A program made the translations under genes and the position numbers. A stretch of 63,907 nt of DNA, counting the filler, from Candidatus Woesearchaeota archaeon (GTDB lineage Archaea; Nanobdellota; Nanobdellia; Woesearchaeales; DATGWN01): the NCBI GenBank assembly GCA_047603125.1. It is 6 parts of 6 records of this genome, joined end to end, with 100 filler letters (N's around TTAATTAATTAA, not from the genome) between each part and the next. Parts side by side here need not be neighbours in the genome. Positions count along the whole stretch, not along the records: positions 33,615 to 44,501 come from JBLKOU010000038.1; 5 more parts are not named here. One strand, written 5' to 3'. Positions 1 through 63,907 of this stretch are shown in pieces; position 1 is the stretch's first letter; each line of letters opens with the position of its first letter. The notes under the pieces were generated by a model. It was given only the letters and a program-made list of their open reading frames with translations. It was not told the origin of the DNA and did no database searches.

Positions 1-47
1 TCATATGCTCTTTGGCGAGATATTGTTTTAAAAATCTTTCGATGTTT

Positions 48-152
48 TAGTTAGCGGCAAAAGCAAACATAACTCCTTGGCATGAAATCAGAATTTTGAG
101 AAGTTACGCACCAGAGAGATTGCCAAGATGAACCACTTAATGTCACAGACTA
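48..152 (+). mobile_element. MITE family A, short variant
   Basis: Begins TAGTTAGCGGCAAAAG..CATAACTCCTTGGC and ends TTAATGTC..GACTA like the copies at 10293 and 46752; interior resembles 42121-42188. Confidence 0.6.
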
Positions 153-271
153 CTTTCGTAAACAAAACAAAACTACAAATTCTACAATATCAATAATAGC
201 GAGCAGAAAGCTCGAAAAGAAGGGAATTGAGCGGGTTATCTGATAAATAATTGATCGCATATTCATATAAA

Positions 272-489
272 CACCTTGGTGCTAAGTTTTATTTGTTTCT
301 GTTTTGCCTCTTTTTCCTGCCCACTTAGCACCAAAGTGACATGACCATTAAAAAAAGAACACTGCAAAAAAAGGGAGGGGTAAGAATTGCAGTGCCTTTA
401 TTAATGTATGATTTGTAACCTGAAACCAGATTACAAGGGGTTACCGGAACGTCGTTTGAGGGGTAGGGGTTTGTGAGAATGACGTTCCG
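272..489. ncRNA. Candidate structured noncoding element (four hairpins, AGGGGT x4)
   Basis: Inverted repeats 272-287/323-338, 360-367/387-394, 413-436 and 445-456/478-489; no credible ORF. Confidence 0.4.
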
Positions 490-500
490 ATGAATGTGAT

Positions 501-902
501 TTAGGAGGCGATTTTCTTTGACTCTTGTACCCACAATTGAGCCACTTTATTGATTGTTTTTGTGAATTTGTCTGAAAGGTTGTATGTTTTTTTGTATAAA
601 TCGTAATCAATCATACCCATACCTTTCATAGGAGTGAGGATTCGGTCGTAAAACTGTCGTTTATTATAGGACACTTTTTGTTGTTTTGTGCGCTTTGCAA
701 ATCCAATTTGCTCTTCACGCGAATACTCAAAACCGTCATGCAACCGATTTGCAAAATCGGACATTTGTGTCTTTGTCATTTTTCCGCCAAAGTTCTTTAA
801 CTCGGCAATAAGGAGCTTCGCCACTTCTACTTGCTGTTCAGTTGCAAATATGATCTCAAAGACATCGTCTGAGAGATTGTATTGATCGAACAGTATTACC
901 AT
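501..902 (-). CDS. Hypothetical protein, possible winged-helix fold
   Basis: 133 aa; C-terminal 'FYDRILTPMKGMGMIDYDLYKKTY' looks like a recognition helix plus wing; TATA-like box upstream. Confidence 0.7.
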   Translation of the reverse strand: MVILFDQYNLSDDVFEIIFATEQQVEVAKLLIAELKNFGGKMTKTQMSDFANRLHDGFEYSREEQIGFAKRTKQQKVSYNKRQFYDRILTPMKGMGMIDYDLYKKTYNLSDKFTKTINKVAQLWVQESKKIAS

Positions 903-925
903 ATTGAATCCCTTATTTAACTCCT

Positions 926-1014
926 AGTGTACTGAATATACTAACCAGTATATAAATATTTCGATATTATAGAATAGTATAGGGATTTGTATACTGATAT
1001 CTTTTTTAAGTACT
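926..1014. promoter_or_regulatory. Promoter with palindromic AGTATA/TATACT operator-like sites
   Basis: TATACT-N4-AGTATA 937-952, AGTATA-N8-TATACT 976-995, minus-strand TTTATATA box 949-956. Confidence 0.45.
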
Positions 1015-2847
1015 CTATTGTGAAAAGAAGTTTTGCAGCGCACTCACATAGTCCGTTGTCACCAGTTGCTGAGAATCTGAGCGAATACATTTTTTATATT
1101 GTGGCCAGGAATACCGTTCATCCAAGTAAATAATAACTCCTTTGTCCGTTGGTGTTCGAATACACCGACCCGCATTTTGTAAAATACGATTAAATGCCGG
1201 ATACACATAGCCATACTCCCAACCCTTCTCAAAAACTCCCTGATAATACTCTATAAGTGCCTTTGTTTCTAAATCGGGCTTTGAAAGTGGCAGACCAACA
1301 ACAATGACTGCTCGAAGCGCATCTCCTGGAAGGTCAATTCCCTCACCAAAACTTCCATTTGTTACTGCAAGAAGCACTGCGCGTTTTTGATTTTTAAAAG
1401 AATGAAGTATGCGCTCACGATCATTTTTTGTCAACAGCGGAGACTCCTTAAATAAAGAAACCGAAATTAAACCATCCAAATACCGTGCAACAGAGAAGAG
1501 CACATCATAGCTTGGAAAAAAAATAATACAATTTCCCGGAATTTGCTCCAACATTGTTGCACAATGTGCTGCAATATTTTGAAATTGCTCAGGAGAGCGT
1601 TTTTTATACTGTGTTGATGTTGTTGGCACGATTAAGTGAAGCGCATGTTCTTTTGGAAAAGGATTCTCAAAGGAAAGTGTTTTTGTCGAACGGTCAAACC
1701 CTAAAACATCCTGATAAAAGGAGAGTGGTTCCAATGTTCCACTCATTACCAGAACACTGTGCGCTTGCGAGAACACGTCTTTTGTCACAAGGCGCGCATC
1801 TAAACATCGATATGAAATCGTTACTTGGTTTTTTTGTTTTGAGAGTACACGAATAAAGCCTGAATCTTCTCCCTGCCAGGCAATTAAAAAAAGATATATG
1901 GATTGTATAAATGATCGTTGACGTTGCGTGAGCACTTCTTGCTGTGCTGAGTCCAGTATTGTTAATACTTCGTCGTAAGGGAGCACACTCTCTACTAACT
2001 TCATTAAAAAGTCTCGGGAAATGACTTTTTGATCAACATCAGTTTGTAACCAAGACTCAAACAACGCACGCAGCGGTTCTAATACCTGAAGAACTTGCGG
2101 AACCTGAAATTGTTCTGCCTCTTGTTGTGCGTATCGAATTGTTGAAAGTGTCAGAGAATGCGAGGCAAGTTCTTTGAGCCGATCAATAACATTATGTCCC
2201 TCATCCACAATAATGATTGCATCTTCTAAATCGAGTTGGCATTTACGCAAAAATCGTTCGCGAATTTGCGGATGAAAGATATAATAATAATCGCCAATAA
2301 TTACTTTTGCAAACTTTGCATGCTCGAGTGCAAGCTCATACGGACAAGCATGATGATCTTGACCAATTTCCTTTACTTGCTGTGAATCCAACAATGAATT
2401 TGCATGTAAATCAACAATGCGCTGTCCTTCAACGGTTAACTCCCCATCTTTTTTTCGAATCGTCGTATAAAAGGAGCATTGTCCTTGCTCACGAAGTTTT
2501 TTACAATAACTCACAAATTCTGTTGAGCTCAATGACTGTATATTAGATTGCAAACACAGAGATTTTTTGGCAATGATTGCACTCACACCAAACTGCAGCG
2601 AGAATTTTTTTTGTATAAGCTCAATTGTTTGCATGGCTTGCTTGTGATGCGTATATCGCGATGTTAAAAAAAAGACTTTTTTGTTTTTTTCTAAAGCATA
2701 GGTGAGAGCTGGTGCGAGTGCTCCCGCAGTCTTTCCAGAACCCGTTGGTGCATGAATGAGTACATGTTCACCGTTTTGACAAGCTTTGAGCACACTATCG
2801 ATGAATACTTGTTGCGATTTTCTTACAGAATCAAAGGGAAAGTACAT
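1015..2847 (-). CDS. xpd: XPD/Rad3-family Fe-S DNA helicase
   Basis: APTGSGKT Walker A, Fe-S cysteines (LC..C..C..CPY), DEGH, MSGTL, EGID, QNAGRCIR. Confidence 0.9.
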   Translation of the reverse strand: MYFPFDSVRKSQQVFIDSVLKACQNGEHVLIHAPTGSGKTAGALAPALTYALEKNKKVFFLTSRYTHHKQAMQTIELIQKKFSLQFGVSAIIAKKSLCLQSNIQSLSSTEFVSYCKKLREQGQCSFYTTIRKKDGELTVEGQRIVDLHANSLLDSQQVKEIGQDHHACPYELALEHAKFAKVIIGDYYYIFHPQIRERFLRKCQLDLEDAIIIVDEGHNVIDRLKELASHSLTLSTIRYAQQEAEQFQVPQVLQVLEPLRALFESWLQTDVDQKVISRDFLMKLVESVLPYDEVLTILDSAQQEVLTQRQRSFIQSIYLFLIAWQGEDSGFIRVLSKQKNQVTISYRCLDARLVTKDVFSQAHSVLVMSGTLEPLSFYQDVLGFDRSTKTLSFENPFPKEHALHLIVPTTSTQYKKRSPEQFQNIAAHCATMLEQIPGNCIIFFPSYDVLFSVARYLDGLISVSLFKESPLLTKNDRERILHSFKNQKRAVLLAVTNGSFGEGIDLPGDALRAVIVVGLPLSKPDLETKALIEYYQGVFEKGWEYGYVYPAFNRILQNAGRCIRTPTDKGVIIYLDERYSWPQYKKCIRSDSQQLVTTDYVSALQNFFSQ

Positions 2848-3071
2848 TAGTGGTCTTGTGAGTCTTGATGCTCTTTATTAAGTTTTTCTAATTCCGTTTC
2901 AAGCTGATCAATTTGAGAATCTAGTACTTGTTTGAGTTGTTTTGCGTGCTCTTCGACATTTGCTAAATAGGTTGTATCTGCAAAACACTCCTTTGCGTGC
3001 TCCTCGCAATATGCTGTCGTCGTCCCTTTAATAAAATAGACTGCTGGTTTTGCACAGATCACACATTTCAT
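2847..3071 (-). CDS. Small zinc-finger/coiled-coil hypothetical protein
   Basis: CxxC...CxxH motif; stop overlaps the xpd start. Confidence 0.7.
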   Translation of the reverse strand: MKCVICAKPAVYFIKGTTTAYCEEHAKECFADTTYLANVEEHAKQLKQVLDSQIDQLETELEKLNKEHQDSQDH

Positions 3072-3200
3072 AGCACTGTGGATACAAGAGCTTTTTTAAA
3101 AGTATCGCTTAAAACGCAGGAAATCTAAAATTTCACTAACCCTATAGATTGTAAAGAAATCCCATATTTTCAAAACAAAAAACGGTAATAAAGTTACTAA

Positions 3201-5297
3201 TCACCGTGGCAAAAATGTCAATACTTCTTCTTGCTCTGTCACAATATTTCTTATTTTTGCCTCTATTAGAAATACATCTGAAGATATTTCCCCTTTAAAA
3301 AATAACGGGTTAGAAGTTTCTAATTGCACATATTTTTGAGAAGACAAATAAGCTCTCCATTCAATATCATAATTTTCTAAATTATTGCAGTGATTAATGG
3401 TTACAAGATATTTTGGATAAAAACCTTCCCTCATTAAACGTTCTAATGGAACTCCTCTCACCATAGAACGTAAATATTCAAAAAATCCCTGATTTTCAGT
3501 TTTCGGAATCATCTCAGCTTTTTTCTGTAGAAGTCTTTGGTGATTTATTCTTTGTTCTAAAGACATTTGATGAAAATAATCTATAGAACCTGTTTTAGAA
3601 AAAAAATCATTGGAAACTGAAGAATAAGGCGTCTTGTGAAAACCATTAGGCTTAACCGAATAGCTCCATTTTGCTAATTCAATATGAACAAATTCTTCAA
3701 GTCGAGTAAAGTGCTCTTTTTTCACTGAAAATGAACTCAAAGAACTCAAATCATATGGTCTATATAATTGCATATAAGCAATATAAAAACTCATATCAAA
3801 GCTTGCCAAATCAAACGATACAGAACCTGCTGGCGAATTCATATGAATATTTGGTTTTTTATAGGAATAATCTCTTCCTACTTTTGACAAAAACATTTTA
3901 GAAAATTCAATGAAATTTGTTTGTTTCTGTTCCTGCCCATAAAAATTATGCGTAATCTGAAAAGTCATTAGGTTTGTATTTGGCTTGATTAAAATAGTAG
4001 GTCCGGAATAATAAGAAAATACATGTCTGTCTTGTTGAGACTTTTCAACAGAATTTTGAGAAAATAATTCTTTTGCCTGTGTCACTGCAGGAAGCCCATC
4101 ATATCTAGTAATAAATTCAATTTTACTGCCTGCCAACTGATCAGGTAATTCCATTGACGCATTCATACGTAGCGGTTTTACCATGTGAGCAAAAAGAGGA
4201 GCGAATTCACTGGTAATTTCTTGCGACCTTTTATCTACATGATACTCGTGAACACGCCACAAAGAAAAGCCAAAACCTAAATATAAAGCAGCTGCTGTTG
4301 ATAAACCTAATAATGTCCCATATTTTAAACGCCTTTTAAAAGTTTTTGAGCGAATATTTTGTTGCTCAAGTAATATTGCTTGCTCTAATGAATCAAAACT
4401 TTCAAATCTATTGTGAGGATGTCTTGAAAGACAGGTATCTAGTACCCGTGCTACCGACTTTGGCATATCAGTAAAATCAAGCTCTTCTCTTGGAGATTTC
4501 CAAAATGTTAACGTATTTGTTGCATAATGACGCATTGCAGGTGTTTTTTTACTTTTCAAATCTACAAATGTTCTTCCACCTGTCCATACTGAATACATTG
4601 TTAAAGCGAGGCTAAACATATCACTTTGGGACAAATTCGAACCAGAATCTCCATTAAAAATTTCAGGTGAGCGAAAAAATTCACTGCCGAGATACTTTTC
4701 TGAAGAAGAAAAACTCTTAGAAATATTCATATCCAAAACTGAAACTCGAGGATTAGAAAAAGAAGAGCCATAATCCACTTTTAAATTTCCAGGTTTAATA
4801 TCATTATGAAAAACTTTTTCTTTTGCAAAAGTTGAGAATATTTGTGCATACTGACGAAAAATTTCAAGAAGAAAGTCTTTCTTTTTTTCTGGGTTTAATC
4901 TTCTGAATTCTAAATCAGTAAAAAGTTTTTCAAGTGTTACACCCGGAGCAAAATCTTCAACTATTAAATCAATAGAGTCACCATTCTCTGTTGTTAAATG
5001 ATAAACTTCGCTTAAAGGAACACTCGGGTGACGTAATTTTTTTTGCAACAACATTGCAGATCTGTTTAGAACCTCTGAACTTTTTCCTTGAATACTTTCA
5101 TAAGACGGAAGCTGTTGCAAATACTTTCGAGAACGGGGAATTTTAATGACAACTTTTCTATCTTCACTTTCTATTCCCGGAACAATTTCAAAACCTGCAT
5201 AAACCTTATTAAAAGCGCCCTTTGCAATTGGTTCAGTTTTTTCAAAGCGAATATTTTTTTTCTCTAAAAAAGCAACAATCTCCTGCAACCCTTTCAT
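3201..5297 (-). CDS. Hanks-type Ser/Thr kinase with TM helix and large C-terminal domain
   Basis: KGAFNKVY, VVIK, HNDIKPGN, DMN at the DFG position, SPE, SDMFSL, R in subdomain XI; hydrophobic helix near aa 327-347. Confidence 0.85.
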   Translation of the reverse strand: MKGLQEIVAFLEKKNIRFEKTEPIAKGAFNKVYAGFEIVPGIESEDRKVVIKIPRSRKYLQQLPSYESIQGKSSEVLNRSAMLLQKKLRHPSVPLSEVYHLTTENGDSIDLIVEDFAPGVTLEKLFTDLEFRRLNPEKKKDFLLEIFRQYAQIFSTFAKEKVFHNDIKPGNLKVDYGSSFSNPRVSVLDMNISKSFSSSEKYLGSEFFRSPEIFNGDSGSNLSQSDMFSLALTMYSVWTGGRTFVDLKSKKTPAMRHYATNTLTFWKSPREELDFTDMPKSVARVLDTCLSRHPHNRFESFDSLEQAILLEQQNIRSKTFKRRLKYGTLLGLSTAAALYLGFGFSLWRVHEYHVDKRSQEITSEFAPLFAHMVKPLRMNASMELPDQLAGSKIEFITRYDGLPAVTQAKELFSQNSVEKSQQDRHVFSYYSGPTILIKPNTNLMTFQITHNFYGQEQKQTNFIEFSKMFLSKVGRDYSYKKPNIHMNSPAGSVSFDLASFDMSFYIAYMQLYRPYDLSSLSSFSVKKEHFTRLEEFVHIELAKWSYSVKPNGFHKTPYSSVSNDFFSKTGSIDYFHQMSLEQRINHQRLLQKKAEMIPKTENQGFFEYLRSMVRGVPLERLMREGFYPKYLVTINHCNNLENYDIEWRAYLSSQKYVQLETSNPLFFKGEISSDVFLIEAKIRNIVTEQEEVLTFLPR

Positions 5298-5337
5298 TTT
5301 TACTTAATAGTGAAGAAACTTTATAACCTTTTTCATT

Positions 5338-6255
5338 TTACAATTTTACTTGATTATCTTCAATAAAGGAAAGCTGTTTAAATAGACTAATTTCATTAAA
5401 AGAATCAAGAAATTGTCTCAATTGGGAAGCAATTATCCAATCTGAATGCGTCAATTTTGTACATTTCAATTCTTCCAATAATTTATACCTTTGTTTAATC
5501 ATATTATCACTAATTTTTACACTAGGTTTAATTACTTCAAAGAACCAAGAGAATATTTTTTCCATTAGTTCTTTAGTTTCCTTTGATAAATTAAACACTT
5601 TCATATCTTGATTTAAATGACGACAAGTATCACACAATGAATCGAGACGGATCATATATGCTGAGCATATTCTTTGTACAGAAACAGATTTTGAGTAATT
5701 TATTAATCTCAAATAATAAAATATAAATTTTACCGCAGTATCATGGCTATTTTGCTCCGAATTTTCATCCATAGGTCCTTCTAATAAGCTCTTGCAGTAT
5801 TCTTTTAATATATAATAAATTCTTAGTTCAATCACTTGTGGTTCATCTGCTAAAGGACGGAGAAATACTTCAAGTTGAGAGTATTTGCTCTTTAAATCTG
5901 TTAATTCCATCCCAATATGACGATTAACGAGTTTATGCAAAATGTCAATAATTGGAAAAGACTCATTTTTGCTTTTATATTCTATGTGACTTTTACTATG
6001 TCTAAGAATAATTTTTTCGAAATTATCATTATATAAAATTATAAGTGTTTTAGAAAGCTGTAAATAGTCAAAATTATCTATACAAATCTCAATAGATTTC
6101 TGAGTCTTTTTCTTATGTACACTGTATGAAATCACATGATTATCAGAATCCACACTTAAAATATCTCCTTTTTGTAAGGAATTCTCTTTAACCCAAGTCG
6201 AGGGTAAGCTTACAGTATATGTACCCGTACCCACAAGATTTATTTTACGTAACAT
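5338..6255 (-). CDS. AbrB/PhoU-family transcriptional regulator
   Basis: N-terminal RKINLVGTGTYTVSLPSTWVKENSLQKGD AbrB motif followed by PhoU-like helices. Confidence 0.8.
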   Translation of the reverse strand: MLRKINLVGTGTYTVSLPSTWVKENSLQKGDILSVDSDNHVISYSVHKKKTQKSIEICIDNFDYLQLSKTLIILYNDNFEKIILRHSKSHIEYKSKNESFPIIDILHKLVNRHIGMELTDLKSKYSQLEVFLRPLADEPQVIELRIYYILKEYCKSLLEGPMDENSEQNSHDTAVKFIFYYLRLINYSKSVSVQRICSAYMIRLDSLCDTCRHLNQDMKVFNLSKETKELMEKIFSWFFEVIKPSVKISDNMIKQRYKLLEELKCTKLTHSDWIIASQLRQFLDSFNEISLFKQLSFIEDNQVKL

Positions 6256-6377
6256 CTGCTATTAATAAAACTCCAAAATTTATAAATATTTTGTAAATAT
6301 TTATTTATAATTACATAAATATATATAATAATTATAATTGAGCTAAATCTATATAATTTACTTGTATTTCTTTTAGT

Positions 6378-7997
6378 ATGAAAACTATAACTAGTCAAAA
6401 TCAACTCGATGAAAATATTCGAGAACTTTTTGAAGAAAATACACAAAAAAGATATGAACTTCTGAGAACTATCTTAAAGGGAAGAGATGAAAAAAATCGT
6501 CGGAGACCTTGTTTAAATGAAATTAGCGGACTAGACGATATTATCCCCGAGGGCTGTTCAGGCGTAAAACGGGCAAACGATTTAATTACGCGTTTTCAAA
6601 ATATCCAAAAAGAACAAGATCTTTCTTTTGGAAAATATAATTTTGCGCACGAGCTTATTGGTAGAAATCCCTTTAATACCGAAATGCCTTTTATTCAAGG
6701 AGTTCTTTACAACGGGAACTTTGTTACAAGACAAGTTTCACCATATGCAACCGCAGTATATGAAATGCTAAATAGTATGTATAAGCAATTCTTCGATCTT
6801 AACCCAACACACCAAGTATTAATGACCTTAGGAGGCACAGAAGCAAATTTATTAGCACTTAAACTTGCAAGGAATCAATACTATCTTAGAGGGATAAGCG
6901 ATGAAAATGAAAAAAAACAAATTCTTACTAGCGATTTTTCACACTTAAAAAAACCTAAACCAATCAGCCTTGTCACCGAATCCATGCATTACAGTATATC
7001 CAATATCATTCATACTCTTGGACAACAAAAACCAACGCTCATACCAGTAAATAAAGACTATAAAATGGATATAAATAAGTTTAAAGAGGTTCTTCAAACG
7101 CAGGATTTGGATTCAATTGCTAGTATTACATCAATTTTTGGTTCAACAGAATCAGGGAGTACCGATGATATCTGCAGAATTGTAGAATTGGCAAAAAAAT
7201 ATGTTCCAAAAGCTTGGCTCCATTTAGACGCAGCATATGGCGCACCATTTTTACGATTGAAAAAATTTGAAAAGGAATTATCTGTATTAAATGAGTTTGA
7301 TTCCATTACTTTTGATCCACACAAACATCTATTTGTCCCATATAATTGCGGTTCACTCATTCTTAAGGATCCTAAATTGTTACGTACAATTTCAACAGAT
7401 GCTCCCTATATAGGAAACGATGGAGTCAGTGAACTAAGTGACGATGTTTTTTTAAGAGAGCTCCCTTATCATCTTGGTTCAGTTACAATGAATGGCTCAA
7501 CAACAACTGCAGGCGTAATCTCAGCGTATACAAGCTTTAAAACACTTGGTTTGCGTGGTATTGAGAGAATTTGCGAAAAGGGAATAGAAAATGCAAATTA
7601 TCTGAGTCAAATATTAAATGAAAGACAAACTGAATACGGAACTATCGAAGTAATAAATCCTATTCCTGATTTAAATCTTCTTAACTTCAGGTTTGTACCA
7701 AAAGAACTTGTATTACAAGGCAGAGGAAAAAAGCAATCTTTTTTTAATAAAACAGTTTGTGAGGATGATCAAAAATATATCAATAATATAAATTCAAATA
7801 TAACAAAGGAATTTGATTCACCAAGGACTCAATTTCATATTTCTTCAACGACGCTTAAAAAATTTGACATGTATGTCAACAGAGTTGTATTAATGGATCC
7901 TTGTATTACAACTGACCTTCTTGATCATTTCACACGAGATTATCAAATGGCTATAAAAAGAGTTATGTGTGGGCAACACAATAACTATGAGAAGTAG
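6378..7997 (+). CDS. Group II PLP-dependent amino-acid decarboxylase
   Basis: GGTEAN, HYSI, HLDAAYG, DSITFDPHK (PLP lysine). Confidence 0.9.
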   Translation: MKTITSQNQLDENIRELFEENTQKRYELLRTILKGRDEKNRRRPCLNEISGLDDIIPEGCSGVKRANDLITRFQNIQKEQDLSFGKYNFAHELIGRNPFNTEMPFIQGVLYNGNFVTRQVSPYATAVYEMLNSMYKQFFDLNPTHQVLMTLGGTEANLLALKLARNQYYLRGISDENEKKQILTSDFSHLKKPKPISLVTESMHYSISNIIHTLGQQKPTLIPVNKDYKMDINKFKEVLQTQDLDSIASITSIFGSTESGSTDDICRIVELAKKYVPKAWLHLDAAYGAPFLRLKKFEKELSVLNEFDSITFDPHKHLFVPYNCGSLILKDPKLLRTISTDAPYIGNDGVSELSDDVFLRELPYHLGSVTMNGSTTTAGVISAYTSFKTLGLRGIERICEKGIENANYLSQILNERQTEYGTIEVINPIPDLNLLNFRFVPKELVLQGRGKKQSFFNKTVCEDDQKYINNINSNITKEFDSPRTQFHISSTTLKKFDMYVNRVVLMDPCITTDLLDHFTRDYQMAIKRVMCGQHNNYEK

Positions 7998-8113
7998 AAC
8001 TATAATGTAAAAACTAAACCCTCAAAACACAATCCATATAAAGCGTTACGCTGTTCTTTATGTAGCACACTGCGTGTTCACAAAAGTCAACACAACAAGA
8101 ATGCAAAACAGGC

Positions 8114-8497
8114 ATGGATAAAATAGACCAGATTCTTCAAGAGGCGCGAAATAGTCTCTCACCGTTTTGCATTCATACCTGTAAGGCTAAATGTTGTCAC
8201 AAAGGCAAACTTCTCATAGAAAAGCCCGAACTCATTGCCCTCGTTCGCTGCTTACCTAACGCACTGCAACGACTGGATGGTGCAATGGATTTAACTATTG
8301 AGGGCGGATGCCCGTTTCTTAAAGAGAATAAGTGTACCATCTACAACAAACGTCCGCAAATGTGTCAAGATTATCCAATTTTTCGACGAGGAAATGTCAT
8401 TATTTTTGCCAGCAGCTGCACAGGGGAAAAAGAACGATTGCTTGAAGAATACAAAGAACAATTAGCACATTTAGGCTGTAAAATATTGGTTCAATAA
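8114..8497 (+). CDS. YkgJ-family CxxCxxCC cysteine-cluster protein
   Basis: CIHTCKAKCC, CPFL...CTIY..RPQMCQDYP. Confidence 0.85.
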   Translation: MDKIDQILQEARNSLSPFCIHTCKAKCCHKGKLLIEKPELIALVRCLPNALQRLDGAMDLTIEGGCPFLKENKCTIYNKRPQMCQDYPIFRRGNVIIFASSCTGEKERLLEEYKEQLAHLGCKILVQ

Positions 8498-8535
8498 TCG
8501 TTACCTTTATAAAATGACGACATTTTCCTTTTCAA

Positions 8536-9402
8536 ATGTCAACACTTATCGTTGCAGCAAGAAACGAGCAAGAAACTATCGAGCGCATGCTCGAATCCGT
8601 TTGTGCACAGACACAGCCACCCGAAGCGATTCTTCTTGGCGTAAATGCTACTACCGATAATACTGCAAATCTTGCAAGACAATTCGCAAATGTTCGTACC
8701 TTTGAATATGAAGCAGCCGGAAAAGCGCGCACACTTAATGAACTTCTAAAACACTGCGAGACTGAAAACGTTCTTTTAGCAGATGCAGATGTCATTTTAC
8801 AACCCAAAGCAGTTGAAACAGTGGAGGAAGCATTTGAAAAAGGAGCTCTTGCAGTTCAAACTGCCCATAAATACGTACACACACGAACAAACAAATCACG
8901 TGTTGTTCCATCAAAATTTCAAGGTGGTTTTTGTGCAGTTCATCTACCAACTGCCTTTAATATTGCACATTCATTGCAAATACCACTCTTTCCCGAACAT
9001 ATCATTAACGAAGATGCATATTTGCGCACACTTCTTTTTCATGCGCAGGTTCCCATTCACTCCATTTCTCGACCTCTTTATACTCACTACGCACCATGCA
9101 CGATCAAAGATACTATTTTGCGTCAAGCTCGCATCGAAGTAGGGAAACGACAATTAGTCAGCAAATATCCACAACTCTTTGAAGATGAACCCCGAGCAAG
9201 CAAAATTTCTTTATACGCAAAACTCTATGCCTTAAATAAAAGAACAAATCCCTCACGAACATTTTTTACTTGTGCACGATATTTATATGGTGTTTCTCTC
9301 TCCCTTGTTGCCAAAGCAATCTATACGCACTGCACAATAACGGGTGAGTGGACATCACCTACAAGAAAAAGGAATCTTTTTAAAGGATGTCTTGAGAATT
9401 AA
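8536..9402 (+). CDS. Glycosyltransferase family 2
   Basis: IVAARNEQ, TDNT, GKARTLN, DAD and ED motifs. Confidence 0.85.
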   Translation: MSTLIVAARNEQETIERMLESVCAQTQPPEAILLGVNATTDNTANLARQFANVRTFEYEAAGKARTLNELLKHCETENVLLADADVILQPKAVETVEEAFEKGALAVQTAHKYVHTRTNKSRVVPSKFQGGFCAVHLPTAFNIAHSLQIPLFPEHIINEDAYLRTLLFHAQVPIHSISRPLYTHYAPCTIKDTILRQARIEVGKRQLVSKYPQLFEDEPRASKISLYAKLYALNKRTNPSRTFFTCARYLYGVSLSLVAKAIYTHCTITGEWTSPTRKRNLFKGCLEN

Positions 9403-9405
9403 ATT

Positions 9406-10125
9406 GTGATAAAAAAAGAAAAACAAATACCATTTCTTGTAGCACTCTCATTTTTAATTTCTCTGATTGGAATTCGCCTTGCAGTATTGCTTGCAGGATC
9501 TGCACAATCTGAATTTGCTCAAGCAGCAAAAGCAGGAACATTGCCAGGAACTAACTTTTATATTGGCAGTAATATTATCTTATTTGGTTATCACATTCAC
9601 CATTTTTATTTCGGGATTATATTCATTAGTATTGCCGCATGGCTTGCAATTGTTGGAAGTAACACATTTTCAAAAAAACATGTTGCAATACTATATGGTG
9701 TTGGTCTAGGACTCTTTTTAGATGAGATAGGACTTCTTCTAACTTGGGGTGATTATTATAGTAACTTGACCTATATTATTACTTTGTTTGTCCTGGCTTT
9801 GTTTATGAACAGTCTCTTCTTACAAGATTATTGGCAGACATTTAAAGAACAGATGAAAACATCCAAAAGCCCTCTGCAACGATTATTACGAAAAGAAGGG
9901 CAAATATTTTCATCAGTCGATTATATTATCACCTCAATTTTTAAAAAGGAACAAGTGAGTCAACTTTTCTCAGCACTCATTTATATTACCATTGCCATAC
10001 TCATTGTGATTTTACCGCAAACGCTGCGATATTGGATTGTCGGAGTATTTATTATACAAGGATTTCACTACATTATACGATCAAGCTTACTTACTGTGAG
10101 GAATAGAAATGAAGCCAATATATGA
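9406..10125 (+). CDS. Multi-pass membrane protein (HIHH motif)
   Basis: Several TM helices; GYHIHHFYFG and GLGLFLDEIG motifs. Confidence 0.75.
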   Translation: MIKKEKQIPFLVALSFLISLIGIRLAVLLAGSAQSEFAQAAKAGTLPGTNFYIGSNIILFGYHIHHFYFGIIFISIAAWLAIVGSNTFSKKHVAILYGVGLGLFLDEIGLLLTWGDYYSNLTYIITLFVLALFMNSLFLQDYWQTFKEQMKTSKSPLQRLLRKEGQIFSSVDYIITSIFKKEQVSQLFSALIYITIAILIVILPQTLRYWIVGVFIIQGFHYIIRSSLLTVRNRNEANI

Positions 10126-10276
10126 AAAAATTAGTTTATTTACAATAGGACTGCTCTATATTTGTGCAGGCGTAGTTATTTTACTGTGGCCAAATCTGCT
10201 CTATTATGGTGTTGCAGCAGCCTTTTTCATTCACGGGATTCTGGCATTAGCACGGATTTTCTTGCAAAATAAGTAG
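10109..10276 (+). CDS. Small 2-TM protein (DUF3096-like), not in ORF track
   Basis: Hand translation, 55 aa: MKPIYEKISLFTIGLLYICAGVVILLWPNLLYYGVAAAFFIHGILALARIFLQNK. Confidence 0.65.
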   Translation: MKPIYEKISLFTIGLLYICAGVVILLWPNLLYYGVAAAFFIHGILALARIFLQNK

Positions 10277-10292
10277 GGTTATTACCTGAAAG

Positions 10293-10426
10293 TAGTTGGC
10301 GACAAAAGAAAAGCATAACTCCTTGGCGTAAAATCAAAAATCAGAGTGATTGATGCAGCTCTGATTTTGCAAACTTGACAACTGTCGAGAAATCGCCGAG
10401 TTATGCGAAATTAATGCCATCGACTA
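10293..10426 (+). mobile_element. MITE family A, 134 bp, 3-bp TSD AAG
   Basis: Near-identical to the reverse complement of 46752-46885; imperfect TIRs TAGTTGGCGACA/TGCCATCGACTA; AAG on both flanks. Confidence 0.8.
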
Positions 10427-10488
10427 AAGAGACGGACAGTGTTTGAATATCGTCAGATATATAAATAAGTAGTTCTATAAAACTACTT

Positions 10489-11270
10489 ATGAGAAGAAGT
10501 CCGTTCAAAAAAGGTGCAATTGGTATTAAATGCGGATTGCGAAAAAATAAATCAGGCTGGGTACAAAAATATAGATGCACTGCGACTGGCAAGTATTTTA
10601 CAGTACGAGATGGTTTTGAAAAAATGAAAACAAAACCTGAAATTATTGTAGATGCGCTTGATTTGCGTGCGAAAGGTCTTTCGCTTGCAAAGATCTCAGA
10701 TTTTTTGTTTCAAAAATATAAACAAAAAATTGGTAGAGATACTATTTTGTACTGGCAAAATAAGTTTGGAGAAGAAATCCAAACTTTTACTTCTCAATTT
10801 ATATTGGACTTCTCTGAAAATACTCATGCTGATGAAATGTTTCTGAAAAGAAAAGGTGCGCAAATTACTGAATTTATCTATTATTGGGCAGCTATTGATT
10901 ATGATACTAAGTTTCTTCTTGCAGATCACATAAGTTTATGGCGAGAAGAAGAGGAATGTAAAACATTCCTCAAAAAAGTAAAGAAACGTATTAAAAAACC
11001 TCCTAAATATTGTCATACAGATAATAGTTACGATTATCCTAAACCTGTTCGAACTGTGCTAAAAGGCACAGTTCATATACATTTTCCTGCATGGAAAAAG
11101 AAATTTAAGAACAATCCGATTGAACGATATTTCAACACTCTACGTGAAGTAACTAAGAATCTTCGCAAGTTCACATCAGCTCACAATATGCTAAAGCATA
11201 TGCAATTTTTAGCACTTTACTATAATTTTCTTCGACCACATAAAACATTATGTGGTCAAACACCAGCACA
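10489..11270 (+). mobile_element. IS6-like DDE transposase, truncated at contig end
   Basis: HADE, AIDYDTKF, HTDN, NNPIERYF, YNFLRPHKTL; palindrome AAGTAGTT..AACTACTT just upstream of the ATG. Confidence 0.85.
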
Positions 11271-11370
11271 NNNNNNNNNNNNNNNNNNNNNNNNNNNNNN
11301 NNNNNNNNNNNNNNTTAATTAATTAANNNNNNNNNNNNNNNNNNNNNNNNNNNNNNNNNNNNNNNNNNNN
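11271..11370. other. Artificial contig linker
   Basis: N44-TTAATTAATTAA-N44. Confidence 0.98.
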
Positions 11371-11372
11371 TT

Positions 11373-11615
11373 TTATCAAAACCGCTTCCGATAATAGAGG
11401 TTGTGGATGAAGATGTTGCACGGACGAATCAGCGCTTACTTGAGAATCAAGACAAAATTCATGCGCAAATGGGCCTGTCAAGCTTATTTTCTCGAGAGAA
11501 AGACTTTGAGGAGCAAAACGGAGTGTCTTACGGTGATAGTAATGTGTTGCTGATGTTTCCTTGTGTACCACCGTTTGAATCATTGCCTCGAACGGGAACG
11601 GATGATCCATGGTAG
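11373..11615 (+). CDS. 3' fragment of hypothetical protein
   Basis: Frame is open from the contig start. Confidence 0.45.
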   Translation, partial: LSKPLPIIEVVDEDVARTNQRLLENQDKIHAQMGLSSLFSREKDFEEQNGVSYGDSNVLLMFPCVPPFESLPRTGTDDPW

Positions 11616-11746
11616 CGCAGTTCTAACCAACAACTTTATAAATAGGTGCGATTCCCGACTACTATTTCATGCAAAACACGGGGAGACTATTCACATATTG
11701 CACGCTTTTTTTAGTAAACAATTATACAGTGAGTAGTCCATATTAT

Positions 11747-11821
11747 GCCTAAGTAGTGTAGTCCGGTCCATCATGCAACCCTGTCACGGTTGCGACCCGG
11801 GTTCAAATCCCGGCTTGGGCG
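11747..11821 (+). tRNA. tRNA-Asp(GTC)
   Basis: Cloverleaf; GCAACC-CTGTCAC-GGTTGC anticodon arm; GTTCAAAT T-loop. Confidence 0.95.
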
Positions 11822-11824
11822 TAT

Positions 11825-11898
11825 GAACCGTTAGCTCAGTCTGGTAGAGCGTCTGGCTTTTAACCAGCAGGTCGGGAGTTCAAATCTCCCACGGTTCA
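11825..11898 (+). tRNA. tRNA-Lys(TTT)
   Basis: GAACCGT..ACGGTTC acceptor stem; CTGG-CTTTTAA-CCAG; 3 nt downstream of tRNA-Asp. Confidence 0.95.
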
Positions 11899-11922
11899 TG
11901 TTTTTGCATAGGGGGAGTCCAC

Positions 11923-12162
11923 ATGGAAGAATTTAAGATATCATCACACGTTTTGGTTCCGGAGCATAGTAAACTTTCTGATAAAGAAAAACAAGATTTA
12001 TTTGAAAAGCATAAAATAACATTTGTTGGATTACCAAAAATCTACAAGTCTGATAGTGCAATCAAGCATTTAGATGTTATAGAAGGTGATGTCATTAAAA
12101 TTGTTCGAAAAAGCCCAACAGCGGGTGTTTCAGTATTTTACCGAGGTGTAGTCAATGAGTGA
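11923..12162 (+). CDS. rpoH: RNA polymerase subunit H (Rpo5)
   Basis: HVLVPEH, LPKI, GDVIKIVRKSPTAG, YR. Confidence 0.95.
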   Translation: MEEFKISSHVLVPEHSKLSDKEKQDLFEKHKITFVGLPKIYKSDSAIKHLDVIEGDVIKIVRKSPTAGVSVFYRGVVNE

Positions 12163-13648
12163 GTCCAAGCAAAAGCCACAAAGCAATATATTAATAGAGT
12201 CTTTTTTTAAAGAAACATCGCCGCTTAATTCTAATATCAATTCATTTAATTTTTTTATTGATAAATTACTTCCTGACATTATTCGTCAAAATAATACTAT
12301 TGAACCAACGATTATCCCGTCAAACATTGATGATTTTAAAATCAAATTTGATAAAATTTGGGTGGGTAAACCTGAAATTACGGAAGCAGATGGTTCTAAG
12401 CGTGATTTATATCCGCTTGAAGCGCGACTTCGAAATTTATCGTATGCGGCACCAATCTTTTTGGAAATTAGTGTTCATATTAATGGAATTCAGCGGGAAA
12501 GTTTTTCGACACAAGTTGGAAGCATGCCAATTATGCTTAAATCCAAGAATTGTCATCTGAGTAAACTCACACGTGATGAGTTGATTTTTCGAGGTGAGGA
12601 TGGAGACGATCCGGGTGGGTACTTCATAATTAATGGAACAGAAAAAGTTCTCATTCACATTGAAGATTTGGCAGCAAATAAATTCATGGTTGAGTCAAAA
12701 GCGGTTGGGCCAGTTTCTCTTGCGGGGAGAATATTTAGTGAATACGGACCATATAAAATTCCTCATAATTTTGAAATCTTAAATGATGGGCTGACATACT
12801 TGTCGTTTACACGATTAAAACGTGTTCCGCTCTTTTTAGTGATTAAGGCGCTAGGAATGCTTAAAGACGAAGATATTGTTCGTGCAATTGAATTAGAGTC
12901 AACGGATCAAGTTATGTTGAATTTATCCAATGTAATGACAATTAAAACACAAGAAGAAGCACTTGATGCGCTTGCAAAAAAAGCAGGAATTACGCAAACA
13001 AAAGAGATTCGATTAGAAAGAATTAATGATGTGCTTGATAGATACTTGCTTCCACATTTAGGTATTACAACAGCTGATCGTAATGAGAAAGCAAAGAACT
13101 TAGCAAAAATGTTCAAACAGTTAATTATGGTTCATGAGGGTCTTGTAAGTGTTGATGATAAAGATCATTATAAAAATAAGCGAATAAAAATGGCAGGGGA
13201 CTTGCTTGCTGATTTGTTTGAATCGAATTTGCGAGTATTAGTTGATGATTTAATTTATAATTTTCAGCGTATTGTTAAGCGAGGGAAATTTCCGAGCATT
13301 AAAGTTATTATTCGTGATAAATTACTCACGCAAAGAATCTATAGTTCAATGGCAACAGGAAACTGGGTTGGAGGAAGGAAAGGTATTTCGCAAAGAATTC
13401 AGCGATGGAATTACATGGAAACACTTTCAAGTTTACAGCGTGTAATGAGTCCACTTTCAGCATCACAAGAAAATTTTGATGCGCGAGCACTCCACCCAAC
13501 ACATTTAGGAAGACTTTGTCCTGTTGAGACTCCGGAAGGAACAAATATTGGACTACGAAAAAATCTTGCGTTACTCAGTGAGTCTTCATTAGAAGCAGAT
13601 GAAGGAGAAGTTGTAAAGACGCTTGAGTCTTTTGGATTAAAACGGTGA
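12155..13648 (+). CDS. rpoB2: RNA polymerase subunit B'' (Rpo2N)
   Basis: EARLRNLSY, DPGGYFIINGTE, CPVETPEGTNIGL. Confidence 0.95.
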   Translation: MSESKQKPQSNILIESFFKETSPLNSNINSFNFFIDKLLPDIIRQNNTIEPTIIPSNIDDFKIKFDKIWVGKPEITEADGSKRDLYPLEARLRNLSYAAPIFLEISVHINGIQRESFSTQVGSMPIMLKSKNCHLSKLTRDELIFRGEDGDDPGGYFIINGTEKVLIHIEDLAANKFMVESKAVGPVSLAGRIFSEYGPYKIPHNFEILNDGLTYLSFTRLKRVPLFLVIKALGMLKDEDIVRAIELESTDQVMLNLSNVMTIKTQEEALDALAKKAGITQTKEIRLERINDVLDRYLLPHLGITTADRNEKAKNLAKMFKQLIMVHEGLVSVDDKDHYKNKRIKMAGDLLADLFESNLRVLVDDLIYNFQRIVKRGKFPSIKVIIRDKLLTQRIYSSMATGNWVGGRKGISQRIQRWNYMETLSSLQRVMSPLSASQENFDARALHPTHLGRLCPVETPEGTNIGLRKNLALLSESSLEADEGEVVKTLESFGLKR

Positions 13649-15463
13649 TTGATGATGAAAGAAGTTTTTGTTAATGGAAAATATGTTGGACAGATCGAAA
13701 ATGTTGATGATTTTATTTCACAAATTCGAGAAAGTCGACGAAGTAATAAATTGGATAAAAATGTTAATGTGTATCAAGATAAAAAAACAGAATTTGTCTT
13801 TATAGAAACAGGAAAAGGTCGATTGAGACGGCCACTTATTGTTGTTAAAGACGGAAAATCTCTTGTAACGCAAAAGCATATTTCTCAGCTTCAAAGCGGC
13901 GAGCTTGTTTTTAGTGATTTAGTCAAACAAGGGTTTGTTGAATATTTAGATGCTGCTGAAGAAGAAAATGCATTTATTGCATTTACTCCTGAGCAAATTA
14001 CAAAACATCATACGCATGCAGAGATTGCGCCAATAGATATTTTTGGTTTATGTGGAAGTTATGTACCTTTTGCAAATCACTCGCCGGGAGCGCGTGTTTC
14101 TATGGGTGCAAAAAATCAAAAGCAAGCATTGGGATTATATGCAACAAATTATTTGACGCGCTTTGATACAGATGTAAATGTTCTTTTATCACCGCAAGCT
14201 CCATTAGTAGAAACAGTGATGCATGAAGTTTCTCATTATAATAAGCACCCGAGTGGTATGAATTTTATTGTTGCAATTATGAATTATCAAGGGTATAACC
14301 TTGAAGATGCAGTTGTTCTCAATAAAGGTTCCATTGAGCGCGGTTTAGCAAGAAGCTTTTACTATAATCCATCCAGTGCAAGTGAATTGCGCTATAGTGG
14401 TGGTTTGATGGATCATATTACAATTCCTGAAAAAGAAGTAAAAGGATACCGTATAGAAAAAGATTATCGATTCTTAGAAGAAGATGGTATTGTATTTCCA
14501 GAAGCAGAAATTGAAGAAGGAGATGTTGTCATTGGACGAATTTCACCGCCTCGATTTTTAGCAAGCGGAGATGAATATAATTTAGCATCGAGTCATCACA
14601 GAGAAAGCTCAGTCGTTGTCAAGCCTCAAGAAGGTGGACGAGTTGACTTTGTTATGATTACTGAAAATGAAGAAGGAAATAAACTCATTCAAGTTCGAAT
14701 GCGCCAACAACGAATTCCAGAAGTAGGAGATAAGTTTACATCTCGACATGGACAAAAAGGAATTGTTGGACTCATCGTTCCAAGTGAAGATATGCCTTTT
14801 TCAGTTAGTGGAATTACACCTGACTTGATATTTTCACCAAATGGTGTTCCGTCACGGATGACGATTTCACATTTATTAGAGTTATTGGGTGCAAAGGTTG
14901 CATCCTTGAGTGCTCGAAAAGTTGATGGAACAACATTTACTTCAGAAAGTGAACATGATTTACGAGATGAACTTGAAAATCATGGCTTTCGAGATAATGG
15001 AAGCGAAACATTTTATGATGGAATCACAGGAGAAAAAATTGAAGCAACAATTTTTGTCGGCAGTATGTACTACATGAAGCTCAAACATATGGTTTCAAAG
15101 AAAATGCAATCTCGTGCGCGAGGTCCAATCCAGCTTCTCACTCGTCAACCAACAGAGGGACGTGCAAAAGAAGGAGGTCTTCGATTAGGGGAGATGGAAA
15201 AGGATGCACTTGTTGCACATGGTGCTTCACTACTCTTAAAGGAGCGATTTGATTCTGACTTGACAGTTGTTCCAGTTGCAGAACTTGCAGGTATTGTCGC
15301 AACAGAAGAAGAGCTCAAAAAGAAAGGGTATTCAATGAGTGCTGATAGCACACAAACAGATTCAGTATCAAATGTAGAAATGTCATATGCATTTAAGCTG
15401 TTACTTGATGAATTCAAGAGTATGGGTATTTACCCACGGTTGGTCTTAAAAGACAAATATTAG
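13649..15463 (+). CDS. rpoB1: RNA polymerase subunit B' (Rpo2C)
   Basis: GDKFTSRHGQKG, RQPTEGRAKEGGLRLGEME; start may be 13652 or 13655. Confidence 0.95.
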   Translation: MMMKEVFVNGKYVGQIENVDDFISQIRESRRSNKLDKNVNVYQDKKTEFVFIETGKGRLRRPLIVVKDGKSLVTQKHISQLQSGELVFSDLVKQGFVEYLDAAEEENAFIAFTPEQITKHHTHAEIAPIDIFGLCGSYVPFANHSPGARVSMGAKNQKQALGLYATNYLTRFDTDVNVLLSPQAPLVETVMHEVSHYNKHPSGMNFIVAIMNYQGYNLEDAVVLNKGSIERGLARSFYYNPSSASELRYSGGLMDHITIPEKEVKGYRIEKDYRFLEEDGIVFPEAEIEEGDVVIGRISPPRFLASGDEYNLASSHHRESSVVVKPQEGGRVDFVMITENEEGNKLIQVRMRQQRIPEVGDKFTSRHGQKGIVGLIVPSEDMPFSVSGITPDLIFSPNGVPSRMTISHLLELLGAKVASLSARKVDGTTFTSESEHDLRDELENHGFRDNGSETFYDGITGEKIEATIFVGSMYYMKLKHMVSKKMQSRARGPIQLLTRQPTEGRAKEGGLRLGEMEKDALVAHGASLLLKERFDSDLTVVPVAELAGIVATEEELKKKGYSMSADSTQTDSVSNVEMSYAFKLLLDEFKSMGIYPRLVLKDKY

Positions 15464-15470
15464 GTGAGAT

Positions 15471-18053
15471 ATGATGAGCAGTTCAAACTATGTGTATAAA
15501 AAAGTGGATTCAGTTGTTTTTGGTTTATTATCGCCAAAGATGATTAAACAAATGTCCTTTGTAAAAGTTGTCACTCCAGAACTTTATGATAGGGAAGGAT
15601 ACCCTGTAGACGGAGGACTTATGGATTTACGAATGGGTGTTATTGATCCAGGTCTTCGATGTAAAACATGTGGATTAAAATTAAAAGAATGTCCGGGTCA
15701 TTTTGGGTATATTGAATTAGCAAGACCAGTCATTCATGTGAAATTTGTTCCATTAATTTTGAATTTATTGCGCTGTACTGATCATGAAACAGGAAGAATT
15801 TTAATTCCTGATGAAAAAATCACAGAATATGCAAAAGCACTTGATAAAGCAGAATTAGAGGGTGGTTTGGATGCACGGCGTGCAATGATTAAAGAAATAA
15901 TTGCGAGTTTAAAAACAATAAAAAAGTCACCACACTCAAAAGCAAAACAAAAATCAATTACATTAGAAAAGCCAACAACATTTTTAGAAGATGAGCGACG
16001 CTTAACACCAATTGAAATTCGTTCCCGATTAGAAAAGATACCTGATGAGGATCTGGTCTTATTTGGTCTGAATCCAAAATATATGCGTCCTGAATGGATG
16101 GTTTGTACAATTCTTGCAATACCGCCAGTAACAATGCGCCCATCAATTACACTTGAAACGGGTGAGCGCTCAGAAGATGATTTAACGCATAAATTAGGTG
16201 ACATTGTTCGAATCAATCAACGATTATTTGAAAATATTAATGCGGGCGCACCAGAAATTATTATTGAAGATTTATGGGATCTCTTGCAATATCACGTGAC
16301 AACATTCTTTGATAATGAAGTTGCACAATTACCGCCAGCTCGACATAGAAATGGACAGCCATTAAAAACAATTACTAGTAGAATTAAAAGTAAAGAAGGT
16401 CGAATCAGAAATAATTTAGCAGGAAAGCGAACAAACTTTTGTGCACGAACAGTTGTTTCTCCAGATCCGATGATTGAAATTAATGAAGTAGGTGTTCCTG
16501 AAATTGTTGCAAAAAAAATCACTATTCCAGAACGGGTTACAGAATGGAATATGAAGTACTTGCGACAATTTATTGAACGAGGTGCTGATGCGTATCCTGG
16601 AAGTAATTATTTAATTCGACCTGATGGGAGAAGAAAACGAGTTACTGATGAAACAAAAGAGGCACTCTTAGAAGAATTACAACCGGGTTATGTTGTTGAG
16701 CGACATCTCTTAGATGGGGATGTTGCATTGTTTAACCGACAACCGACATTGCACAGAATGAGTATGATGTGTCATAAAGTTCGTGTGATTCCAGGAAAGA
16801 CATTTCGCCTACATCCTGCAGTAAATAAACCATATAATGCGGATTTTGATGGGGATGAGATGAATTTACACATTCCACAAACAGAAGAAGCACGTGCAGA
16901 GGCGGAATTATTAATGCTCGTAGAAACACAATTGATAACACCTGGATATGGCTTGTCAATTATTGGTCTGATGCAGGACGGTATTTCAGGTAATTATTTA
17001 CTCACACAGGATTCGTTTACATTGTCAAGAAGACAGGCAGTTGAATTGTTGTATAGAATTCGACATACTGATTTTTCACGTCTACCAAAAAAAGATACCG
17101 TTACAGGAAAAGAAATATTTAGTTGTATTTTACCTGATGACTTTCATTTTGAAGGAATGGGAAAAAATAAAGAGCCAATTGTTATTAAAAATGGTATTTT
17201 GAAAAGTGGAGTGATGGATTCTGCAAACCTTGGTGGTGGAAAGGGTCTTCTTTTGCGTTCCATTCATAAACAATATGGTGCAAGCTTTGCCTCAGCATTG
17301 ATTGGAAAATTTTTGCGCTTGGGTATTGCAGCTTTAGAATTAAAAGGATTGTCGGTAAATGTCTCCGATACTGATCTTGCTCCTGAACATGTTGAGCAGA
17401 TTAAAAGTATTGTAGAGACGGCAAATCAAGCAGTTTCAGATTTAATTTCCCAAAAAACAAATGGGACATTAGAATCACTTCCAGGAAGAAGCGATGAGCA
17501 AACATTGGAACTTCGAATATTGGAAGTTCTTAACAAAGCACGTAATGATTGTGGAGATATTGTTGCAAAATATGCAAGTAAGGACAGCGCAACAGCTGTT
17601 ATGGCAACAAGTGGCGCGCGTGGAAATATTATTAACCTTGCGCAGATGGCTGCAAATGTTGGCCAACAATCTCTTGGTGGTGGAAGAATTCAAGCAGGGT
17701 ATACAAATCGAACATTGTCATGCTTTCAAGATTTTGATTTGACTCCAAGTGCCCGTGGTTTCATTGCACATAGCTTTAAATCAGGATTGGATCCGAGTGA
17801 ATTTTTCTTCGCAGCAATGACTGGTCGAGATGGTCTGATGGATACTGCTCTTCGAACGCCAAAATCGGGATACTTATACCGACGTTTGGAAAATAGTATG
17901 CAGGATTTAAAGATTGGATACGATGGAACAGTTCGTGATGCAAATGAAAAAATCATTCAGTTCTCCTACGGAGAAGATGGAATTGATGTTTCAAAATCAG
18001 AAGGTGGCGTGCTTAATGTAAAGCAAGTAATCGCACGGGTGCTTAATAACTAA
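15471..18053 (+). CDS. rpoA1: RNA polymerase subunit A' (Rpo1N)
   Basis: NADFDGDEMN catalytic motif, NRQPTLH, CPGHFG. Confidence 0.97.
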   Translation: MMSSSNYVYKKVDSVVFGLLSPKMIKQMSFVKVVTPELYDREGYPVDGGLMDLRMGVIDPGLRCKTCGLKLKECPGHFGYIELARPVIHVKFVPLILNLLRCTDHETGRILIPDEKITEYAKALDKAELEGGLDARRAMIKEIIASLKTIKKSPHSKAKQKSITLEKPTTFLEDERRLTPIEIRSRLEKIPDEDLVLFGLNPKYMRPEWMVCTILAIPPVTMRPSITLETGERSEDDLTHKLGDIVRINQRLFENINAGAPEIIIEDLWDLLQYHVTTFFDNEVAQLPPARHRNGQPLKTITSRIKSKEGRIRNNLAGKRTNFCARTVVSPDPMIEINEVGVPEIVAKKITIPERVTEWNMKYLRQFIERGADAYPGSNYLIRPDGRRKRVTDETKEALLEELQPGYVVERHLLDGDVALFNRQPTLHRMSMMCHKVRVIPGKTFRLHPAVNKPYNADFDGDEMNLHIPQTEEARAEAELLMLVETQLITPGYGLSIIGLMQDGISGNYLLTQDSFTLSRRQAVELLYRIRHTDFSRLPKKDTVTGKEIFSCILPDDFHFEGMGKNKEPIVIKNGILKSGVMDSANLGGGKGLLLRSIHKQYGASFASALIGKFLRLGIAALELKGLSVNVSDTDLAPEHVEQIKSIVETANQAVSDLISQKTNGTLESLPGRSDEQTLELRILEVLNKARNDCGDIVAKYASKDSATAVMATSGARGNIINLAQMAANVGQQSLGGGRIQAGYTNRTLSCFQDFDLTPSARGFIAHSFKSGLDPSEFFFAAMTGRDGLMDTALRTPKSGYLYRRLENSMQDLKIGYDGTVRDANEKIIQFSYGEDGIDVSKSEGGVLNVKQVIARVLNN

Positions 18054-18058
18054 GGTGA

Positions 18059-19183
18059 ATGAACATGAATAAAATATACGCAGCATATAAAGATAAATTA
18101 CCTCAATATATACTTGAACAAACACAAGAAACGGTTCCTGCAGATATTAGTGATGCAAAACTAAAAGAAGTTCTTGAAGCATTAGTTGTTGAATATCAGT
18201 CGCTCCAAGTTGCCGCTGGCGAGAGTGTTGGTATTATTTCTGCCGAATCCATTGGTGAGCCAAGTACGCAGATGACGTTAAACACGTTTCACTTTGCTGG
18301 GGTTTCAGAGATGAGTGTTACAACAGGTCTTCCGCGGATTATTGAAGTGGCAGATGGTCGTAAAAACATAGGGACGCCATCGATGGAAATTTATTTGGAA
18401 AAACAGTATGGTGATGCTGAAGGTATTAAAGAATTTGCAATTTCTATAAAAGAAAATTATTTGCGAGATTATGCAAGCTCATTTTCTATTGATGTGGCAG
18501 AGGGCGCAGTCATTGTTGAATTACAAGAAGCTCGTGTGAAAAAAATTGGTGTTGATGGTATTATCGCAGTTCTAAAAAAGTCGTTTAAAGGTAACACAAT
18601 CAAAGCAAAAGATTTTTCTATTAGCATCAAGGCAAAAGCAAAAGAAAATGATATTGTGAGTATTTACAAATTACGCGATAAACTCAAAAAACAATATGTT
18701 TCTGGAGTAAAGGGAATAACGCAAGTATTGCCAGTAAAGCGAGATTCTGAGTATGTTATTATGACTGCTGGAAGTAATCTCAAAGATGTATTAAAGCTAA
18801 AAGGAGTAGATAGCTCACGAACGGTAACAAATGATTTTTATGAAATTGAATCTGTTCTTGGTGTGGAAGCTGCACGACAGGTGGTTATTGATGAAATGAT
18901 GAAAGTTATTGACTCGCAAGGACTCTCAGTTGATATTCGCCATATTATGCTTGTAGCTGATACAATGGCTGTGAGTGGAAAAATAAAAGGTGTTACAAGA
19001 TATGGTGTTGTTAGTGAAAAATCATCTGTTCTGGCACGTGCGTCATTTGAAACACCAATTAAACATATTATTAATGCAGCAATGGTTGGAGAAAAAGATC
19101 GTTTGTCCTCCATTGTAGAAAATGTTATGCTTAATCAACCCATTCCTGTAGGGACTGGTTTGCCAAAGCTTCGCATGAAGTAA
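18059..19183 (+). CDS. rpoA2: RNA polymerase subunit A'' (Rpo1C)
   Basis: SIGEPSTQMTLNTFHFAG, LARASFE. Confidence 0.96.
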   Translation: MNMNKIYAAYKDKLPQYILEQTQETVPADISDAKLKEVLEALVVEYQSLQVAAGESVGIISAESIGEPSTQMTLNTFHFAGVSEMSVTTGLPRIIEVADGRKNIGTPSMEIYLEKQYGDAEGIKEFAISIKENYLRDYASSFSIDVAEGAVIVELQEARVKKIGVDGIIAVLKKSFKGNTIKAKDFSISIKAKAKENDIVSIYKLRDKLKKQYVSGVKGITQVLPVKRDSEYVIMTAGSNLKDVLKLKGVDSSRTVTNDFYEIESVLGVEAARQVVIDEMMKVIDSQGLSVDIRHIMLVADTMAVSGKIKGVTRYGVVSEKSSVLARASFETPIKHIINAAMVGEKDRLSSIVENVMLNQPIPVGTGLPKLRMK

Positions 19184-19190
19184 TTACTTT

Positions 19191-19246
19191 ATTCCAATTT
19201 GGCGGGTTTAAAACCCCAAAGCTTTGCTTTGGTGCTAAATTGGAAT
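19191..19246. other. Branched palindrome after the rpo operon (terminator or REP-like)
   Basis: Outer stem ATTCCAATTTGGC/GCTAAATTGGAAT encloses GGGTT-TAA-AACCC and CCAAAGC-TTT-GCTTTGG; lies between convergent genes. Confidence 0.55.
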
Positions 19247-19311
19247 CTTGAAAAATTTGGTCGCGAAGCGATAGATTGGACGTATACTTAGTAGCTTGCT
19301 GCGCAAGTAAT

Positions 19312-20001
19312 TCAATCTAAAGATTTTTCTTTGATTTTTTTTCTTCTTATTGTGTTTTGTGAAAATTCTAGATACGTGTTTTGATTTAAAAAAAAGAGTC
19401 CACCAATAGAAGGGACGATTGTTATTTCTTGATTTTTATTGAGAATTGGTGTATGAAGGTGCCCGCAAAAAATATGCTCGACATTTGCTTGCACGAGGTG
19501 TTGTTTTATCTGCGTGTATGCATTTGGATCATGAAAGCAGAGAATACAATTTCCTTGAACTGTTTGCAAGAATTGATTTTGCTGTCGCTTTTTTTTGCGA
19601 GCATATGCATCAAGTTCTGTGGCAGTATAGAGTGAAGAGCTGATAACGACCCAAGTTTGTTTATCACATGTGAAAGAGTAAAATAGTGGTGAAAAATATG
19701 ATTCAAAGAGTGTGATTGATTCTTTGTTTGGTTTTGCTCCTAAATCGTGATTTCCGCAAACAAAATACGCGGGCTTGAGTTTTTTTGCAACATGAGCGAT
19801 GCGCGGTTCATATTTTTGTTCTAATCCTTTTTTACCCCCTTCACAAATATCGCCGAGTATGATTTTTGGTTTTTTTAAAAAAGGAATTTTTCGTATGTTT
19901 GCATGTTGCCAAAAGGCAAAAATCCAAGATATATATTTATAGGGTTTTTTATTTCCGATAGGTAGATGCAAATCCGAATATAAATGTAGTTTTTTTTGCA
20001 T
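19312..20001 (-). CDS. Calcineurin-like metallophosphoesterase
   Basis: SDLH, GD, GNHD, GHLH. Confidence 0.85.
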   Translation of the reverse strand: MQKKLHLYSDLHLPIGNKKPYKYISWIFAFWQHANIRKIPFLKKPKIILGDICEGGKKGLEQKYEPRIAHVAKKLKPAYFVCGNHDLGAKPNKESITLFESYFSPLFYSFTCDKQTWVVISSSLYTATELDAYARKKKRQQNQFLQTVQGNCILCFHDPNAYTQIKQHLVQANVEHIFCGHLHTPILNKNQEITIVPSIGGLFFLNQNTYLEFSQNTIRRKKIKEKSLD

Positions 20002-20055
20002 ATTTTTGGATTATGAGTGATAATGTTTATAAAGCTATATTTCTTTTGCACCTTT

Positions 20056-20832
20056 ATGAAATGGGTTCATATATCCCGACCAAGATTTTGGTTGATGACG
20101 GCTATTCCGTACAGTGTTGGTGTCGTTGCTGGTGACGGGTCTATTTTGAGTTTGTATGTGCTGTTACACATCTTATTATTTTTAATTCCGGTAAATATTT
20201 TCACTTACGCGCTTAACGATTATTTTGATAAGGAAACAGATTGGCATAATCCTGTAAAGCGAGATTCTTTACATGCGGATGCGCAGCTTATAGGGTGGTC
20301 TTCTTTATTTTGTGCACTAGGGTTGTTTTTGCAAACATCTTTTGCAAGCTTGCTTTTGTACGTGCTCTTTTTTTTAATTCTTATAGCCTATAATGTTTCA
20401 CCCATACGATTAAAGTCAGTTCCTTACTTAGATGTACTTTGCTCTTTTCGTTTTGTACTTCCGGGGATATTGGGGTATTTTCATGTTAGTAGCTCTTTTC
20501 CTTCATTTTTAGTTATTTTTAGCGCAACTCTTTGGTTTTGTTCGATGTATTTACTCTTTTCCTTACGAGATATAAAACCAGATACAAAAGCAGGTGTGTA
20601 CACGAGTGCGGTGTTATTTGGATACACACATACACTGGTGATTACGTGTTTTCTTTTATTTATTGCAGGTGTGGCCGCGTTTTTTATTCTCCCTATATTA
20701 AGCTTGTTTTTTTTATTTTATTTACTTGCAAGCTTATTATTATTGTTCTTTCAAGAATATCGTTCGTATTTTCAATACCTCGGATATGTGAATAATATTC
20801 TTGCATTTATTGTGTTAATCATGCTTTTTTAA
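20056..20832 (+). CDS. UbiA-family prenyltransferase (CrtEb/LyeJ-like)
   Basis: SRPRFW, NDYFDKETD..NP, DIKPDTKAG; many TM helices. Confidence 0.8.
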   Translation: MKWVHISRPRFWLMTAIPYSVGVVAGDGSILSLYVLLHILLFLIPVNIFTYALNDYFDKETDWHNPVKRDSLHADAQLIGWSSLFCALGLFLQTSFASLLLYVLFFLILIAYNVSPIRLKSVPYLDVLCSFRFVLPGILGYFHVSSSFPSFLVIFSATLWFCSMYLLFSLRDIKPDTKAGVYTSAVLFGYTHTLVITCFLLFIAGVAAFFILPILSLFFLFYLLASLLLLFFQEYRSYFQYLGYVNNILAFIVLIMLF

Positions 20833-22159
20833 ACAGTGCAAGCGCTTTATTTTTTTGTTCATAATGATCTACAATCGGTTCGGGGTAATTAGTAAGGGGT
20901 ATTTTTTGGTGCTGGTGGATTTGTTTTGGATTGTAATTTTGTAGTTCAGGTAGCCATTTTTTTATGTATGTACATTCAGGGTCAAATTTTTCTTGCTGAA
21001 GCCAGGGATTGAATATACGAAAATAGGGTTGCGCATCACAACCTGTTGAAGCTGCCCATTGCCAAGAACCATTATTTACACAAGGGTCATAGTCGATGAG
21101 TGTTTGTGCAAAATACTTTTCACCCCAACGCCAATCAATTAACAAATCTTTTGTCAGAAAGGATGCCACAATCATTCGTGCACGATTATGCATATACCCT
21201 GTTTGATTGAGTTGATTCATTGCAGCATCAATGATGGGAAAGCCCGTTTTTCCTGCACACCATTTTTCAAAATAATTTTTGTTGTTCTCCCAAGAAATAT
21301 CAGTATATTTTTTTTGAAAAGCGTGTTGAAAAACATGGGGGAAGTGAAAAGCGATGTGGTAAAAAAAGTCCCTCCAAAATAATTGACGAATGAGTGGTTC
21401 ATTTCCCTGACACGCTTGGAGTGTTTCTCTCACAGAGATTGTTCCAAATTTGTGGTATGCACTCAAGTATGTTGTTCCTTGTTTATCGAGTGCATCTCTG
21501 TCTTGTTTATAATTTGATAATTCTTTGATAAATTGTAATTGTTTTTTTGCATGCGTTCTTCCGCCTTTTATTGCAAGTTTTTTTGGTTCTGGGAGTATTT
21601 GGGAGAAGAGTTTCTCTTTTTCTTGACTTTCAATAGTACTAAATGGGATTTTTTGGTTTGGGTGAGGGTATTTAATCTGGAGTGTACTTGCATATTTGTA
21701 AAATGGTGTAAAAACAGTATATGGCGTTCTATCTTGTTTGAGTATTGTTCCTGGTGGATGGAGGAGTGTGTCATCATAGGAGTGAAATGCGACATTTTCT
21801 TTTTGACAAAGGGCATGTATGTCGTGTTCTCTTTTCTGGCTAAAGGGTGTGTAATCTTTATTGATGTAAATTGCGTTAATAGTGTGCTTACGAATAAGCT
21901 CTTGAAGAATTGTTGTTGGTTCGCCGTAAAAAAAATGTAGCTTGCTTTTGTGTTTTTGTAACTGTTCATCAAGATCGTTGAGTGATTCGAGCATGAATTG
22001 CACTACATGCGATCCAAAGTAGGGATTGTTTTTTTGCTCAATTTGCTTGGGATTGAAGATGAATATGGGTATTACTTGCTGTGCTTGAATGGAATTGAGT
22101 GCAGTGTTGTCGACGAGGCGAAGGTCTCTTGTGAACATCATAATTGCTTTTTTGTACAT
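20819..22159 (-). CDS. phrB: Class I CPD DNA photolyase
   Basis: RDLRLVDN, TGFPIIDAAM, GYMHNRARM, NNGSWQW, YFRIFNP. Confidence 0.93.
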   Translation of the reverse strand: MYKKAIMMFTRDLRLVDNTALNSIQAQQVIPIFIFNPKQIEQKNNPYFGSHVVQFMLESLNDLDEQLQKHKSKLHFFYGEPTTILQELIRKHTINAIYINKDYTPFSQKREHDIHALCQKENVAFHSYDDTLLHPPGTILKQDRTPYTVFTPFYKYASTLQIKYPHPNQKIPFSTIESQEKEKLFSQILPEPKKLAIKGGRTHAKKQLQFIKELSNYKQDRDALDKQGTTYLSAYHKFGTISVRETLQACQGNEPLIRQLFWRDFFYHIAFHFPHVFQHAFQKKYTDISWENNKNYFEKWCAGKTGFPIIDAAMNQLNQTGYMHNRARMIVASFLTKDLLIDWRWGEKYFAQTLIDYDPCVNNGSWQWAASTGCDAQPYFRIFNPWLQQEKFDPECTYIKKWLPELQNYNPKQIHQHQKIPLTNYPEPIVDHYEQKNKALALFKKA

Positions 22160-22214
22160 AGTTGTGTTTTTTTGTTCATTCTTTAAAAATCCTGTGAAAA
22201 ACACTTGTACAAAG

Positions 22215-22230
22215 ATGCTGTGTCGGATAA
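22215..22230. mobile_element. Putative IS terminal repeat
   Basis: ATGCTGTGTCGGATAA, identical to 55236-55251. Confidence 0.55.
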
Positions 22231-22233
22231 TTA

Positions 22234-22482
22234 TTAACTGATTTTTTCCACTTTGTAGAATTGAGCAGCGATTTTGAATTCTCTACACAGATTTTTCACT
22301 TGTGTAATTTTGACTTCGTCAAAAATGACGCACGACCTAATTGGTTTCTCATATTTCTGTAAAATTCCAATTGTTTTTTTGTCGAATTTTCCGCTATTAC
22401 CTTGAACTCTGTAAGGAAACAATTTTCTATTAAAGCTGATTCGTGTTGAAGCATCACCCTTCGGGATGTGGTATATCATCAA
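22234..22482 (-). CDS. Small hypothetical protein, probably IS cargo
   Basis: 82-aa ORF lying between the putative IS end and the contig end. Confidence 0.6.
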   Translation of the reverse strand: MMIYHIPKGDASTRISFNRKLFPYRVQGNSGKFDKKTIGILQKYEKPIRSCVIFDEVKITQVKNLCREFKIAAQFYKVEKIS

Positions 22483-22491
22483 AATTTGTGC

Positions 22492-22591
22492 NNNNNNNNN
22501 NNNNNNNNNNNNNNNNNNNNNNNNNNNNNNNNNNNTTAATTAATTAANNNNNNNNNNNNNNNNNNNNNNNNNNNNNNNNNNNNNNNNNNNN
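22492..22591. other. Artificial contig linker
   Basis: N44-TTAATTAATTAA-N44. Confidence 0.98.
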
Positions 22592-22592
22592 T

Positions 22593-22940
22593 GATGTAAA
22601 ACTCAAGTATTACCATCTTCTTGGTGTACTGACAGCCATTGCACTTGTCCTCCAACCCTTTTTTGCAGCTATAACAATTCCACTTATTCTCATCCTCTAC
22701 GGCTTTGGGATGCTCAGTCTTGGTGCACTTGTTCATTTTCTTGAGCGAAATTTTCAAAAACAAACACTCATCCTCCCCCTGTTCTATCTTGCTCTCGTAG
22801 GACTCTATATTACCATTACTCTCTTATTCACAAAAATGGAGATTCCCCTCCCACATGAATTTACTTTCTTGATTCAAATAATCTTCTCCAGTGCAATGAT
22901 TGTTTATTGCTTGTATATGTTGTTTCTCTTTCGGCGTTAA
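22593..22940 (+). CDS. 3' fragment of membrane protein
   Basis: Hydrophobic frame open from the contig start. Confidence 0.6.
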   Translation, partial: DVKLKYYHLLGVLTAIALVLQPFFAAITIPLILILYGFGMLSLGALVHFLERNFQKQTLILPLFYLALVGLYITITLLFTKMEIPLPHEFTFLIQIIFSSAMIVYCLYMLFLFRR

Positions 22941-23062
22941 GTCTCGTCGAGAAAAAACAAAAAAGCGAAAAGTTTATAAATCATAAAGCCGTTAGTTTTA
23001 AAAATTAGTCGTTTGGGGGAACGTCTACACAGCCCAAAGTTTTGGGTTTACAGGGGTAAACT

Positions 23063-23992
23063 ATGGCAGCATATATACGAAAATGTCCTGAGTGTGGCAG
23101 TATTAATTTATTCACAAATCCCGATAAGGGAGAAGTCATCTGTCGCGATTGTGGGCTTGTAATTGAAGATAAAATGGTCGATTTCTCGCAGGAATGGCGA
23201 GAATTTGATGGTGATGAAGCAATGAAGCGTCGAACTGGCGCTCCAATGACATACACACAATACGACCAAGGATTAGGAACAGAAGTCGGACAAAAATCAG
23301 ATCTCTATGGTCTTGGAACAAAATCTCGAAATAAATTTTTCCGTTTACGAAAATGGCAATATCGAATCTCTACAGCGATTGAGCGAAATCTCAAATTGGC
23401 ATTGGCAGAACTCAAACGAGTCTCCTCATACCTCAAATTGCCAAAATCTGTTGAAGAAGAGAGCGCCAGAATTTACACACTTGCAGTCCAACGCGGACTC
23501 GTGCGAGGAAGAAGCATGGAGTCCGTGGTCGCAGGTGCACTCTACGCAGCATGTCGACGTCACGAAGTACCTCGAACACTTGATGAATTAAGTGAGGCAA
23601 GTGGCATTGATAAAAAAGAAATTGGGCGAACATACCGTTTTGTTACACGGGAACTGGGTATCAAAATCCTTCCTAGCAATCCTGCAGACTATATTGCTCG
23701 TTTTTCAACATCACTCAAGCTGTCACCTGAAACACAGTCAAAAGCAGTGGAAATCCTTGAAAAGGCACAAAAATGTGAACTCACATCCGGACGAGGGCCG
23801 ACAGGAATTGCTGCAGCCTCACTCTATGTTTCTGCACTTCTTCATGGCGAGAAGCGAACACAGCGTGAAGTTGCTGATATTGCAGGCGTAACAGAAGTGA
23901 CTATTCGAAACCGATATAAGGAGCTTCTCGACGAGCTCAAACTCGATAAAGAAATCAAAAAACTTCGTAAAAAAGAAGCTCTTGAAGCCTAG
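23063..23992 (+). CDS. tfb: Transcription initiation factor IIB
   Basis: CPECG..CRDCG ribbon, EWREF B-reader, two cyclin repeats, TEVTIRNRY. Confidence 0.97.
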   Translation: MAAYIRKCPECGSINLFTNPDKGEVICRDCGLVIEDKMVDFSQEWREFDGDEAMKRRTGAPMTYTQYDQGLGTEVGQKSDLYGLGTKSRNKFFRLRKWQYRISTAIERNLKLALAELKRVSSYLKLPKSVEEESARIYTLAVQRGLVRGRSMESVVAGALYAACRRHEVPRTLDELSEASGIDKKEIGRTYRFVTRELGIKILPSNPADYIARFSTSLKLSPETQSKAVEILEKAQKCELTSGRGPTGIAAASLYVSALLHGEKRTQREVADIAGVTEVTIRNRYKELLDELKLDKEIKKLRKKEALEA

Positions 23993-24081
23993 ACTTACGA
24001 AATACATATAAACTCATACCTAGTCGCACAAATGCAGCTTTTTTTATGAGACTTCGGTCTCTTTTTCTTTTTTCTCACAAC

Positions 24082-25206
24082 TTAGACTCGTCGACAAATC
24101 GCAAGAAATTCTGTATTTGCCAGAGTTTGCTTATACGCCTCAAGATGTTCGCGCGTGATTGTTTCACAAAGCCCTTGACGCTTACAATATTGAATGAATT
24201 GCGTCACATTCTTCGGTCGAGAGCGCAGCACACAACGCTCAAAATCTATTAGTGTAATTGACAAGCCATTAATGAGAATATGTTTATAGGGGTTTGTTAA
24301 TTCTTTTTTTTCTATACCTGCAAGATCCAATGCATGGAGTTGGCGGAGCACTTTCAAACACAGAACTCGTTTTTGACTCATCGTGGCATTCTCAAACACT
24401 TCTTTTATCGTTTTTCCTCGTACATACTCCATAACCACCCCCGTTTGAAAAGTTGCAAGCATTTTTGGACCAATACCAAGTGCATTGACACGAGAAAGAA
24501 AGTGGGCTTCTTTGACAATGGAGTGCGCATGGGAGAATTTACAAGCAACGTCCCTACCTTTAAACACACCCTTCCAAACCATTCCATGCTTTCCTTTTGC
24601 TAAATAAGTAATGTCTGTCACGCCAAGGGACTGCAATTGGGAATACTGAGGATATCGCCAAATTTTATAGACAAATAAGGTTTCAAACATTCCTATATAT
24701 TCTTGTTTTACAATACTAAATGCAAAACACTTTTCGGTCAGTTCTTTTTCAACCATTTGCGGCTTTGTCAAATTTGAAATCAACAAATACAACACCCCGT
24801 TTTCTGACAGATAGTGTTGCGCTTGCAAAATAACTTGAAACACATATTCATACCCTTTTTTTCCTCCAACAAGTGCACGTGTGAGCGCATCATCGGGGTC
24901 AAGTCGATGCGCAGGTAAATAGGGAGGATTGCACACAATTACATCAAAACGAGTAGTTGTATCTATATCTGAAAAAATATCAGATTTGTACACTCGTGCG
25001 GTTGGATTCTCTTTTTGTGTGTGCGAGAGAGCCGCTTCATTGCAATCAACGGCATGCACGTCGGCATTTGGATATGTTTCTATAAGCGCCTTTGTTAAAA
25101 TACCACTCCCGCAGCCAAGATCTACTGCAGTTTGCACATCTTTTAGGGAATGCTCACGAATGACTGAATCCAATAAATACGAATCCTTTTGGGGCTGATA
25201 AAACAT
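24082..25206 (-). CDS. HemK2/PrmC-like methyltransferase fused to an archaeal Ser/Thr kinase domain
   Basis: YQP..DSYLL, DLGCGSG, NPPY; then KGKHGMVW, VACK, GIGPK, VMEYV, IDFER. Confidence 0.85.
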   Translation of the reverse strand: MFYQPQKDSYLLDSVIREHSLKDVQTAVDLGCGSGILTKALIETYPNADVHAVDCNEAALSHTQKENPTARVYKSDIFSDIDTTTRFDVIVCNPPYLPAHRLDPDDALTRALVGGKKGYEYVFQVILQAQHYLSENGVLYLLISNLTKPQMVEKELTEKCFAFSIVKQEYIGMFETLFVYKIWRYPQYSQLQSLGVTDITYLAKGKHGMVWKGVFKGRDVACKFSHAHSIVKEAHFLSRVNALGIGPKMLATFQTGVVMEYVRGKTIKEVFENATMSQKRVLCLKVLRQLHALDLAGIEKKELTNPYKHILINGLSITLIDFERCVLRSRPKNVTQFIQYCKRQGLCETITREHLEAYKQTLANTEFLAICRRV

Positions 25207-25258
25207 AGATACAAAAAAAAGCCAAGCATTTAAATACTCTGCGCTCATTACCAATTCT

Positions 25259-26803
25259 ATGTTAGACAAACTAGAATTTCCAACAGACTCAAAAACAGAA
25301 ACGCAACGTGTGCATGAGCGCTATCAAAAAGCACAAGCGCTTCGTGAGAAGGGAATTAATCCATACCCATACTCTTTTGCTCCAACACATACAGCAAAAC
25401 AAATTGGGGAAATCACACTCAAACCAGAACAAAAAAGTGGAACAATAGTCACGCTTGCTGGAAGAATCATGACACTGCGAAGAATGGGAAAAGCAGCATT
25501 CTCACATATTCAAGATCAGACAGGAAAAGTGCAATTTTATATTCGAAAAGATGATGTAGGAGAAAACATCTTTGACATATTCACACATTGTGAACTTGGA
25601 GACATTGTCGGTATTACTGGAGAAGTCTTTGCAACAAAAACAGGTGAAATTTCAGTCTATGTACAAGAATTAACACTACTCACAAAAGCATTGCGGGATT
25701 TGCCTGATAAATTTCATGGACTCAAAGATACAGAACTTCGATACAGGCAACGATATGTAGATTTACTTACAAATACTTCTGTTCGAGATGTATTTATCAA
25801 ACGAAGTAAAATCATACAAGCCATTCGAGAGTTTATGGATCAAAAAGGTTTTATTGAAGTGGAAACACCCCTTCTTCAAACACAATACGGTGGTGCGGCC
25901 GCTCGACCATTTAGCACGCATATTAACGCATGGGATATGCAAATGTATCTGTCCATATCGCCAGAGCTGTACTTGAAACGTTTGCTTGTTGGTGGGTTTG
26001 AAAAAGTATATACTATTTGTAAGAATTTTCGAAACGAAGGTGTTGACCACTCACATAATCCAGAATTTACCATGCTTGAAGCGTATGCAGCGTATTGGGA
26101 TTATACGGACATGAGTAAACTTACTGAAGAACTCTATGAGTATGTTGCAAAAAAAGTGCTTCAGACAACCAAAGTTACGGTATATGTTCGGGAAAAAGGC
26201 CAAACAAAACAAGTAGAAATTGACCTTAAAGCACCCTGGCAAAAAAAGACACTTGCCCAAGCACTCAAAGATCAGACAGGGATTGATATTTTACCTATGA
26301 ATTTGGAGCAAATCCAAGAAGCGTGCAAAAAAAATGCAATTGAACCGATGCCTACATGGGGTGGATGCGCATTAGAATTATTTGATGAACTCGTAGAGCA
26401 CACAATTGTCTCGCCAACACATGTTATAGATAGACCACGAGAAGCAACGCCACTTTGTAAAGAGCATAGAGACGATGCCCGACTCATTGAACAAAATGAA
26501 CCAATTGCTGCCGGAATGGAACTTGCAAATATGTATTCAGAACTCAATGAACCCGTCACGCAACGATTCTTACTTCAAGAACAAGCACAACAACTTCGCG
26601 GGGGCGATGATGAAGCGCACCCAATGGATGATGATTTTGCAAAGGCAGTTGAGTATGGTATGCCACCTGCAGGCGGTTTAGGAATTGGTATTGATAGACT
26701 CGTTATGCTCTTACTTGGTCAAGCAGCGCTTCGCGATGTGATTTTATTTCCAACTGTCAAACCAGTAATAAAAGAAGAAGAAAAAGAGAAAAAAACTAAC
26801 TAA
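25259..26803 (+). CDS. lysS: Lysyl-tRNA synthetase, class II
   Basis: OB-fold, RYRQRYVDL, GGAAARPF, FRNEG..HNPEFT, YGMPPAGGLGIGIDR. Confidence 0.96.
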   Translation: MLDKLEFPTDSKTETQRVHERYQKAQALREKGINPYPYSFAPTHTAKQIGEITLKPEQKSGTIVTLAGRIMTLRRMGKAAFSHIQDQTGKVQFYIRKDDVGENIFDIFTHCELGDIVGITGEVFATKTGEISVYVQELTLLTKALRDLPDKFHGLKDTELRYRQRYVDLLTNTSVRDVFIKRSKIIQAIREFMDQKGFIEVETPLLQTQYGGAAARPFSTHINAWDMQMYLSISPELYLKRLLVGGFEKVYTICKNFRNEGVDHSHNPEFTMLEAYAAYWDYTDMSKLTEELYEYVAKKVLQTTKVTVYVREKGQTKQVEIDLKAPWQKKTLAQALKDQTGIDILPMNLEQIQEACKKNAIEPMPTWGGCALELFDELVEHTIVSPTHVIDRPREATPLCKEHRDDARLIEQNEPIAAGMELANMYSELNEPVTQRFLLQEQAQQLRGGDDEAHPMDDDFAKAVEYGMPPAGGLGIGIDRLVMLLLGQAALRDVILFPTVKPVIKEEEKEKKTN

Positions 26804-27248
26804 ACCAGGAACCGATGCGAATTGCCCATCGCGTTACTGTTCTTTTTACATTTTTTCTTAAAGACTCACCCTCGACTTGAATTCTTCCTTGGGATAAAGC
26901 TGCATTAAATTCACGCAATGGTCGCTGCGATTCTTGAATTTGAACAATTGTTTGAACAGAATCAAGGTGAACTGAAAATGTCTGATCTTCAATGAGTGTA
27001 CAATTTGCAGACTGAATTACATTATCTTCAATAATAATATGACCAACAGGATCGCCATCTAGTTGATACACTAAAAAGCGTTCATTTTTGTAGGAGCTCA
27101 AAAACGATGGAAGCTCCATGCCCTGCTCAATTGCAACAGTCTCTAAAATCTGCTCACAAAAAGATAATTGATCAGCCTCATTTGTTTGTGCCAAAGCCAC
27201 ACTCATGCCCATAAGGAGAGCCATTGTAATAATAAGTATCCGTTTCAT
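26796..27248 (-). CDS. Secreted hypothetical protein
   Basis: Signal peptide MKRILIITMALLMGMSVALA. Confidence 0.7.
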   Translation of the reverse strand: MKRILIITMALLMGMSVALAQTNEADQLSFCEQILETVAIEQGMELPSFLSSYKNERFLVYQLDGDPVGHIIIEDNVIQSANCTLIEDQTFSVHLDSVQTIVQIQESQRPLREFNAALSQGRIQVEGESLRKNVKRTVTRWAIRIGSWFS

Positions 27249-27256
27249 AAAGGTTC

Positions 27257-28996
27257 TTAGTCGCGAGTATTTAAGAATTTAACCATGAAGGGACCTTCTC
27301 GCTCATATCCAATTTTTCGATAATATTCACGTACACCCACACCACTAATTACTACAACTTTTTTTTTATTATGCTCTTGACAAATCTCTTCTGCCTTTTG
27401 CATGAGTTGTTTTCCAAATCCACGGTGTTGTACTTTTTCACTATCTTGATCACCAATTTTTACGGCAACGCCATACACATGAAGTTCACGAATTAATCCA
27501 GTATGTTCATCAATGCTTGGGTGTAATGAACGAGGGGCAAAACGTAAACGACAAAAACCAAACAAACGATCATTTGCTTCCATGCTGATAAAAAATTCAT
27601 CTGCTCCATTTGCACGAAACGAGCGAACCACTATTGTTGGTTGATCATAAACATGGTCTCTCATAATCTCTCGTGCACGAATATCACGACTCACGATGGA
27701 TCGTTCTTTTGCAAGTTTATCAACATATTGGCGTAAGTTCGTTCTATCAACACCCGCTGTTGTTGAAAATGTGGGAATGTCACGCTGCACACGCATAATC
27801 CGACAATACTCCGGTACATAGCGATAAATTTCAACAATGATGTCTGCTGCTTCTTGTGTTGTTAATGGTTTAAACACACCGTCCTTCCATGTTTTTTCAA
27901 GTGGTGTTCCTGGCATTACCATGCACGGATAAATTTTAATCATGTCTGGACGATAATTTTCATCTTCAAAAATAGCACGCATGGCATAAATATCTCGTTC
28001 TCGTTCTATGCGTACTCCGTTTGTTTTAGGAAGTCCGGGCATGAGATGAAAATTTAATTTAAAGCATAAATCTTTGAGCTCACTCACGCTTTGGTGTGTT
28101 TGCTCAATTGTGTGGCCACGATTAACTGATTGAAGTATATCATCATAAATTGTTTGCACTCCTAACTCAACTCTGGTTGCACCCAGTCGTAAAAATTCTA
28201 AGCCATGTTCTTGTAAACCCCAGTCAGGCTTTGTCTCAATTGTCAATCCTATACAGCGAATGGGCGTCGTTTCATTTTTTACTTGTTCTTGTTCAAGTGT
28301 TGTTGTTGCGTTTTGTTCTTTTACAGAAAGTATTTTTTCTTTAATTCGTTGCTGTCTATCCGTATCTTTTATACTTCCCGGCAATTCAAAAAATTCCTTG
28401 AAAAATTCTAATCGCAATAACCCTTTTTCATCAAAAAATAATCGAGAAAAATCATTGTATGCTTTAAATGAATAATACACATAGTGCTCTTGGTATTCTT
28501 GAGAAAAAGAGGGAAATGTACCTCCCTGAATAATTTGCTCACACTTATCTGGATGTTGCCCGAGTAAAATAAATTGCTGTAAACGATTGAAGATAATTCT
28601 GTATGGATCATATTCATTTCTTTTTGCACGCATTGTTGATGGCTCTGTTCCTGTATAACTCATCGGCGTGTCTCCATAGGGAGAACCTAGACCACCCGGG
28701 CAAAATGTACAAGCACCATGCGGGCAGAGTGAGGGCATACTCATCGTTGCAATAACTGCGACTCCTGAACTTGTTCGTCCTGGTTTTGTTTGCAAATATG
28801 GTTTGAGTTCAATTGCTTGTTGTTCAGGTGCACGAATGTAGATTTCAATATCAGTTGGGACACGTTTGACTGCATATTGATGACAGAGTTTAATTTTTTG
28901 TTCATGAAGTTGGCGTTTTGTCGGTTTTGCTTGCAGTATCCATGAACAGATATGTGAAAAATACGCCTCTTCTAATTGTTGTTTTGATTGATTCAT
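27257..28996 (-). CDS. elp3: Elp3 tRNA U34 acetyltransferase (radical SAM plus GNAT)
   Basis: CPHGACTFCPGG, SYTG.EP, ELGVQ, RVQRDIP, RELHVYG, QHRGFG. Confidence 0.95.
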   Translation of the reverse strand: MNQSKQQLEEAYFSHICSWILQAKPTKRQLHEQKIKLCHQYAVKRVPTDIEIYIRAPEQQAIELKPYLQTKPGRTSSGVAVIATMSMPSLCPHGACTFCPGGLGSPYGDTPMSYTGTEPSTMRAKRNEYDPYRIIFNRLQQFILLGQHPDKCEQIIQGGTFPSFSQEYQEHYVYYSFKAYNDFSRLFFDEKGLLRLEFFKEFFELPGSIKDTDRQQRIKEKILSVKEQNATTTLEQEQVKNETTPIRCIGLTIETKPDWGLQEHGLEFLRLGATRVELGVQTIYDDILQSVNRGHTIEQTHQSVSELKDLCFKLNFHLMPGLPKTNGVRIERERDIYAMRAIFEDENYRPDMIKIYPCMVMPGTPLEKTWKDGVFKPLTTQEAADIIVEIYRYVPEYCRIMRVQRDIPTFSTTAGVDRTNLRQYVDKLAKERSIVSRDIRAREIMRDHVYDQPTIVVRSFRANGADEFFISMEANDRLFGFCRLRFAPRSLHPSIDEHTGLIRELHVYGVAVKIGDQDSEKVQHRGFGKQLMQKAEEICQEHNKKKVVVISGVGVREYYRKIGYEREGPFMVKFLNTRD

Positions 28997-29739
28997 CGTG
29001 TTTGATGCAGCTGTGACAAATGTTTAATGGGGTCCCACGCTTCACGAATATTAATTAACGCGGTTGGTATTGTTGTAATATCATCCGTTCCTATCCGAGG
29101 ACATGCAGTGTTGACCCAGCAATCAATGAATGGATAATTTTCAAGTAGAGATATTTGAATATCATCATCAACAAAAATATATGCACGCTTGCCTTGCTCT
29201 TTTAATTGTTGTGCGAGTCGTTTTGCATTTTTCAAATATTGCTGTCCTGGTTTAACCGTTACTAAAATACCTACGGACTTTGCACTCACAAAGCGTGTTA
29301 AATTTGCTTTTGTTTTGAGTATTTGCTTTTTAATATCTGCAACACTAATAATTTCCATTTTTTGCAGTACGGGATTCCATAAAATCACATCTTTAATGTC
29401 TTTTTTGTAAATTTGCGAAAGCAATAATGCCTTTGGATGAAAATATCCATCTCCTACATACAGTACACAATCACACTCACTAATAATATCGTCTTCAAAT
29501 GAATCATGATAGGCATCACATCCTAAAATCTGCCCCTGTGTGTGGGTTCGTTTTGCTTTTGTTGTTTTATATGTGATTTTCAGATTGTCTAGCTGTTCTT
29601 TGACAATGTCTAATTTCATGAATTGAACTGATGCAAAAAGGGCAACTGTTTTGACTTGTTGTTTTTCTAAATACGACAACACATCATCACTGAGTTTAAT
29701 TTCGTGTATGTAGGGAGCTTCAATACAGAGCGTTTGCAT
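28993..29739 (-). CDS. dph2: Diphthamide synthesis Dph2, C-terminal part
   Basis: GQILGCD, GDGYFHP, KPGQ, NTACPRI. Confidence 0.88.
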   Translation of the reverse strand: MQTLCIEAPYIHEIKLSDDVLSYLEKQQVKTVALFASVQFMKLDIVKEQLDNLKITYKTTKAKRTHTQGQILGCDAYHDSFEDDIISECDCVLYVGDGYFHPKALLLSQIYKKDIKDVILWNPVLQKMEIISVADIKKQILKTKANLTRFVSAKSVGILVTVKPGQQYLKNAKRLAQQLKEQGKRAYIFVDDDIQISLLENYPFIDCWVNTACPRIGTDDITTIPTALINIREAWDPIKHLSQLHQTR

Positions 29740-29741
29740 AC

Positions 29742-30008
29742 TTACCAATCCTCCGGTGTTTTATGATACCGATTATGTCCATACGAGACCATTAAATCAA
29801 TTCCTAGCGGCCCTAATCCCAGTGGGTAATCGCATTGCCCAAAACAGCTGGAAAACCAGATAAATACTTGTGCATTTGTTTGTGCTTCAAGGACATCAAC
29901 AATCTGATTTGCAAACTGTTTCATGCCATCGGGCAGCTGAACAAGGACTTGTTTTGCCTGACGCTCATTAATTTGGTCAATGACTTCTTGCATTTGTGGA
30001 TCAAACAT
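29742..30008 (-). CDS. dph2: Diphthamide synthesis Dph2, stand-alone N-terminal domain
   Basis: VQLPDGMK, CFGQCD, YGH. Confidence 0.85.
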   Translation of the reverse strand: MFDPQMQEVIDQINERQAKQVLVQLPDGMKQFANQIVDVLEAQTNAQVFIWFSSCFGQCDYPLGLGPLGIDLMVSYGHNRYHKTPEDW

Positions 30009-30101
30009 AGTAAGTGTGATTTTTGCACTGTTTTTAAAGGTTCTGTATGATTGGGCTTTGTGTGAAAATGAACGCCATCATTATGAACAATCACATAAAC
30101 A

Positions 30102-31214
30102 TTACGCATGCTTTTCTTGTTGTTTTTGTAGTCTTTTTACATATTGCAAGAAACGAACGCCAATTTGTTGATTTGTCTGCTCATCAAAGGGGAGAGAATC
30201 GATAATTTCTTGCGTGGCTAAATCAGGAACATGCGTGAAATTCCCTTCTAAAACACGCCCGACTTTTTCACATTCTTGTTTGAGAGCAAGAGCAAAGGGA
30301 GAAGCAAAATCTTGAAATATCATATATCGGGAAAAACAATTTGCACCAGCTTGAAGCATCAAAGAAAAATCTTCAATTCTGTCTTTTACCAGTGCAATCT
30401 TAATGATAAGCTTGGGGTAGGCAATGCGCAATTTTGCAGTCCACCACGCCATATATTCAGGATCGGGAGGATGAATATCTTCAAAACACGTTCCTTGCTG
30501 GGGTTTGAGATAGCATAATTGCACGCACGAAATATTAAACTCTCGTATTTTTTCAATAACCGTATCAATATCGCTTTTTTTCTCGCCGATTCCTAAAATA
30601 ATGGTAATAAATGTAGGAATGTTTCTGTTTTTACACTCACCTAAAAAACGAAGAAGCGCTGCTAATGGTTTTGAAGGACAAATAAAATTATGCAATTGTT
30701 CATCAAATGATTCTATTGCACTGCCAAGACCACCAACATGCTCTTGAAAAGAATCAAGCTCACGAGGAAAGTACGGACCGTAGTTCATATTAACTTTATA
30801 TTCTAAAACATCATGCAATGATTTGAGTAGTTGGGTCATATCCTGTGTTGATTCTACACGCAAGCCCCCTGTAATATACCCCACTCGCCACTTCATGACT
30901 TTACACACGAGTGCTTCTGCAAGAATGGATTCGCGTGAACGAATAGCCTTTTTCTCTAATTTTGGTTTTGTTGACAAATAACAATATCGACAATCTGCAA
31001 TACCACAAGTCCAATTTGTAAAAATAGAGCGCTCAAACCAGACTGTTTTATCAAAATGTTTTTGATAAGCAGCGTTTGCCTGTGCAATTAAGGAAGCAAG
31101 TTCTGTTTTATCAACAGTGTGTGTTTTATTTTGTTCTTTTATTTGTACGACAAATTGTTTATCTTGTTGCGTTAATGGTTTTTCTGAAAAAATCTCGCCA
31201 GGTTTTAAAGTCAT
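30102..31214 (-). CDS. Radical SAM protein (BioB-like fold, CX4CX2C)
   Basis: WTCGIADCRYCY, ITGG, IES, ICPSK, LKPQQGT. Confidence 0.8.
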   Translation of the reverse strand: MTLKPGEIFSEKPLTQQDKQFVVQIKEQNKTHTVDKTELASLIAQANAAYQKHFDKTVWFERSIFTNWTCGIADCRYCYLSTKPKLEKKAIRSRESILAEALVCKVMKWRVGYITGGLRVESTQDMTQLLKSLHDVLEYKVNMNYGPYFPRELDSFQEHVGGLGSAIESFDEQLHNFICPSKPLAALLRFLGECKNRNIPTFITIILGIGEKKSDIDTVIEKIREFNISCVQLCYLKPQQGTCFEDIHPPDPEYMAWWTAKLRIAYPKLIIKIALVKDRIEDFSLMLQAGANCFSRYMIFQDFASPFALALKQECEKVGRVLEGNFTHVPDLATQEIIDSLPFDEQTNQQIGVRFLQYVKRLQKQQEKHA

Positions 31215-31215
31215 A

Positions 31216-31917
31216 TTAATCATACCGCTCAAAGTGAATGCACGTTTTTAAGACTCCTTGTGCTTTTACTGCGTGCACCACTTGTTCAATCATCTTATAT
31301 AATCCGCAAATATACACATGGGTTTGCGAATCTATTGGCGGAAGAAAGTCTTGTACATACCCTGTGTGTTTGAATGGTTGTTCAGGTTTACTCAATACTG
31401 GTATATAGGTAAACTGATCGTATTCATTTGCGAGTTTTTGTAGTATCTTTTCATACAAAATAGTGTGCCGATGACCACAAATTAATGTAATCTGATGAGG
31501 ATAGGATTGCTCGAGTAGATCACGAATCATGCTCACAAAGGGTGCAACACCCGTCCCTACACCAATAAAGACAAGCGGTCCGGTTTTATGCTCATCTCGA
31601 ACAACAAACACTCCTAATGGCGCCATCATTTTGACCATGTCACCTTTTTGTAAATTCCATAAAAACAGGCTTCCAGGCCCGTTTTCAATAAATTTCACAC
31701 TAATGACAATTGATTGCTTTTGTGAAGGTGAAGAAAAAATAGAATATTGACGACGGTATTTATTTCCATCTTTTTCAAAAAGAATTGTGACAAACTGCCC
31801 CGCACTGAATGCAAAATCTTCCGGTACTGAGAAGGTAAAATGTCTCACAGTATCGCTGACATCTTCAATTGCAATCACTGAGGATTCAAACTGCTGTATG
31901 GGGTGTGGACGAAACAT
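31216..31917 (-). CDS. FNR/cytochrome b5 reductase-family FAD/NAD(P)H oxidoreductase
   Basis: GQF, RQYSI, GPGS, GTGVAP, YICG, C-terminal ERY. Confidence 0.9.
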   Translation of the reverse strand: MFRPHPIQQFESSVIAIEDVSDTVRHFTFSVPEDFAFSAGQFVTILFEKDGNKYRRQYSIFSSPSQKQSIVISVKFIENGPGSLFLWNLQKGDMVKMMAPLGVFVVRDEHKTGPLVFIGVGTGVAPFVSMIRDLLEQSYPHQITLICGHRHTILYEKILQKLANEYDQFTYIPVLSKPEQPFKHTGYVQDFLPPIDSQTHVYICGLYKMIEQVVHAVKAQGVLKTCIHFERYD

Positions 31918-31964
31918 AATAACTACGAAAAAATCAGATTGTTTAAAAGTGTTTTGTCAGTGTG

Positions 31965-32158
31965 GGCTTCGTCCAATAATTGTTTTTAAAAAAGAGCACG
32001 CAGATTTTGATCAAGAGTCCCGCTTTGAGAATCATGCGAAAATTCGGCTGCAACTTTTCGGATTCCCATCCTCAAGTTTAAAAGAAGCTTTCAAACAATC
32101 ACCAAATTTTCTAACTTTGCTGCAGGGTGCTCTTTTTTCTTATTTTTGGGATGAAGCT
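31965..32158 (+). mobile_element. MITE family B, about 194 bp
   Basis: Homologous to the reverse complement of 46426-46616; TIRs GGCTTCGTCC/GGATGAAGCT; inner IR AAAAGAGCAC/GTGCTCTTTT. Confidence 0.75.
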
Positions 32159-32199
32159 TTCAGAGATAAATTTCCTTCTATAAAAATCAATTCCTCTTT

Positions 32200-33441
32200 T
32201 TAATACGAAAATACATTATAATTATGAAAAATGCTATGATACGCAATTATATATCCTGCAGCACTCCATGCTTGATTATTTCTCCCTAAGGGTTCTTGTG
32301 TCATTCCATGAAAATATTCATTAAATAACCACTGCTGGTTTTCTAAAATATGAGCAAATTCTTTTAACTTTCTTTTCGCAAGTTGTTTTTTCTTTGATTT
32401 TGCCAAAGCATAAATCCAAAAACCTGTAATAAATGGCCACGAACCCCCATTATGATACACATAGGGTTGTTCTTTTGTCGCATATATTTTTTGCCAATCA
32501 GCATCATGCTCATACACGGGTGGATCTAAGATGCGAAGTTGTGGAGTATCTATTTTATTATAAAGTATGTGTGAAATAATTGACTGCTTTTTTTTCTTAT
32601 CTGCAATACCTGTGACTATGGCAAGAATATTTCCAAAGGACTCAAACCGATGCTCCCATGTTAACTCAAACGGTTCTAAATGAGATTGGTAAAAGGGGCT
32701 TGTTCCCTCCAAACTATTTTGTATCATGTACTCTTGTGCAACCTGTGCCTTATTGTGATTTGTAATCCAGAAACGTCGATTTATTTCTTTTTTTACATTT
32801 CTTTTTCTCAATAAAATATGACGCAATGATTTTTTTATTTTCTCCAATAAAACAGGCTCACATGTTTTGAGTGTTATCGCATTTGTATATAAAAATTCCA
32901 AACTTTTTAAAAACTCATAATAGAGACATTCATCATAGAGCACATGATACGTTCGTTTAAAAACATCAGCCCAATCGCCTGCAATGTGACTCTCCAGCAA
33001 CCCACAATTATTCGAATCAAAGGCACGTAAAAGTTTATACAATCGTCTGTAATTATTAATTCGTTTGGTATCCAAGAATTTTTTATTTTTAGTCCGCTTA
33101 TATATTTGTGCTGCACTTATTAATACCCACATGTTCGAATCAATTGATGTTATAGAACCAAGTCCGCCATATACGCGTTTTTTGCTTTCTATTTCAATAT
33201 ATGTTGGCACTTGTCCATTATATTCTTGTGCTTTCAATAATGTAAATATTCCTTTTTGTGCTGTTTCTATTAATTGCTCATCATTTGTTAAAATTGCGCC
33301 TAATGATGTTATGGCATGATCCCGTGCCCAAACAGAATAATAGTTTACATGGCGTTCCGGGGTTGCACTAAACCCTAACTTTGTTTGATTTTTTTCTAAA
33401 ACAATTTTTGCCTGCTCATATGCTTTTTCTAAAATATCCAT
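32200..33441 (-). CDS. (alpha/alpha)6 glycoside hydrolase (GH100 invertase or amylo-1,6-glucosidase-like)
   Basis: NYYSVWARD, DS.MW, YHNGGSWPF, FNEY, QAWSAA. Confidence 0.85.
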   Translation of the reverse strand: MDILEKAYEQAKIVLEKNQTKLGFSATPERHVNYYSVWARDHAITSLGAILTNDEQLIETAQKGIFTLLKAQEYNGQVPTYIEIESKKRVYGGLGSITSIDSNMWVLISAAQIYKRTKNKKFLDTKRINNYRRLYKLLRAFDSNNCGLLESHIAGDWADVFKRTYHVLYDECLYYEFLKSLEFLYTNAITLKTCEPVLLEKIKKSLRHILLRKRNVKKEINRRFWITNHNKAQVAQEYMIQNSLEGTSPFYQSHLEPFELTWEHRFESFGNILAIVTGIADKKKKQSIISHILYNKIDTPQLRILDPPVYEHDADWQKIYATKEQPYVYHNGGSWPFITGFWIYALAKSKKKQLAKRKLKEFAHILENQQWLFNEYFHGMTQEPLGRNNQAWSAAGYIIAYHSIFHNYNVFSY

Positions 33442-33514
33442 CTATGTTAAACCTCGCATGTTTTTATAGCTTTTCATTTTTTGTTTGTATTTTTCCAAAT
33501 ACCTCTCACAAAAG

Positions 33515-33614
33515 NNNNNNNNNNNNNNNNNNNNNNNNNNNNNNNNNNNNNNNNNNNNTTAATTAATTAANNNNNNNNNNNNNNNNNNNNNNNNNNNNNN
33601 NNNNNNNNNNNNNN
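33515..33614. other. Artificial contig linker
   Basis: N44-TTAATTAATTAA-N44. Confidence 0.98.
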
Positions 33615-34103
33615 TAGATATATATTAATCTTTCGGTTTTTACCAAAATTTATCAAAAATTAAGAAAAAGTAGACTTTTTACGTACTTTTTAATTGTTTA
33701 GAATTTGCCTTTTTTTGATAAGGTATGTGAGTGTTCGGCTTTTTAAAGTCGGATGCTTAAAAAACATATTATTTTTCAGCTAGCACGAAACGGTGAAACT
33801 TACTTATTTTTGAGTTTGCAGCCATTTCACCGGCTCCCCAGAAAACCTCTGAATCGTTAGAATTAATACAGTATTTGGTATATTTTTATGTTTATAAGCA
33901 ACTATTTTTTAATGAGAAACAACACGAAAACTGTACTGGAGAGTCCCACTTCCAGTACTTTGCCACAATTTTGGCTGCATGAATCGCCAAATTGTGTGAT
34001 GGTGTTTCAAGGTGTTGTTTCTCCCAACATTGATTGGCAAAAGGATTTCCATGCTGCCTTCTCACCCATACATTTTTAAATGCGTTTTTTCCAAATTGAC
34101 TTC

Positions 34104-34580
34104 ATGGAATATGTTGTTGTAAAAAAATCAGGGATACACAATAAAGGGGTATTTGCAAAACAGGATATAAAACGAGGTACACATATTATTGAGTATGTGG
34201 GAAGAAAAATCACAAAAAAAGAGTCTGATGCAATTGCAGATAAACAGCTTGAAAAATCAAGAAAAAATGCTGAAGATGGTGCTGTGTACGTGTTTACATT
34301 AAACAAACGATATGATATAGATGGTAATGTTTCATGGAATCCAGCAAGATATATCAATCATTCTTGCTCTCCAAATGCACAAGCCGTTATTGACAATGGT
34401 CACATTTGGATTGTGGCAACAAAACGAATACAAAAAGGAGAGGAAATCACATACGATTACGGGTATGATGTAGATAATTACACGGAACATCCTTGTCGCT
34501 GTGGAAGCAAAAATTGTATTGGGTATATTGTTGCAAAAGATCAGTGGCCAAAACTCAAGCGTCGTCTTCGATCTCAATAG
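34104..34580 (+). CDS. SET-domain protein-lysine methyltransferase
   Basis: SGIHNKGVFA, RYINHSCSPN, GEEITYDY, post-SET CRCGSKNC. Confidence 0.93.
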   Translation: MEYVVVKKSGIHNKGVFAKQDIKRGTHIIEYVGRKITKKESDAIADKQLEKSRKNAEDGAVYVFTLNKRYDIDGNVSWNPARYINHSCSPNAQAVIDNGHIWIVATKRIQKGEEITYDYGYDVDNYTEHPCRCGSKNCIGYIVAKDQWPKLKRRLRSQ

Positions 34581-35892
34581 ATTGGCCATTAACAAGTAAG
34601 TGAAGCGTCTGTCCTAGTATATACCCTTCTTGTTTTGCTAAAAGTGCATACGCATCCATCATAGGGAGTTCACCATGTGCTGGTATGACATGTTTTGGCT
34701 TGATCGTTGTCAAAAGTTCTCGTAAATCCTCATATGACGCATGACCAGAGACGTGCACATCTTTAAAGAGACGTAATCCGAGTGATTCGAGTTTTGCATC
34801 AAGTCTGTGACGCGCCTCGATAATAGATGGTGTTGGTATCACATTACAAGAATAAATAAAAATATCATTTTTATCAAAAACGAGTGGAAGTTTTCCAGTT
34901 GCAATCGCATTTAAGACTGCTTTTTCTTCTGCTTGATGACCAGTCATAACAAACACATATTTTTGCTTTTCATTATTTGCCATGATTTTTTTCAGTCTTC
35001 GCTTAATCATTGATCGATAGGGAACAATTTCTACATCATCAATGATTTTGCTGACTTTTGCTTTTTTTGCACTCGAGGTATATTTTTCTAAACTTCGACC
35101 AAAAAAGATGACTTTTCGTTTGAGTCGCTGCGCATAGCGAACTATTGTTTGCAGTCGCTCAATATGTGAGCTAAATGTTGTCAAAAAAATCCCTTTTTTT
35201 TGCAAGTCAGTTGTAAATAAAATATCTTCAAGCATATGTTTTGCGACAAGTTCGGATTCTGTTTTGGTTTGTTTTTGTGCACGTAAACACTCACTTATCA
35301 AAACAATAGGATTTGATAATTTTTTTTGCAATTTTTTGAGTGCTGGTTTTTTTCCAATTGTTGGATGTCTATCAAGTTTGAAATCATTGGCGTACACAAT
35401 TTGTCCATAGGGTGTGTGAATAATAATAATGCCTGTGTCGGGAATTGAGTGTGTAATTGGAAAAAATTCAAAGGAGAGTGTGCTGCTCAATTTCACTTTT
35501 TTTTCAAAGGGAGTGACGCGAATTGGATTTTTTTGTTTAAAATTATTATCTTTAAACTGTCGCTTAATAACTTGGGCAGTAAATGGCGTTGCATAAATGG
35601 GACATGAGTAACCCTTCTCTAAATGCGGTATTGCGCCGATGTGGTCAAGATGTCCGTGGGATGGAATAATTGCTTTTACAATTTTTTTATTAATATCGCT
35701 ATCATCAGCGACAATACCACTTGTTCGCAATAATGTATTTTGCAGTTTTACAAGTTCCTCGTCATGCTCAACAGTTACGAGTCGTTCCATATGATAACCC
35801 ATATCAAGAATAATTGATTCATTATCAACTGTTACTAGTGTCATATTTCGGCCTATTTCTCCATATCCTCCGATTGGTTGAATTTTTATCAT
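34555..35892 (-). CDS. rnj: RNase J (beta-CASP)
   Basis: GGYGEIGRNM, SHGHLDHIG, HSIP, TFSSH, HVSGHA, IPAHG. Confidence 0.92.
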   Translation of the reverse strand: MIKIQPIGGYGEIGRNMTLVTVDNESIILDMGYHMERLVTVEHDEELVKLQNTLLRTSGIVADDSDINKKIVKAIIPSHGHLDHIGAIPHLEKGYSCPIYATPFTAQVIKRQFKDNNFKQKNPIRVTPFEKKVKLSSTLSFEFFPITHSIPDTGIIIIHTPYGQIVYANDFKLDRHPTIGKKPALKKLQKKLSNPIVLISECLRAQKQTKTESELVAKHMLEDILFTTDLQKKGIFLTTFSSHIERLQTIVRYAQRLKRKVIFFGRSLEKYTSSAKKAKVSKIIDDVEIVPYRSMIKRRLKKIMANNEKQKYVFVMTGHQAEEKAVLNAIATGKLPLVFDKNDIFIYSCNVIPTPSIIEARHRLDAKLESLGLRLFKDVHVSGHASYEDLRELLTTIKPKHVIPAHGELPMMDAYALLAKQEGYILGQTLHLLVNGQSIEIEDDA

Positions 35893-36695
35893 AATTGTGT
35901 CACCGTCCAAGTTTCTGTATCTAAGAGCATAATATTTTGTAATCCTGTGTTAATGCAAAGTGTCTGCTTCATTCGCCTGTTTCCTTTTGTTTCATGTATA
36001 TGTCCGCAAATAACCATTTTTGGCTGATAGAGCGTGATGAGCTTTTTTACAATTTGACTTCCTACACGAATTGTTTTTTTTGCAGGCGTTACGATTTTAT
36101 CAAATGGCGTTTTATAAGGAACATTATGTGTGAGCAAAATAATGGGTTTTTGTTTTTTTTGCGCACGTTCCATGAGTTTTTCCATTCTTGTATATGTTTT
36201 AACATATCGTTGAACAATTTTTTTAATTTGTGAAAGTGTATATTGGGAAATGGCTTGCTTTGTCTGTGGATATTCGGGAGAGGAAGTATTTCCATAGCCA
36301 ATGATACAACACGGACCTACATCAATGAGTTTTTTATCGCAATTTGTCATGTTTTTATATAGGTATGTTTGTTCATAGTTTTTCTTGCTTTTTTTTGAAA
36401 TTTCACGCAGAGTCATATCCCAGTTTCCAGGAATGCAATACACGGTTTTTTTCAGACTGGACAATTTTTTGCTCATCGCTTTTCCTGAAGCAACAAGTTC
36501 TCGCAAAAGTTTATTTTTCTTTGCAGGACGAACCAACTCTTCCCAAGAAACGCCTAATTGAAATGATTTATTAATGAGGGGGCGAATTTTGGAATCATCA
36601 CCCAAATCTCCAACAAAGAGCACTGCATCATATGCGATTCCTTTTGGAATTTTGGGCATCTTGCCGTGAATATCTGCAAAAATGAGCAATTTCAT
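35889..36695 (-). CDS. Metallophosphoesterase (Icc-like)
   Basis: DIHG, GD, PGNWD, H..P, GHIHE. Confidence 0.85.
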   Translation of the reverse strand: MKLLIFADIHGKMPKIPKGIAYDAVLFVGDLGDDSKIRPLINKSFQLGVSWEELVRPAKKNKLLRELVASGKAMSKKLSSLKKTVYCIPGNWDMTLREISKKSKKNYEQTYLYKNMTNCDKKLIDVGPCCIIGYGNTSSPEYPQTKQAISQYTLSQIKKIVQRYVKTYTRMEKLMERAQKKQKPIILLTHNVPYKTPFDKIVTPAKKTIRVGSQIVKKLITLYQPKMVICGHIHETKGNRRMKQTLCINTGLQNIMLLDTETWTVTQL

Positions 36696-36821
36696 AGTTT
36701 TTTTCTATTTGTCGCCGTATATAAATGTTTGTGTGGGGAGTTATTATTCTCGACGAGTGAGAATTTTGGCGACCGCAAAGTATATAAAGAAAATGGCTAA
36801 ACCAATTGATGGGGGAACAGT

Positions 36822-37568
36822 ATGAAACTTAGTTTAACAGAACCAAAATTTTTCAAAGATAGTATATCAATTATATCTGAATTAGTTACAGAGGCACGTT
36901 TTACCATCGGGCCGCAAGGTATCACGCTTGTTGCAATGGATCCTGCCAATGTCGCGATGGTGATTTTCAAATTGTTGCCATCTTTATTTGCAGAATACCA
37001 ATTAAAAGAACAAGTCGATGTCAGTTTGAATTTAAATAATCTCAAGCAGATTCTGCGACGAGTTGGTTCGAATGAAGTATTAACAATTGAGCTTGAAAAT
37101 AATGCAAAGCTTATTTTAACAATTTCTGGCAAATCAACACGACGATTTTCCTTACCGATAATCTCAACAGAAGAGAAGGAACAAAAAACTCCAACATTAG
37201 CGTTTCATACAACAATTGTTATGAATGTCGATCGATTTAATGAGGCAGTTGAAGATGCAAGTATTGTTGCGGATTCTCTTGTATTACAAAGCGATGGAAA
37301 TAAATTTATTGTCAGTGCCGTTGGTGATATGAATAATGCTGATATTGAAATGCCGGCAGAGGAGAATTTGAAAATTGAAAGTGAGGATGAAGATGTTGCA
37401 AAGAGTCGGTATTCAGTTGAGTATTTGAAAAAAATGGTCGGCGGAAGTAAGCTTAGTGATACGGTAAAAATTCAGTTTAAAAAAAATTATCCGCTCAAGC
37501 TTGAATATGTTTGCACTGATAAAGTACAACTTTCATTTGTTTTAGCACCTCGTGTTGAACACGAGTAA
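36822..37568 (+). CDS. pcn: DNA sliding clamp PCNA
   Basis: AMDPANVAM, YSVEYLKKM, PLKLEY, LAPRVE. Confidence 0.96.
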   Translation: MKLSLTEPKFFKDSISIISELVTEARFTIGPQGITLVAMDPANVAMVIFKLLPSLFAEYQLKEQVDVSLNLNNLKQILRRVGSNEVLTIELENNAKLILTISGKSTRRFSLPIISTEEKEQKTPTLAFHTTIVMNVDRFNEAVEDASIVADSLVLQSDGNKFIVSAVGDMNNADIEMPAEENLKIESEDEDVAKSRYSVEYLKKMVGGSKLSDTVKIQFKKNYPLKLEYVCTDKVQLSFVLAPRVEHE

Positions 37569-37577
37569 TTTTTTCTT

Positions 37578-37841
37578 ATGGAAAATATTGAGTATCTTAT
37601 TGGTCAGTATTATCGTTTTTTAGATGGAAAGGAAATTTCTCGTTATTTGGAGCCTGTTTTTGAAGATGTGCTGAGGTTTGCTGATCGTGGTTTTCGCGTC
37701 GAATATCTGGATAGGAGAATTAGTCATAAACTTTATCGGGCAACCTTGTTGCACCAATATGGCTTTGTTGGTAAGAGTTTTGAGCAAATTTGTAAAGAAG
37801 AAGGGATTGCTTTAAATAAGAGAACACCTGTACAACCGTAA
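37578..37841 (+). CDS. Hypothetical protein
   Basis: 87 aa; operonic between pcn and the HAD gene. Confidence 0.6.
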   Translation: MENIEYLIGQYYRFLDGKEISRYLEPVFEDVLRFADRGFRVEYLDRRISHKLYRATLLHQYGFVGKSFEQICKEEGIALNKRTPVQP

Positions 37842-38851
37842 TGACAAAAAAAATCCATATTCCTATTTTCTGGGACGTTGATCTGACTATTACTGAGCAA
37901 TATCAGCAAATTCCCTTTTTTTTACAGCATGAAGCGGCAATTAAAGAAGCATGTGAACAAGAAGGTATCCGATATGTCGATCCATATTCATACTTTTTCC
38001 GCTGTGATATTTTGGGTGATCCGGGTCTCAATTATTTACAACGCATGGTTTTGGATTGTCAAAAGGGTGGAATATTTGAAGGGTTAAAAACAGCGCAATT
38101 AAAAGAAACCGCAAAAGATGTCCAACTTGCACCTGGCTTAAAAGAATGTATGTTGGAGTTAGAACGCCTCTTTAAGGATAGGGCGATTTTACATCATTTT
38201 TTTGTATCAGTTGGTATAAAACATATCATTGAAGGGATTGTTCAGGTGCATCAACTTCCAGTTACAGATATTGTTGCTTCTGAATTTTTAACAGATGAAA
38301 ATGATACTATTATCGGCATTAAACGCGTTGTGACTCCATTTACAAAAAATCAATGGATTATTGGTGCAATGAAAGGGGAGGATTCCCTTTTAAACACTGC
38401 ATTATCTCCTGAACAGTATCGCTATGAATACAAGAACATGATTGTTATTGGTGATGGAAAAACAGATGCTGCAAAATTTGCTTATGCAAAAAAGCGGGGT
38501 GGAACGCCGGTTGCAGTCTATAGAGCAGGAGACCAGCAAGCATATGCGAAAACAAAAGACGCCGTCGGTTCCTGGGTTGACTTTGTGCTCGAACGAGACT
38601 ACACGCCGGGCAAAAAAACATTTTCGTACCTTTGTCAAACAATTGAGAAAAAACTCCAACAAGAGTCTATGATAAATCCAACACTTTTGTATTATTATGC
38701 TAGAAATAAATTAACACATCCTGATGAGATTGCATTTGTCGAATCGTTTTTGAAAAAAAATCCACGAGTGAATGCCTATTTTGAAAAAGTGTTTGTGGAC
38801 GCTAATCAGCAAGTGACTTTTGGGAGCTATTTAGAGCAAAAGCGCGAGTAA
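37841..38851 (+). CDS. HAD-superfamily hydrolase
   Basis: DVDLT motif I, VSVG, K, IGDGKTD motif IV. Confidence 0.8.
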   Translation: MTKKIHIPIFWDVDLTITEQYQQIPFFLQHEAAIKEACEQEGIRYVDPYSYFFRCDILGDPGLNYLQRMVLDCQKGGIFEGLKTAQLKETAKDVQLAPGLKECMLELERLFKDRAILHHFFVSVGIKHIIEGIVQVHQLPVTDIVASEFLTDENDTIIGIKRVVTPFTKNQWIIGAMKGEDSLLNTALSPEQYRYEYKNMIVIGDGKTDAAKFAYAKKRGGTPVAVYRAGDQQAYAKTKDAVGSWVDFVLERDYTPGKKTFSYLCQTIEKKLQQESMINPTLLYYYARNKLTHPDEIAFVESFLKKNPRVNAYFEKVFVDANQQVTFGSYLEQKRE

Positions 38852-38897
38852 TTGCTAATCCGTCACATATATAAATCCGAACATTTTCTAATCTCAT

Positions 38898-39089
38898 ATG
38901 GCTACAAAACGGCTGACAAAAGATATGAAGCGCGCAATGATTGCGGGCGTGTGTAGTGGTATTGCAAAATATACTGATCAAGATCCAACAGTCATTCGTT
39001 TGATTTATGTTTTGTTGCTATTTCTGACAGGTATTATTCCAATGGTTTTTGTGTACATTATTTTTGCCATCATCATGCCTGAAAAATAA
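38898..39089 (+). CDS. pspC: PspC-domain protein
   Basis: MIAGVCSGIA..DPTVIR..YI..IIMP. Confidence 0.88.
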   Translation: MATKRLTKDMKRAMIAGVCSGIAKYTDQDPTVIRLIYVLLLFLTGIIPMVFVYIIFAIIMPEK

Positions 39090-39129
39090 ATCGATAAAAT
39101 TCTTAAATACAAAGGTTTTTTCTGCATTC

Positions 39130-40050
39130 ATGGAAAACGTAATCATAGTAGGGGCGGGCATTGCAGGATTAACTGCAGCAATTTACACGGCAAGAGCAGA
39201 ATTAAAACCGTTGGTTATTTGTGGGCCTCAAGATGGTGGACAATTAACACTAACGACTGAAGTTGAAAATTATCCTGGATTTGAAAAAGGAATTACTGGT
39301 CCTCAATTAGTAGCTGATACAAAAAAACAAGCACAGCGTTTTGGCGCACGATTTCAAGAAGGATGGATTACCTCGATAAAAAAAGAGAATGATACTTTTC
39401 ATATTACACTTTCAGATCAAACAATTATTGAATCAAAAACAGTTATTTTAGCAACTGGGGCTTCTGCTCGTTGGTTGGACATCGAAAGTGAAAAGGCATA
39501 CAAGGGAAAAGGTGTAACGGCATGTGCGACTTGTGATGGATTTTTCTTTAAAGATCAAGAAGTTATTGTCATCGGTGGTGGTGATACGGCAATGGAAGAA
39601 GCACTATTTTTAACAAAATTTTGTACAAAAGTAACAGTTGTTCATAGGCGCGACGAGTTGCGTGCGAGTAAAATTATGCAGGAACGATTTTTCGCTCATC
39701 CAAAGACTGATATTATCTGGAATGCCAAAGTTATTGAAATTTTAGGAGATGGCACAAAAGTTCAGGGTGTGAAACTTGAAGACACAAAAACGGGGGAGAC
39801 TCGTGAATTTCAAACGGATGGTGTTTTTCTTGCAATTGGTCATATTCCCAATTCTACTTTTGTTAAAGGACTTGTTGATATGGATGAACAGGGCTATGTG
39901 GTTGCAGACAGATATACAAAAACAAATGTCGAAGGTTTGTTTGCGTGTGGCGATTTACAAGACACTCGGTATCGACAAGCAGTAACTGCTGCAGGCAGCG
40001 GTTGTCAGTCTGCAATTGAAGTTGAGCGATATTTGGCTGAGAGGGAGTGA
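39130..40050 (+). CDS. trxB: Thioredoxin reductase
   Basis: GAGIAG, GGQL, CATCDG, GGGDTA, HRR. Confidence 0.95.
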   Translation: MENVIIVGAGIAGLTAAIYTARAELKPLVICGPQDGGQLTLTTEVENYPGFEKGITGPQLVADTKKQAQRFGARFQEGWITSIKKENDTFHITLSDQTIIESKTVILATGASARWLDIESEKAYKGKGVTACATCDGFFFKDQEVIVIGGGDTAMEEALFLTKFCTKVTVVHRRDELRASKIMQERFFAHPKTDIIWNAKVIEILGDGTKVQGVKLEDTKTGETREFQTDGVFLAIGHIPNSTFVKGLVDMDEQGYVVADRYTKTNVEGLFACGDLQDTRYRQAVTAAGSGCQSAIEVERYLAERE

Positions 40051-40133
40051 AATGATGCGTATGAGTGTGAACTTGTTTTCTTCCCCTATTCACATAAACA
40101 TACATTTTTAAAGATTGAAGATACAATATAGGC

Positions 40134-40835
40134 ATGACAAAATCAATGGCTGGTTTTATATCAGCGCTTGTAGTATTGTTTTCTCCAATACTTCTCATTT
40201 TTCTTCTTATCCCCATAGGCTTGCTTTCTAATGTATTACTTCTACCGATAGCGAGTTTAGCTGGTATTTTCATATTAATTGTATTTATTTATTCGATTGT
40301 GAGCTGTATTCGAGGCATAAGCCAAAAAGATAAGCATCGTGGTTTTGCAGTTGCAGGGCTTTTGATTAACGCAATATTGCTCTTTTTTATTTTACCCGTT
40401 ATTGCTCTTGTTACTGTTGGAGTCACGAGTGCAGTACCGCCAATAGGTGCAAGCGAGGCACCCTCAGCCAACCATATGTTCTGGGCTACTTCACAAATTG
40501 CCATATCGCACGCAGAATTTGGTGATGGTGTGCAAGATTCACTTCAAATTCGAAATAATAGGCCAACAACAATTATTATAACAGGAGTCTATCTGGATGA
40601 CAATCTTATTTCGGATGGAACGTGGACGGACCGAACACTCAATCCAGGTACTCCTTGGACATTTCGACAAACTTCAAGCGGTAATCAAGACTTTATTTTA
40701 GCAAATATGTTTTCTTGCCCGACTGGCTCCTCATATGCTGTTGCTGTTCGAATAGAATATACTGATCCGACAACGGGCAATTCCCATCAATTTCCACCGC
40801 AAGGCATGACGACATTTGATGGAACATGTCGTTAA
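40134..40835 (+). CDS. Membrane protein with C-terminal pilin-like beta domain
   Basis: Three N-terminal TM helices; 'LQIRNN..TIIITGV' beta domain with a C-terminal Cys pair. Confidence 0.6.
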   Translation: MTKSMAGFISALVVLFSPILLIFLLIPIGLLSNVLLLPIASLAGIFILIVFIYSIVSCIRGISQKDKHRGFAVAGLLINAILLFFILPVIALVTVGVTSAVPPIGASEAPSANHMFWATSQIAISHAEFGDGVQDSLQIRNNRPTTIIITGVYLDDNLISDGTWTDRTLNPGTPWTFRQTSSGNQDFILANMFSCPTGSSYAVAVRIEYTDPTTGNSHQFPPQGMTTFDGTCR

Positions 40836-40889
40836 TTTTTTTTTTTTTGAAACGAAAGGTTTAAATTTCTTCTTCCATTCCCTTTTTTA

Positions 40890-41492
40890 ATGAAACCACC
40901 AATTCGTATGCGTATTGACCAATGGTTGTATCGTGAAACACCCGTCGAATGGTTTGCACCAACGCGCACAATATATGATCCCTTAGATTCACAATTTCGT
41001 GCATCAGTTGCATTTCTACGAGATTTTTCTCTTCAACTTGAACCTCGATATATGATGTGGACGCCATCGGTGAATTTAGATAGATCGTGTACATCTGTCT
41101 TTCTTCAAAAGTCTCAAGGTTCTGAATTATTAGACAGAATAAAATCCTTGGGGTTAGAAAATGAAACACAATATTTTGTTAGTGATGATTATGATGTGCG
41201 AGGTGGGACACGCTCTTTTCGAGTAAATGATAATCCTGGCGCAGTACATTTTTTTACGGGAGTTCGCACAAAAAAACAGCCCGATAGTGGTGAGCCTTTT
41301 GCAGCAAATTTTTATCGCCATACCTCTTTTGGTCGTATGACTTTTTTTCATCAATATGTTGAAAAAGAAGCAACCAAAGCAATAAAGCACACAAGGCATA
41401 TTAATTTAGCACCCTATGTGAGAAATGGCCTGCCTCGTCAAATTGAACCGGCAGATACAAAGAAAACAGTTACATTAGAACAATTACGGTAA
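40890..41492 (+). CDS. Hypothetical protein
   Basis: 200-aa ORF with upstream TATA-like box. Confidence 0.6.
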   Translation: MKPPIRMRIDQWLYRETPVEWFAPTRTIYDPLDSQFRASVAFLRDFSLQLEPRYMMWTPSVNLDRSCTSVFLQKSQGSELLDRIKSLGLENETQYFVSDDYDVRGGTRSFRVNDNPGAVHFFTGVRTKKQPDSGEPFAANFYRHTSFGRMTFFHQYVEKEATKAIKHTRHINLAPYVRNGLPRQIEPADTKKTVTLEQLR

Positions 41493-41552
41493 GACATTTG
41501 CATATTGTTCAAGTGCAGCAATTTCAAACCTATGCGCAAAGTATTAGTCAAA

Positions 41553-42056
41553 TTAGGGAGTAAGAACTCTTTCTCTGAGTGTGCCATATAATGGCCATTC
41601 GGATTTATTTGCTCTTCTCTCATTCTCGGCTCTTTCTTCCCTATAACGATCCCAATCAAACTCTGATTCTCTAAGAATGTCTAAATTATGTGCAAATATT
41701 CTGAAAAGATCACGTTGTGGTGCAAAAACAATGTTATATGTACGCGTTCGTGAGAATTGATTATTCCGATTTGACACAAAATACCATAGTTTTGCAAATT
41801 GGCCATCATTTTTTGTCAAAAGCACACCATCAAGTCCGCAGTTTCTTCGAATATCTGCAATATCAATGACTTTTGGACGAAGGCCGTATTCTTGAGCATG
41901 TATTGCAAGTTCTGGAACAAATGTAGGCGGCTCGTCACATCGAATGAGTCCAAAACCAGTTGGGCGTTCATAGGCATGTGTATTCAAAAAATCTATTACA
42001 TGAGCATCATATGACCGTTGTTGAGCTTTTCTGGTACTTTCTAAGTAGAGTTTCAT
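41553..42056 (-). CDS. Hypothetical protein
   Basis: 167-aa ORF. Confidence 0.6.
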   Translation of the reverse strand: MKLYLESTRKAQQRSYDAHVIDFLNTHAYERPTGFGLIRCDEPPTFVPELAIHAQEYGLRPKVIDIADIRRNCGLDGVLLTKNDGQFAKLWYFVSNRNNQFSRTRTYNIVFAPQRDLFRIFAHNLDILRESEFDWDRYREERAENERRANKSEWPLYGTLRERVLTP

Positions 42057-42102
42057 GTATTACTTTAGATGTTTTATCCTTATATTTTTTTCGTAAAATG
42101 AC

Positions 42103-42210
42103 TAATCGATAATAAAAAATTATAATACCTTGGCGCTGAATCAGAATTTCGCGAAGCTTGGCACCGGAGAAATTCGCAAGATGAACCGCTGTTCAAAAAT
42201 CGCCGCATTA
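42103..42210 (+). mobile_element. Degenerate MITE family A, short variant
   Basis: CCTTGGC..AATCAGAATTT..GCACC..CAAGATGAACC shared with 69-134; boundaries approximate. Confidence 0.5.
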
Positions 42211-42284
42211 TAATTTACATAAGAACCTTTTTTCCATTAACTTTATTAATAAAAAAGAGAAAAATTACCTGAGAGGTTATACAA

Positions 42285-43256
42285 ATGGCAAAAATAGCAT
42301 TTTTTGATGTTCATGATTGGGAAAAACCCTATCTAAAAAAACAACTAGCAAAGCACCAATGTCTCTTTTTTAATGAGAGCTTGACAAGTAAACATATATC
42401 TAAAATTAAGGATGTCGACGCATTATCATTATTTGTCCATTCCCATGTTGAAAATTCTCTTCTAGAAAAATTGCCAAATGTGAAAATCATTGCACTTCGC
42501 GCCACAGGTTTTGATAATGTGGATTTGCAGTACTGTGCAAAACGAGGCATTGCAGTTTGTAATGTACCCTTTTATGGGGCAAATACCGTTGCAGAATACA
42601 CATTTGCGCTCTTACTTGCAATTTCACGAAAGATGACACAAACAATTATCAATTCAGCAAAACAAGATTACACACAAGTTACTGGTTTTGATTTACAGGG
42701 AAAAACAATTGGTATAATTGGTGGCGGTCATATTGGTCAGCACGCAATTCGTATAGCAAAAGGCTTTGGTATGAATGTTCTCGTATACGATGTTATACAA
42801 AATGAATTCAATGCAACAACGCTTGGATATACCTATGTGTCATTGCCACAACTTCTCAAACAATCCGATGTTATTTCTTTGCATGCGCCTTATAATAAAT
42901 ATACGCATCACATTATTAACAAGAAAAACATTTCTTCTGTTAAAAAAGGAGCGGTGCTTCTCAATACATCCCGTGGAGGGTTAGTGGATTCGGATGCGCT
43001 CTTAAGTGCATTAAATAAGGGTCGTATTTCATTTGCAGGATTAGACGTACTAGAGGATGAAAATTCGCTATTAAAAGGAGAAAACGTTTCAGCCTCAGTG
43101 AAAGCAAGAAATAAGAAATTGGCAACGCATAAACGAGTCTTATTTACTCCACACAATGCATTCAATACACAAGAAGCACTTGTTCGTATATTAGATGTTT
43201 CTGTTGAGAATTTACAAAAAGGATTGGCTGGAAAAATACAAAACAAAGTCAATTAA
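42285..43256 (+). CDS. ldhA: D-isomer 2-hydroxyacid (D-lactate) dehydrogenase
   Basis: RATGFDNVD, GGGHIG, NTSRG, LDVLE, TPHNAF. Confidence 0.88.
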   Translation: MAKIAFFDVHDWEKPYLKKQLAKHQCLFFNESLTSKHISKIKDVDALSLFVHSHVENSLLEKLPNVKIIALRATGFDNVDLQYCAKRGIAVCNVPFYGANTVAEYTFALLLAISRKMTQTIINSAKQDYTQVTGFDLQGKTIGIIGGGHIGQHAIRIAKGFGMNVLVYDVIQNEFNATTLGYTYVSLPQLLKQSDVISLHAPYNKYTHHIINKKNISSVKKGAVLLNTSRGGLVDSDALLSALNKGRISFAGLDVLEDENSLLKGENVSASVKARNKKLATHKRVLFTPHNAFNTQEALVRILDVSVENLQKGLAGKIQNKVN

Positions 43257-43270
43257 TTTTTTTTTTTCAA

Positions 43271-43639
43271 ATGACACAAGGTGTAGAAAAAGAGCGTGGT
43301 ATCTTACTTACAGGTTGGTTGGTAATAACTTAAATTGGTACTATTGTTGCTAACCTTGCTTATCTTTTGGTAGGTCCACAGACATTATTAGAATATTCCG
43401 ATATTCCTGTCTGGATTTTTCATGTTTCAACGTTTGTGAATTTTGCAAATTTTATTTTTATTATTTTCATCTTTTTTTGGAAAAAATGGGCATTATATGG
43501 ATATGTTGGTTTATCAATTCTGATGTTTTCTCTCAACATTGCGCTCCAAACTGTACCTTTTTCTACAGCGTTTATGGGACTTCTCGGGCCTCTGATCCTT
43601 GTTTTACTTTCTTTGCCTAAATGGGAATATTTTGAGTGA
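43271..43639 (+). pseudogene. Membrane-protein gene with in-frame TAA at 43331
   Basis: MTQGVEKERGILLTGWLVIT*IGTIVANLAYLL continues in frame into the 43367 ORF. Confidence 0.65.
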
Positions 43640-43647
43640 GGATTTTT

Positions 43648-44406
43648 TTAATCTAATGGATTTTTGATATTTTTCAAATTATGCTTTGCAACTCTCGTAT
43701 AAATTTGTGTTGTTTCAAGTCTTGCATGACCCAATAATGTTTGAATGTATCGCAAGTCAGTCCCATTTTCCAATAAATGTGTTGCAAAAGAATGTCGAAG
43801 CACATGTGGTGTGACTTTTTGTAGTATGTTTGCTCGTTTTGCTACTGTTGTTACCACTGATTGAACTGATTTTTTAGAATATTTTCCATTTTTTCCTCTC
43901 AAAACATATCCTTTTCCTTGCTTGTCCATTCTCTCAAGCACTCTTTGTGAAATAATTGTGATACGATCTTTATTTCCTTTTCCTTGTTTGACGAGTATGG
44001 TTTTATTTTCAAAATCAATATGTTCAAATTTGAGGTTAACCAATTCTTGCAATCGCAATCCGGATGAATAGAGTAATTCCACAATTATTCTGTGCTTTTC
44101 GTTTGTTGTACTATTAATCATAGCTGAGATTTGGTTTTTTGTTAAAATTATAGGAATTTTGGATTGTTTTTTTGGAATTGATACGCACGTTGATTTTTGG
44201 TTTAAGATTTTCTTTTCATAGAATGTGATTGCGGCTGAAATTAAACGTATTGTTTGAGGGGATTTGTTTTGATTTGTTAAGTATACTAAGTAATCACGCT
44301 TGTTTTTCTTTGAATTGAGAAATTTCTCAATATGGTACATATAGGCATTTTGCGTCTTAAGAGAAAAACCTCGAAGTTTCATTTCTTCAACGAGTTTTTG
44401 TAACAT
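43648..44406 (-). CDS. Tyrosine recombinase, XerA/integron-integrase-like
   Basis: LRGFS.KT..AY N-terminus, GLRLQE, GKGNKDR, HVLRHSFATHLLE.G.DLR.IQ.LLGH..TTQIY; no IntI-specific insertion visible. Confidence 0.93.
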   Translation of the reverse strand: MLQKLVEEMKLRGFSLKTQNAYMYHIEKFLNSKKNKRDYLVYLTNQNKSPQTIRLISAAITFYEKKILNQKSTCVSIPKKQSKIPIILTKNQISAMINSTTNEKHRIIVELLYSSGLRLQELVNLKFEHIDFENKTILVKQGKGNKDRITIISQRVLERMDKQGKGYVLRGKNGKYSKKSVQSVVTTVAKRANILQKVTPHVLRHSFATHLLENGTDLRYIQTLLGHARLETTQIYTRVAKHNLKNIKNPLD

Positions 44407-44449
44407 AACAAGTATGGTGAGCGACTTTTTTATATAAATAACTGCCTCA

Positions 44450-44501
44450 AATCCGAAAACTTTCCGGATTAAGTCTAAAAAAGTAGATTTAATACTTGTT
44501 A
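44450..44501. promoter_or_regulatory. Candidate recombinase binding/att site
   Basis: IR 44450-44470; IR ATTAAGTCTA-N6-TAGATTTAAT 44468-44493; TAA-TACTTG-TTA ending at the contig end. Confidence 0.55.
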
Positions 44502-44601
44502 NNNNNNNNNNNNNNNNNNNNNNNNNNNNNNNNNNNNNNNNNNNNTTAATTAATTAANNNNNNNNNNNNNNNNNNNNNNNNNNNNNNNNNNNNNNNNNNN
44601 N
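44502..44601. other. Artificial contig linker
   Basis: N44-TTAATTAATTAA-N44. Confidence 0.98.
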
Positions 44602-44607
44602 CCTTAA

Positions 44608-44662
44608 GGGCTAGGGCTGTATCCCACTGCTAAAAGCAGCAGCTAAAGCTGGGAATTAGCCC
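44608..44662. repeat. Branched palindrome, REP or IS200/IS605-end-like
   Basis: GGGCTA/TAGCCC encloses CTGCT-AAA-AGCAG and CAGC-TAAA-GCTG; at a contig start. Confidence 0.45.
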
Positions 44663-44768
44663 AAATTTTATTCATTAACTTATCCATACAGAATTTTTAT
44701 GAAATCGCCTTTATAAATTTCATGATATTTATGTGCTATTTTAGAGTAGAAACAAAACGCGTGTGAAA

Positions 44769-44849
44769 CGCCGCAACCCGGATTTGAACCGGGATACCCG
44801 AAGGTCACGCTTTCCAGGCGTGTGCAATACCAGATTATGCGATTGCGGC
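44769..44849 (-). tRNA. tRNA-Ser(GGA)
   Basis: GCCGCAA..TTGCGGC acceptor stem; CACGC-CTGGAAA-GCGTG; variable arm ACC-TTCG-GGT. Confidence 0.93.
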
Positions 44850-45061
44850 AGTAAATATTGTTTGTGATAACGCCATGAGCGTTAGCGAATGGTAGTAAAT
44901 GTTCAATCCTTTTTGAAGGTTGTGTGATAACGCCATGAGCGTTAGCGAATGGTAGTAAATGTTCAATCCTTTTTGAAGGTTGTGTGATAACACCATGAGC
45001 GTTAGCGAATGGTAGTAAATGTTCAATCCTTTTTGAAGGTTGTGTGATAACACCATGAGCG
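44850..45061. repeat. 60-bp tandem repeat, about 3.5 copies
   Basis: Unit TTGTGTGATAACRCCATGAGCGTTAGCGAATGGTAGTAAATGTTCAATCCTTTTTGAAGG. Confidence 0.95.
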
Positions 45062-45121
45062 AATCAACCATTCAAAAACAACTAAAAGTCGAAACTAAAA
45101 AGTTATTTAAAAAGTATTCGG

Positions 45122-45859
45122 TCAGAAACGATGCCCGCAATTCTTACAAAAATGCGCATCATTTTCATTTGCGCAATTACATGTTGGACAAACAAGTATG
45201 CGTTTTTTTCCATGGGAACGCCATAATTCAACAGTAATCACTCCTGTTGGAACGGCAATTACCGAATATCCAACAAACATTAAAACAAATGCTAAAAGCC
45301 GACCAAGAACGGTCGTAGGAACGATATCTCCATACCCCACAGTTGCCATAGTCACCATCGCCCAATACACACCCTCAGGAATATTTTCAACAGTGGGTTC
45401 AATCACATAAAAAATTCCACCAAATAGAATTGTAGTCACAAACACGCCCGCCATAAAAATCAAAATACGCGGAATACTTTGCTCAAAGGCATGTAGAAAT
45501 TGCTTTGTCTCTTCAAAAAATCGAAAAGCCTTAACAATACGCAGCAACTTGATTAAACGCAACAAACGAATAAATACTCCCGTTTGTGCGCCAGGAATAA
45601 AAAGCGCTAAATACGTAGGGAGAATTGCAAGAAAATCAATTATACCATACCAACTCAAAACATAAGAACGCTTTTGTCTTGCCATTGATATGCGAACCAC
45701 ATACTCCACAGTAAAAATTAATGTCAAAAACCACTCAATGCCAAAAAACAAACCCCAATACGTCGTAAAAAGAGAATCAACAGTCATCAGCGATGCAACA
45801 AGCACACTTACAAGAATACAGACTATTAAAAACACATCGACAACAAACTGTTTGCGCAT
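45122..45859 (-). CDS. Voltage-gated-type potassium channel
   Basis: S4 helix RLLRLIKLLR, filter TVGYGD, C-terminal CxxC..CxxC. Confidence 0.9.
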   Translation of the reverse strand: MRKQFVVDVFLIVCILVSVLVASLMTVDSLFTTYWGLFFGIEWFLTLIFTVEYVVRISMARQKRSYVLSWYGIIDFLAILPTYLALFIPGAQTGVFIRLLRLIKLLRIVKAFRFFEETKQFLHAFEQSIPRILIFMAGVFVTTILFGGIFYVIEPTVENIPEGVYWAMVTMATVGYGDIVPTTVLGRLLAFVLMFVGYSVIAVPTGVITVELWRSHGKKRILVCPTCNCANENDAHFCKNCGHRF

Positions 45860-45897
45860 AAAGTATTTATGAGAAGAATGGTTTTTAAATGTTTACT

Positions 45898-46380
45898 TTA
45901 TAAAAGAGATTCCTTGTGCTCTTTAAGATTAACACGAGAAAAATGATTTTCAATCACTCGTTCAAGCAATTTTTCTCCAAATAGACCTGCGAAATTTTGC
46001 TGTTCTTGCACTTGCGAACTTCCAAACAAACAAACATCCAGACCCGGGCAAATTGCAGGATAACGCCCACTTTGCAGTTGAAACTCCCCCCTTCTATAAA
46101 AAAGAATGGACTCACCATCAACCTGTAATGCTGAACCCAATAAATATGCTCCTTTGCGTTTTCGGGAAACTAGCACAGGCACACAATCGATTGAATGCTC
46201 TTGTAAAAAATCAAACGCTACCAACAACCGCTCATAACAAACCTTATTGTAGAACACCCTTTCTTGCTTAATAATTTCGAGTGCACGATTTAAGGAGACG
46301 TCTTCTCGTTTTTCAAAAATTGAATAGTCGGTAATCCGTTCTTGAAGCGCAGGTAAATACTGCGCAATTGTTTGGGACAT
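45898..46380 (-). CDS. Hypothetical protein
   Basis: 160-aa ORF with upstream TATA-like box. Confidence 0.6.
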   Translation of the reverse strand: MSQTIAQYLPALQERITDYSIFEKREDVSLNRALEIIKQERVFYNKVCYERLLVAFDFLQEHSIDCVPVLVSRKRKGAYLLGSALQVDGESILFYRRGEFQLQSGRYPAICPGLDVCLFGSSQVQEQQNFAGLFGEKLLERVIENHFSRVNLKEHKESLL

Positions 46381-46425
46381 ACACGCAGCTCAACCGCTCG
46401 TATTTAAAAATTTCACTCAGAATGA

Positions 46426-46616
46426 GGCTCAACATCCAAAAAAGAAAAGAGCACCTTGCAGCCAGATCAGAAAATTCGGCGATTGTTTGAAAGCTTCTTT
46501 CAAACTTGAGGATGATAATCCGAAAAGATGCAGCCAAATTTTCGCATGATACTCAAAGTGAGACTCTTGAGTCAAATCTGCGTGCTCTTTTTGAAAAACA
46601 ATTAGTGAATAAAGCC
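46426..46616 (-). mobile_element. MITE family B, 191 bp, 9-bp TSD TCAGAATGA
   Basis: Ends GGCT..AGCC; TCAGAATGA at 46417-46425 and 46617-46625; homologous to 31965-32158. Confidence 0.8.
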
Positions 46617-46632
46617 TCAGAATGAACAAAAA

Positions 46633-46705
46633 CGCCTTCAGAGGGACTTGAACCCACGACCCCGCGGTTAACAGCCGCGTGCTCTACCTGCTGAGCTATG
46701 AAGGC
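46633..46705 (-). tRNA. tRNA-Asn(GTT)
   Basis: GCCTTCA..TGAAGGC acceptor stem; CGCGG-CTGTTAA-CCGCG. Confidence 0.95.
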
Positions 46706-46751
46706 ATTAGCAAAAAACAACGCCGACTTATTTATAAATTTTTTCTAATTG

Positions 46752-46885
46752 TAGTCGACGACATTAATTTCGCATAACTCGGCGATTTCACGACAGTTGT
46801 CAAGTTTGCAAAATCAGAGCTGCATGAATCGCTCTGATTTTTGATTTTACGCCAAGGAGTTATGCTTTTCTTTTGCCGCTAACTA
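46752..46885 (-). mobile_element. MITE family A, 134 bp, 3-bp TSD TTG
   Basis: Reverse complement near-identical to 10293-10426; TTG on both flanks. Confidence 0.8.
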
Positions 46886-46978
46886 TTGAATCAACCAAAG
46901 AAAACAGCAAAATTTGTCGATGCAGACTGGCTAAAAAACAACAACCTTTTTAAATAGAACGCGCTGCCCTCAATTATA

Positions 46979-47338
46979 GTGGCAAAAGTCATATTGGATA
47001 CAAACTTTTTGGTTGTACCTTTTACACACGCATTCTCACTGGATGTGGAAATGCAGCGGATTATACCCGAAACAATCGAGTATATGGTACTTGATGCGAG
47101 TCTTCGTGAAGCGCAATCACTCCAACAAGAAAAACTGATTCAAACCTTTATTAAACACAAAAATATTACTGTCATTCAAACAAATAAAACATATGCGGAT
47201 AAAGCAATTCTTGCCTACTGCAAGAAAAATCCAGACGTATATGTGGCAACTCAGGATGCGAAATTGCGAGCATCGCTCAAACAACTTGGCATTCGAGTGA
47301 TATTTGTTCGATCAAAAACACATTTGGAAGTGGAATAA
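46979..47338 (+). CDS. PIN-domain protein (Fcf1/Utp24-like)
   Basis: VILDTNFL, ADKAI, VATQD; usual position before rpoE'. Confidence 0.85.
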   Translation: MAKVILDTNFLVVPFTHAFSLDVEMQRIIPETIEYMVLDASLREAQSLQQEKLIQTFIKHKNITVIQTNKTYADKAILAYCKKNPDVYVATQDAKLRASLKQLGIRVIFVRSKTHLEVE

Positions 47339-47339
47339 T

Positions 47340-47891
47340 ATGTTTTACAAAACAAAACTCAAAGATACGGCACGCGTCCCTCCTCATCTCTTTGATAAGG
47401 ATATGAAACAAGCAATTACTGTCCAACTTAAGGATAAATACGAATCTTTTATTTCAAAAGAGATTGGTATTGTTATTGATGTCATACAAGTACATTCTTT
47501 TTCAGAAGGTATCATCATTCCTGGAGACGGAGCTGCATATTATGAAGTTGAGTTTGATGTGCTCGTATTCAAAATCGACCTACAAGAAGTTCTTGTTGGA
47601 AAAATTAATGAAATTACTGACTTTGGAGCATTCATGGGTCTAGGTCCAATTGAAGGTATGATTCATATTTCACAAACAATGGATGATTTTGTCAGCTTTT
47701 CAAAGGACAAATCATTACAAGGAAAAGAAAGCAACCGATCACTAAAAAGTTCCGATCGATGTCGAACTCGCGTAATCGCAGTGAGTTATAAAGACATTAC
47801 AAGTCCAAAATTCGGTTTAACTATGCGCCAACCAGGCCTTGGAAAAATTGAATGGGTCCAAGAGCAATACGAAAAGAAAAAAGCAAAATAG
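47340..47891 (+). CDS. rpoE1: RNA polymerase subunit E' (Rpo7)
   Basis: IIPGDGAAY, FGAF..GP.EG.IHISQ, GLTMRQPGLGK. Confidence 0.95.
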   Translation: MFYKTKLKDTARVPPHLFDKDMKQAITVQLKDKYESFISKEIGIVIDVIQVHSFSEGIIIPGDGAAYYEVEFDVLVFKIDLQEVLVGKINEITDFGAFMGLGPIEGMIHISQTMDDFVSFSKDKSLQGKESNRSLKSSDRCRTRVIAVSYKDITSPKFGLTMRQPGLGKIEWVQEQYEKKKAK

Positions 47892-47900
47892 GAATCAAAA

Positions 47901-48089
47901 ATGGCAAAAAAACAAGCAGGAAAATTAACAAAAGTTCTTACCACTGATGACACAAGTCCTCTCGATCCAAAAGAGCCGCTCACAAGCAGCTGGTTTGGAA
48001 GAATCATGATCTTTAATGCAAATACATCCGAGATAGCAAAAAAACTCGGAATTAAAAAACAAGGAGAATACGCAATTAAGGTGAGATAA
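47901..48089 (+). CDS. spt4: Spt4 (RpoE''), Cys-free
   Basis: W.G....SEIAKKLGI...GEYAIKVR; synteny after rpoE'. Confidence 0.88.
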   Translation: MAKKQAGKLTKVLTTDDTSPLDPKEPLTSSWFGRIMIFNANTSEIAKKLGIKKQGEYAIKVR

Positions 48090-48091
48090 GT

Positions 48092-48391
48092 ATGAAAATT
48101 ACAATACAAGAACAAACAAAACAAAACGGTATCAATAGAACTGAAGTAAAAGCAACAATTACTGGCACAAAAACAACGCCATCACGAGAACAAGTTTCAC
48201 AAGCTTTACAAAAAGAACTTGCAGCAAAAAACGACACACTCATTATCAAAGAAGTAAAAACACATTTTGGTTCACCACAAATACTTGTTCATGCCTATGT
48301 TTATGAAAATAAAGACGACATTAAACGCTATGAAAAAGAATTTATGATTAAACGAAACACACCAAAAAAGACTGAGGAGGCTCAAGCATAA
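48092..48391 (+). CDS. rps24e: Ribosomal protein S24e
   Basis: RTEV, TPSR, THFG, AYVY; synteny. Confidence 0.88.
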   Translation: MKITIQEQTKQNGINRTEVKATITGTKTTPSREQVSQALQKELAAKNDTLIIKEVKTHFGSPQILVHAYVYENKDDIKRYEKEFMIKRNTPKKTEEAQA

Positions 48392-48552
48392 TGGCAAAAA
48401 AAGCATATTCCGTTTCCAATTGTTATGAAGTAAAAGATGGAAAGTTGACTCGAAAGAATCAAACATCCCCGAAAATGGGTTCCGGATACTTTATGGCAGA
48501 ACATAAAGACCGAAGAACATGTGGCGCTTCTGGCTACATGGAAAAGAAATAA
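48391..48552 (+). CDS. rps27ae: Ribosomal protein S27ae, not in ORF track
   Basis: Hand translation: MAKKAYSVSNCYEVKDGKLTRKNQTSPKMGSGYFMAEHKDRRTCGASGYMEKK. Confidence 0.9.
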   Translation: MAKKAYSVSNCYEVKDGKLTRKNQTSPKMGSGYFMAEHKDRRTCGASGYMEKK

Positions 48553-48774
48553 TTTTCTCTCTTTTTTTACTTTTATATTATTATGCCACAACCGAAATAC
48601 GTCTGGTAATTACTGACAGTTTCTATCTCAAATTCTCACAATATCTTAGTAAGAAAACTCTTTATTTACACGTATGTATCCCAACAGAGTGTTGCGACTC
48701 AAACAACTAATATGAAATAATACAAAAACTAATGAAAAAAACAAAAATATAGAACATGTAATCTACAAGAAAAC

Positions 48775-49617
48775 CTACTCACTCTTAGAAGATGATTCAG
48801 CGTCTTTGGCCTTCTTTTTCTTTTCCGCAGCTTCATCACCAGCATCACTCGTTCCCATCGTCTGGAAAACAAGTAAGTCTTCTGTCGTTAGCTTTCGCTT
48901 CGTTTTAATCTTTTCAGCAACTTCTACCTTTTGCGTTTCAAGGCGTTTTGTCATTTGCTGATTTTCCATTTTACGAGGCTTTGGAATATGTGTAGATTCG
49001 CCAAGCTGTTTTTTAATTTTTAAGTATGATTCTTTTGCAATCTTTTCATCCTTTCGCAATGTGTCAACTTCTTGAGCTAATTGCAACAAAGCTTCATGCT
49101 CTTCTTGTGAGCGTTTTGCAGCATCTTGAATTTCATGGTGAATTGCATCAGATTCTTTTTTTAATAAACGTAATTTTTTCCCCAATTTTCCGGTCATGCG
49201 TGCAGAATCATAGGAATTTTTTGACTCATCTAAAAGCTTCTTTTTTTCTTTAAGCTTTTTCATCATTTGTTTTTCTTTATCAAAGCTCACACCAGCCGTT
49301 TCAATTGCACGTTCTAGCTGCTCAGCTTCTTTTTTTAATTTTCCAAATGACATTCCTTTTGGTAATGTAACTTTTTTAACTTGAGATTGTGATTGTGGTT
49401 TAATATCTTTTAATTGTGTAATAACTTCTTTAATTTGTTCATTAATCGTATTTCGTTGATCTTTTTTATCTTGAACAAATTGAGTGAGTTGATCACGCTG
49501 CTCTTTATGCTCTTTAATCTTATTAATTGCTTGCACAATTTTTTCAGAAACTTCACGTTGTTTTTGAAACCACGTTTCCTTATTCTGTTTGAGCGTATCA
49601 GTTTGCATTGTCATCAA
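48775..49617 (-). CDS. Archaeal coiled-coil protein (COG1340-like)
   Basis: K/E/Q-rich heptads; C-terminal KLTTEDLL. Confidence 0.75.
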   Translation of the reverse strand: MMTMQTDTLKQNKETWFQKQREVSEKIVQAINKIKEHKEQRDQLTQFVQDKKDQRNTINEQIKEVITQLKDIKPQSQSQVKKVTLPKGMSFGKLKKEAEQLERAIETAGVSFDKEKQMMKKLKEKKKLLDESKNSYDSARMTGKLGKKLRLLKKESDAIHHEIQDAAKRSQEEHEALLQLAQEVDTLRKDEKIAKESYLKIKKQLGESTHIPKPRKMENQQMTKRLETQKVEVAEKIKTKRKLTTEDLLVFQTMGTSDAGDEAAEKKKKAKDAESSSKSE

Positions 49618-49650
49618 TCACCTAAAATAATAAAAAAATAAAAAAGGAAT

Positions 49651-49956
49651 TTAGCCGAAAAGAGCTCCTAGACCCGCTGCGGCTGCACCGTCATCCTTTT
49701 TCTCTTCCTTCTTTTCTTCCTTCTTTTCTTCAGCTGCTTTTGGCGCTTCACCGGCGGATGCAGGTGCTGCGACAGTTGCTACTGCGGCTTTTTCAATTGC
49801 TTGGTCAATATTGACTCCATCAAGTGCTGCAACAAGTGCTTTGACTCGAGCATCATCAACTGTGACTCCAGCTGCTTCTAATATTTTTTTGACAGCTGCT
49901 TCTTCGATTGTTTTTCCAGCTTTGTGGAGTAACATCGCTGCGTATACGTATTCCAT
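49651..49956 (-). CDS. rpl12: Ribosomal stalk protein L12 (P1)
   Basis: [11 protein letters not shown] ... GLGALFG. Confidence 0.97.
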
Positions 49957-49969
49957 TATCAGTATCCTC

Positions 49970-50812
49970 CTATTGTGTTATTTGTTTAAGTGCATTTGCT
50001 TGTTGAGCCGCTTTGCCAACGAGTTTTTCTACAACTCCGTCAGCAGGGAACGCACTTTCCAATGCAACTGCGTTTGCATCTTTGAATGCTTTACCAATAA
50101 TTACATCAGTAGTGCTTGCATTCATGATAGTACATTCAACCGCTAAGTTAAATGACCATTGATGAGCTTGTGTTATATTGTTGATAAATGCTTGTTCATC
50201 AACATCGAGTACATCTTTTTTGAAAATAATACCATCTTCAAATGTCGCTTGTAAATTCAATCCAATTTCCATTGGCTCAATTTTTAACCGAGTAAGTACA
50301 CCAGCTAAACCTGCGCTGATTGTCTCCCCTTCTTTTGCAACAACGGCATCTTCTTTAATTGCAACCTTTCCACCTTCAATACCTGCTTTAATCTTATATT
50401 TTCCAAGTTCTCCAATGATTGGACCCGGAGCAAATTCAGTTGGACCTGCAGGCACAACAATATCTCTTGGTGCAATGTTTCCAGCCTTTGCCGGAGCACT
50501 CGATTTACTTTTTTTAAGTAATTTAAATAATTTGAATGGATTTTCTTTTGCAAAAATAATTGCCGGCATTCCTCGCAAGTATTGTGACAATTCATTAATA
50601 CCTTTCTTATCAGCCTGTGCTTTCTCTAAAACACGCTTTAAGAGGCGTTTTTTTGTCATTTTTAGCACAATGCCATTTGCTCGCAGTGATGCGCGCATAT
50701 TTTGAACTTGAGGTGTTGGTAAACCCTGCATATCGACAATTCCAACAATAGGATATTCCTTAACAATTTGGGCAATTTGTTCAACGACATCTTTTTTGTA
50801 TTCTTGAACCAT
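49970..50812 (-). CDS. rpl10: Ribosomal protein L10 (P0)
   Basis: NPFKL, VPAGPT..PGP. Confidence 0.95.
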
Positions 50813-50813
50813 C

Positions 50814-51461
50814 TTATAACACCTTAATTGCTTGACCCATTGTCAATTTAATCATCACCGTTTTTAGATTATTCACTTCTTTTGGAAGGTGGTGGATGAG
50901 TTGTTCAATTGCCGAATCTAAATTCTCAACAAGTTGATCATCGCTCAAGCTCTCTTTTCCAAGTGGAACTTGAATAATTGGTGCAGATTTTGCACGAAGT
51001 CGGATTGTATATTGCAAGCGCTCAACAATCGGTTGTAAATTTGCTTTTGGTGGCACAACACAGCCTGCCTTTGGATTTGGCATTTTGTTTCGAGGACCAA
51101 AGACACGTCCAAATGTTTGGGCAATCTTTGGCATAATCGTTGCTTGTGCAATAAAAAAATCAAACTCATCTGCGAGTTTTTTAATATCCTGTTTTGTTAA
51201 TTTTTCAAAATCAGAAACTGTTAATGTCTTATGGAGATGTTTTTTACTCTCTTCAATAAGCTCTGGACCGACCAGACCACATATTTTGAGAGTACGTTTT
51301 GGATCATGAGGAAGCTGCATATAAAAATCAACCTGCTCCTCAGGTTTTTTTAAATTTAAATCTTTTAGATTTGCTACTAAATCAACTGTTTGTTCAAATT
51401 TTCGTTTCTGCGTGCTCTCGCGAAGCTTTGCAACAGCATCCTGTAATATTTTTTTATCCAT
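50814..51461 (-). CDS. rpl1: Ribosomal protein L1
   Basis: RKFEQTVDL, GRVFGPRNKMP, KLTMG. Confidence 0.95.
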   Translation of the reverse strand: MDKKILQDAVAKLRESTQKRKFEQTVDLVANLKDLNLKKPEEQVDFYMQLPHDPKRTLKICGLVGPELIEESKKHLHKTLTVSDFEKLTKQDIKKLADEFDFFIAQATIMPKIAQTFGRVFGPRNKMPNPKAGCVVPPKANLQPIVERLQYTIRLRAKSAPIIQVPLGKESLSDDQLVENLDSAIEQLIHHLPKEVNNLKTVMIKLTMGQAIKVL

Positions 51462-51605
51462 GATAACACCCTACTAGGCAAGAAGCTTAGTTCTTGGGAA
51501 ATACTATAAGCAAATGCGACCTATTTATAAATGTTTTGTCTTGAATTAATTTTTCCAGTTCATTTTGCAAGTAACTTTTTAAATAAAATCCCTCCTTCCC
51601 CCTTC

Positions 51606-52301
51606 ATGTTTCCAAATCACATTGCGATTATTCTCGATGGAAATCGCAGATATGCCAAAAAACACAATCTCGCTTCCCACAAAGGACATGAGCAGGGGGC
51701 AAAAACGCTCAAAACAATATTAGAACACCTAGATACAACTCCAACGAGTCAATGTACACTCTATGCCTTTTCAACTGAGAATTTTAAGCGAAGTGAAGCT
51801 GAAAAATCAGCTCTATTTACATTATTTGAAGAGGCTGCAAACCAACTTCTCAAAAGAAAAGACGAACTTCTCAAAAAAGATGTACGCGTACAGTTTATTG
51901 GAAATGTCACACGTTTTCCCGAGCATATTCAGCAATTAACCAAAAAAATTGCAGATTTAACACAACACTGCCAGAAAAAAACACTCAATATCTGTTTTGG
52001 CTATGGTGGTCGGGACGAAATAACACACGCAGTCCAAACTATTGCAAAGCAAGTTGAAAATGGCACATTACGCGCAGCCGATATTAGTGAGCAGACAATT
52101 GAACAATCTTTGTATTTATCAACATCTCCCGACCTGGTGATTCGAACTGGAGGAGCAAAGCGTCTTTCTAATTTCTTACCTTGGCAATCCGCATATAGTG
52201 AGTGGTTTTTCACCAACACACTTTGGCCAGAAATGACAACGCAAGAAATGGATGCTATTATTGAAGAGTTTGGGAAAAGAAAACGAAATTTCGGGAAGTG
52301 A
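51606..52301 (+). CDS. uppS: Undecaprenyl/polyprenyl diphosphate synthase
   Basis: HIAIILDGNRR, FSTENFKR, YGGR, IRTGG..RLSNFLPWQ. Confidence 0.95.
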   Translation: MFPNHIAIILDGNRRYAKKHNLASHKGHEQGAKTLKTILEHLDTTPTSQCTLYAFSTENFKRSEAEKSALFTLFEEAANQLLKRKDELLKKDVRVQFIGNVTRFPEHIQQLTKKIADLTQHCQKKTLNICFGYGGRDEITHAVQTIAKQVENGTLRAADISEQTIEQSLYLSTSPDLVIRTGGAKRLSNFLPWQSAYSEWFFTNTLWPEMTTQEMDAIIEEFGKRKRNFGK

Positions 52302-52336
52302 AAACATTTTTATTAACAAACATCCGAGAATTATTT

Positions 52337-52648
52337 ATGACGAGCACACTTCTAGAGTGGGACATTTATCAAATTCAAACTACGGATTCACCAATAACCG
52401 GCGTTAAACTTCAAGGAAGAATTAGAAAATTCTATATTGAACTTGAATAAAACATCCTTCTTGAAAATGCAACAGATATAAAGGATTGTGTTCGATTTGC
52501 ACTGCCTCATAAAGAAAGTCCCAAACAAATAATCAAATATGTTCACACGCTCATCCCCGACTGCAACATCACACTTCTCGAAGAAAAAGTCGTCAACCCG
52601 GTACTCTCAAAAATGAAAGTCAATATCAAAGAGCGATATACTATTTAG
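52337..52648 (+). pseudogene. 103-codon hypothetical gene with in-frame TAA at 52448
   Basis: MTSTLLEWDIYQ..RIRKFYIELE*NILLENATD..ERYTI fills the uppS-rps7 gap. Confidence 0.6.
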
Positions 52649-52679
52649 AAAAAATAAAACAAAGAAAAAAATAAAAAAT

Positions 52680-53276
52680 CTATCGAGAACTATCCGCTTG
52701 ACGCTCCAACTCAAGTTTTTTTGCAATTGCTGCAGATTGGTTACTCAAGTTATACGCATGAATAATCTCATTTGCAAGCGCTTGCTCAATAGGTAATTTA
52801 GAGTTAAACGCTTTTTGTGAAGCAGATTGTGTCATGTAGCGAATCGTAATATCAATTCGACGCTGTGGCGCACATTCTACCGATTTTGGATATCGAGCTC
52901 CACCATATTCAATCGTTAAAATTTCTTCTCTTGGCGCTGCATTTACAATTGCACTCACAAGAACAACAATTGGATTTTCTTTTGTTTTTTGCTCAACAAT
53001 TTCAAGTGCTTGTTCCATAATCTGCATAACACTTTGTGCCTTTCCAGTTTTATGTCCTGAACTTTGCAAATGCTTCTTACTTTTATGGCCTGAGACCATG
53101 ATTTTATTCATGAACCGCTCAACAACTGTCATCTTCGACTTATGAAAACGGTTATTCGCTGAGCGACCACCAGTTTTTGGCACAATAATTGGTTTTGTTG
53201 TAATGTACGGTTTTAGACCAGGATCTGCAATAACAACTCCTGAATCATCCCATCTATTAAAATATTTAATTTGCAT
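52680..53276 (-). CDS. rps7: Ribosomal protein S7
   Basis: NAAPREE, PQRRID, ERQADSSR. Confidence 0.96.
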   Translation of the reverse strand: MQIKYFNRWDDSGVVIADPGLKPYITTKPIIVPKTGGRSANNRFHKSKMTVVERFMNKIMVSGHKSKKHLQSSGHKTGKAQSVMQIMEQALEIVEQKTKENPIVVLVSAIVNAAPREEILTIEYGGARYPKSVECAPQRRIDITIRYMTQSASQKAFNSKLPIEQALANEIIHAYNLSNQSAAIAKKLELERQADSSR

Positions 53277-53284
53277 ATTCTCAC

Positions 53285-53722
53285 CTATTTACGCGCTTTC
53301 TCAATCTTTCCTTTGAGAAGAGCTTCTAATGACTGATCATTGACTTTGAGTACATTCCATCGAATACTTGGCAGATCACCTTTTGCTCGGCCCATCTTCC
53401 CACCAATACATTCAATCATTACTTCATCGTGCTCATCAACAAGCTTTGTTGCACCGTCCCCTGGTAAAAATGCAGTAACTTTTCGTCCGTTCTTTGTTAA
53501 TTGAACACGAACAGCTTTTCGCATTGCAGAATTTGGTTGCTTTGCTTCAATTTGCACTTTTTCAAGCACAATTCCTTTTGCTTGTGCAGCACCTTCAAGC
53601 GGATCTGACTTTGCTTTTAAGTTCAAAAGTTTTTTTACATATTTTCCACTGAGCCATTGACTATCATTTCTTCGTTTTTGCAACTTTACAGCCGCATTAA
53701 TTCCATTAGATTTTTTTCCCAT
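53285..53722 (-). CDS. rps12: Ribosomal protein S12
   Basis: [19 protein letters not shown]. Confidence 0.97.
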
Positions 53723-54171
53723 TAGTTCTCACCTTGTACTAATTCTATTTTTAATTCCTGAATATCAAAATATTTTTTTGCTATCATCTCATTATTTCGT
53801 AATGTTTGTGCGTTTCGACCAATTAAATATCCTCGTGTTTTTAGATCATTACAAACCATCGTATAAATTACACCCGAATCATTTTGCTGTTCTTTGACAT
53901 CAATTAATGAATTTGGTTTTGCAAGATTTACTAAAAAATCTTTCACATCCGGTTTGTATTCGACGATGCGTAATTGTTTATTAAATGTGTTCTTGAGCTT
54001 TTGTACATTGACTGCCTTTCTTCCAAGCGCCTTATATATATCGCCATCCTGAACGACAAAAGTCAACACTGAGAACATATCTTCAAAACAATCCTTTACA
54101 TGCGCACGTGTCATTTTTTCAAACATTGCAATGCGCTGCATCGTCTGTTGATCGAATTTAATAGTCTTCAT
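53722..54171 (-). CDS. nusA: Archaeal NusA-like KH-domain protein
   Basis: ALGRK, IVEY, LIGRNA; synteny. Confidence 0.9.
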
Positions 54172-54437
54172 ACTTGAATTGCCACCACGTTTATTAAGTG
54201 AGGCCGTTTACAGATAACGCTTAACTCTTCATTGGAAATTGATAATTTCTCAACAGGTGTTCCTGAAATAGTTGCATAGTATTGTATATCTTGCTCCGTT
54301 ACCGGATTGATATTTTTTGCAAGATAGATTTTGGCAATATGTTTTGATCGAAGTTTCTTTATTGTAACCCTCGGACCAAAGACATGTTTTTTTGCTAAAA
54401 TCGCATTTCTAATATCTTCTTGGTATGTCATATTCAA
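54168..54437 (-). CDS. rpl30e: Ribosomal protein L30e
   Basis: FG..T.K, LAKN, ELSVICKRPH; synteny. Confidence 0.85.
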   Translation of the reverse strand: MNMTYQEDIRNAILAKKHVFGPRVTIKKLRSKHIAKIYLAKNINPVTEQDIQYYATISGTPVEKLSISNEELSVICKRPHLINVVAIQV

Positions 54438-54550
54438 ACTCCCAACCCCTGACGAGGCTGTTCTCTTGATAAAGAACGAAATCGAGGTTCATTTATAAAG
54501 GTTTTGGCAAATCCCCCCATGTTTTCACGCATGCAGCTCACACTCAAAAA

Positions 54551-55192
54551 CTACTTTTTTGCATATAAGATAAATTTGTGAAACGACAGAAGCGGAAAGC
54601 GCAAATGAGAAACCGGCATCTCCCCAATTTGAGAGAAATTTGCCTCATCCATATATGTGCGCATTTTTTGCACACCAGAGGGTTTATAACCCCAACATCG
54701 ACCCGTCATGCGAGATACAATATTATCACGCATCCCAATAACGAGCATAGAACCATCATCAGATAATAAATCCTCCACAAATGAAACTGCCCTCGGCGAG
54801 CCATATTCAGATATGGAGGCGGCACTCACTGCAAGCGAAAATGGCGCATGTTCTTGGAGCGTTCCTTGAGTCGAACCAAATGGCTGAATGGTAGATGGAT
54901 TATTAAAATCACCAATAAAGCTTGGATAGTTTGTTTTTGCAAAACGATTGAGCATTTTTTCTGAAAGATCCATGCCAACAATACGAGAATTTGGAAAATT
55001 TTCAGACAAAATCTTTGCCGATAACCCCGTCCCACAGCCAATATCAAGAATACCATTACGCGTTGAAACACTATCCCGACTCGCTAATTGTTCAATCCCG
55101 TGACGAAGTAAGCGGTGATAACCAGCAAGAAACATACTAAACTCGTAAAGTCCTGCCAAACGATCATATAAACGAGCAACTCGTGAACTCAT
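54551..55192 (-). CDS. Class I SAM-dependent methyltransferase
   Basis: LDIGCGTG, GMDLSEKML. Confidence 0.85.
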   Translation of the reverse strand: MSSRVARLYDRLAGLYEFSMFLAGYHRLLRHGIEQLASRDSVSTRNGILDIGCGTGLSAKILSENFPNSRIVGMDLSEKMLNRFAKTNYPSFIGDFNNPSTIQPFGSTQGTLQEHAPFSLAVSAASISEYGSPRAVSFVEDLLSDDGSMLVIGMRDNIVSRMTGRCWGYKPSGVQKMRTYMDEANFSQIGEMPVSHLRFPLLSFHKFILYAKK

Positions 55193-55235
55193 ACTAGAGG
55201 AGGAATGCTTCTCATTGAAATACTTTTCTCTTTGT

Positions 55236-55441
55236 ATGCTGTGTCGGATAAACCGGTAGAAATTCTTTAAAAAAAGTGAAACTATTTGATTTTAAAGAAA
55301 AGGACAGCCTTTCATCTAGCAGAAAGCTTTGCTTCGAGCGTATTTTTTCATACGCTCATAGTTCAAAAACTTCATTTTTGCTTCGTTAAAGCAATTTTCT
55401 TCTTTGTGACTCTTTACGCATTCGCCAAAACAGCGTTTAAC
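55236..55441 (-). mobile_element. IS right end: transposase C-terminal fragment (55316-55441) and terminal repeat (55236-55251)
   Basis: VKRCFGECVKSHKEENCFNEAKMKFLNY resembles the post-catalytic segment of IS5/IS4-superfamily DDE transposases; the 16-mer recurs at 22215. Confidence 0.55.
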
Positions 55442-55442
55442 T

Positions 55443-55542
55443 NNNNNNNNNNNNNNNNNNNNNNNNNNNNNNNNNNNNNNNNNNNNTTAATTAATTAANN
55501 NNNNNNNNNNNNNNNNNNNNNNNNNNNNNNNNNNNNNNNNNN
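55443..55542. other. Artificial contig linker
   Basis: N44-TTAATTAATTAA-N44. Confidence 0.98.
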
Positions 55543-57050
55543 GATATAGGAGGAGCAGGTTGTGGAGAAGGTGCAGGTGGTTTTTGTTCGACTGCTGGCT
55601 GAGAAGGCTGTTTAATTGGTTCAAACTGTTTACTATCAAGCGAGATGTTTGGATTTGTGGAACGTGATTGCGAAAGTGTGGAACTAATATGATTTGCAGG
55701 AGCTTTTGTTTGAATAAGTTCATGTAATTTATGCGATGAACCATCATCTGATTGAGTTTCTCGAGTTTTTATTGGTTTTTTAAAAGACGGTTGTGGAGTC
55801 AGTGGCGCTACTGGTTTTATTGGTTGTGAAAGAGGTTTGGAAGGAGGAGGGGTAACAGAGGATGATTGCTTAACAGGCGGTGCTACAGAGGGTTGAGAAA
55901 CAGGTTTTTGTAATGGTGATGCAGGCTTAGCAGATGCAGGAGTAATAGAGGATGGTTGCTTAACAGGCGGTGCTACAGAGGGTTGAGAAACGGGTTTTTG
56001 TAATGGTGATGCAGGTTTAGCAGGTGCAGGAGTAATAGAGGATGGTTGCTTAGCAGGCGGTGCTACAGAGGGCTGAGAAACGGGTTTTTGTAATGGTGAT
56101 GCAGGCTTAGCAGGTGAGGATTGCTTAATAGGTTGTGTTGTGTGTGGTTGTTGAACGGGTTTGTGCGATAATGAAGCTTTAGCAGGCTGTGAGTGCGGTG
56201 CTGCAGTTGGTTGCGATGTCGAGACTGTCACACGACCGTGTCGTTCTAACTCAACAATTTTTGTACGCGCTTTCACTAAATAATCGTAGACTTGATGTTT
56301 ATGATGTGCATACCCTTGAGGGAATTTTTTAAATAATTCTTCACACTGCACATATGTTTGCTTTGCAACATGTACATTCTGACCTTTTAAAGCAGTAGCG
56401 AGCTTTTGCAGCAGCATATTATACTGAGAAAAAAAGTCATTGTGTGTTTTATGCACATGATGAATTTGAATTTTTTGCAATTGTAAATGCTCATACATAA
56501 TCTTTGAATGCAGCAATGATTTTTTCTCGCTAAACTCTTCAGGAATTTCATCAAAGAGTTTATGTACAGTTTCATATAATTTTGTTGCCGTTTCTACATT
56601 TTTTTGTGCGATTTCATCCTGCAGGACACTTAATAATTGTAGAATATCATGTTCGTGTTTAATATAATCTTGTTCTAGGCGTTTGTAAAGATCATTTATT
56701 TTTGATTTTGCCGAGATAAGCTCACTTTTTAGATGTGTAAATAAATGCGAATGCATGTTTGTTAAATCAGACCACAGTGTGCGCAATCTCGTATAATGTT
56801 CGAGCGCAGAACTAAAATTTCCCGTAGAAATAACGACATCAAGTTCTGTTATTTGCGCATCCACAAGTGTGAGCCAATTTTTTTGTAAATCTTTGACTGA
56901 TTGGGAGAGTTCTAAAGTGTGTGCACGCTCTTTTGCGGATTCTTCTTGATGAACTTGAGAATGTGATTGTGATTCTTGAGACTGCTCACTACCTTTTGGT
57001 TTTTTTGTTTTCGTGCTTGCAACACTATCCAAGTATTCGTCAATATTCAT
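55543..57050 (-). CDS. Helical-repeat protein with P/Q/S/K-rich tail, 3'-truncated
   Basis: Repeated 'A..Y....F..P' helical units, then low-complexity sequence. Confidence 0.8.
55848..56115 (-). repeat. Coding 90-bp (30-aa) tandem repeat x3
   Basis: PASPLQKPVSQPSVAPPxKQPSSITPAxAK; period 90 at 55861, 55951 and 56041. Confidence 0.9.
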
Positions 57051-57475
57051 TCTTGTAATTTACGAAAATAATCCTGCCATAATCGCTCAACAGTTTCCGC
57101 ATCCAACCCTCGAGCTGCAGCCTTTAAAAAAAAGGATTTTCTAATCAATTGCTGATTATCAAGCACATAAGTGTTCCATTCGTTTTTTATTTGGGATAAC
57201 GGTATATTTTTTTGTGTTCTGGCATTAAAAAACTTTTGTTTATCATCTATCTCAAAATTAGATACATGACGCGTATTCAATGTTAAATACGGTGTGACAA
57301 ATTTATATTCCAAGAGCACCAAACCATCTTCAACAAGAAAGTCCACCCATGTCTGCATAGTGCTCTCATTTACTTTTAATTGTTTTGCAGCTTGTTGCAT
57401 GGAAATAGTCCCTTTTTCTTTTAAGAGTGCAACCAGTGAATCAACCCCTGTCCGAACGACATTATCCTCTATCAT
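57047..57475 (-). CDS. Hypothetical protein with N-terminal HTH-like domain
   Basis: TGVD.LV.LL..ISMQQAAKQLKV...WVDFLVEDG. Confidence 0.75.
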   Translation of the reverse strand: MIEDNVVRTGVDSLVALLKEKGTISMQQAAKQLKVNESTMQTWVDFLVEDGLVLLEYKFVTPYLTLNTRHVSNFEIDDKQKFFNARTQKNIPLSQIKNEWNTYVLDNQQLIRKSFFLKAAARGLDAETVERLWQDYFRKLQE

Positions 57476-57528
57476 AGCGTGTTAATATTTAAAAACATAT
57501 AAAAACTTAAGTAACCATTCTTTAATAG

Positions 57529-58560
57529 TTACTCAGGGCAAACAATGTTTGCTTCACCGTCAATAATGTCTCTTCTATCATCCCCACTCAAATATTTTAT
57601 TAATGTTTCATCCGATAACCGAAAATCCTCAAATTCAGTCAGGTTACTAATACCTGGAATTTGGTATAAGGGTTCATCACAATCCCAATCGTCCCAGAAT
57701 AAAAAGTCAACAAAATTCGTCGCGTTGTACTCGGTGCTAAGATTCCAATCAGTTCTTATAAAGTATTCATACCCATATTGACTTGATGCAATCGTTTGAT
57801 TGAGTAATCGATCTATGTATGTTGGTGGAGGATATGTTACATCTGCATCAATTCTTGCCTCAACAAAGCCAGTACTATTTATGTGATCGCGTAATTGACT
57901 TAAATTCCACAATCCTTGTTGAAATGTTCGAGGATCAATACGCACCTCAACATCCAAAGGAGTTAGATTAGTTCGCTGGTAGAATAAAGGATCCAAAAAA
58001 CCAACAATACTTGAACGCGTATGGACATATGCAGTTTTGTTTTGCCAGACTAATCGTTGATCACCTACATCAGACGTGTCAGATATCTCGAAATAAACTG
58101 GTAAAAGTACTGACACTTCCCAAAAATCCTCGTGGAAAATAAAAAAATTTTTTCGAGAGGTAGTAAAGGTTACTTGAAGACCCATCTCAGTTGAAATTAA
58201 ATCTTGTAAAGTTTCAAAACTCGCATTTAAGGAGTTTGTTATGTTTAATCCTGGATGCGTTGTCGAGCTTCCGTTGAGTATGAGCTCAAGAGTCACATTC
58301 AAAAAATCTTCGGGATCAATAGCTGGATTTTCCATCGAGTAATTTGTAATTGCAAGCAATGTCTCAGATAAAGCAAGCGACGTTAAGGACGGAAGAATAC
58401 TTAACTCCAAATCACTGGCTAAAATATTTGCGCTCGTATACTCCGGACTGATAAAATTCCTCTGCACAACGCTTTGATCGACAGAAACAAAGGTGTAAAA
58501 AACTAAAAGAAAAAAGAGTGAAATGATTGTAAACAACACCGCTTTTTTTGCTAATACCAT
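57529..58560 (-). CDS. Class III signal-peptide (pilin-like) surface protein
   Basis: KKA/VLFT followed by a hydrophobic helix; many N-x-S/T sequons. Confidence 0.7.
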   Translation of the reverse strand: MVLAKKAVLFTIISLFFLLVFYTFVSVDQSVVQRNFISPEYTSANILASDLELSILPSLTSLALSETLLAITNYSMENPAIDPEDFLNVTLELILNGSSTTHPGLNITNSLNASFETLQDLISTEMGLQVTFTTSRKNFFIFHEDFWEVSVLLPVYFEISDTSDVGDQRLVWQNKTAYVHTRSSIVGFLDPLFYQRTNLTPLDVEVRIDPRTFQQGLWNLSQLRDHINSTGFVEARIDADVTYPPPTYIDRLLNQTIASSQYGYEYFIRTDWNLSTEYNATNFVDFLFWDDWDCDEPLYQIPGISNLTEFEDFRLSDETLIKYLSGDDRRDIIDGEANIVCPE

Positions 58561-59075
58561 ACTCTCACCTCCACAACATAGGGTCCTAGAAGCGTTGTTG
58601 CGTTTTCCTTTCCAACAAATATCTTTCGCTTAACAATTTGTTGACGCGCATCCTCAAAATCTGCACCTGAAGAAAAAAACTCAGCCCCATCTATTAAAAA
58701 AACATACTCAACACCTGCACCAATTGCATCCGTTGCAGCTGAGCGAGTGATATTGCGAGCATGGTCATTTTGCGCAGGAACATCGCTTTGATTCAATTCA
58801 ATAATGATTTGGAGCAAACTTTTGTCCTTATCTTCTGAAAGTAAATCGATATGCCCATCAGCAATTGCGCGCTGGATATTCCCATCCGCAGTCATTTGTT
58901 CAACTGTTGTGTAAGAGAGCTGGCTTAAAAAATCAGTCGCATAAACATCTAATTGATAAGGATTCTGCGCATATGCACTAAAGCCTAAAATAAAAATAAT
59001 ACCACCGACTAATAAAACTAAGCCAATGATTAAATCCATTATAAAAAAAAAGCCTTTTTTTGTTTTCATCGACAA
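58551..59075 (-). CDS. Class III signal-peptide (pilin-like) protein
   Basis: KKG/FFFIMD followed by a hydrophobic helix; C-terminal GPY.VEV.VW. Confidence 0.75.
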   Translation of the reverse strand: MSMKTKKGFFFIMDLIIGLVLLVGGIIFILGFSAYAQNPYQLDVYATDFLSQLSYTTVEQMTADGNIQRAIADGHIDLLSEDKDKSLLQIIIELNQSDVPAQNDHARNITRSAATDAIGAGVEYVFLIDGAEFFSSGADFEDARQQIVKRKIFVGKENATTLLGPYVVEVRVWY

Positions 59076-62000
59076 ACCGGAATTCTCACTCGAACAGATT
59101 CACCATCTTGTATCGCAACTCGCTCAACTATGACAAGCGTAGAACCGCTAGGGCAAGTAATTCGTTGATCTGCGTCGTCAGTTCCAATAAAACTCGCTGT
59201 CGGATCACCCGTACAACTGAGCACTGAATGAGTGTCATTAATAGGAACATATATGCCTCGTTGCATACCGTCTAATTGTTGTGCCACAGTTTCATTATAG
59301 AAAGAACATCCATTCAAGCCATGACAAGCAGCAACACAAGTATTTCCCGAAGTGAGTGTACAATCCGCTTCACATTGTCCCGTTAAAAGTGTCATATTTA
59401 CTTGTAAATTTTCATTATAAAAAAGAACATGTGTTGGTGTTCGTCTTGTGTCATACCCTGGTTTAGCTGCGAGTATACGATAGTGAGTTGCAGGAATATC
59501 GGCAAATTGATAATATCCATCTTGATTAGTTGTTGTATTTTTAAATCGCTGTAGTTGATTTCTCGTCCCTATAATGTCAAGCTCTACTCTTGCCCCTTCA
59601 ATCGGTTCAGCTTGCTGATTTAAGATGTACCCATCAATTACGGCATAGCATTGTTCATTAAACGCACTCACATCTTGATGAACTGAATAATATCGTTCTC
59701 CATCATTATACTGCCAAATATTCAAATCTAATTGTCGACCATCATCTGTTCTATTCACAAAATATTGATATGCAATACACATATTGTCCACAGATTGACT
59801 TCTGTCACCACCCGGACCTGGAGCGCAATTTTCTACCGTATAGTATGTATGAAATTGTTCATACCCACCATCACTTGGATAAAAGCCCCAGTCTTGTTCC
59901 ACACCCCCAATCATTGGTTTTGAACAATACATTTGAGAAGAAGGTGAAAACCATGAATCAGAATATTCTATGCCATCCATTAGATAGCTAGGAGCGCTTT
60001 CTGCACACATTACTCGAGAATCCTCAGTACATTCTAAAGATGGAGGGTCCGCGTCAGGTAACCCCCAAACGCCTGGTGAAGCCGTTTCACAAGCCAAGTC
60101 AGAATAATCCTCTAATTTTGCAAAAAACGGTATTTTTTTCTCATCACCAATTTGCTGTGTTTGAAAACCAAGCCCCACATTAGTAATAGTTGGTGAAGAA
60201 TCTTTTGTGCTAAAAAAACCATCCCACCTATTTGATTCAGAAGTGTACTCAAGATTATTAAATTGCAACCTTGAGCCTTTCTTTAAAGTAAGAGGTTCTC
60301 CCTGAGAAACATCTGATTTAGCATATTCAATATTTAAAACTAAATCCTCTTCAAGGGGTACCCAACCTTCCCATTGTGCATTTTGTACATGTTCAAAGGC
60401 GATTGCTTGGACATTTCGAACAAAATCAACTTCGTACTCATCAGTAAAACACGTACCACCAAATGAGCACATATCTAGATTTGTTGGTCTAAAACAATAA
60501 TCTTGCGCGTCAGGATTACAAGCATAATAGGCAATTTGTGCATCTTCTGAAGATGTATTATATGAGATAAACAATCCTGGATACTCCAAAATAGTTTCTA
60601 AAAGATAAGCCAACGATGAAGAGAGTTGTATCAGCTCCTCCGGATCACTAACGCCTAATCTAGCTTTCAGATCCTCCGTTGCTTGGTCTAGATATGGACG
60701 TAAGGTAGTATTTGGATCAAAGTAGGGAATGTCCGAAATTAGTGAGAAATCAGGTTCTTGATCAACACAATCTTTTCCATCAAAATAAAATCCATCTTGA
60801 CAATCAAATGTACAAGGTTCAGTAGTATCAGAACCATGTCTCCAAGAAGTGAATTGCCAACCATCATGATAAAGCCAGCTATCTTCTTGATAGTCAGCAT
60901 TCTGAGGAGGTTGTCCGTGGCAGAGATTTTTTATGTATAAATCACCTTCTTCTAAAAAAGATGAGCGCAAGCAAAAATTTTGTTTTCCAATATCCGTAGG
61001 ATCCAAATCCTTAAGAACAGGATGGAAATTTTCATCTATTTGTAAATAATCATCATCTCCCTCTATAACAGTTGCAGAGTCAAAAAAAACAAGCGTACTA
61101 TTGCCGACTAAAACCAAATCAGACGCACAAAAATTATCTGAAGAAGTAGGTATACAATCATTATTGAATACATAATCACCTCGATTACATTGAAACTGAC
61201 AAGCCTGCGTGGGCTGAGCTGTTGTTCTTGTCCAAGATGTATACTGGGCGTCTTCATTGACAAAACCTTCATCAGCAGTCACTCGCGAAGGAAGCTCGCC
61301 ATAACAAGGTCTTTGTTTGCCAAAGCTCTTATGTAATGGAAATAAAAGTACTTCAGGATTTCGTGCGTCTTGAAAGACAGTTTCATACTCTAATTCTAAT
61401 AAGTTTAAATCGTCAGGCGATATTGTTTGAAACTGAGCCATTTGACTTTGCGCGTACTCCCTTAAAACTGAACTTAAAACAAAAACAGTATCATCGTCAC
61501 TAATATATTGTGATCGAAAGAGATTCGCCAGTAACCACTGTTCTTGATCTATTTCTTGGCACAAGCGCGAGTATGTCTGTTCAACAGTTACATCGATCAC
61601 CTCAATAGTATCTGTTTGACCACAAAACGAACCCGAAACAGAAACAACTCCCCATTCTACTGTCGGATAAACCCGTGAGCGCAAATGTAAGTCATAAACT
61701 CCGATTTCACCTGGCCGTTCACCATAAAAAAATGAATAATCCGTCACATCAATTATATTTCCACTCACATTTGCCTCAAGTCTCAAATTAATCGGCATAT
61801 GGGAAGAAACCACTGTATTATCAGCGGATAAATAAACTTCACTTACCTGGTTACAATTTAAATCAAGTATTTGTTCAAAATTTTGCTCTAAAATCAAGAC
61901 CTCTATTTGTTCAGTCTGTGCACACTGGACATGGGGGCTATAAACGTTTGTATCTGAGCAGATGTCTAAATGAATTGTATATTTTTCTTCAGATGCATCA

Positions 62001-63046
62001 TGACTTGATTCCAAAACATGAACAGAATTACATCGGTCAGTTGAAAGCATGCCGCTCATACATTGAGGATCGCTTAGTTCTGGAAAGCGTGCGACTTTAT
62101 GAAATGTATCTCGTAATTCAGAGCTACCGTAATTATACTCTACATCTCTTGTAGAAAGAAAATATGCAGCATTGTCTTCAACACCATCCATAGAACTCCT
62201 TGCAAAACCACACTCTCTATCAGTACAAGTAAATTCAACTTGTAAATCGGCTGTCTGATCTTTAAATAAAACAAATCGGTTGCCAGGAATATTTTGCTGT
62301 TCGAGCAAAGAAACACGACCATCTTGATTTAGATGCCCAAAGGGAATAAACCACCTATAATGGCGTGTTGAATTATCATCAATATAAACCGAACGTGTAA
62401 TAGTTGTACCATTCAGTCCTAAATGATCTTGAGGTGTTGCTCGACACTGGATGGTATTACCAGAATGAACAAAATCAGAACTTAATTCTTGAGATGATTG
62501 TCCCGGAATCTGCGTATATGTTGCCGCCCCTGTTTTATTGAACCAAGAGTAGAGAATAGTAACGTCATGACCATCCGCATCGATGTATTGAGAAACATTA
62601 CAAAACAAGTTATCCTCGCTATTTGGCGTCGGGTCATCCCTATTTAAATAATCTTTTGCATGGAGTTCCATAGTAATAATTTGCGGTTTTCTATTTATAA
62701 TGGTCAAATTATTTGAATAAACTGTTTCACTATTGTAATAATCCGAAATCAAAACACGACAACGATATTGCTTGTAGGACTCACAGCCATATGTTGGACA
62801 ATGGAATGTTTTATTGTGCGAATAACTTTGAAGCACTTGCCAATTGCCCGAACCATCATTCCACCCCTCAAACTGATATCTTTGAGATGTATATGAGACA
62901 AGTTCACTTGAAGAATTAACTGAACAGTGCAATGTATCAAATTTTGTAGGCGCTTCTGGATTCAAATATGCATAATAGTCAATTTGTGCAAACGAAAACA
63001 CAGTAAAAAGAACAGACAGAACCAAAAATATTGTTATCGTTTTCAA
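59066..63046 (-). CDS. Large secreted Cys-rich acidic surface protein
   Basis: Signal peptide, Ig-like segments, C.F.C..G modules, carboxypeptidase-regulatory-like domain (PIEGARV..TNQDGYY..KPGY). Confidence 0.8.
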   Translation of the reverse strand: MKTITIFLVLSVLFTVFSFAQIDYYAYLNPEAPTKFDTLHCSVNSSSELVSYTSQRYQFEGWNDGSGNWQVLQSYSHNKTFHCPTYGCESYKQYRCRVLISDYYNSETVYSNNLTIINRKPQIITMELHAKDYLNRDDPTPNSEDNLFCNVSQYIDADGHDVTILYSWFNKTGAATYTQIPGQSSQELSSDFVHSGNTIQCRATPQDHLGLNGTTITRSVYIDDNSTRHYRWFIPFGHLNQDGRVSLLEQQNIPGNRFVLFKDQTADLQVEFTCTDRECGFARSSMDGVEDNAAYFLSTRDVEYNYGSSELRDTFHKVARFPELSDPQCMSGMLSTDRCNSVHVLESSHDASEEKYTIHLDICSDTNVYSPHVQCAQTEQIEVLILEQNFEQILDLNCNQVSEVYLSADNTVVSSHMPINLRLEANVSGNIIDVTDYSFFYGERPGEIGVYDLHLRSRVYPTVEWGVVSVSGSFCGQTDTIEVIDVTVEQTYSRLCQEIDQEQWLLANLFRSQYISDDDTVFVLSSVLREYAQSQMAQFQTISPDDLNLLELEYETVFQDARNPEVLLFPLHKSFGKQRPCYGELPSRVTADEGFVNEDAQYTSWTRTTAQPTQACQFQCNRGDYVFNNDCIPTSSDNFCASDLVLVGNSTLVFFDSATVIEGDDDYLQIDENFHPVLKDLDPTDIGKQNFCLRSSFLEEGDLYIKNLCHGQPPQNADYQEDSWLYHDGWQFTSWRHGSDTTEPCTFDCQDGFYFDGKDCVDQEPDFSLISDIPYFDPNTTLRPYLDQATEDLKARLGVSDPEELIQLSSSLAYLLETILEYPGLFISYNTSSEDAQIAYYACNPDAQDYCFRPTNLDMCSFGGTCFTDEYEVDFVRNVQAIAFEHVQNAQWEGWVPLEEDLVLNIEYAKSDVSQGEPLTLKKGSRLQFNNLEYTSESNRWDGFFSTKDSSPTITNVGLGFQTQQIGDEKKIPFFAKLEDYSDLACETASPGVWGLPDADPPSLECTEDSRVMCAESAPSYLMDGIEYSDSWFSPSSQMYCSKPMIGGVEQDWGFYPSDGGYEQFHTYYTVENCAPGPGGDRSQSVDNMCIAYQYFVNRTDDGRQLDLNIWQYNDGERYYSVHQDVSAFNEQCYAVIDGYILNQQAEPIEGARVELDIIGTRNQLQRFKNTTTNQDGYYQFADIPATHYRILAAKPGYDTRRTPTHVLFYNENLQVNMTLLTGQCEADCTLTSGNTCVAACHGLNGCSFYNETVAQQLDGMQRGIYVPINDTHSVLSCTGDPTASFIGTDDADQRITCPSGSTLVIVERVAIQDGESVRVRIPVCR

Positions 63047-63870
63047 GATTGCACCTCTACTCCACCCGTATCTAAATTTTTGACAAGAATCTGGATTGGG
63101 CGAGGATCTTCAAAATAAACACAACACACAGAATCAATCAGGTTCGAATCACTCACTCGAGTAAAATACTCACCAAGAACAAGCCAATCTTGCGAATCAG
63201 CCGAGGCAATCTGTGAGCAAGTAATATCACAATCGACTTCTAATGACATAGTTCCTGAATCTTGTATGAGTAACTCTAAATCATCCCTTGCTAAAAAACC
63301 GTCTTCATCTAAATGTGTTTGATTTCTATAAAGAACACTCAAATTACCATCGCTTGTTAATGGAAGCCTTTCTTGGTCTTCGATATTGCGCAATTCTAAA
63401 TTCACAGAAGCATAATCTATCTCGTCATCAACCATTTTAAATCGTACGCCAGTCAATGAATTTTCATAATCAACAAAATAACAAGAACCCCAATCATCCC
63501 AGTCCTCAATCAAACATTCAAACTGTTCAACCTTACAATACTCATATTGACATGTAGCACTACACCCGCCACCATCTGCAGCCGTCCCATCATCACACTC
63601 TTCACCCGCCCAGCGATGAACAATCCCATCCCCGCAACGCGGTGCAGGAATTGTATGATTTTGTAAGCGACCATCGCGCGTACAAGTATAGACTATTAGA
63701 TCAATACCGTTGTATTCAGGCATGTGAGTAGAATTAAATCTCTCATCACCATCAGAATCTATAAAGAATGTTAAACCATCATTATTTCCCTCACCAAAAT
63801 CACAGACTGCGTGAACTACAGAAATTGCTAACAAAATCCCCACCACACCGACAATCACACGCATATGCAT
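63043..63870 (-). CDS. Secreted protein with Myxococcus-type Cys-rich repeat (DUF4215-like)
   Basis: Signal peptide; CGDGIV....EECDDG....GGCSATC. Confidence 0.8.
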   Translation of the reverse strand: MHMRVIVGVVGILLAISVVHAVCDFGEGNNDGLTFFIDSDGDERFNSTHMPEYNGIDLIVYTCTRDGRLQNHTIPAPRCGDGIVHRWAGEECDDGTAADGGGCSATCQYEYCKVEQFECLIEDWDDWGSCYFVDYENSLTGVRFKMVDDEIDYASVNLELRNIEDQERLPLTSDGNLSVLYRNQTHLDEDGFLARDDLELLIQDSGTMSLEVDCDITCSQIASADSQDWLVLGEYFTRVSDSNLIDSVCCVYFEDPRPIQILVKNLDTGGVEVQS

Positions 63871-63907
63871 TTTTTGAGTTTTCTCCTTTTTAATTATTAC
63901 GGTTCTT

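Follow-up and report, generated by a model that had tools for sequence, protein, structure and literature searches.

A Xer-type recombinase and its attI-like docking site as a probable cassette capture platform in a Woesearchaeota archaeon

In the draft genome of a Candidatus Woesearchaeota archaeon (GCA_047603125.1), a contig stops exactly at a site that resembles both a Xer dif site and an integron attI site, just upstream of a gene for a compact tyrosine recombinase. Is this an ordinary chromosomal dif site, cut off where coverage failed, or a place at which different DNA is joined? The stretch of DNA that we analyzed (the window, 63,907 nucleotides) consists of contigs strung together via artificial N spacers, from a source assembly of 70 contigs (G000). 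The recombinase and docking site lie at the end of contig C18 (10,887 bp; positions 33615-44501), which also encodes an archaeal PCNA, RNase J and thioredoxin reductase, and the stretch is present in eight public lake-water runs from two studies. What follows at 44502..44601 (N44, a 12-nt linker, N44) is a spacer between the unrelated contigs C18 and C19 and is not biological. Sequence past 44601 belongs to C19, which is unrelated to C18 and carries at its start a tRNA-Ser(GGA) gene (44768-44850, minus strand) and a 60-bp tandem repeat (44863-45061, 3.3 copies, 99% alike).

The recombinase gene (43648..44406, minus strand) encodes a protein of 252 amino acids with a Phage_int_SAM_4-like N-domain and a Phage_integrase domain (Pfam, NCBIfam), and the alignment showed that the catalytic residues R118, K143, H201, R204, H227 and Y236 are invariant across 46 homologues. 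Its best NCBIfam match was the archaeal XerA model NF040815, at 203 bits under a cut-off of 220; the score against the IntI model TIGR02249 was 171 bits, below the cut-off of 265. The predicted structure (mean pLDDT 86) had XerA (4A8E and 5HXY) as its nearest folds and IntI4 (2A3V) as the next. An earlier note on this DNA had remarked that the extra insertion of canonical IntI appeared to be missing, and this proved correct: an alignment with IntI, XerC and XerD left a gap of about 46 residues against IntI in the I2 helix region, and the match to IntI4 2A3V was split. The nearest named homologue, at 72% identity, is from a Woesearchaeota genome, and phage and plasmid homologues were less than 40% identical over their full length. 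The Clostridium homologue inspected adjoins an IS91 transposase, a Persicobacter homologue is an unannotated record, and a metagenome scan returned at least one close relative among the matches listed. According to tblastn of the genome, this is the sole tyrosine recombinase detected in the bin, which was scored 100% complete.

The region between the start codon and the contig end contains several elements. A palindromic TATA box, TTTATATAAA, precedes the start codon by 23-32 nt on the minus strand; the palindrome had been described before at about 44428-44438, and its coordinates are here corrected to 44429..44438. From its position, this box likely serves the recombinase gene rather than the cassettes, and AT-rich boxes resembling it were seen by eye at the same place in several homologues. 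Two inverted repeats follow, both with 9 of 10 positions paired: a 10-1-10 repeat at 44450..44470 (AATCCGAAAA-C-TTTCCGGATT) and a 10-6-10 repeat at 44468..44493 (ATTAAGTCTA-AAAAAG-TAGATTTAAT). Both had been noticed previously as abutting, and they instead overlap by 3 nt. The first is alike in loci L001 and L054, and a loose pattern for it fits 15 of the 46 site-bearing loci, so it may be described as a partly conserved, putative accessory or regulatory element. At the position of the second, at least 7 of 10 bases are paired in 27 of the 46 site-bearing loci; taken alone, this repeat was matched or beaten by 16 of 2000 dinucleotide shuffles, and conservation of the site (see below) speaks more strongly against chance. 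Because its right arm doubles as the left arm of the crossover core, it is predicted to be an extra binding site for the recombinase.

The attI-like crossover core itself, AGTAGATTTAA-TACTTG-TTA, occupies 44482..44501 on the plus strand and ends at the last base of the contig, so that the dif/attI-like site, with its TAA-N6-TTA core, is indeed cut off at the contig break, as the earlier reading had it. It comprises an 11-bp left arm (44482-44492), a 6-bp spacer TACTTG (44493-44498) and then TTA. We predict that crossover occurs at G|TTA (44498/44499), a cut placed inside the TG|TTA that docking and cassette sites have in common, and the remaining right arm of the core (N5-AAT) would be supplied by the first cassette. 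A perfect 10-bp outer inverted repeat (44406-44415 / 44492-44501), which the earlier note does not mention, closes the whole upstream region and overlaps both the start codon and the crossover; it would reach 13 bp with the continuation found in runs X1 and X2 (see below). The region 44406-44501, which was picked after being seen, folded with z = -4.0, and none of 200 shuffles was as stable. However, the outer repeat is not conserved, being 10 bp here and 2-8 bp in the 45 other scored loci. It is therefore probably a local feature, and the reading of the upstream region as an attC-like hairpin closed by it was dropped. BLAST and a mismatch scan revealed no convincing second copy of the docking site in the bin, and Rfam gave no match in four loci.

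Next to the break itself, assembled reads from other runs were informative. Logan contigs from runs X1, X2 and X3, which are identical to the stretch over 44130-44501 or more, pass position 44501 by 285, 261 and 27 nt, respectively. Right behind that position, the overhangs begin with TGTGCAAT.. in X1 and X2, which belong to two studies, and with AACTCAAT.. in X3. Both continuations start with the cassette-start motif and fit GTTA-N5-AAT, a motif present at 37 of 43 homologous docking sites; in relatives, the starts TGTGCAAT and AACTCAAT follow GTTA at 2 and 1 of 49 hairpin sites and at 2 and 3 of 43 docking sites, respectively. Neither continuation was found in the bin, allowing up to 3 mismatches. 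This evidence consists of three assembled contigs at a depth of 4.8-7.0, the second form being a single contig with a 27-nt tip; the two forms differ between runs, each run having one form only, and one of these runs may be the source of the present assembly. Run X7 yielded nothing.

Contig ends near the gene are also one-sided in relatives. In the search of the order, contigs ended less than 400 nt upstream of the gene at 16 of the 29 best-scoring full-length loci, and at none of the 29 on the downstream side. Among the 140 contig ends of the bin, only the end at 44501 stops at GTTA. A break at a binned repeat was considered and rejected, since the terminal 40-mer recurs for 67 of the 140 ends and not for this one. 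The contig is thus confirmed to end at a cassette insertion site, and near-identical populations carry different DNA at the docking site, which is direct evidence from this locus. The proposal in the earlier note that the break reflects different DNA joined after GTTA, and that several continuations should be sought at 44501, is accordingly supported by the difference between X1/X2 and X3.

A recombinase homologue was found in 224 of 301 genomes of the order. At the top loci, reading away from the gene, the upstream sequence takes the form ATTAA..TTAAT-N4-GTTA, mostly 89-125 nt from the start codon. A docking-site matrix was made from 26 of 30 candidate homologous loci, with the window excluded and with three loci lacking the anchor and one seemingly out of register omitted. 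It scored the window site at 19.6 bits, against 10.3 for the best within-gene null; the invariance of the TAAT..GTT anchor is circular, because the anchor chose the training sites. In a tree of 148 tips (eleven duplicate or fragment rows omitted, P. abyssi XerA not in the tree, and related genomes being non-independent samples), the 49 site-bearing tips, of which 23 had not been used to train the matrix, all fell together with the query in one clade of 61 tips with a support of 0.98; 12 of the 61 score under the site threshold. All nine tips with a symmetric dif-like site fell in a separate clade of 20 tips (support 0.92), and IQ-TREE analysis of a 62-row subset chosen from those clades gave SH-aLRT values of 96 for the site-bearing and 98 for the dif-type clade. 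The same site therefore recurs upstream of orthologues, and the recombinase is placed outside the dif-linked XerA clade, both of which had been proposed as checks; a sister position of the site-bearing clade to IntI was not resolved by the tree.

Both types of recombinase co-occur in five genomes (G006, G018, G106, G161 and G168), and this, along with the separate clade, suggests that the dif-linked paralogue is likely the housekeeping XerA. In the dif-type clade, the symmetric dif-like site is beside or within ~300 nt of its own gene, and it lies upstream of the XerA gene at L036, L039, L045, L049, L050, L051, L052, L138 and L149. This layout recalls the xerS/difSL arrangement of streptococci, and these loci supply candidate dif sites for Woesearchaeota. 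No dif-type paralogue was found in the G000 bin, so the recombinase may have a second, housekeeping job there. A divergent member of the site-bearing clade, L046 (in G161), has short hairpin sites of 50 nt whose sequence is unlike that of the other members, two of them identical, and these make up a second site family inside the clade.

Upstream of the genes of the site-bearing clade, TAAC..GTTA hairpins recur in tandem and on one strand: 221 kb contained 47 of them (20 of 27 loci), compared to 2 in 285 kb near dif-type paralogues (2 of 20 loci). The 27 loci are those with at least 1 kb upstream, and 7 of them had no detected hairpin. Genes separated by TAAC..GTTA hairpins, for which a search had been suggested, are thus present as cassette arrays. 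The five bases before TAAC at the end of a cassette complement the five that follow GTTA where the same cassette starts, and not those at the next start. Over 5 nt, end pairing was 3.93 with the own start and 2.22 with the next, the permutation mean being 1.99 (sd 0.16), and none of 20,000 permutations reached the observed value. Pairing was perfect in 24 of 45 cassette pairs, and the own start beat the next in 37 and was worse in 4; 13 of the 45 match at no more than 3 of 5 positions, at least one of them (the first cassette of L034) due to a site missed by the detector. Such pairing is expected of circles that are opened and inserted at G|TTA. The first cassettes, next to the docking site, had perfect end pairing in 11 of 20 cases, which links the docking site with this reaction.

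The cassette sites have a characteristic build. Their right half is TAA-N8-TTA and their left half TAA-N6-TTA, the latter with exact spacing in 26 of 39 sites and with the outer ATT in none of 39. The arm consensus of 39 cassette sites, ACTTCTCTTAA, and that of 46 docking sites, ACTTCGTTTAA, have nearly the same left arm, and only the final two bases (TG) are consistently common to the 6-nt and 8-nt spacers. When the sites are folded, the best register leaves a 2-nt bulge in 34 of 39, and G-C, C-G and A-T pairs replace one another over 15 distinct stems, i.e., there is covariation across 40-110 nt. One exact cassette-site motif was present in 55 of the 301 order genomes and in 72 of 401 genomes from the phylum, tallies that include 4 and 1 unpublished genomes, respectively, and the reversed control occurred in 1 genome each.

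Cassettes had a median length of 1.3 kb, often contained several genes and ranged up to several kb. Their ORFs lie in both orientations (46 of 85 forward), and a TATA-like box preceded 14 of the 21 forward first genes, against a background of 8.7%. Four of 43 cassettes (L135, L042, L077 and L008; 228-1071 nt) were without an ORF of at least 60 aa. The first cassette of L134 (G168), of 2.6 kb, holds six similar-looking tandem ORFs of 63-95 aa and then a 290-aa ORF.

The source genome has two cassette sites of its own, C35:1220 and C35:7413, in an 11-kb low-GC stretch that is open at the contig start. Its cargo comprises methyltransferases, a glycosyltransferase, a carbamoyltransferase, an exonuclease, a beta-lactamase-family hydrolase and a cation efflux protein, and no replication or capsid family was among the annotated ORFs of the G000 array. 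We infer that C18 and the array on C35 are linked in this genome; no contig joining them was found. By the pairing rule, the cassette that ends at C35:1220 is predicted to start with GTTTC, which fits neither continuation, so that one or more further cassettes would separate the C18 site from it.

Several other repeated sequences were observed. The 6-kb cassette of C35 and an unrelated 6.8-kb cassette of G066 (L042) have a nearly identical non-coding leader with GGGGAGTTC boxes (C35:1310-1550), and L031 has a similar start. A dispersed MITE-like repeat family occupies ~135 places in G000 (e.g., C1:3139-3232), including the window contigs C14, C17, C18 and C19. One of its modules is bounded by GCATAAC..GTTATGC, with GAAATT coming next; this agrees, whether by chance or through shared ancestry, with the cassette-start motif GTTA-N5-AAT. 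This repeat passes a loose hairpin filter but fails the cassette-site matrices; it was therefore rejected as a cassette site and treated as a separate MITE-like family. Furthermore, several families of contig ends share 70-90 nt, with 5-8 copies each (e.g., C1, C2, C11, C21, C34, C39, C58 and C63; C10, C17, C30, C38, C51, C62 and C69), and these are probably the flanks of multi-copy elements absent from the bin.

Taken with the arrays, the locus is very probably a capture platform, with DNA joined at the docking site. That the platform, this particular enzyme and a single-strand route all apply together is a reasonably likely reading of the sequence patterns. The docking site would act as a duplex with a Xer-like core (arm, TAA, 6 bp, TTA, arm), next to which a further binding site lies toward the recombinase gene. 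The cassette site has a docking-like left arm and an 8-nt spacer and, as a duplex, would be out of register. If one strand folds, the 6-nt and 8-nt halves would pair to give a core of 6 bp, with 2 nt bulging out at a distance of two bases from the cut, and in this way the folded strand, unlike the duplex, would give a core in register with the docking site. The enzyme would then cut the bottom strands at G|TTA, and strands would be swapped via the two common bases (TG). A second exchange would be blocked by the bulge and the unmatched remainder, and the junction would be resolved by replication, with each new cassette entering beside the recombinase gene and older ones being displaced outward.

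This scheme has a precedent. CTXphi carries a pair of inverted dif-like sites whose centres are unequal; these fold, and XerC recombines them through one strand exchange (PMC3089051). In integrons, the I2 helix of IntI docks extrahelical bases and prevents a second exchange, and its deletion abolishes the function of IntI1 (PMC7790495); an enzyme that is lacking I2 thus needs another solution, and the 2-nt bulge and unmatched spacer may take over this role. Escudero et al. proposed that I2 originated in a Xer-like ancestor that single-stranded elements had hijacked (PMC7790495). More tentatively, and with somewhat less than even confidence, we suggest that the loci described here belong to a widespread DPANN lineage of integron-like platforms, with a plain Xer enzyme and with a 2-nt bulge in the substrate that stops the second exchange.

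Alternatively, the same platform and enzyme might take up cassettes as double-stranded circles or cruciforms and carry out two strand exchanges, as Xer does at dif and pdif. An enzyme that is XerA-like in sequence and fold, without an I2 helix, would suit such a route, as would the proper TAA-N6-TTA spacing of the left half (the 26 exact cases among 39), and the end pairing fits any circular intermediate. However, the joint that is observed involves the right half, with an 8-nt spacer against 6 nt at the docking site and two bases shared, and two-strand exchange normally requires matching spacers. The lack of the outer ATT from the left half in all 39 sites and the stem covariation over 40-110 nt also argue against duplex substrates, and we consider this route unlikely.

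Could the cassettes be moved by another enzyme, either a true IntI acting in trans or the dif-type XerA, so that the recombinase gene is a mere neighbour? Ghaly et al. list six Woesearchaeales genomes that have attC clusters without IntI, and state that such clusters are usable in trans (PMC9668308); in addition, many genomes of the order have the second, dif-type paralogue. However, no IntI above the cut-off was found in 301 genomes of the order, while the positive control was recovered (2 of 2), and the site tracks one recombinase clade, mostly at 89-125 nt from the start codon. G000 has an array, yet no other recombinase was detected in its bin. Moreover, the Nanoarchaeota attC that was recombined by IntI1 is of canonical build (PMC9668308), unlike the present sites. 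Altogether, involvement of another enzyme appears improbable, and the enzyme encoded beside the docking site likely has the role that we assign to it. The earlier idea of cassette capture or shuffling by a Xer-type enzyme in a DPANN archaeon is supported, and all of its proposed checks that were run turned out favourably.

The housekeeping reading, i.e., an ordinary XerA with a chromosomal dif site and a contig that stops from low coverage, is largely refuted and now very improbable. It is consistent with a sole tyrosine recombinase in a bin scored 100% complete, a best NCBIfam match to archaeal XerA (203 bits), a core with dif spacing and a low Logan depth. Against it, two continuations begin at the exact site, the right arm is variable, the protein falls short of the XerA cut-off of 220, contig breaks are one-sided (16 vs 0 of 29), and symmetric dif-like sites without arrays belong to a separate clade. 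The bin yielded no clear dif site, its best dif-matrix match scoring 19.6 bits, compared to 24-30 bits at dif-type loci. Finally, an accumulation of selfish, IMEX-like satellites exploiting a resolvase together with its site, rather than a host capture system, has the least to recommend it: the site architecture does resemble CTXphi attP1/attP2, and cassettes of several kb with their own promoters are possible, but the annotated cassette ORFs of G000 encode methyltransferases, a glycosyltransferase, a carbamoyltransferase and an exonuclease and include neither replication nor capsid families, 4 of 43 cassettes are without an ORF of at least 60 aa, and viral contigs gave 0 matches in a narrow test with one exact site pattern.

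The capture platform beside the Xer-type recombinase shares several properties with integrons: an attachment site at the 5' end of the recombinase gene, a G|TT crossover (inferred here), intact tyrosine-recombinase catalytic residues, tandem cassettes running outward from the gene, TAAC..GTTA hairpins in one orientation, and cassette ends that pair with their own starts. A linked array was seen at 20 of 27 clade loci; that of G000 is on another contig. The differences are also clear. The enzyme is without the I2 insertion and is ~46 aa shorter there. In its cassette sites, the stem is fully paired and a 2-nt bulge lies close to the cut, whereas attC has an unpaired spacer and L-box extrahelical bases, and the box bases beside TAAC and GTTA vary per cassette. 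Classical integron cassettes are mostly promoterless, single-gene and co-oriented; those described here are often multi-gene, lie in both directions and have their own TATA box. The system therefore likely works like an integron yet is not one, because the enzyme has no I2 and the cassette sites depart from attC anatomy. The tested Nanoarchaeota attC in the 2022 study of archaeal integrons and CALINs by Ghaly et al. looks canonical, and the present hairpins differ from it by eye; two short motifs of the present sites had 0 hits in the accessible supplements of that study (PMC9668308).

CTXphi likewise combines an I2-less Xer enzyme, inverted dif-like halves that have unequal centres and fold, and a double-stranded dif-like target (PMC3089051; discussed in PMC7790495), and the arm that a cassette supplies, TTA-N5-AAT, is similar to the dif arm TTATGTTAAAT (PMC3089051). 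However, the centres are 6 and 8 nt here, compared to 12 and 7 nt in CTXphi (PMC3089051), and the present system has one dedicated recombinase beside its own site and many unrelated cargo cassettes, with no phage replicon seen. IMEX of the CTXphi type are self-replicating and use the dimer-resolution enzyme and dif of the host; the enzyme here is a paralogue separate from the dif-type XerA. In sequence and fold, its nearest solved relatives are archaeal XerA proteins (Pyrococcus abyssi 4A8E and Thermoplasma 5HXY), with which it shares a single-enzyme system and an arm-6 bp-arm core (reviewed in PMC8371274), but it scores under the family cut-off, the symmetric dif-like site belongs to the other clade, and its own site has a variable right arm followed by arrays.

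Acinetobacter pdif modules, as generally described, also move accessory genes at Xer-type sites without IntI. They depend on the host XerCD, act between paired double-stranded sites and are found mostly on plasmids; here, long hairpins lie in direct order beside a dedicated enzyme. A literature search revealed no description of a system like the present one in titles and abstract openings, with few subscription papers covered, and none is described in the available text of PMC8138268 and PMC8371274.

The I2 insertion is treated as a defining, necessary feature of integron integrases (PMC9668308, PMC7790495), so that surveys keyed to IntI pass over this enzyme. The system may explain some of the IntI-less attC clusters that have been reported in archaea of this group. 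If the more tentative reading above is true, the platforms would be a living model of the step between Xer/IMEX recombination and IntI, or else a case in which the integron was invented independently, and the origin that has been proposed for I2 would become directly testable. As a single protein of 252 aa with short sites, the system should be easy to test and could become a compact tool for cassette assembly. Finally, given how often the cassette-site motif occurs in the order (55 of 301 genomes) and in the phylum (72 of 401), archaea with reduced genomes may commonly gain genes by capture of this kind.
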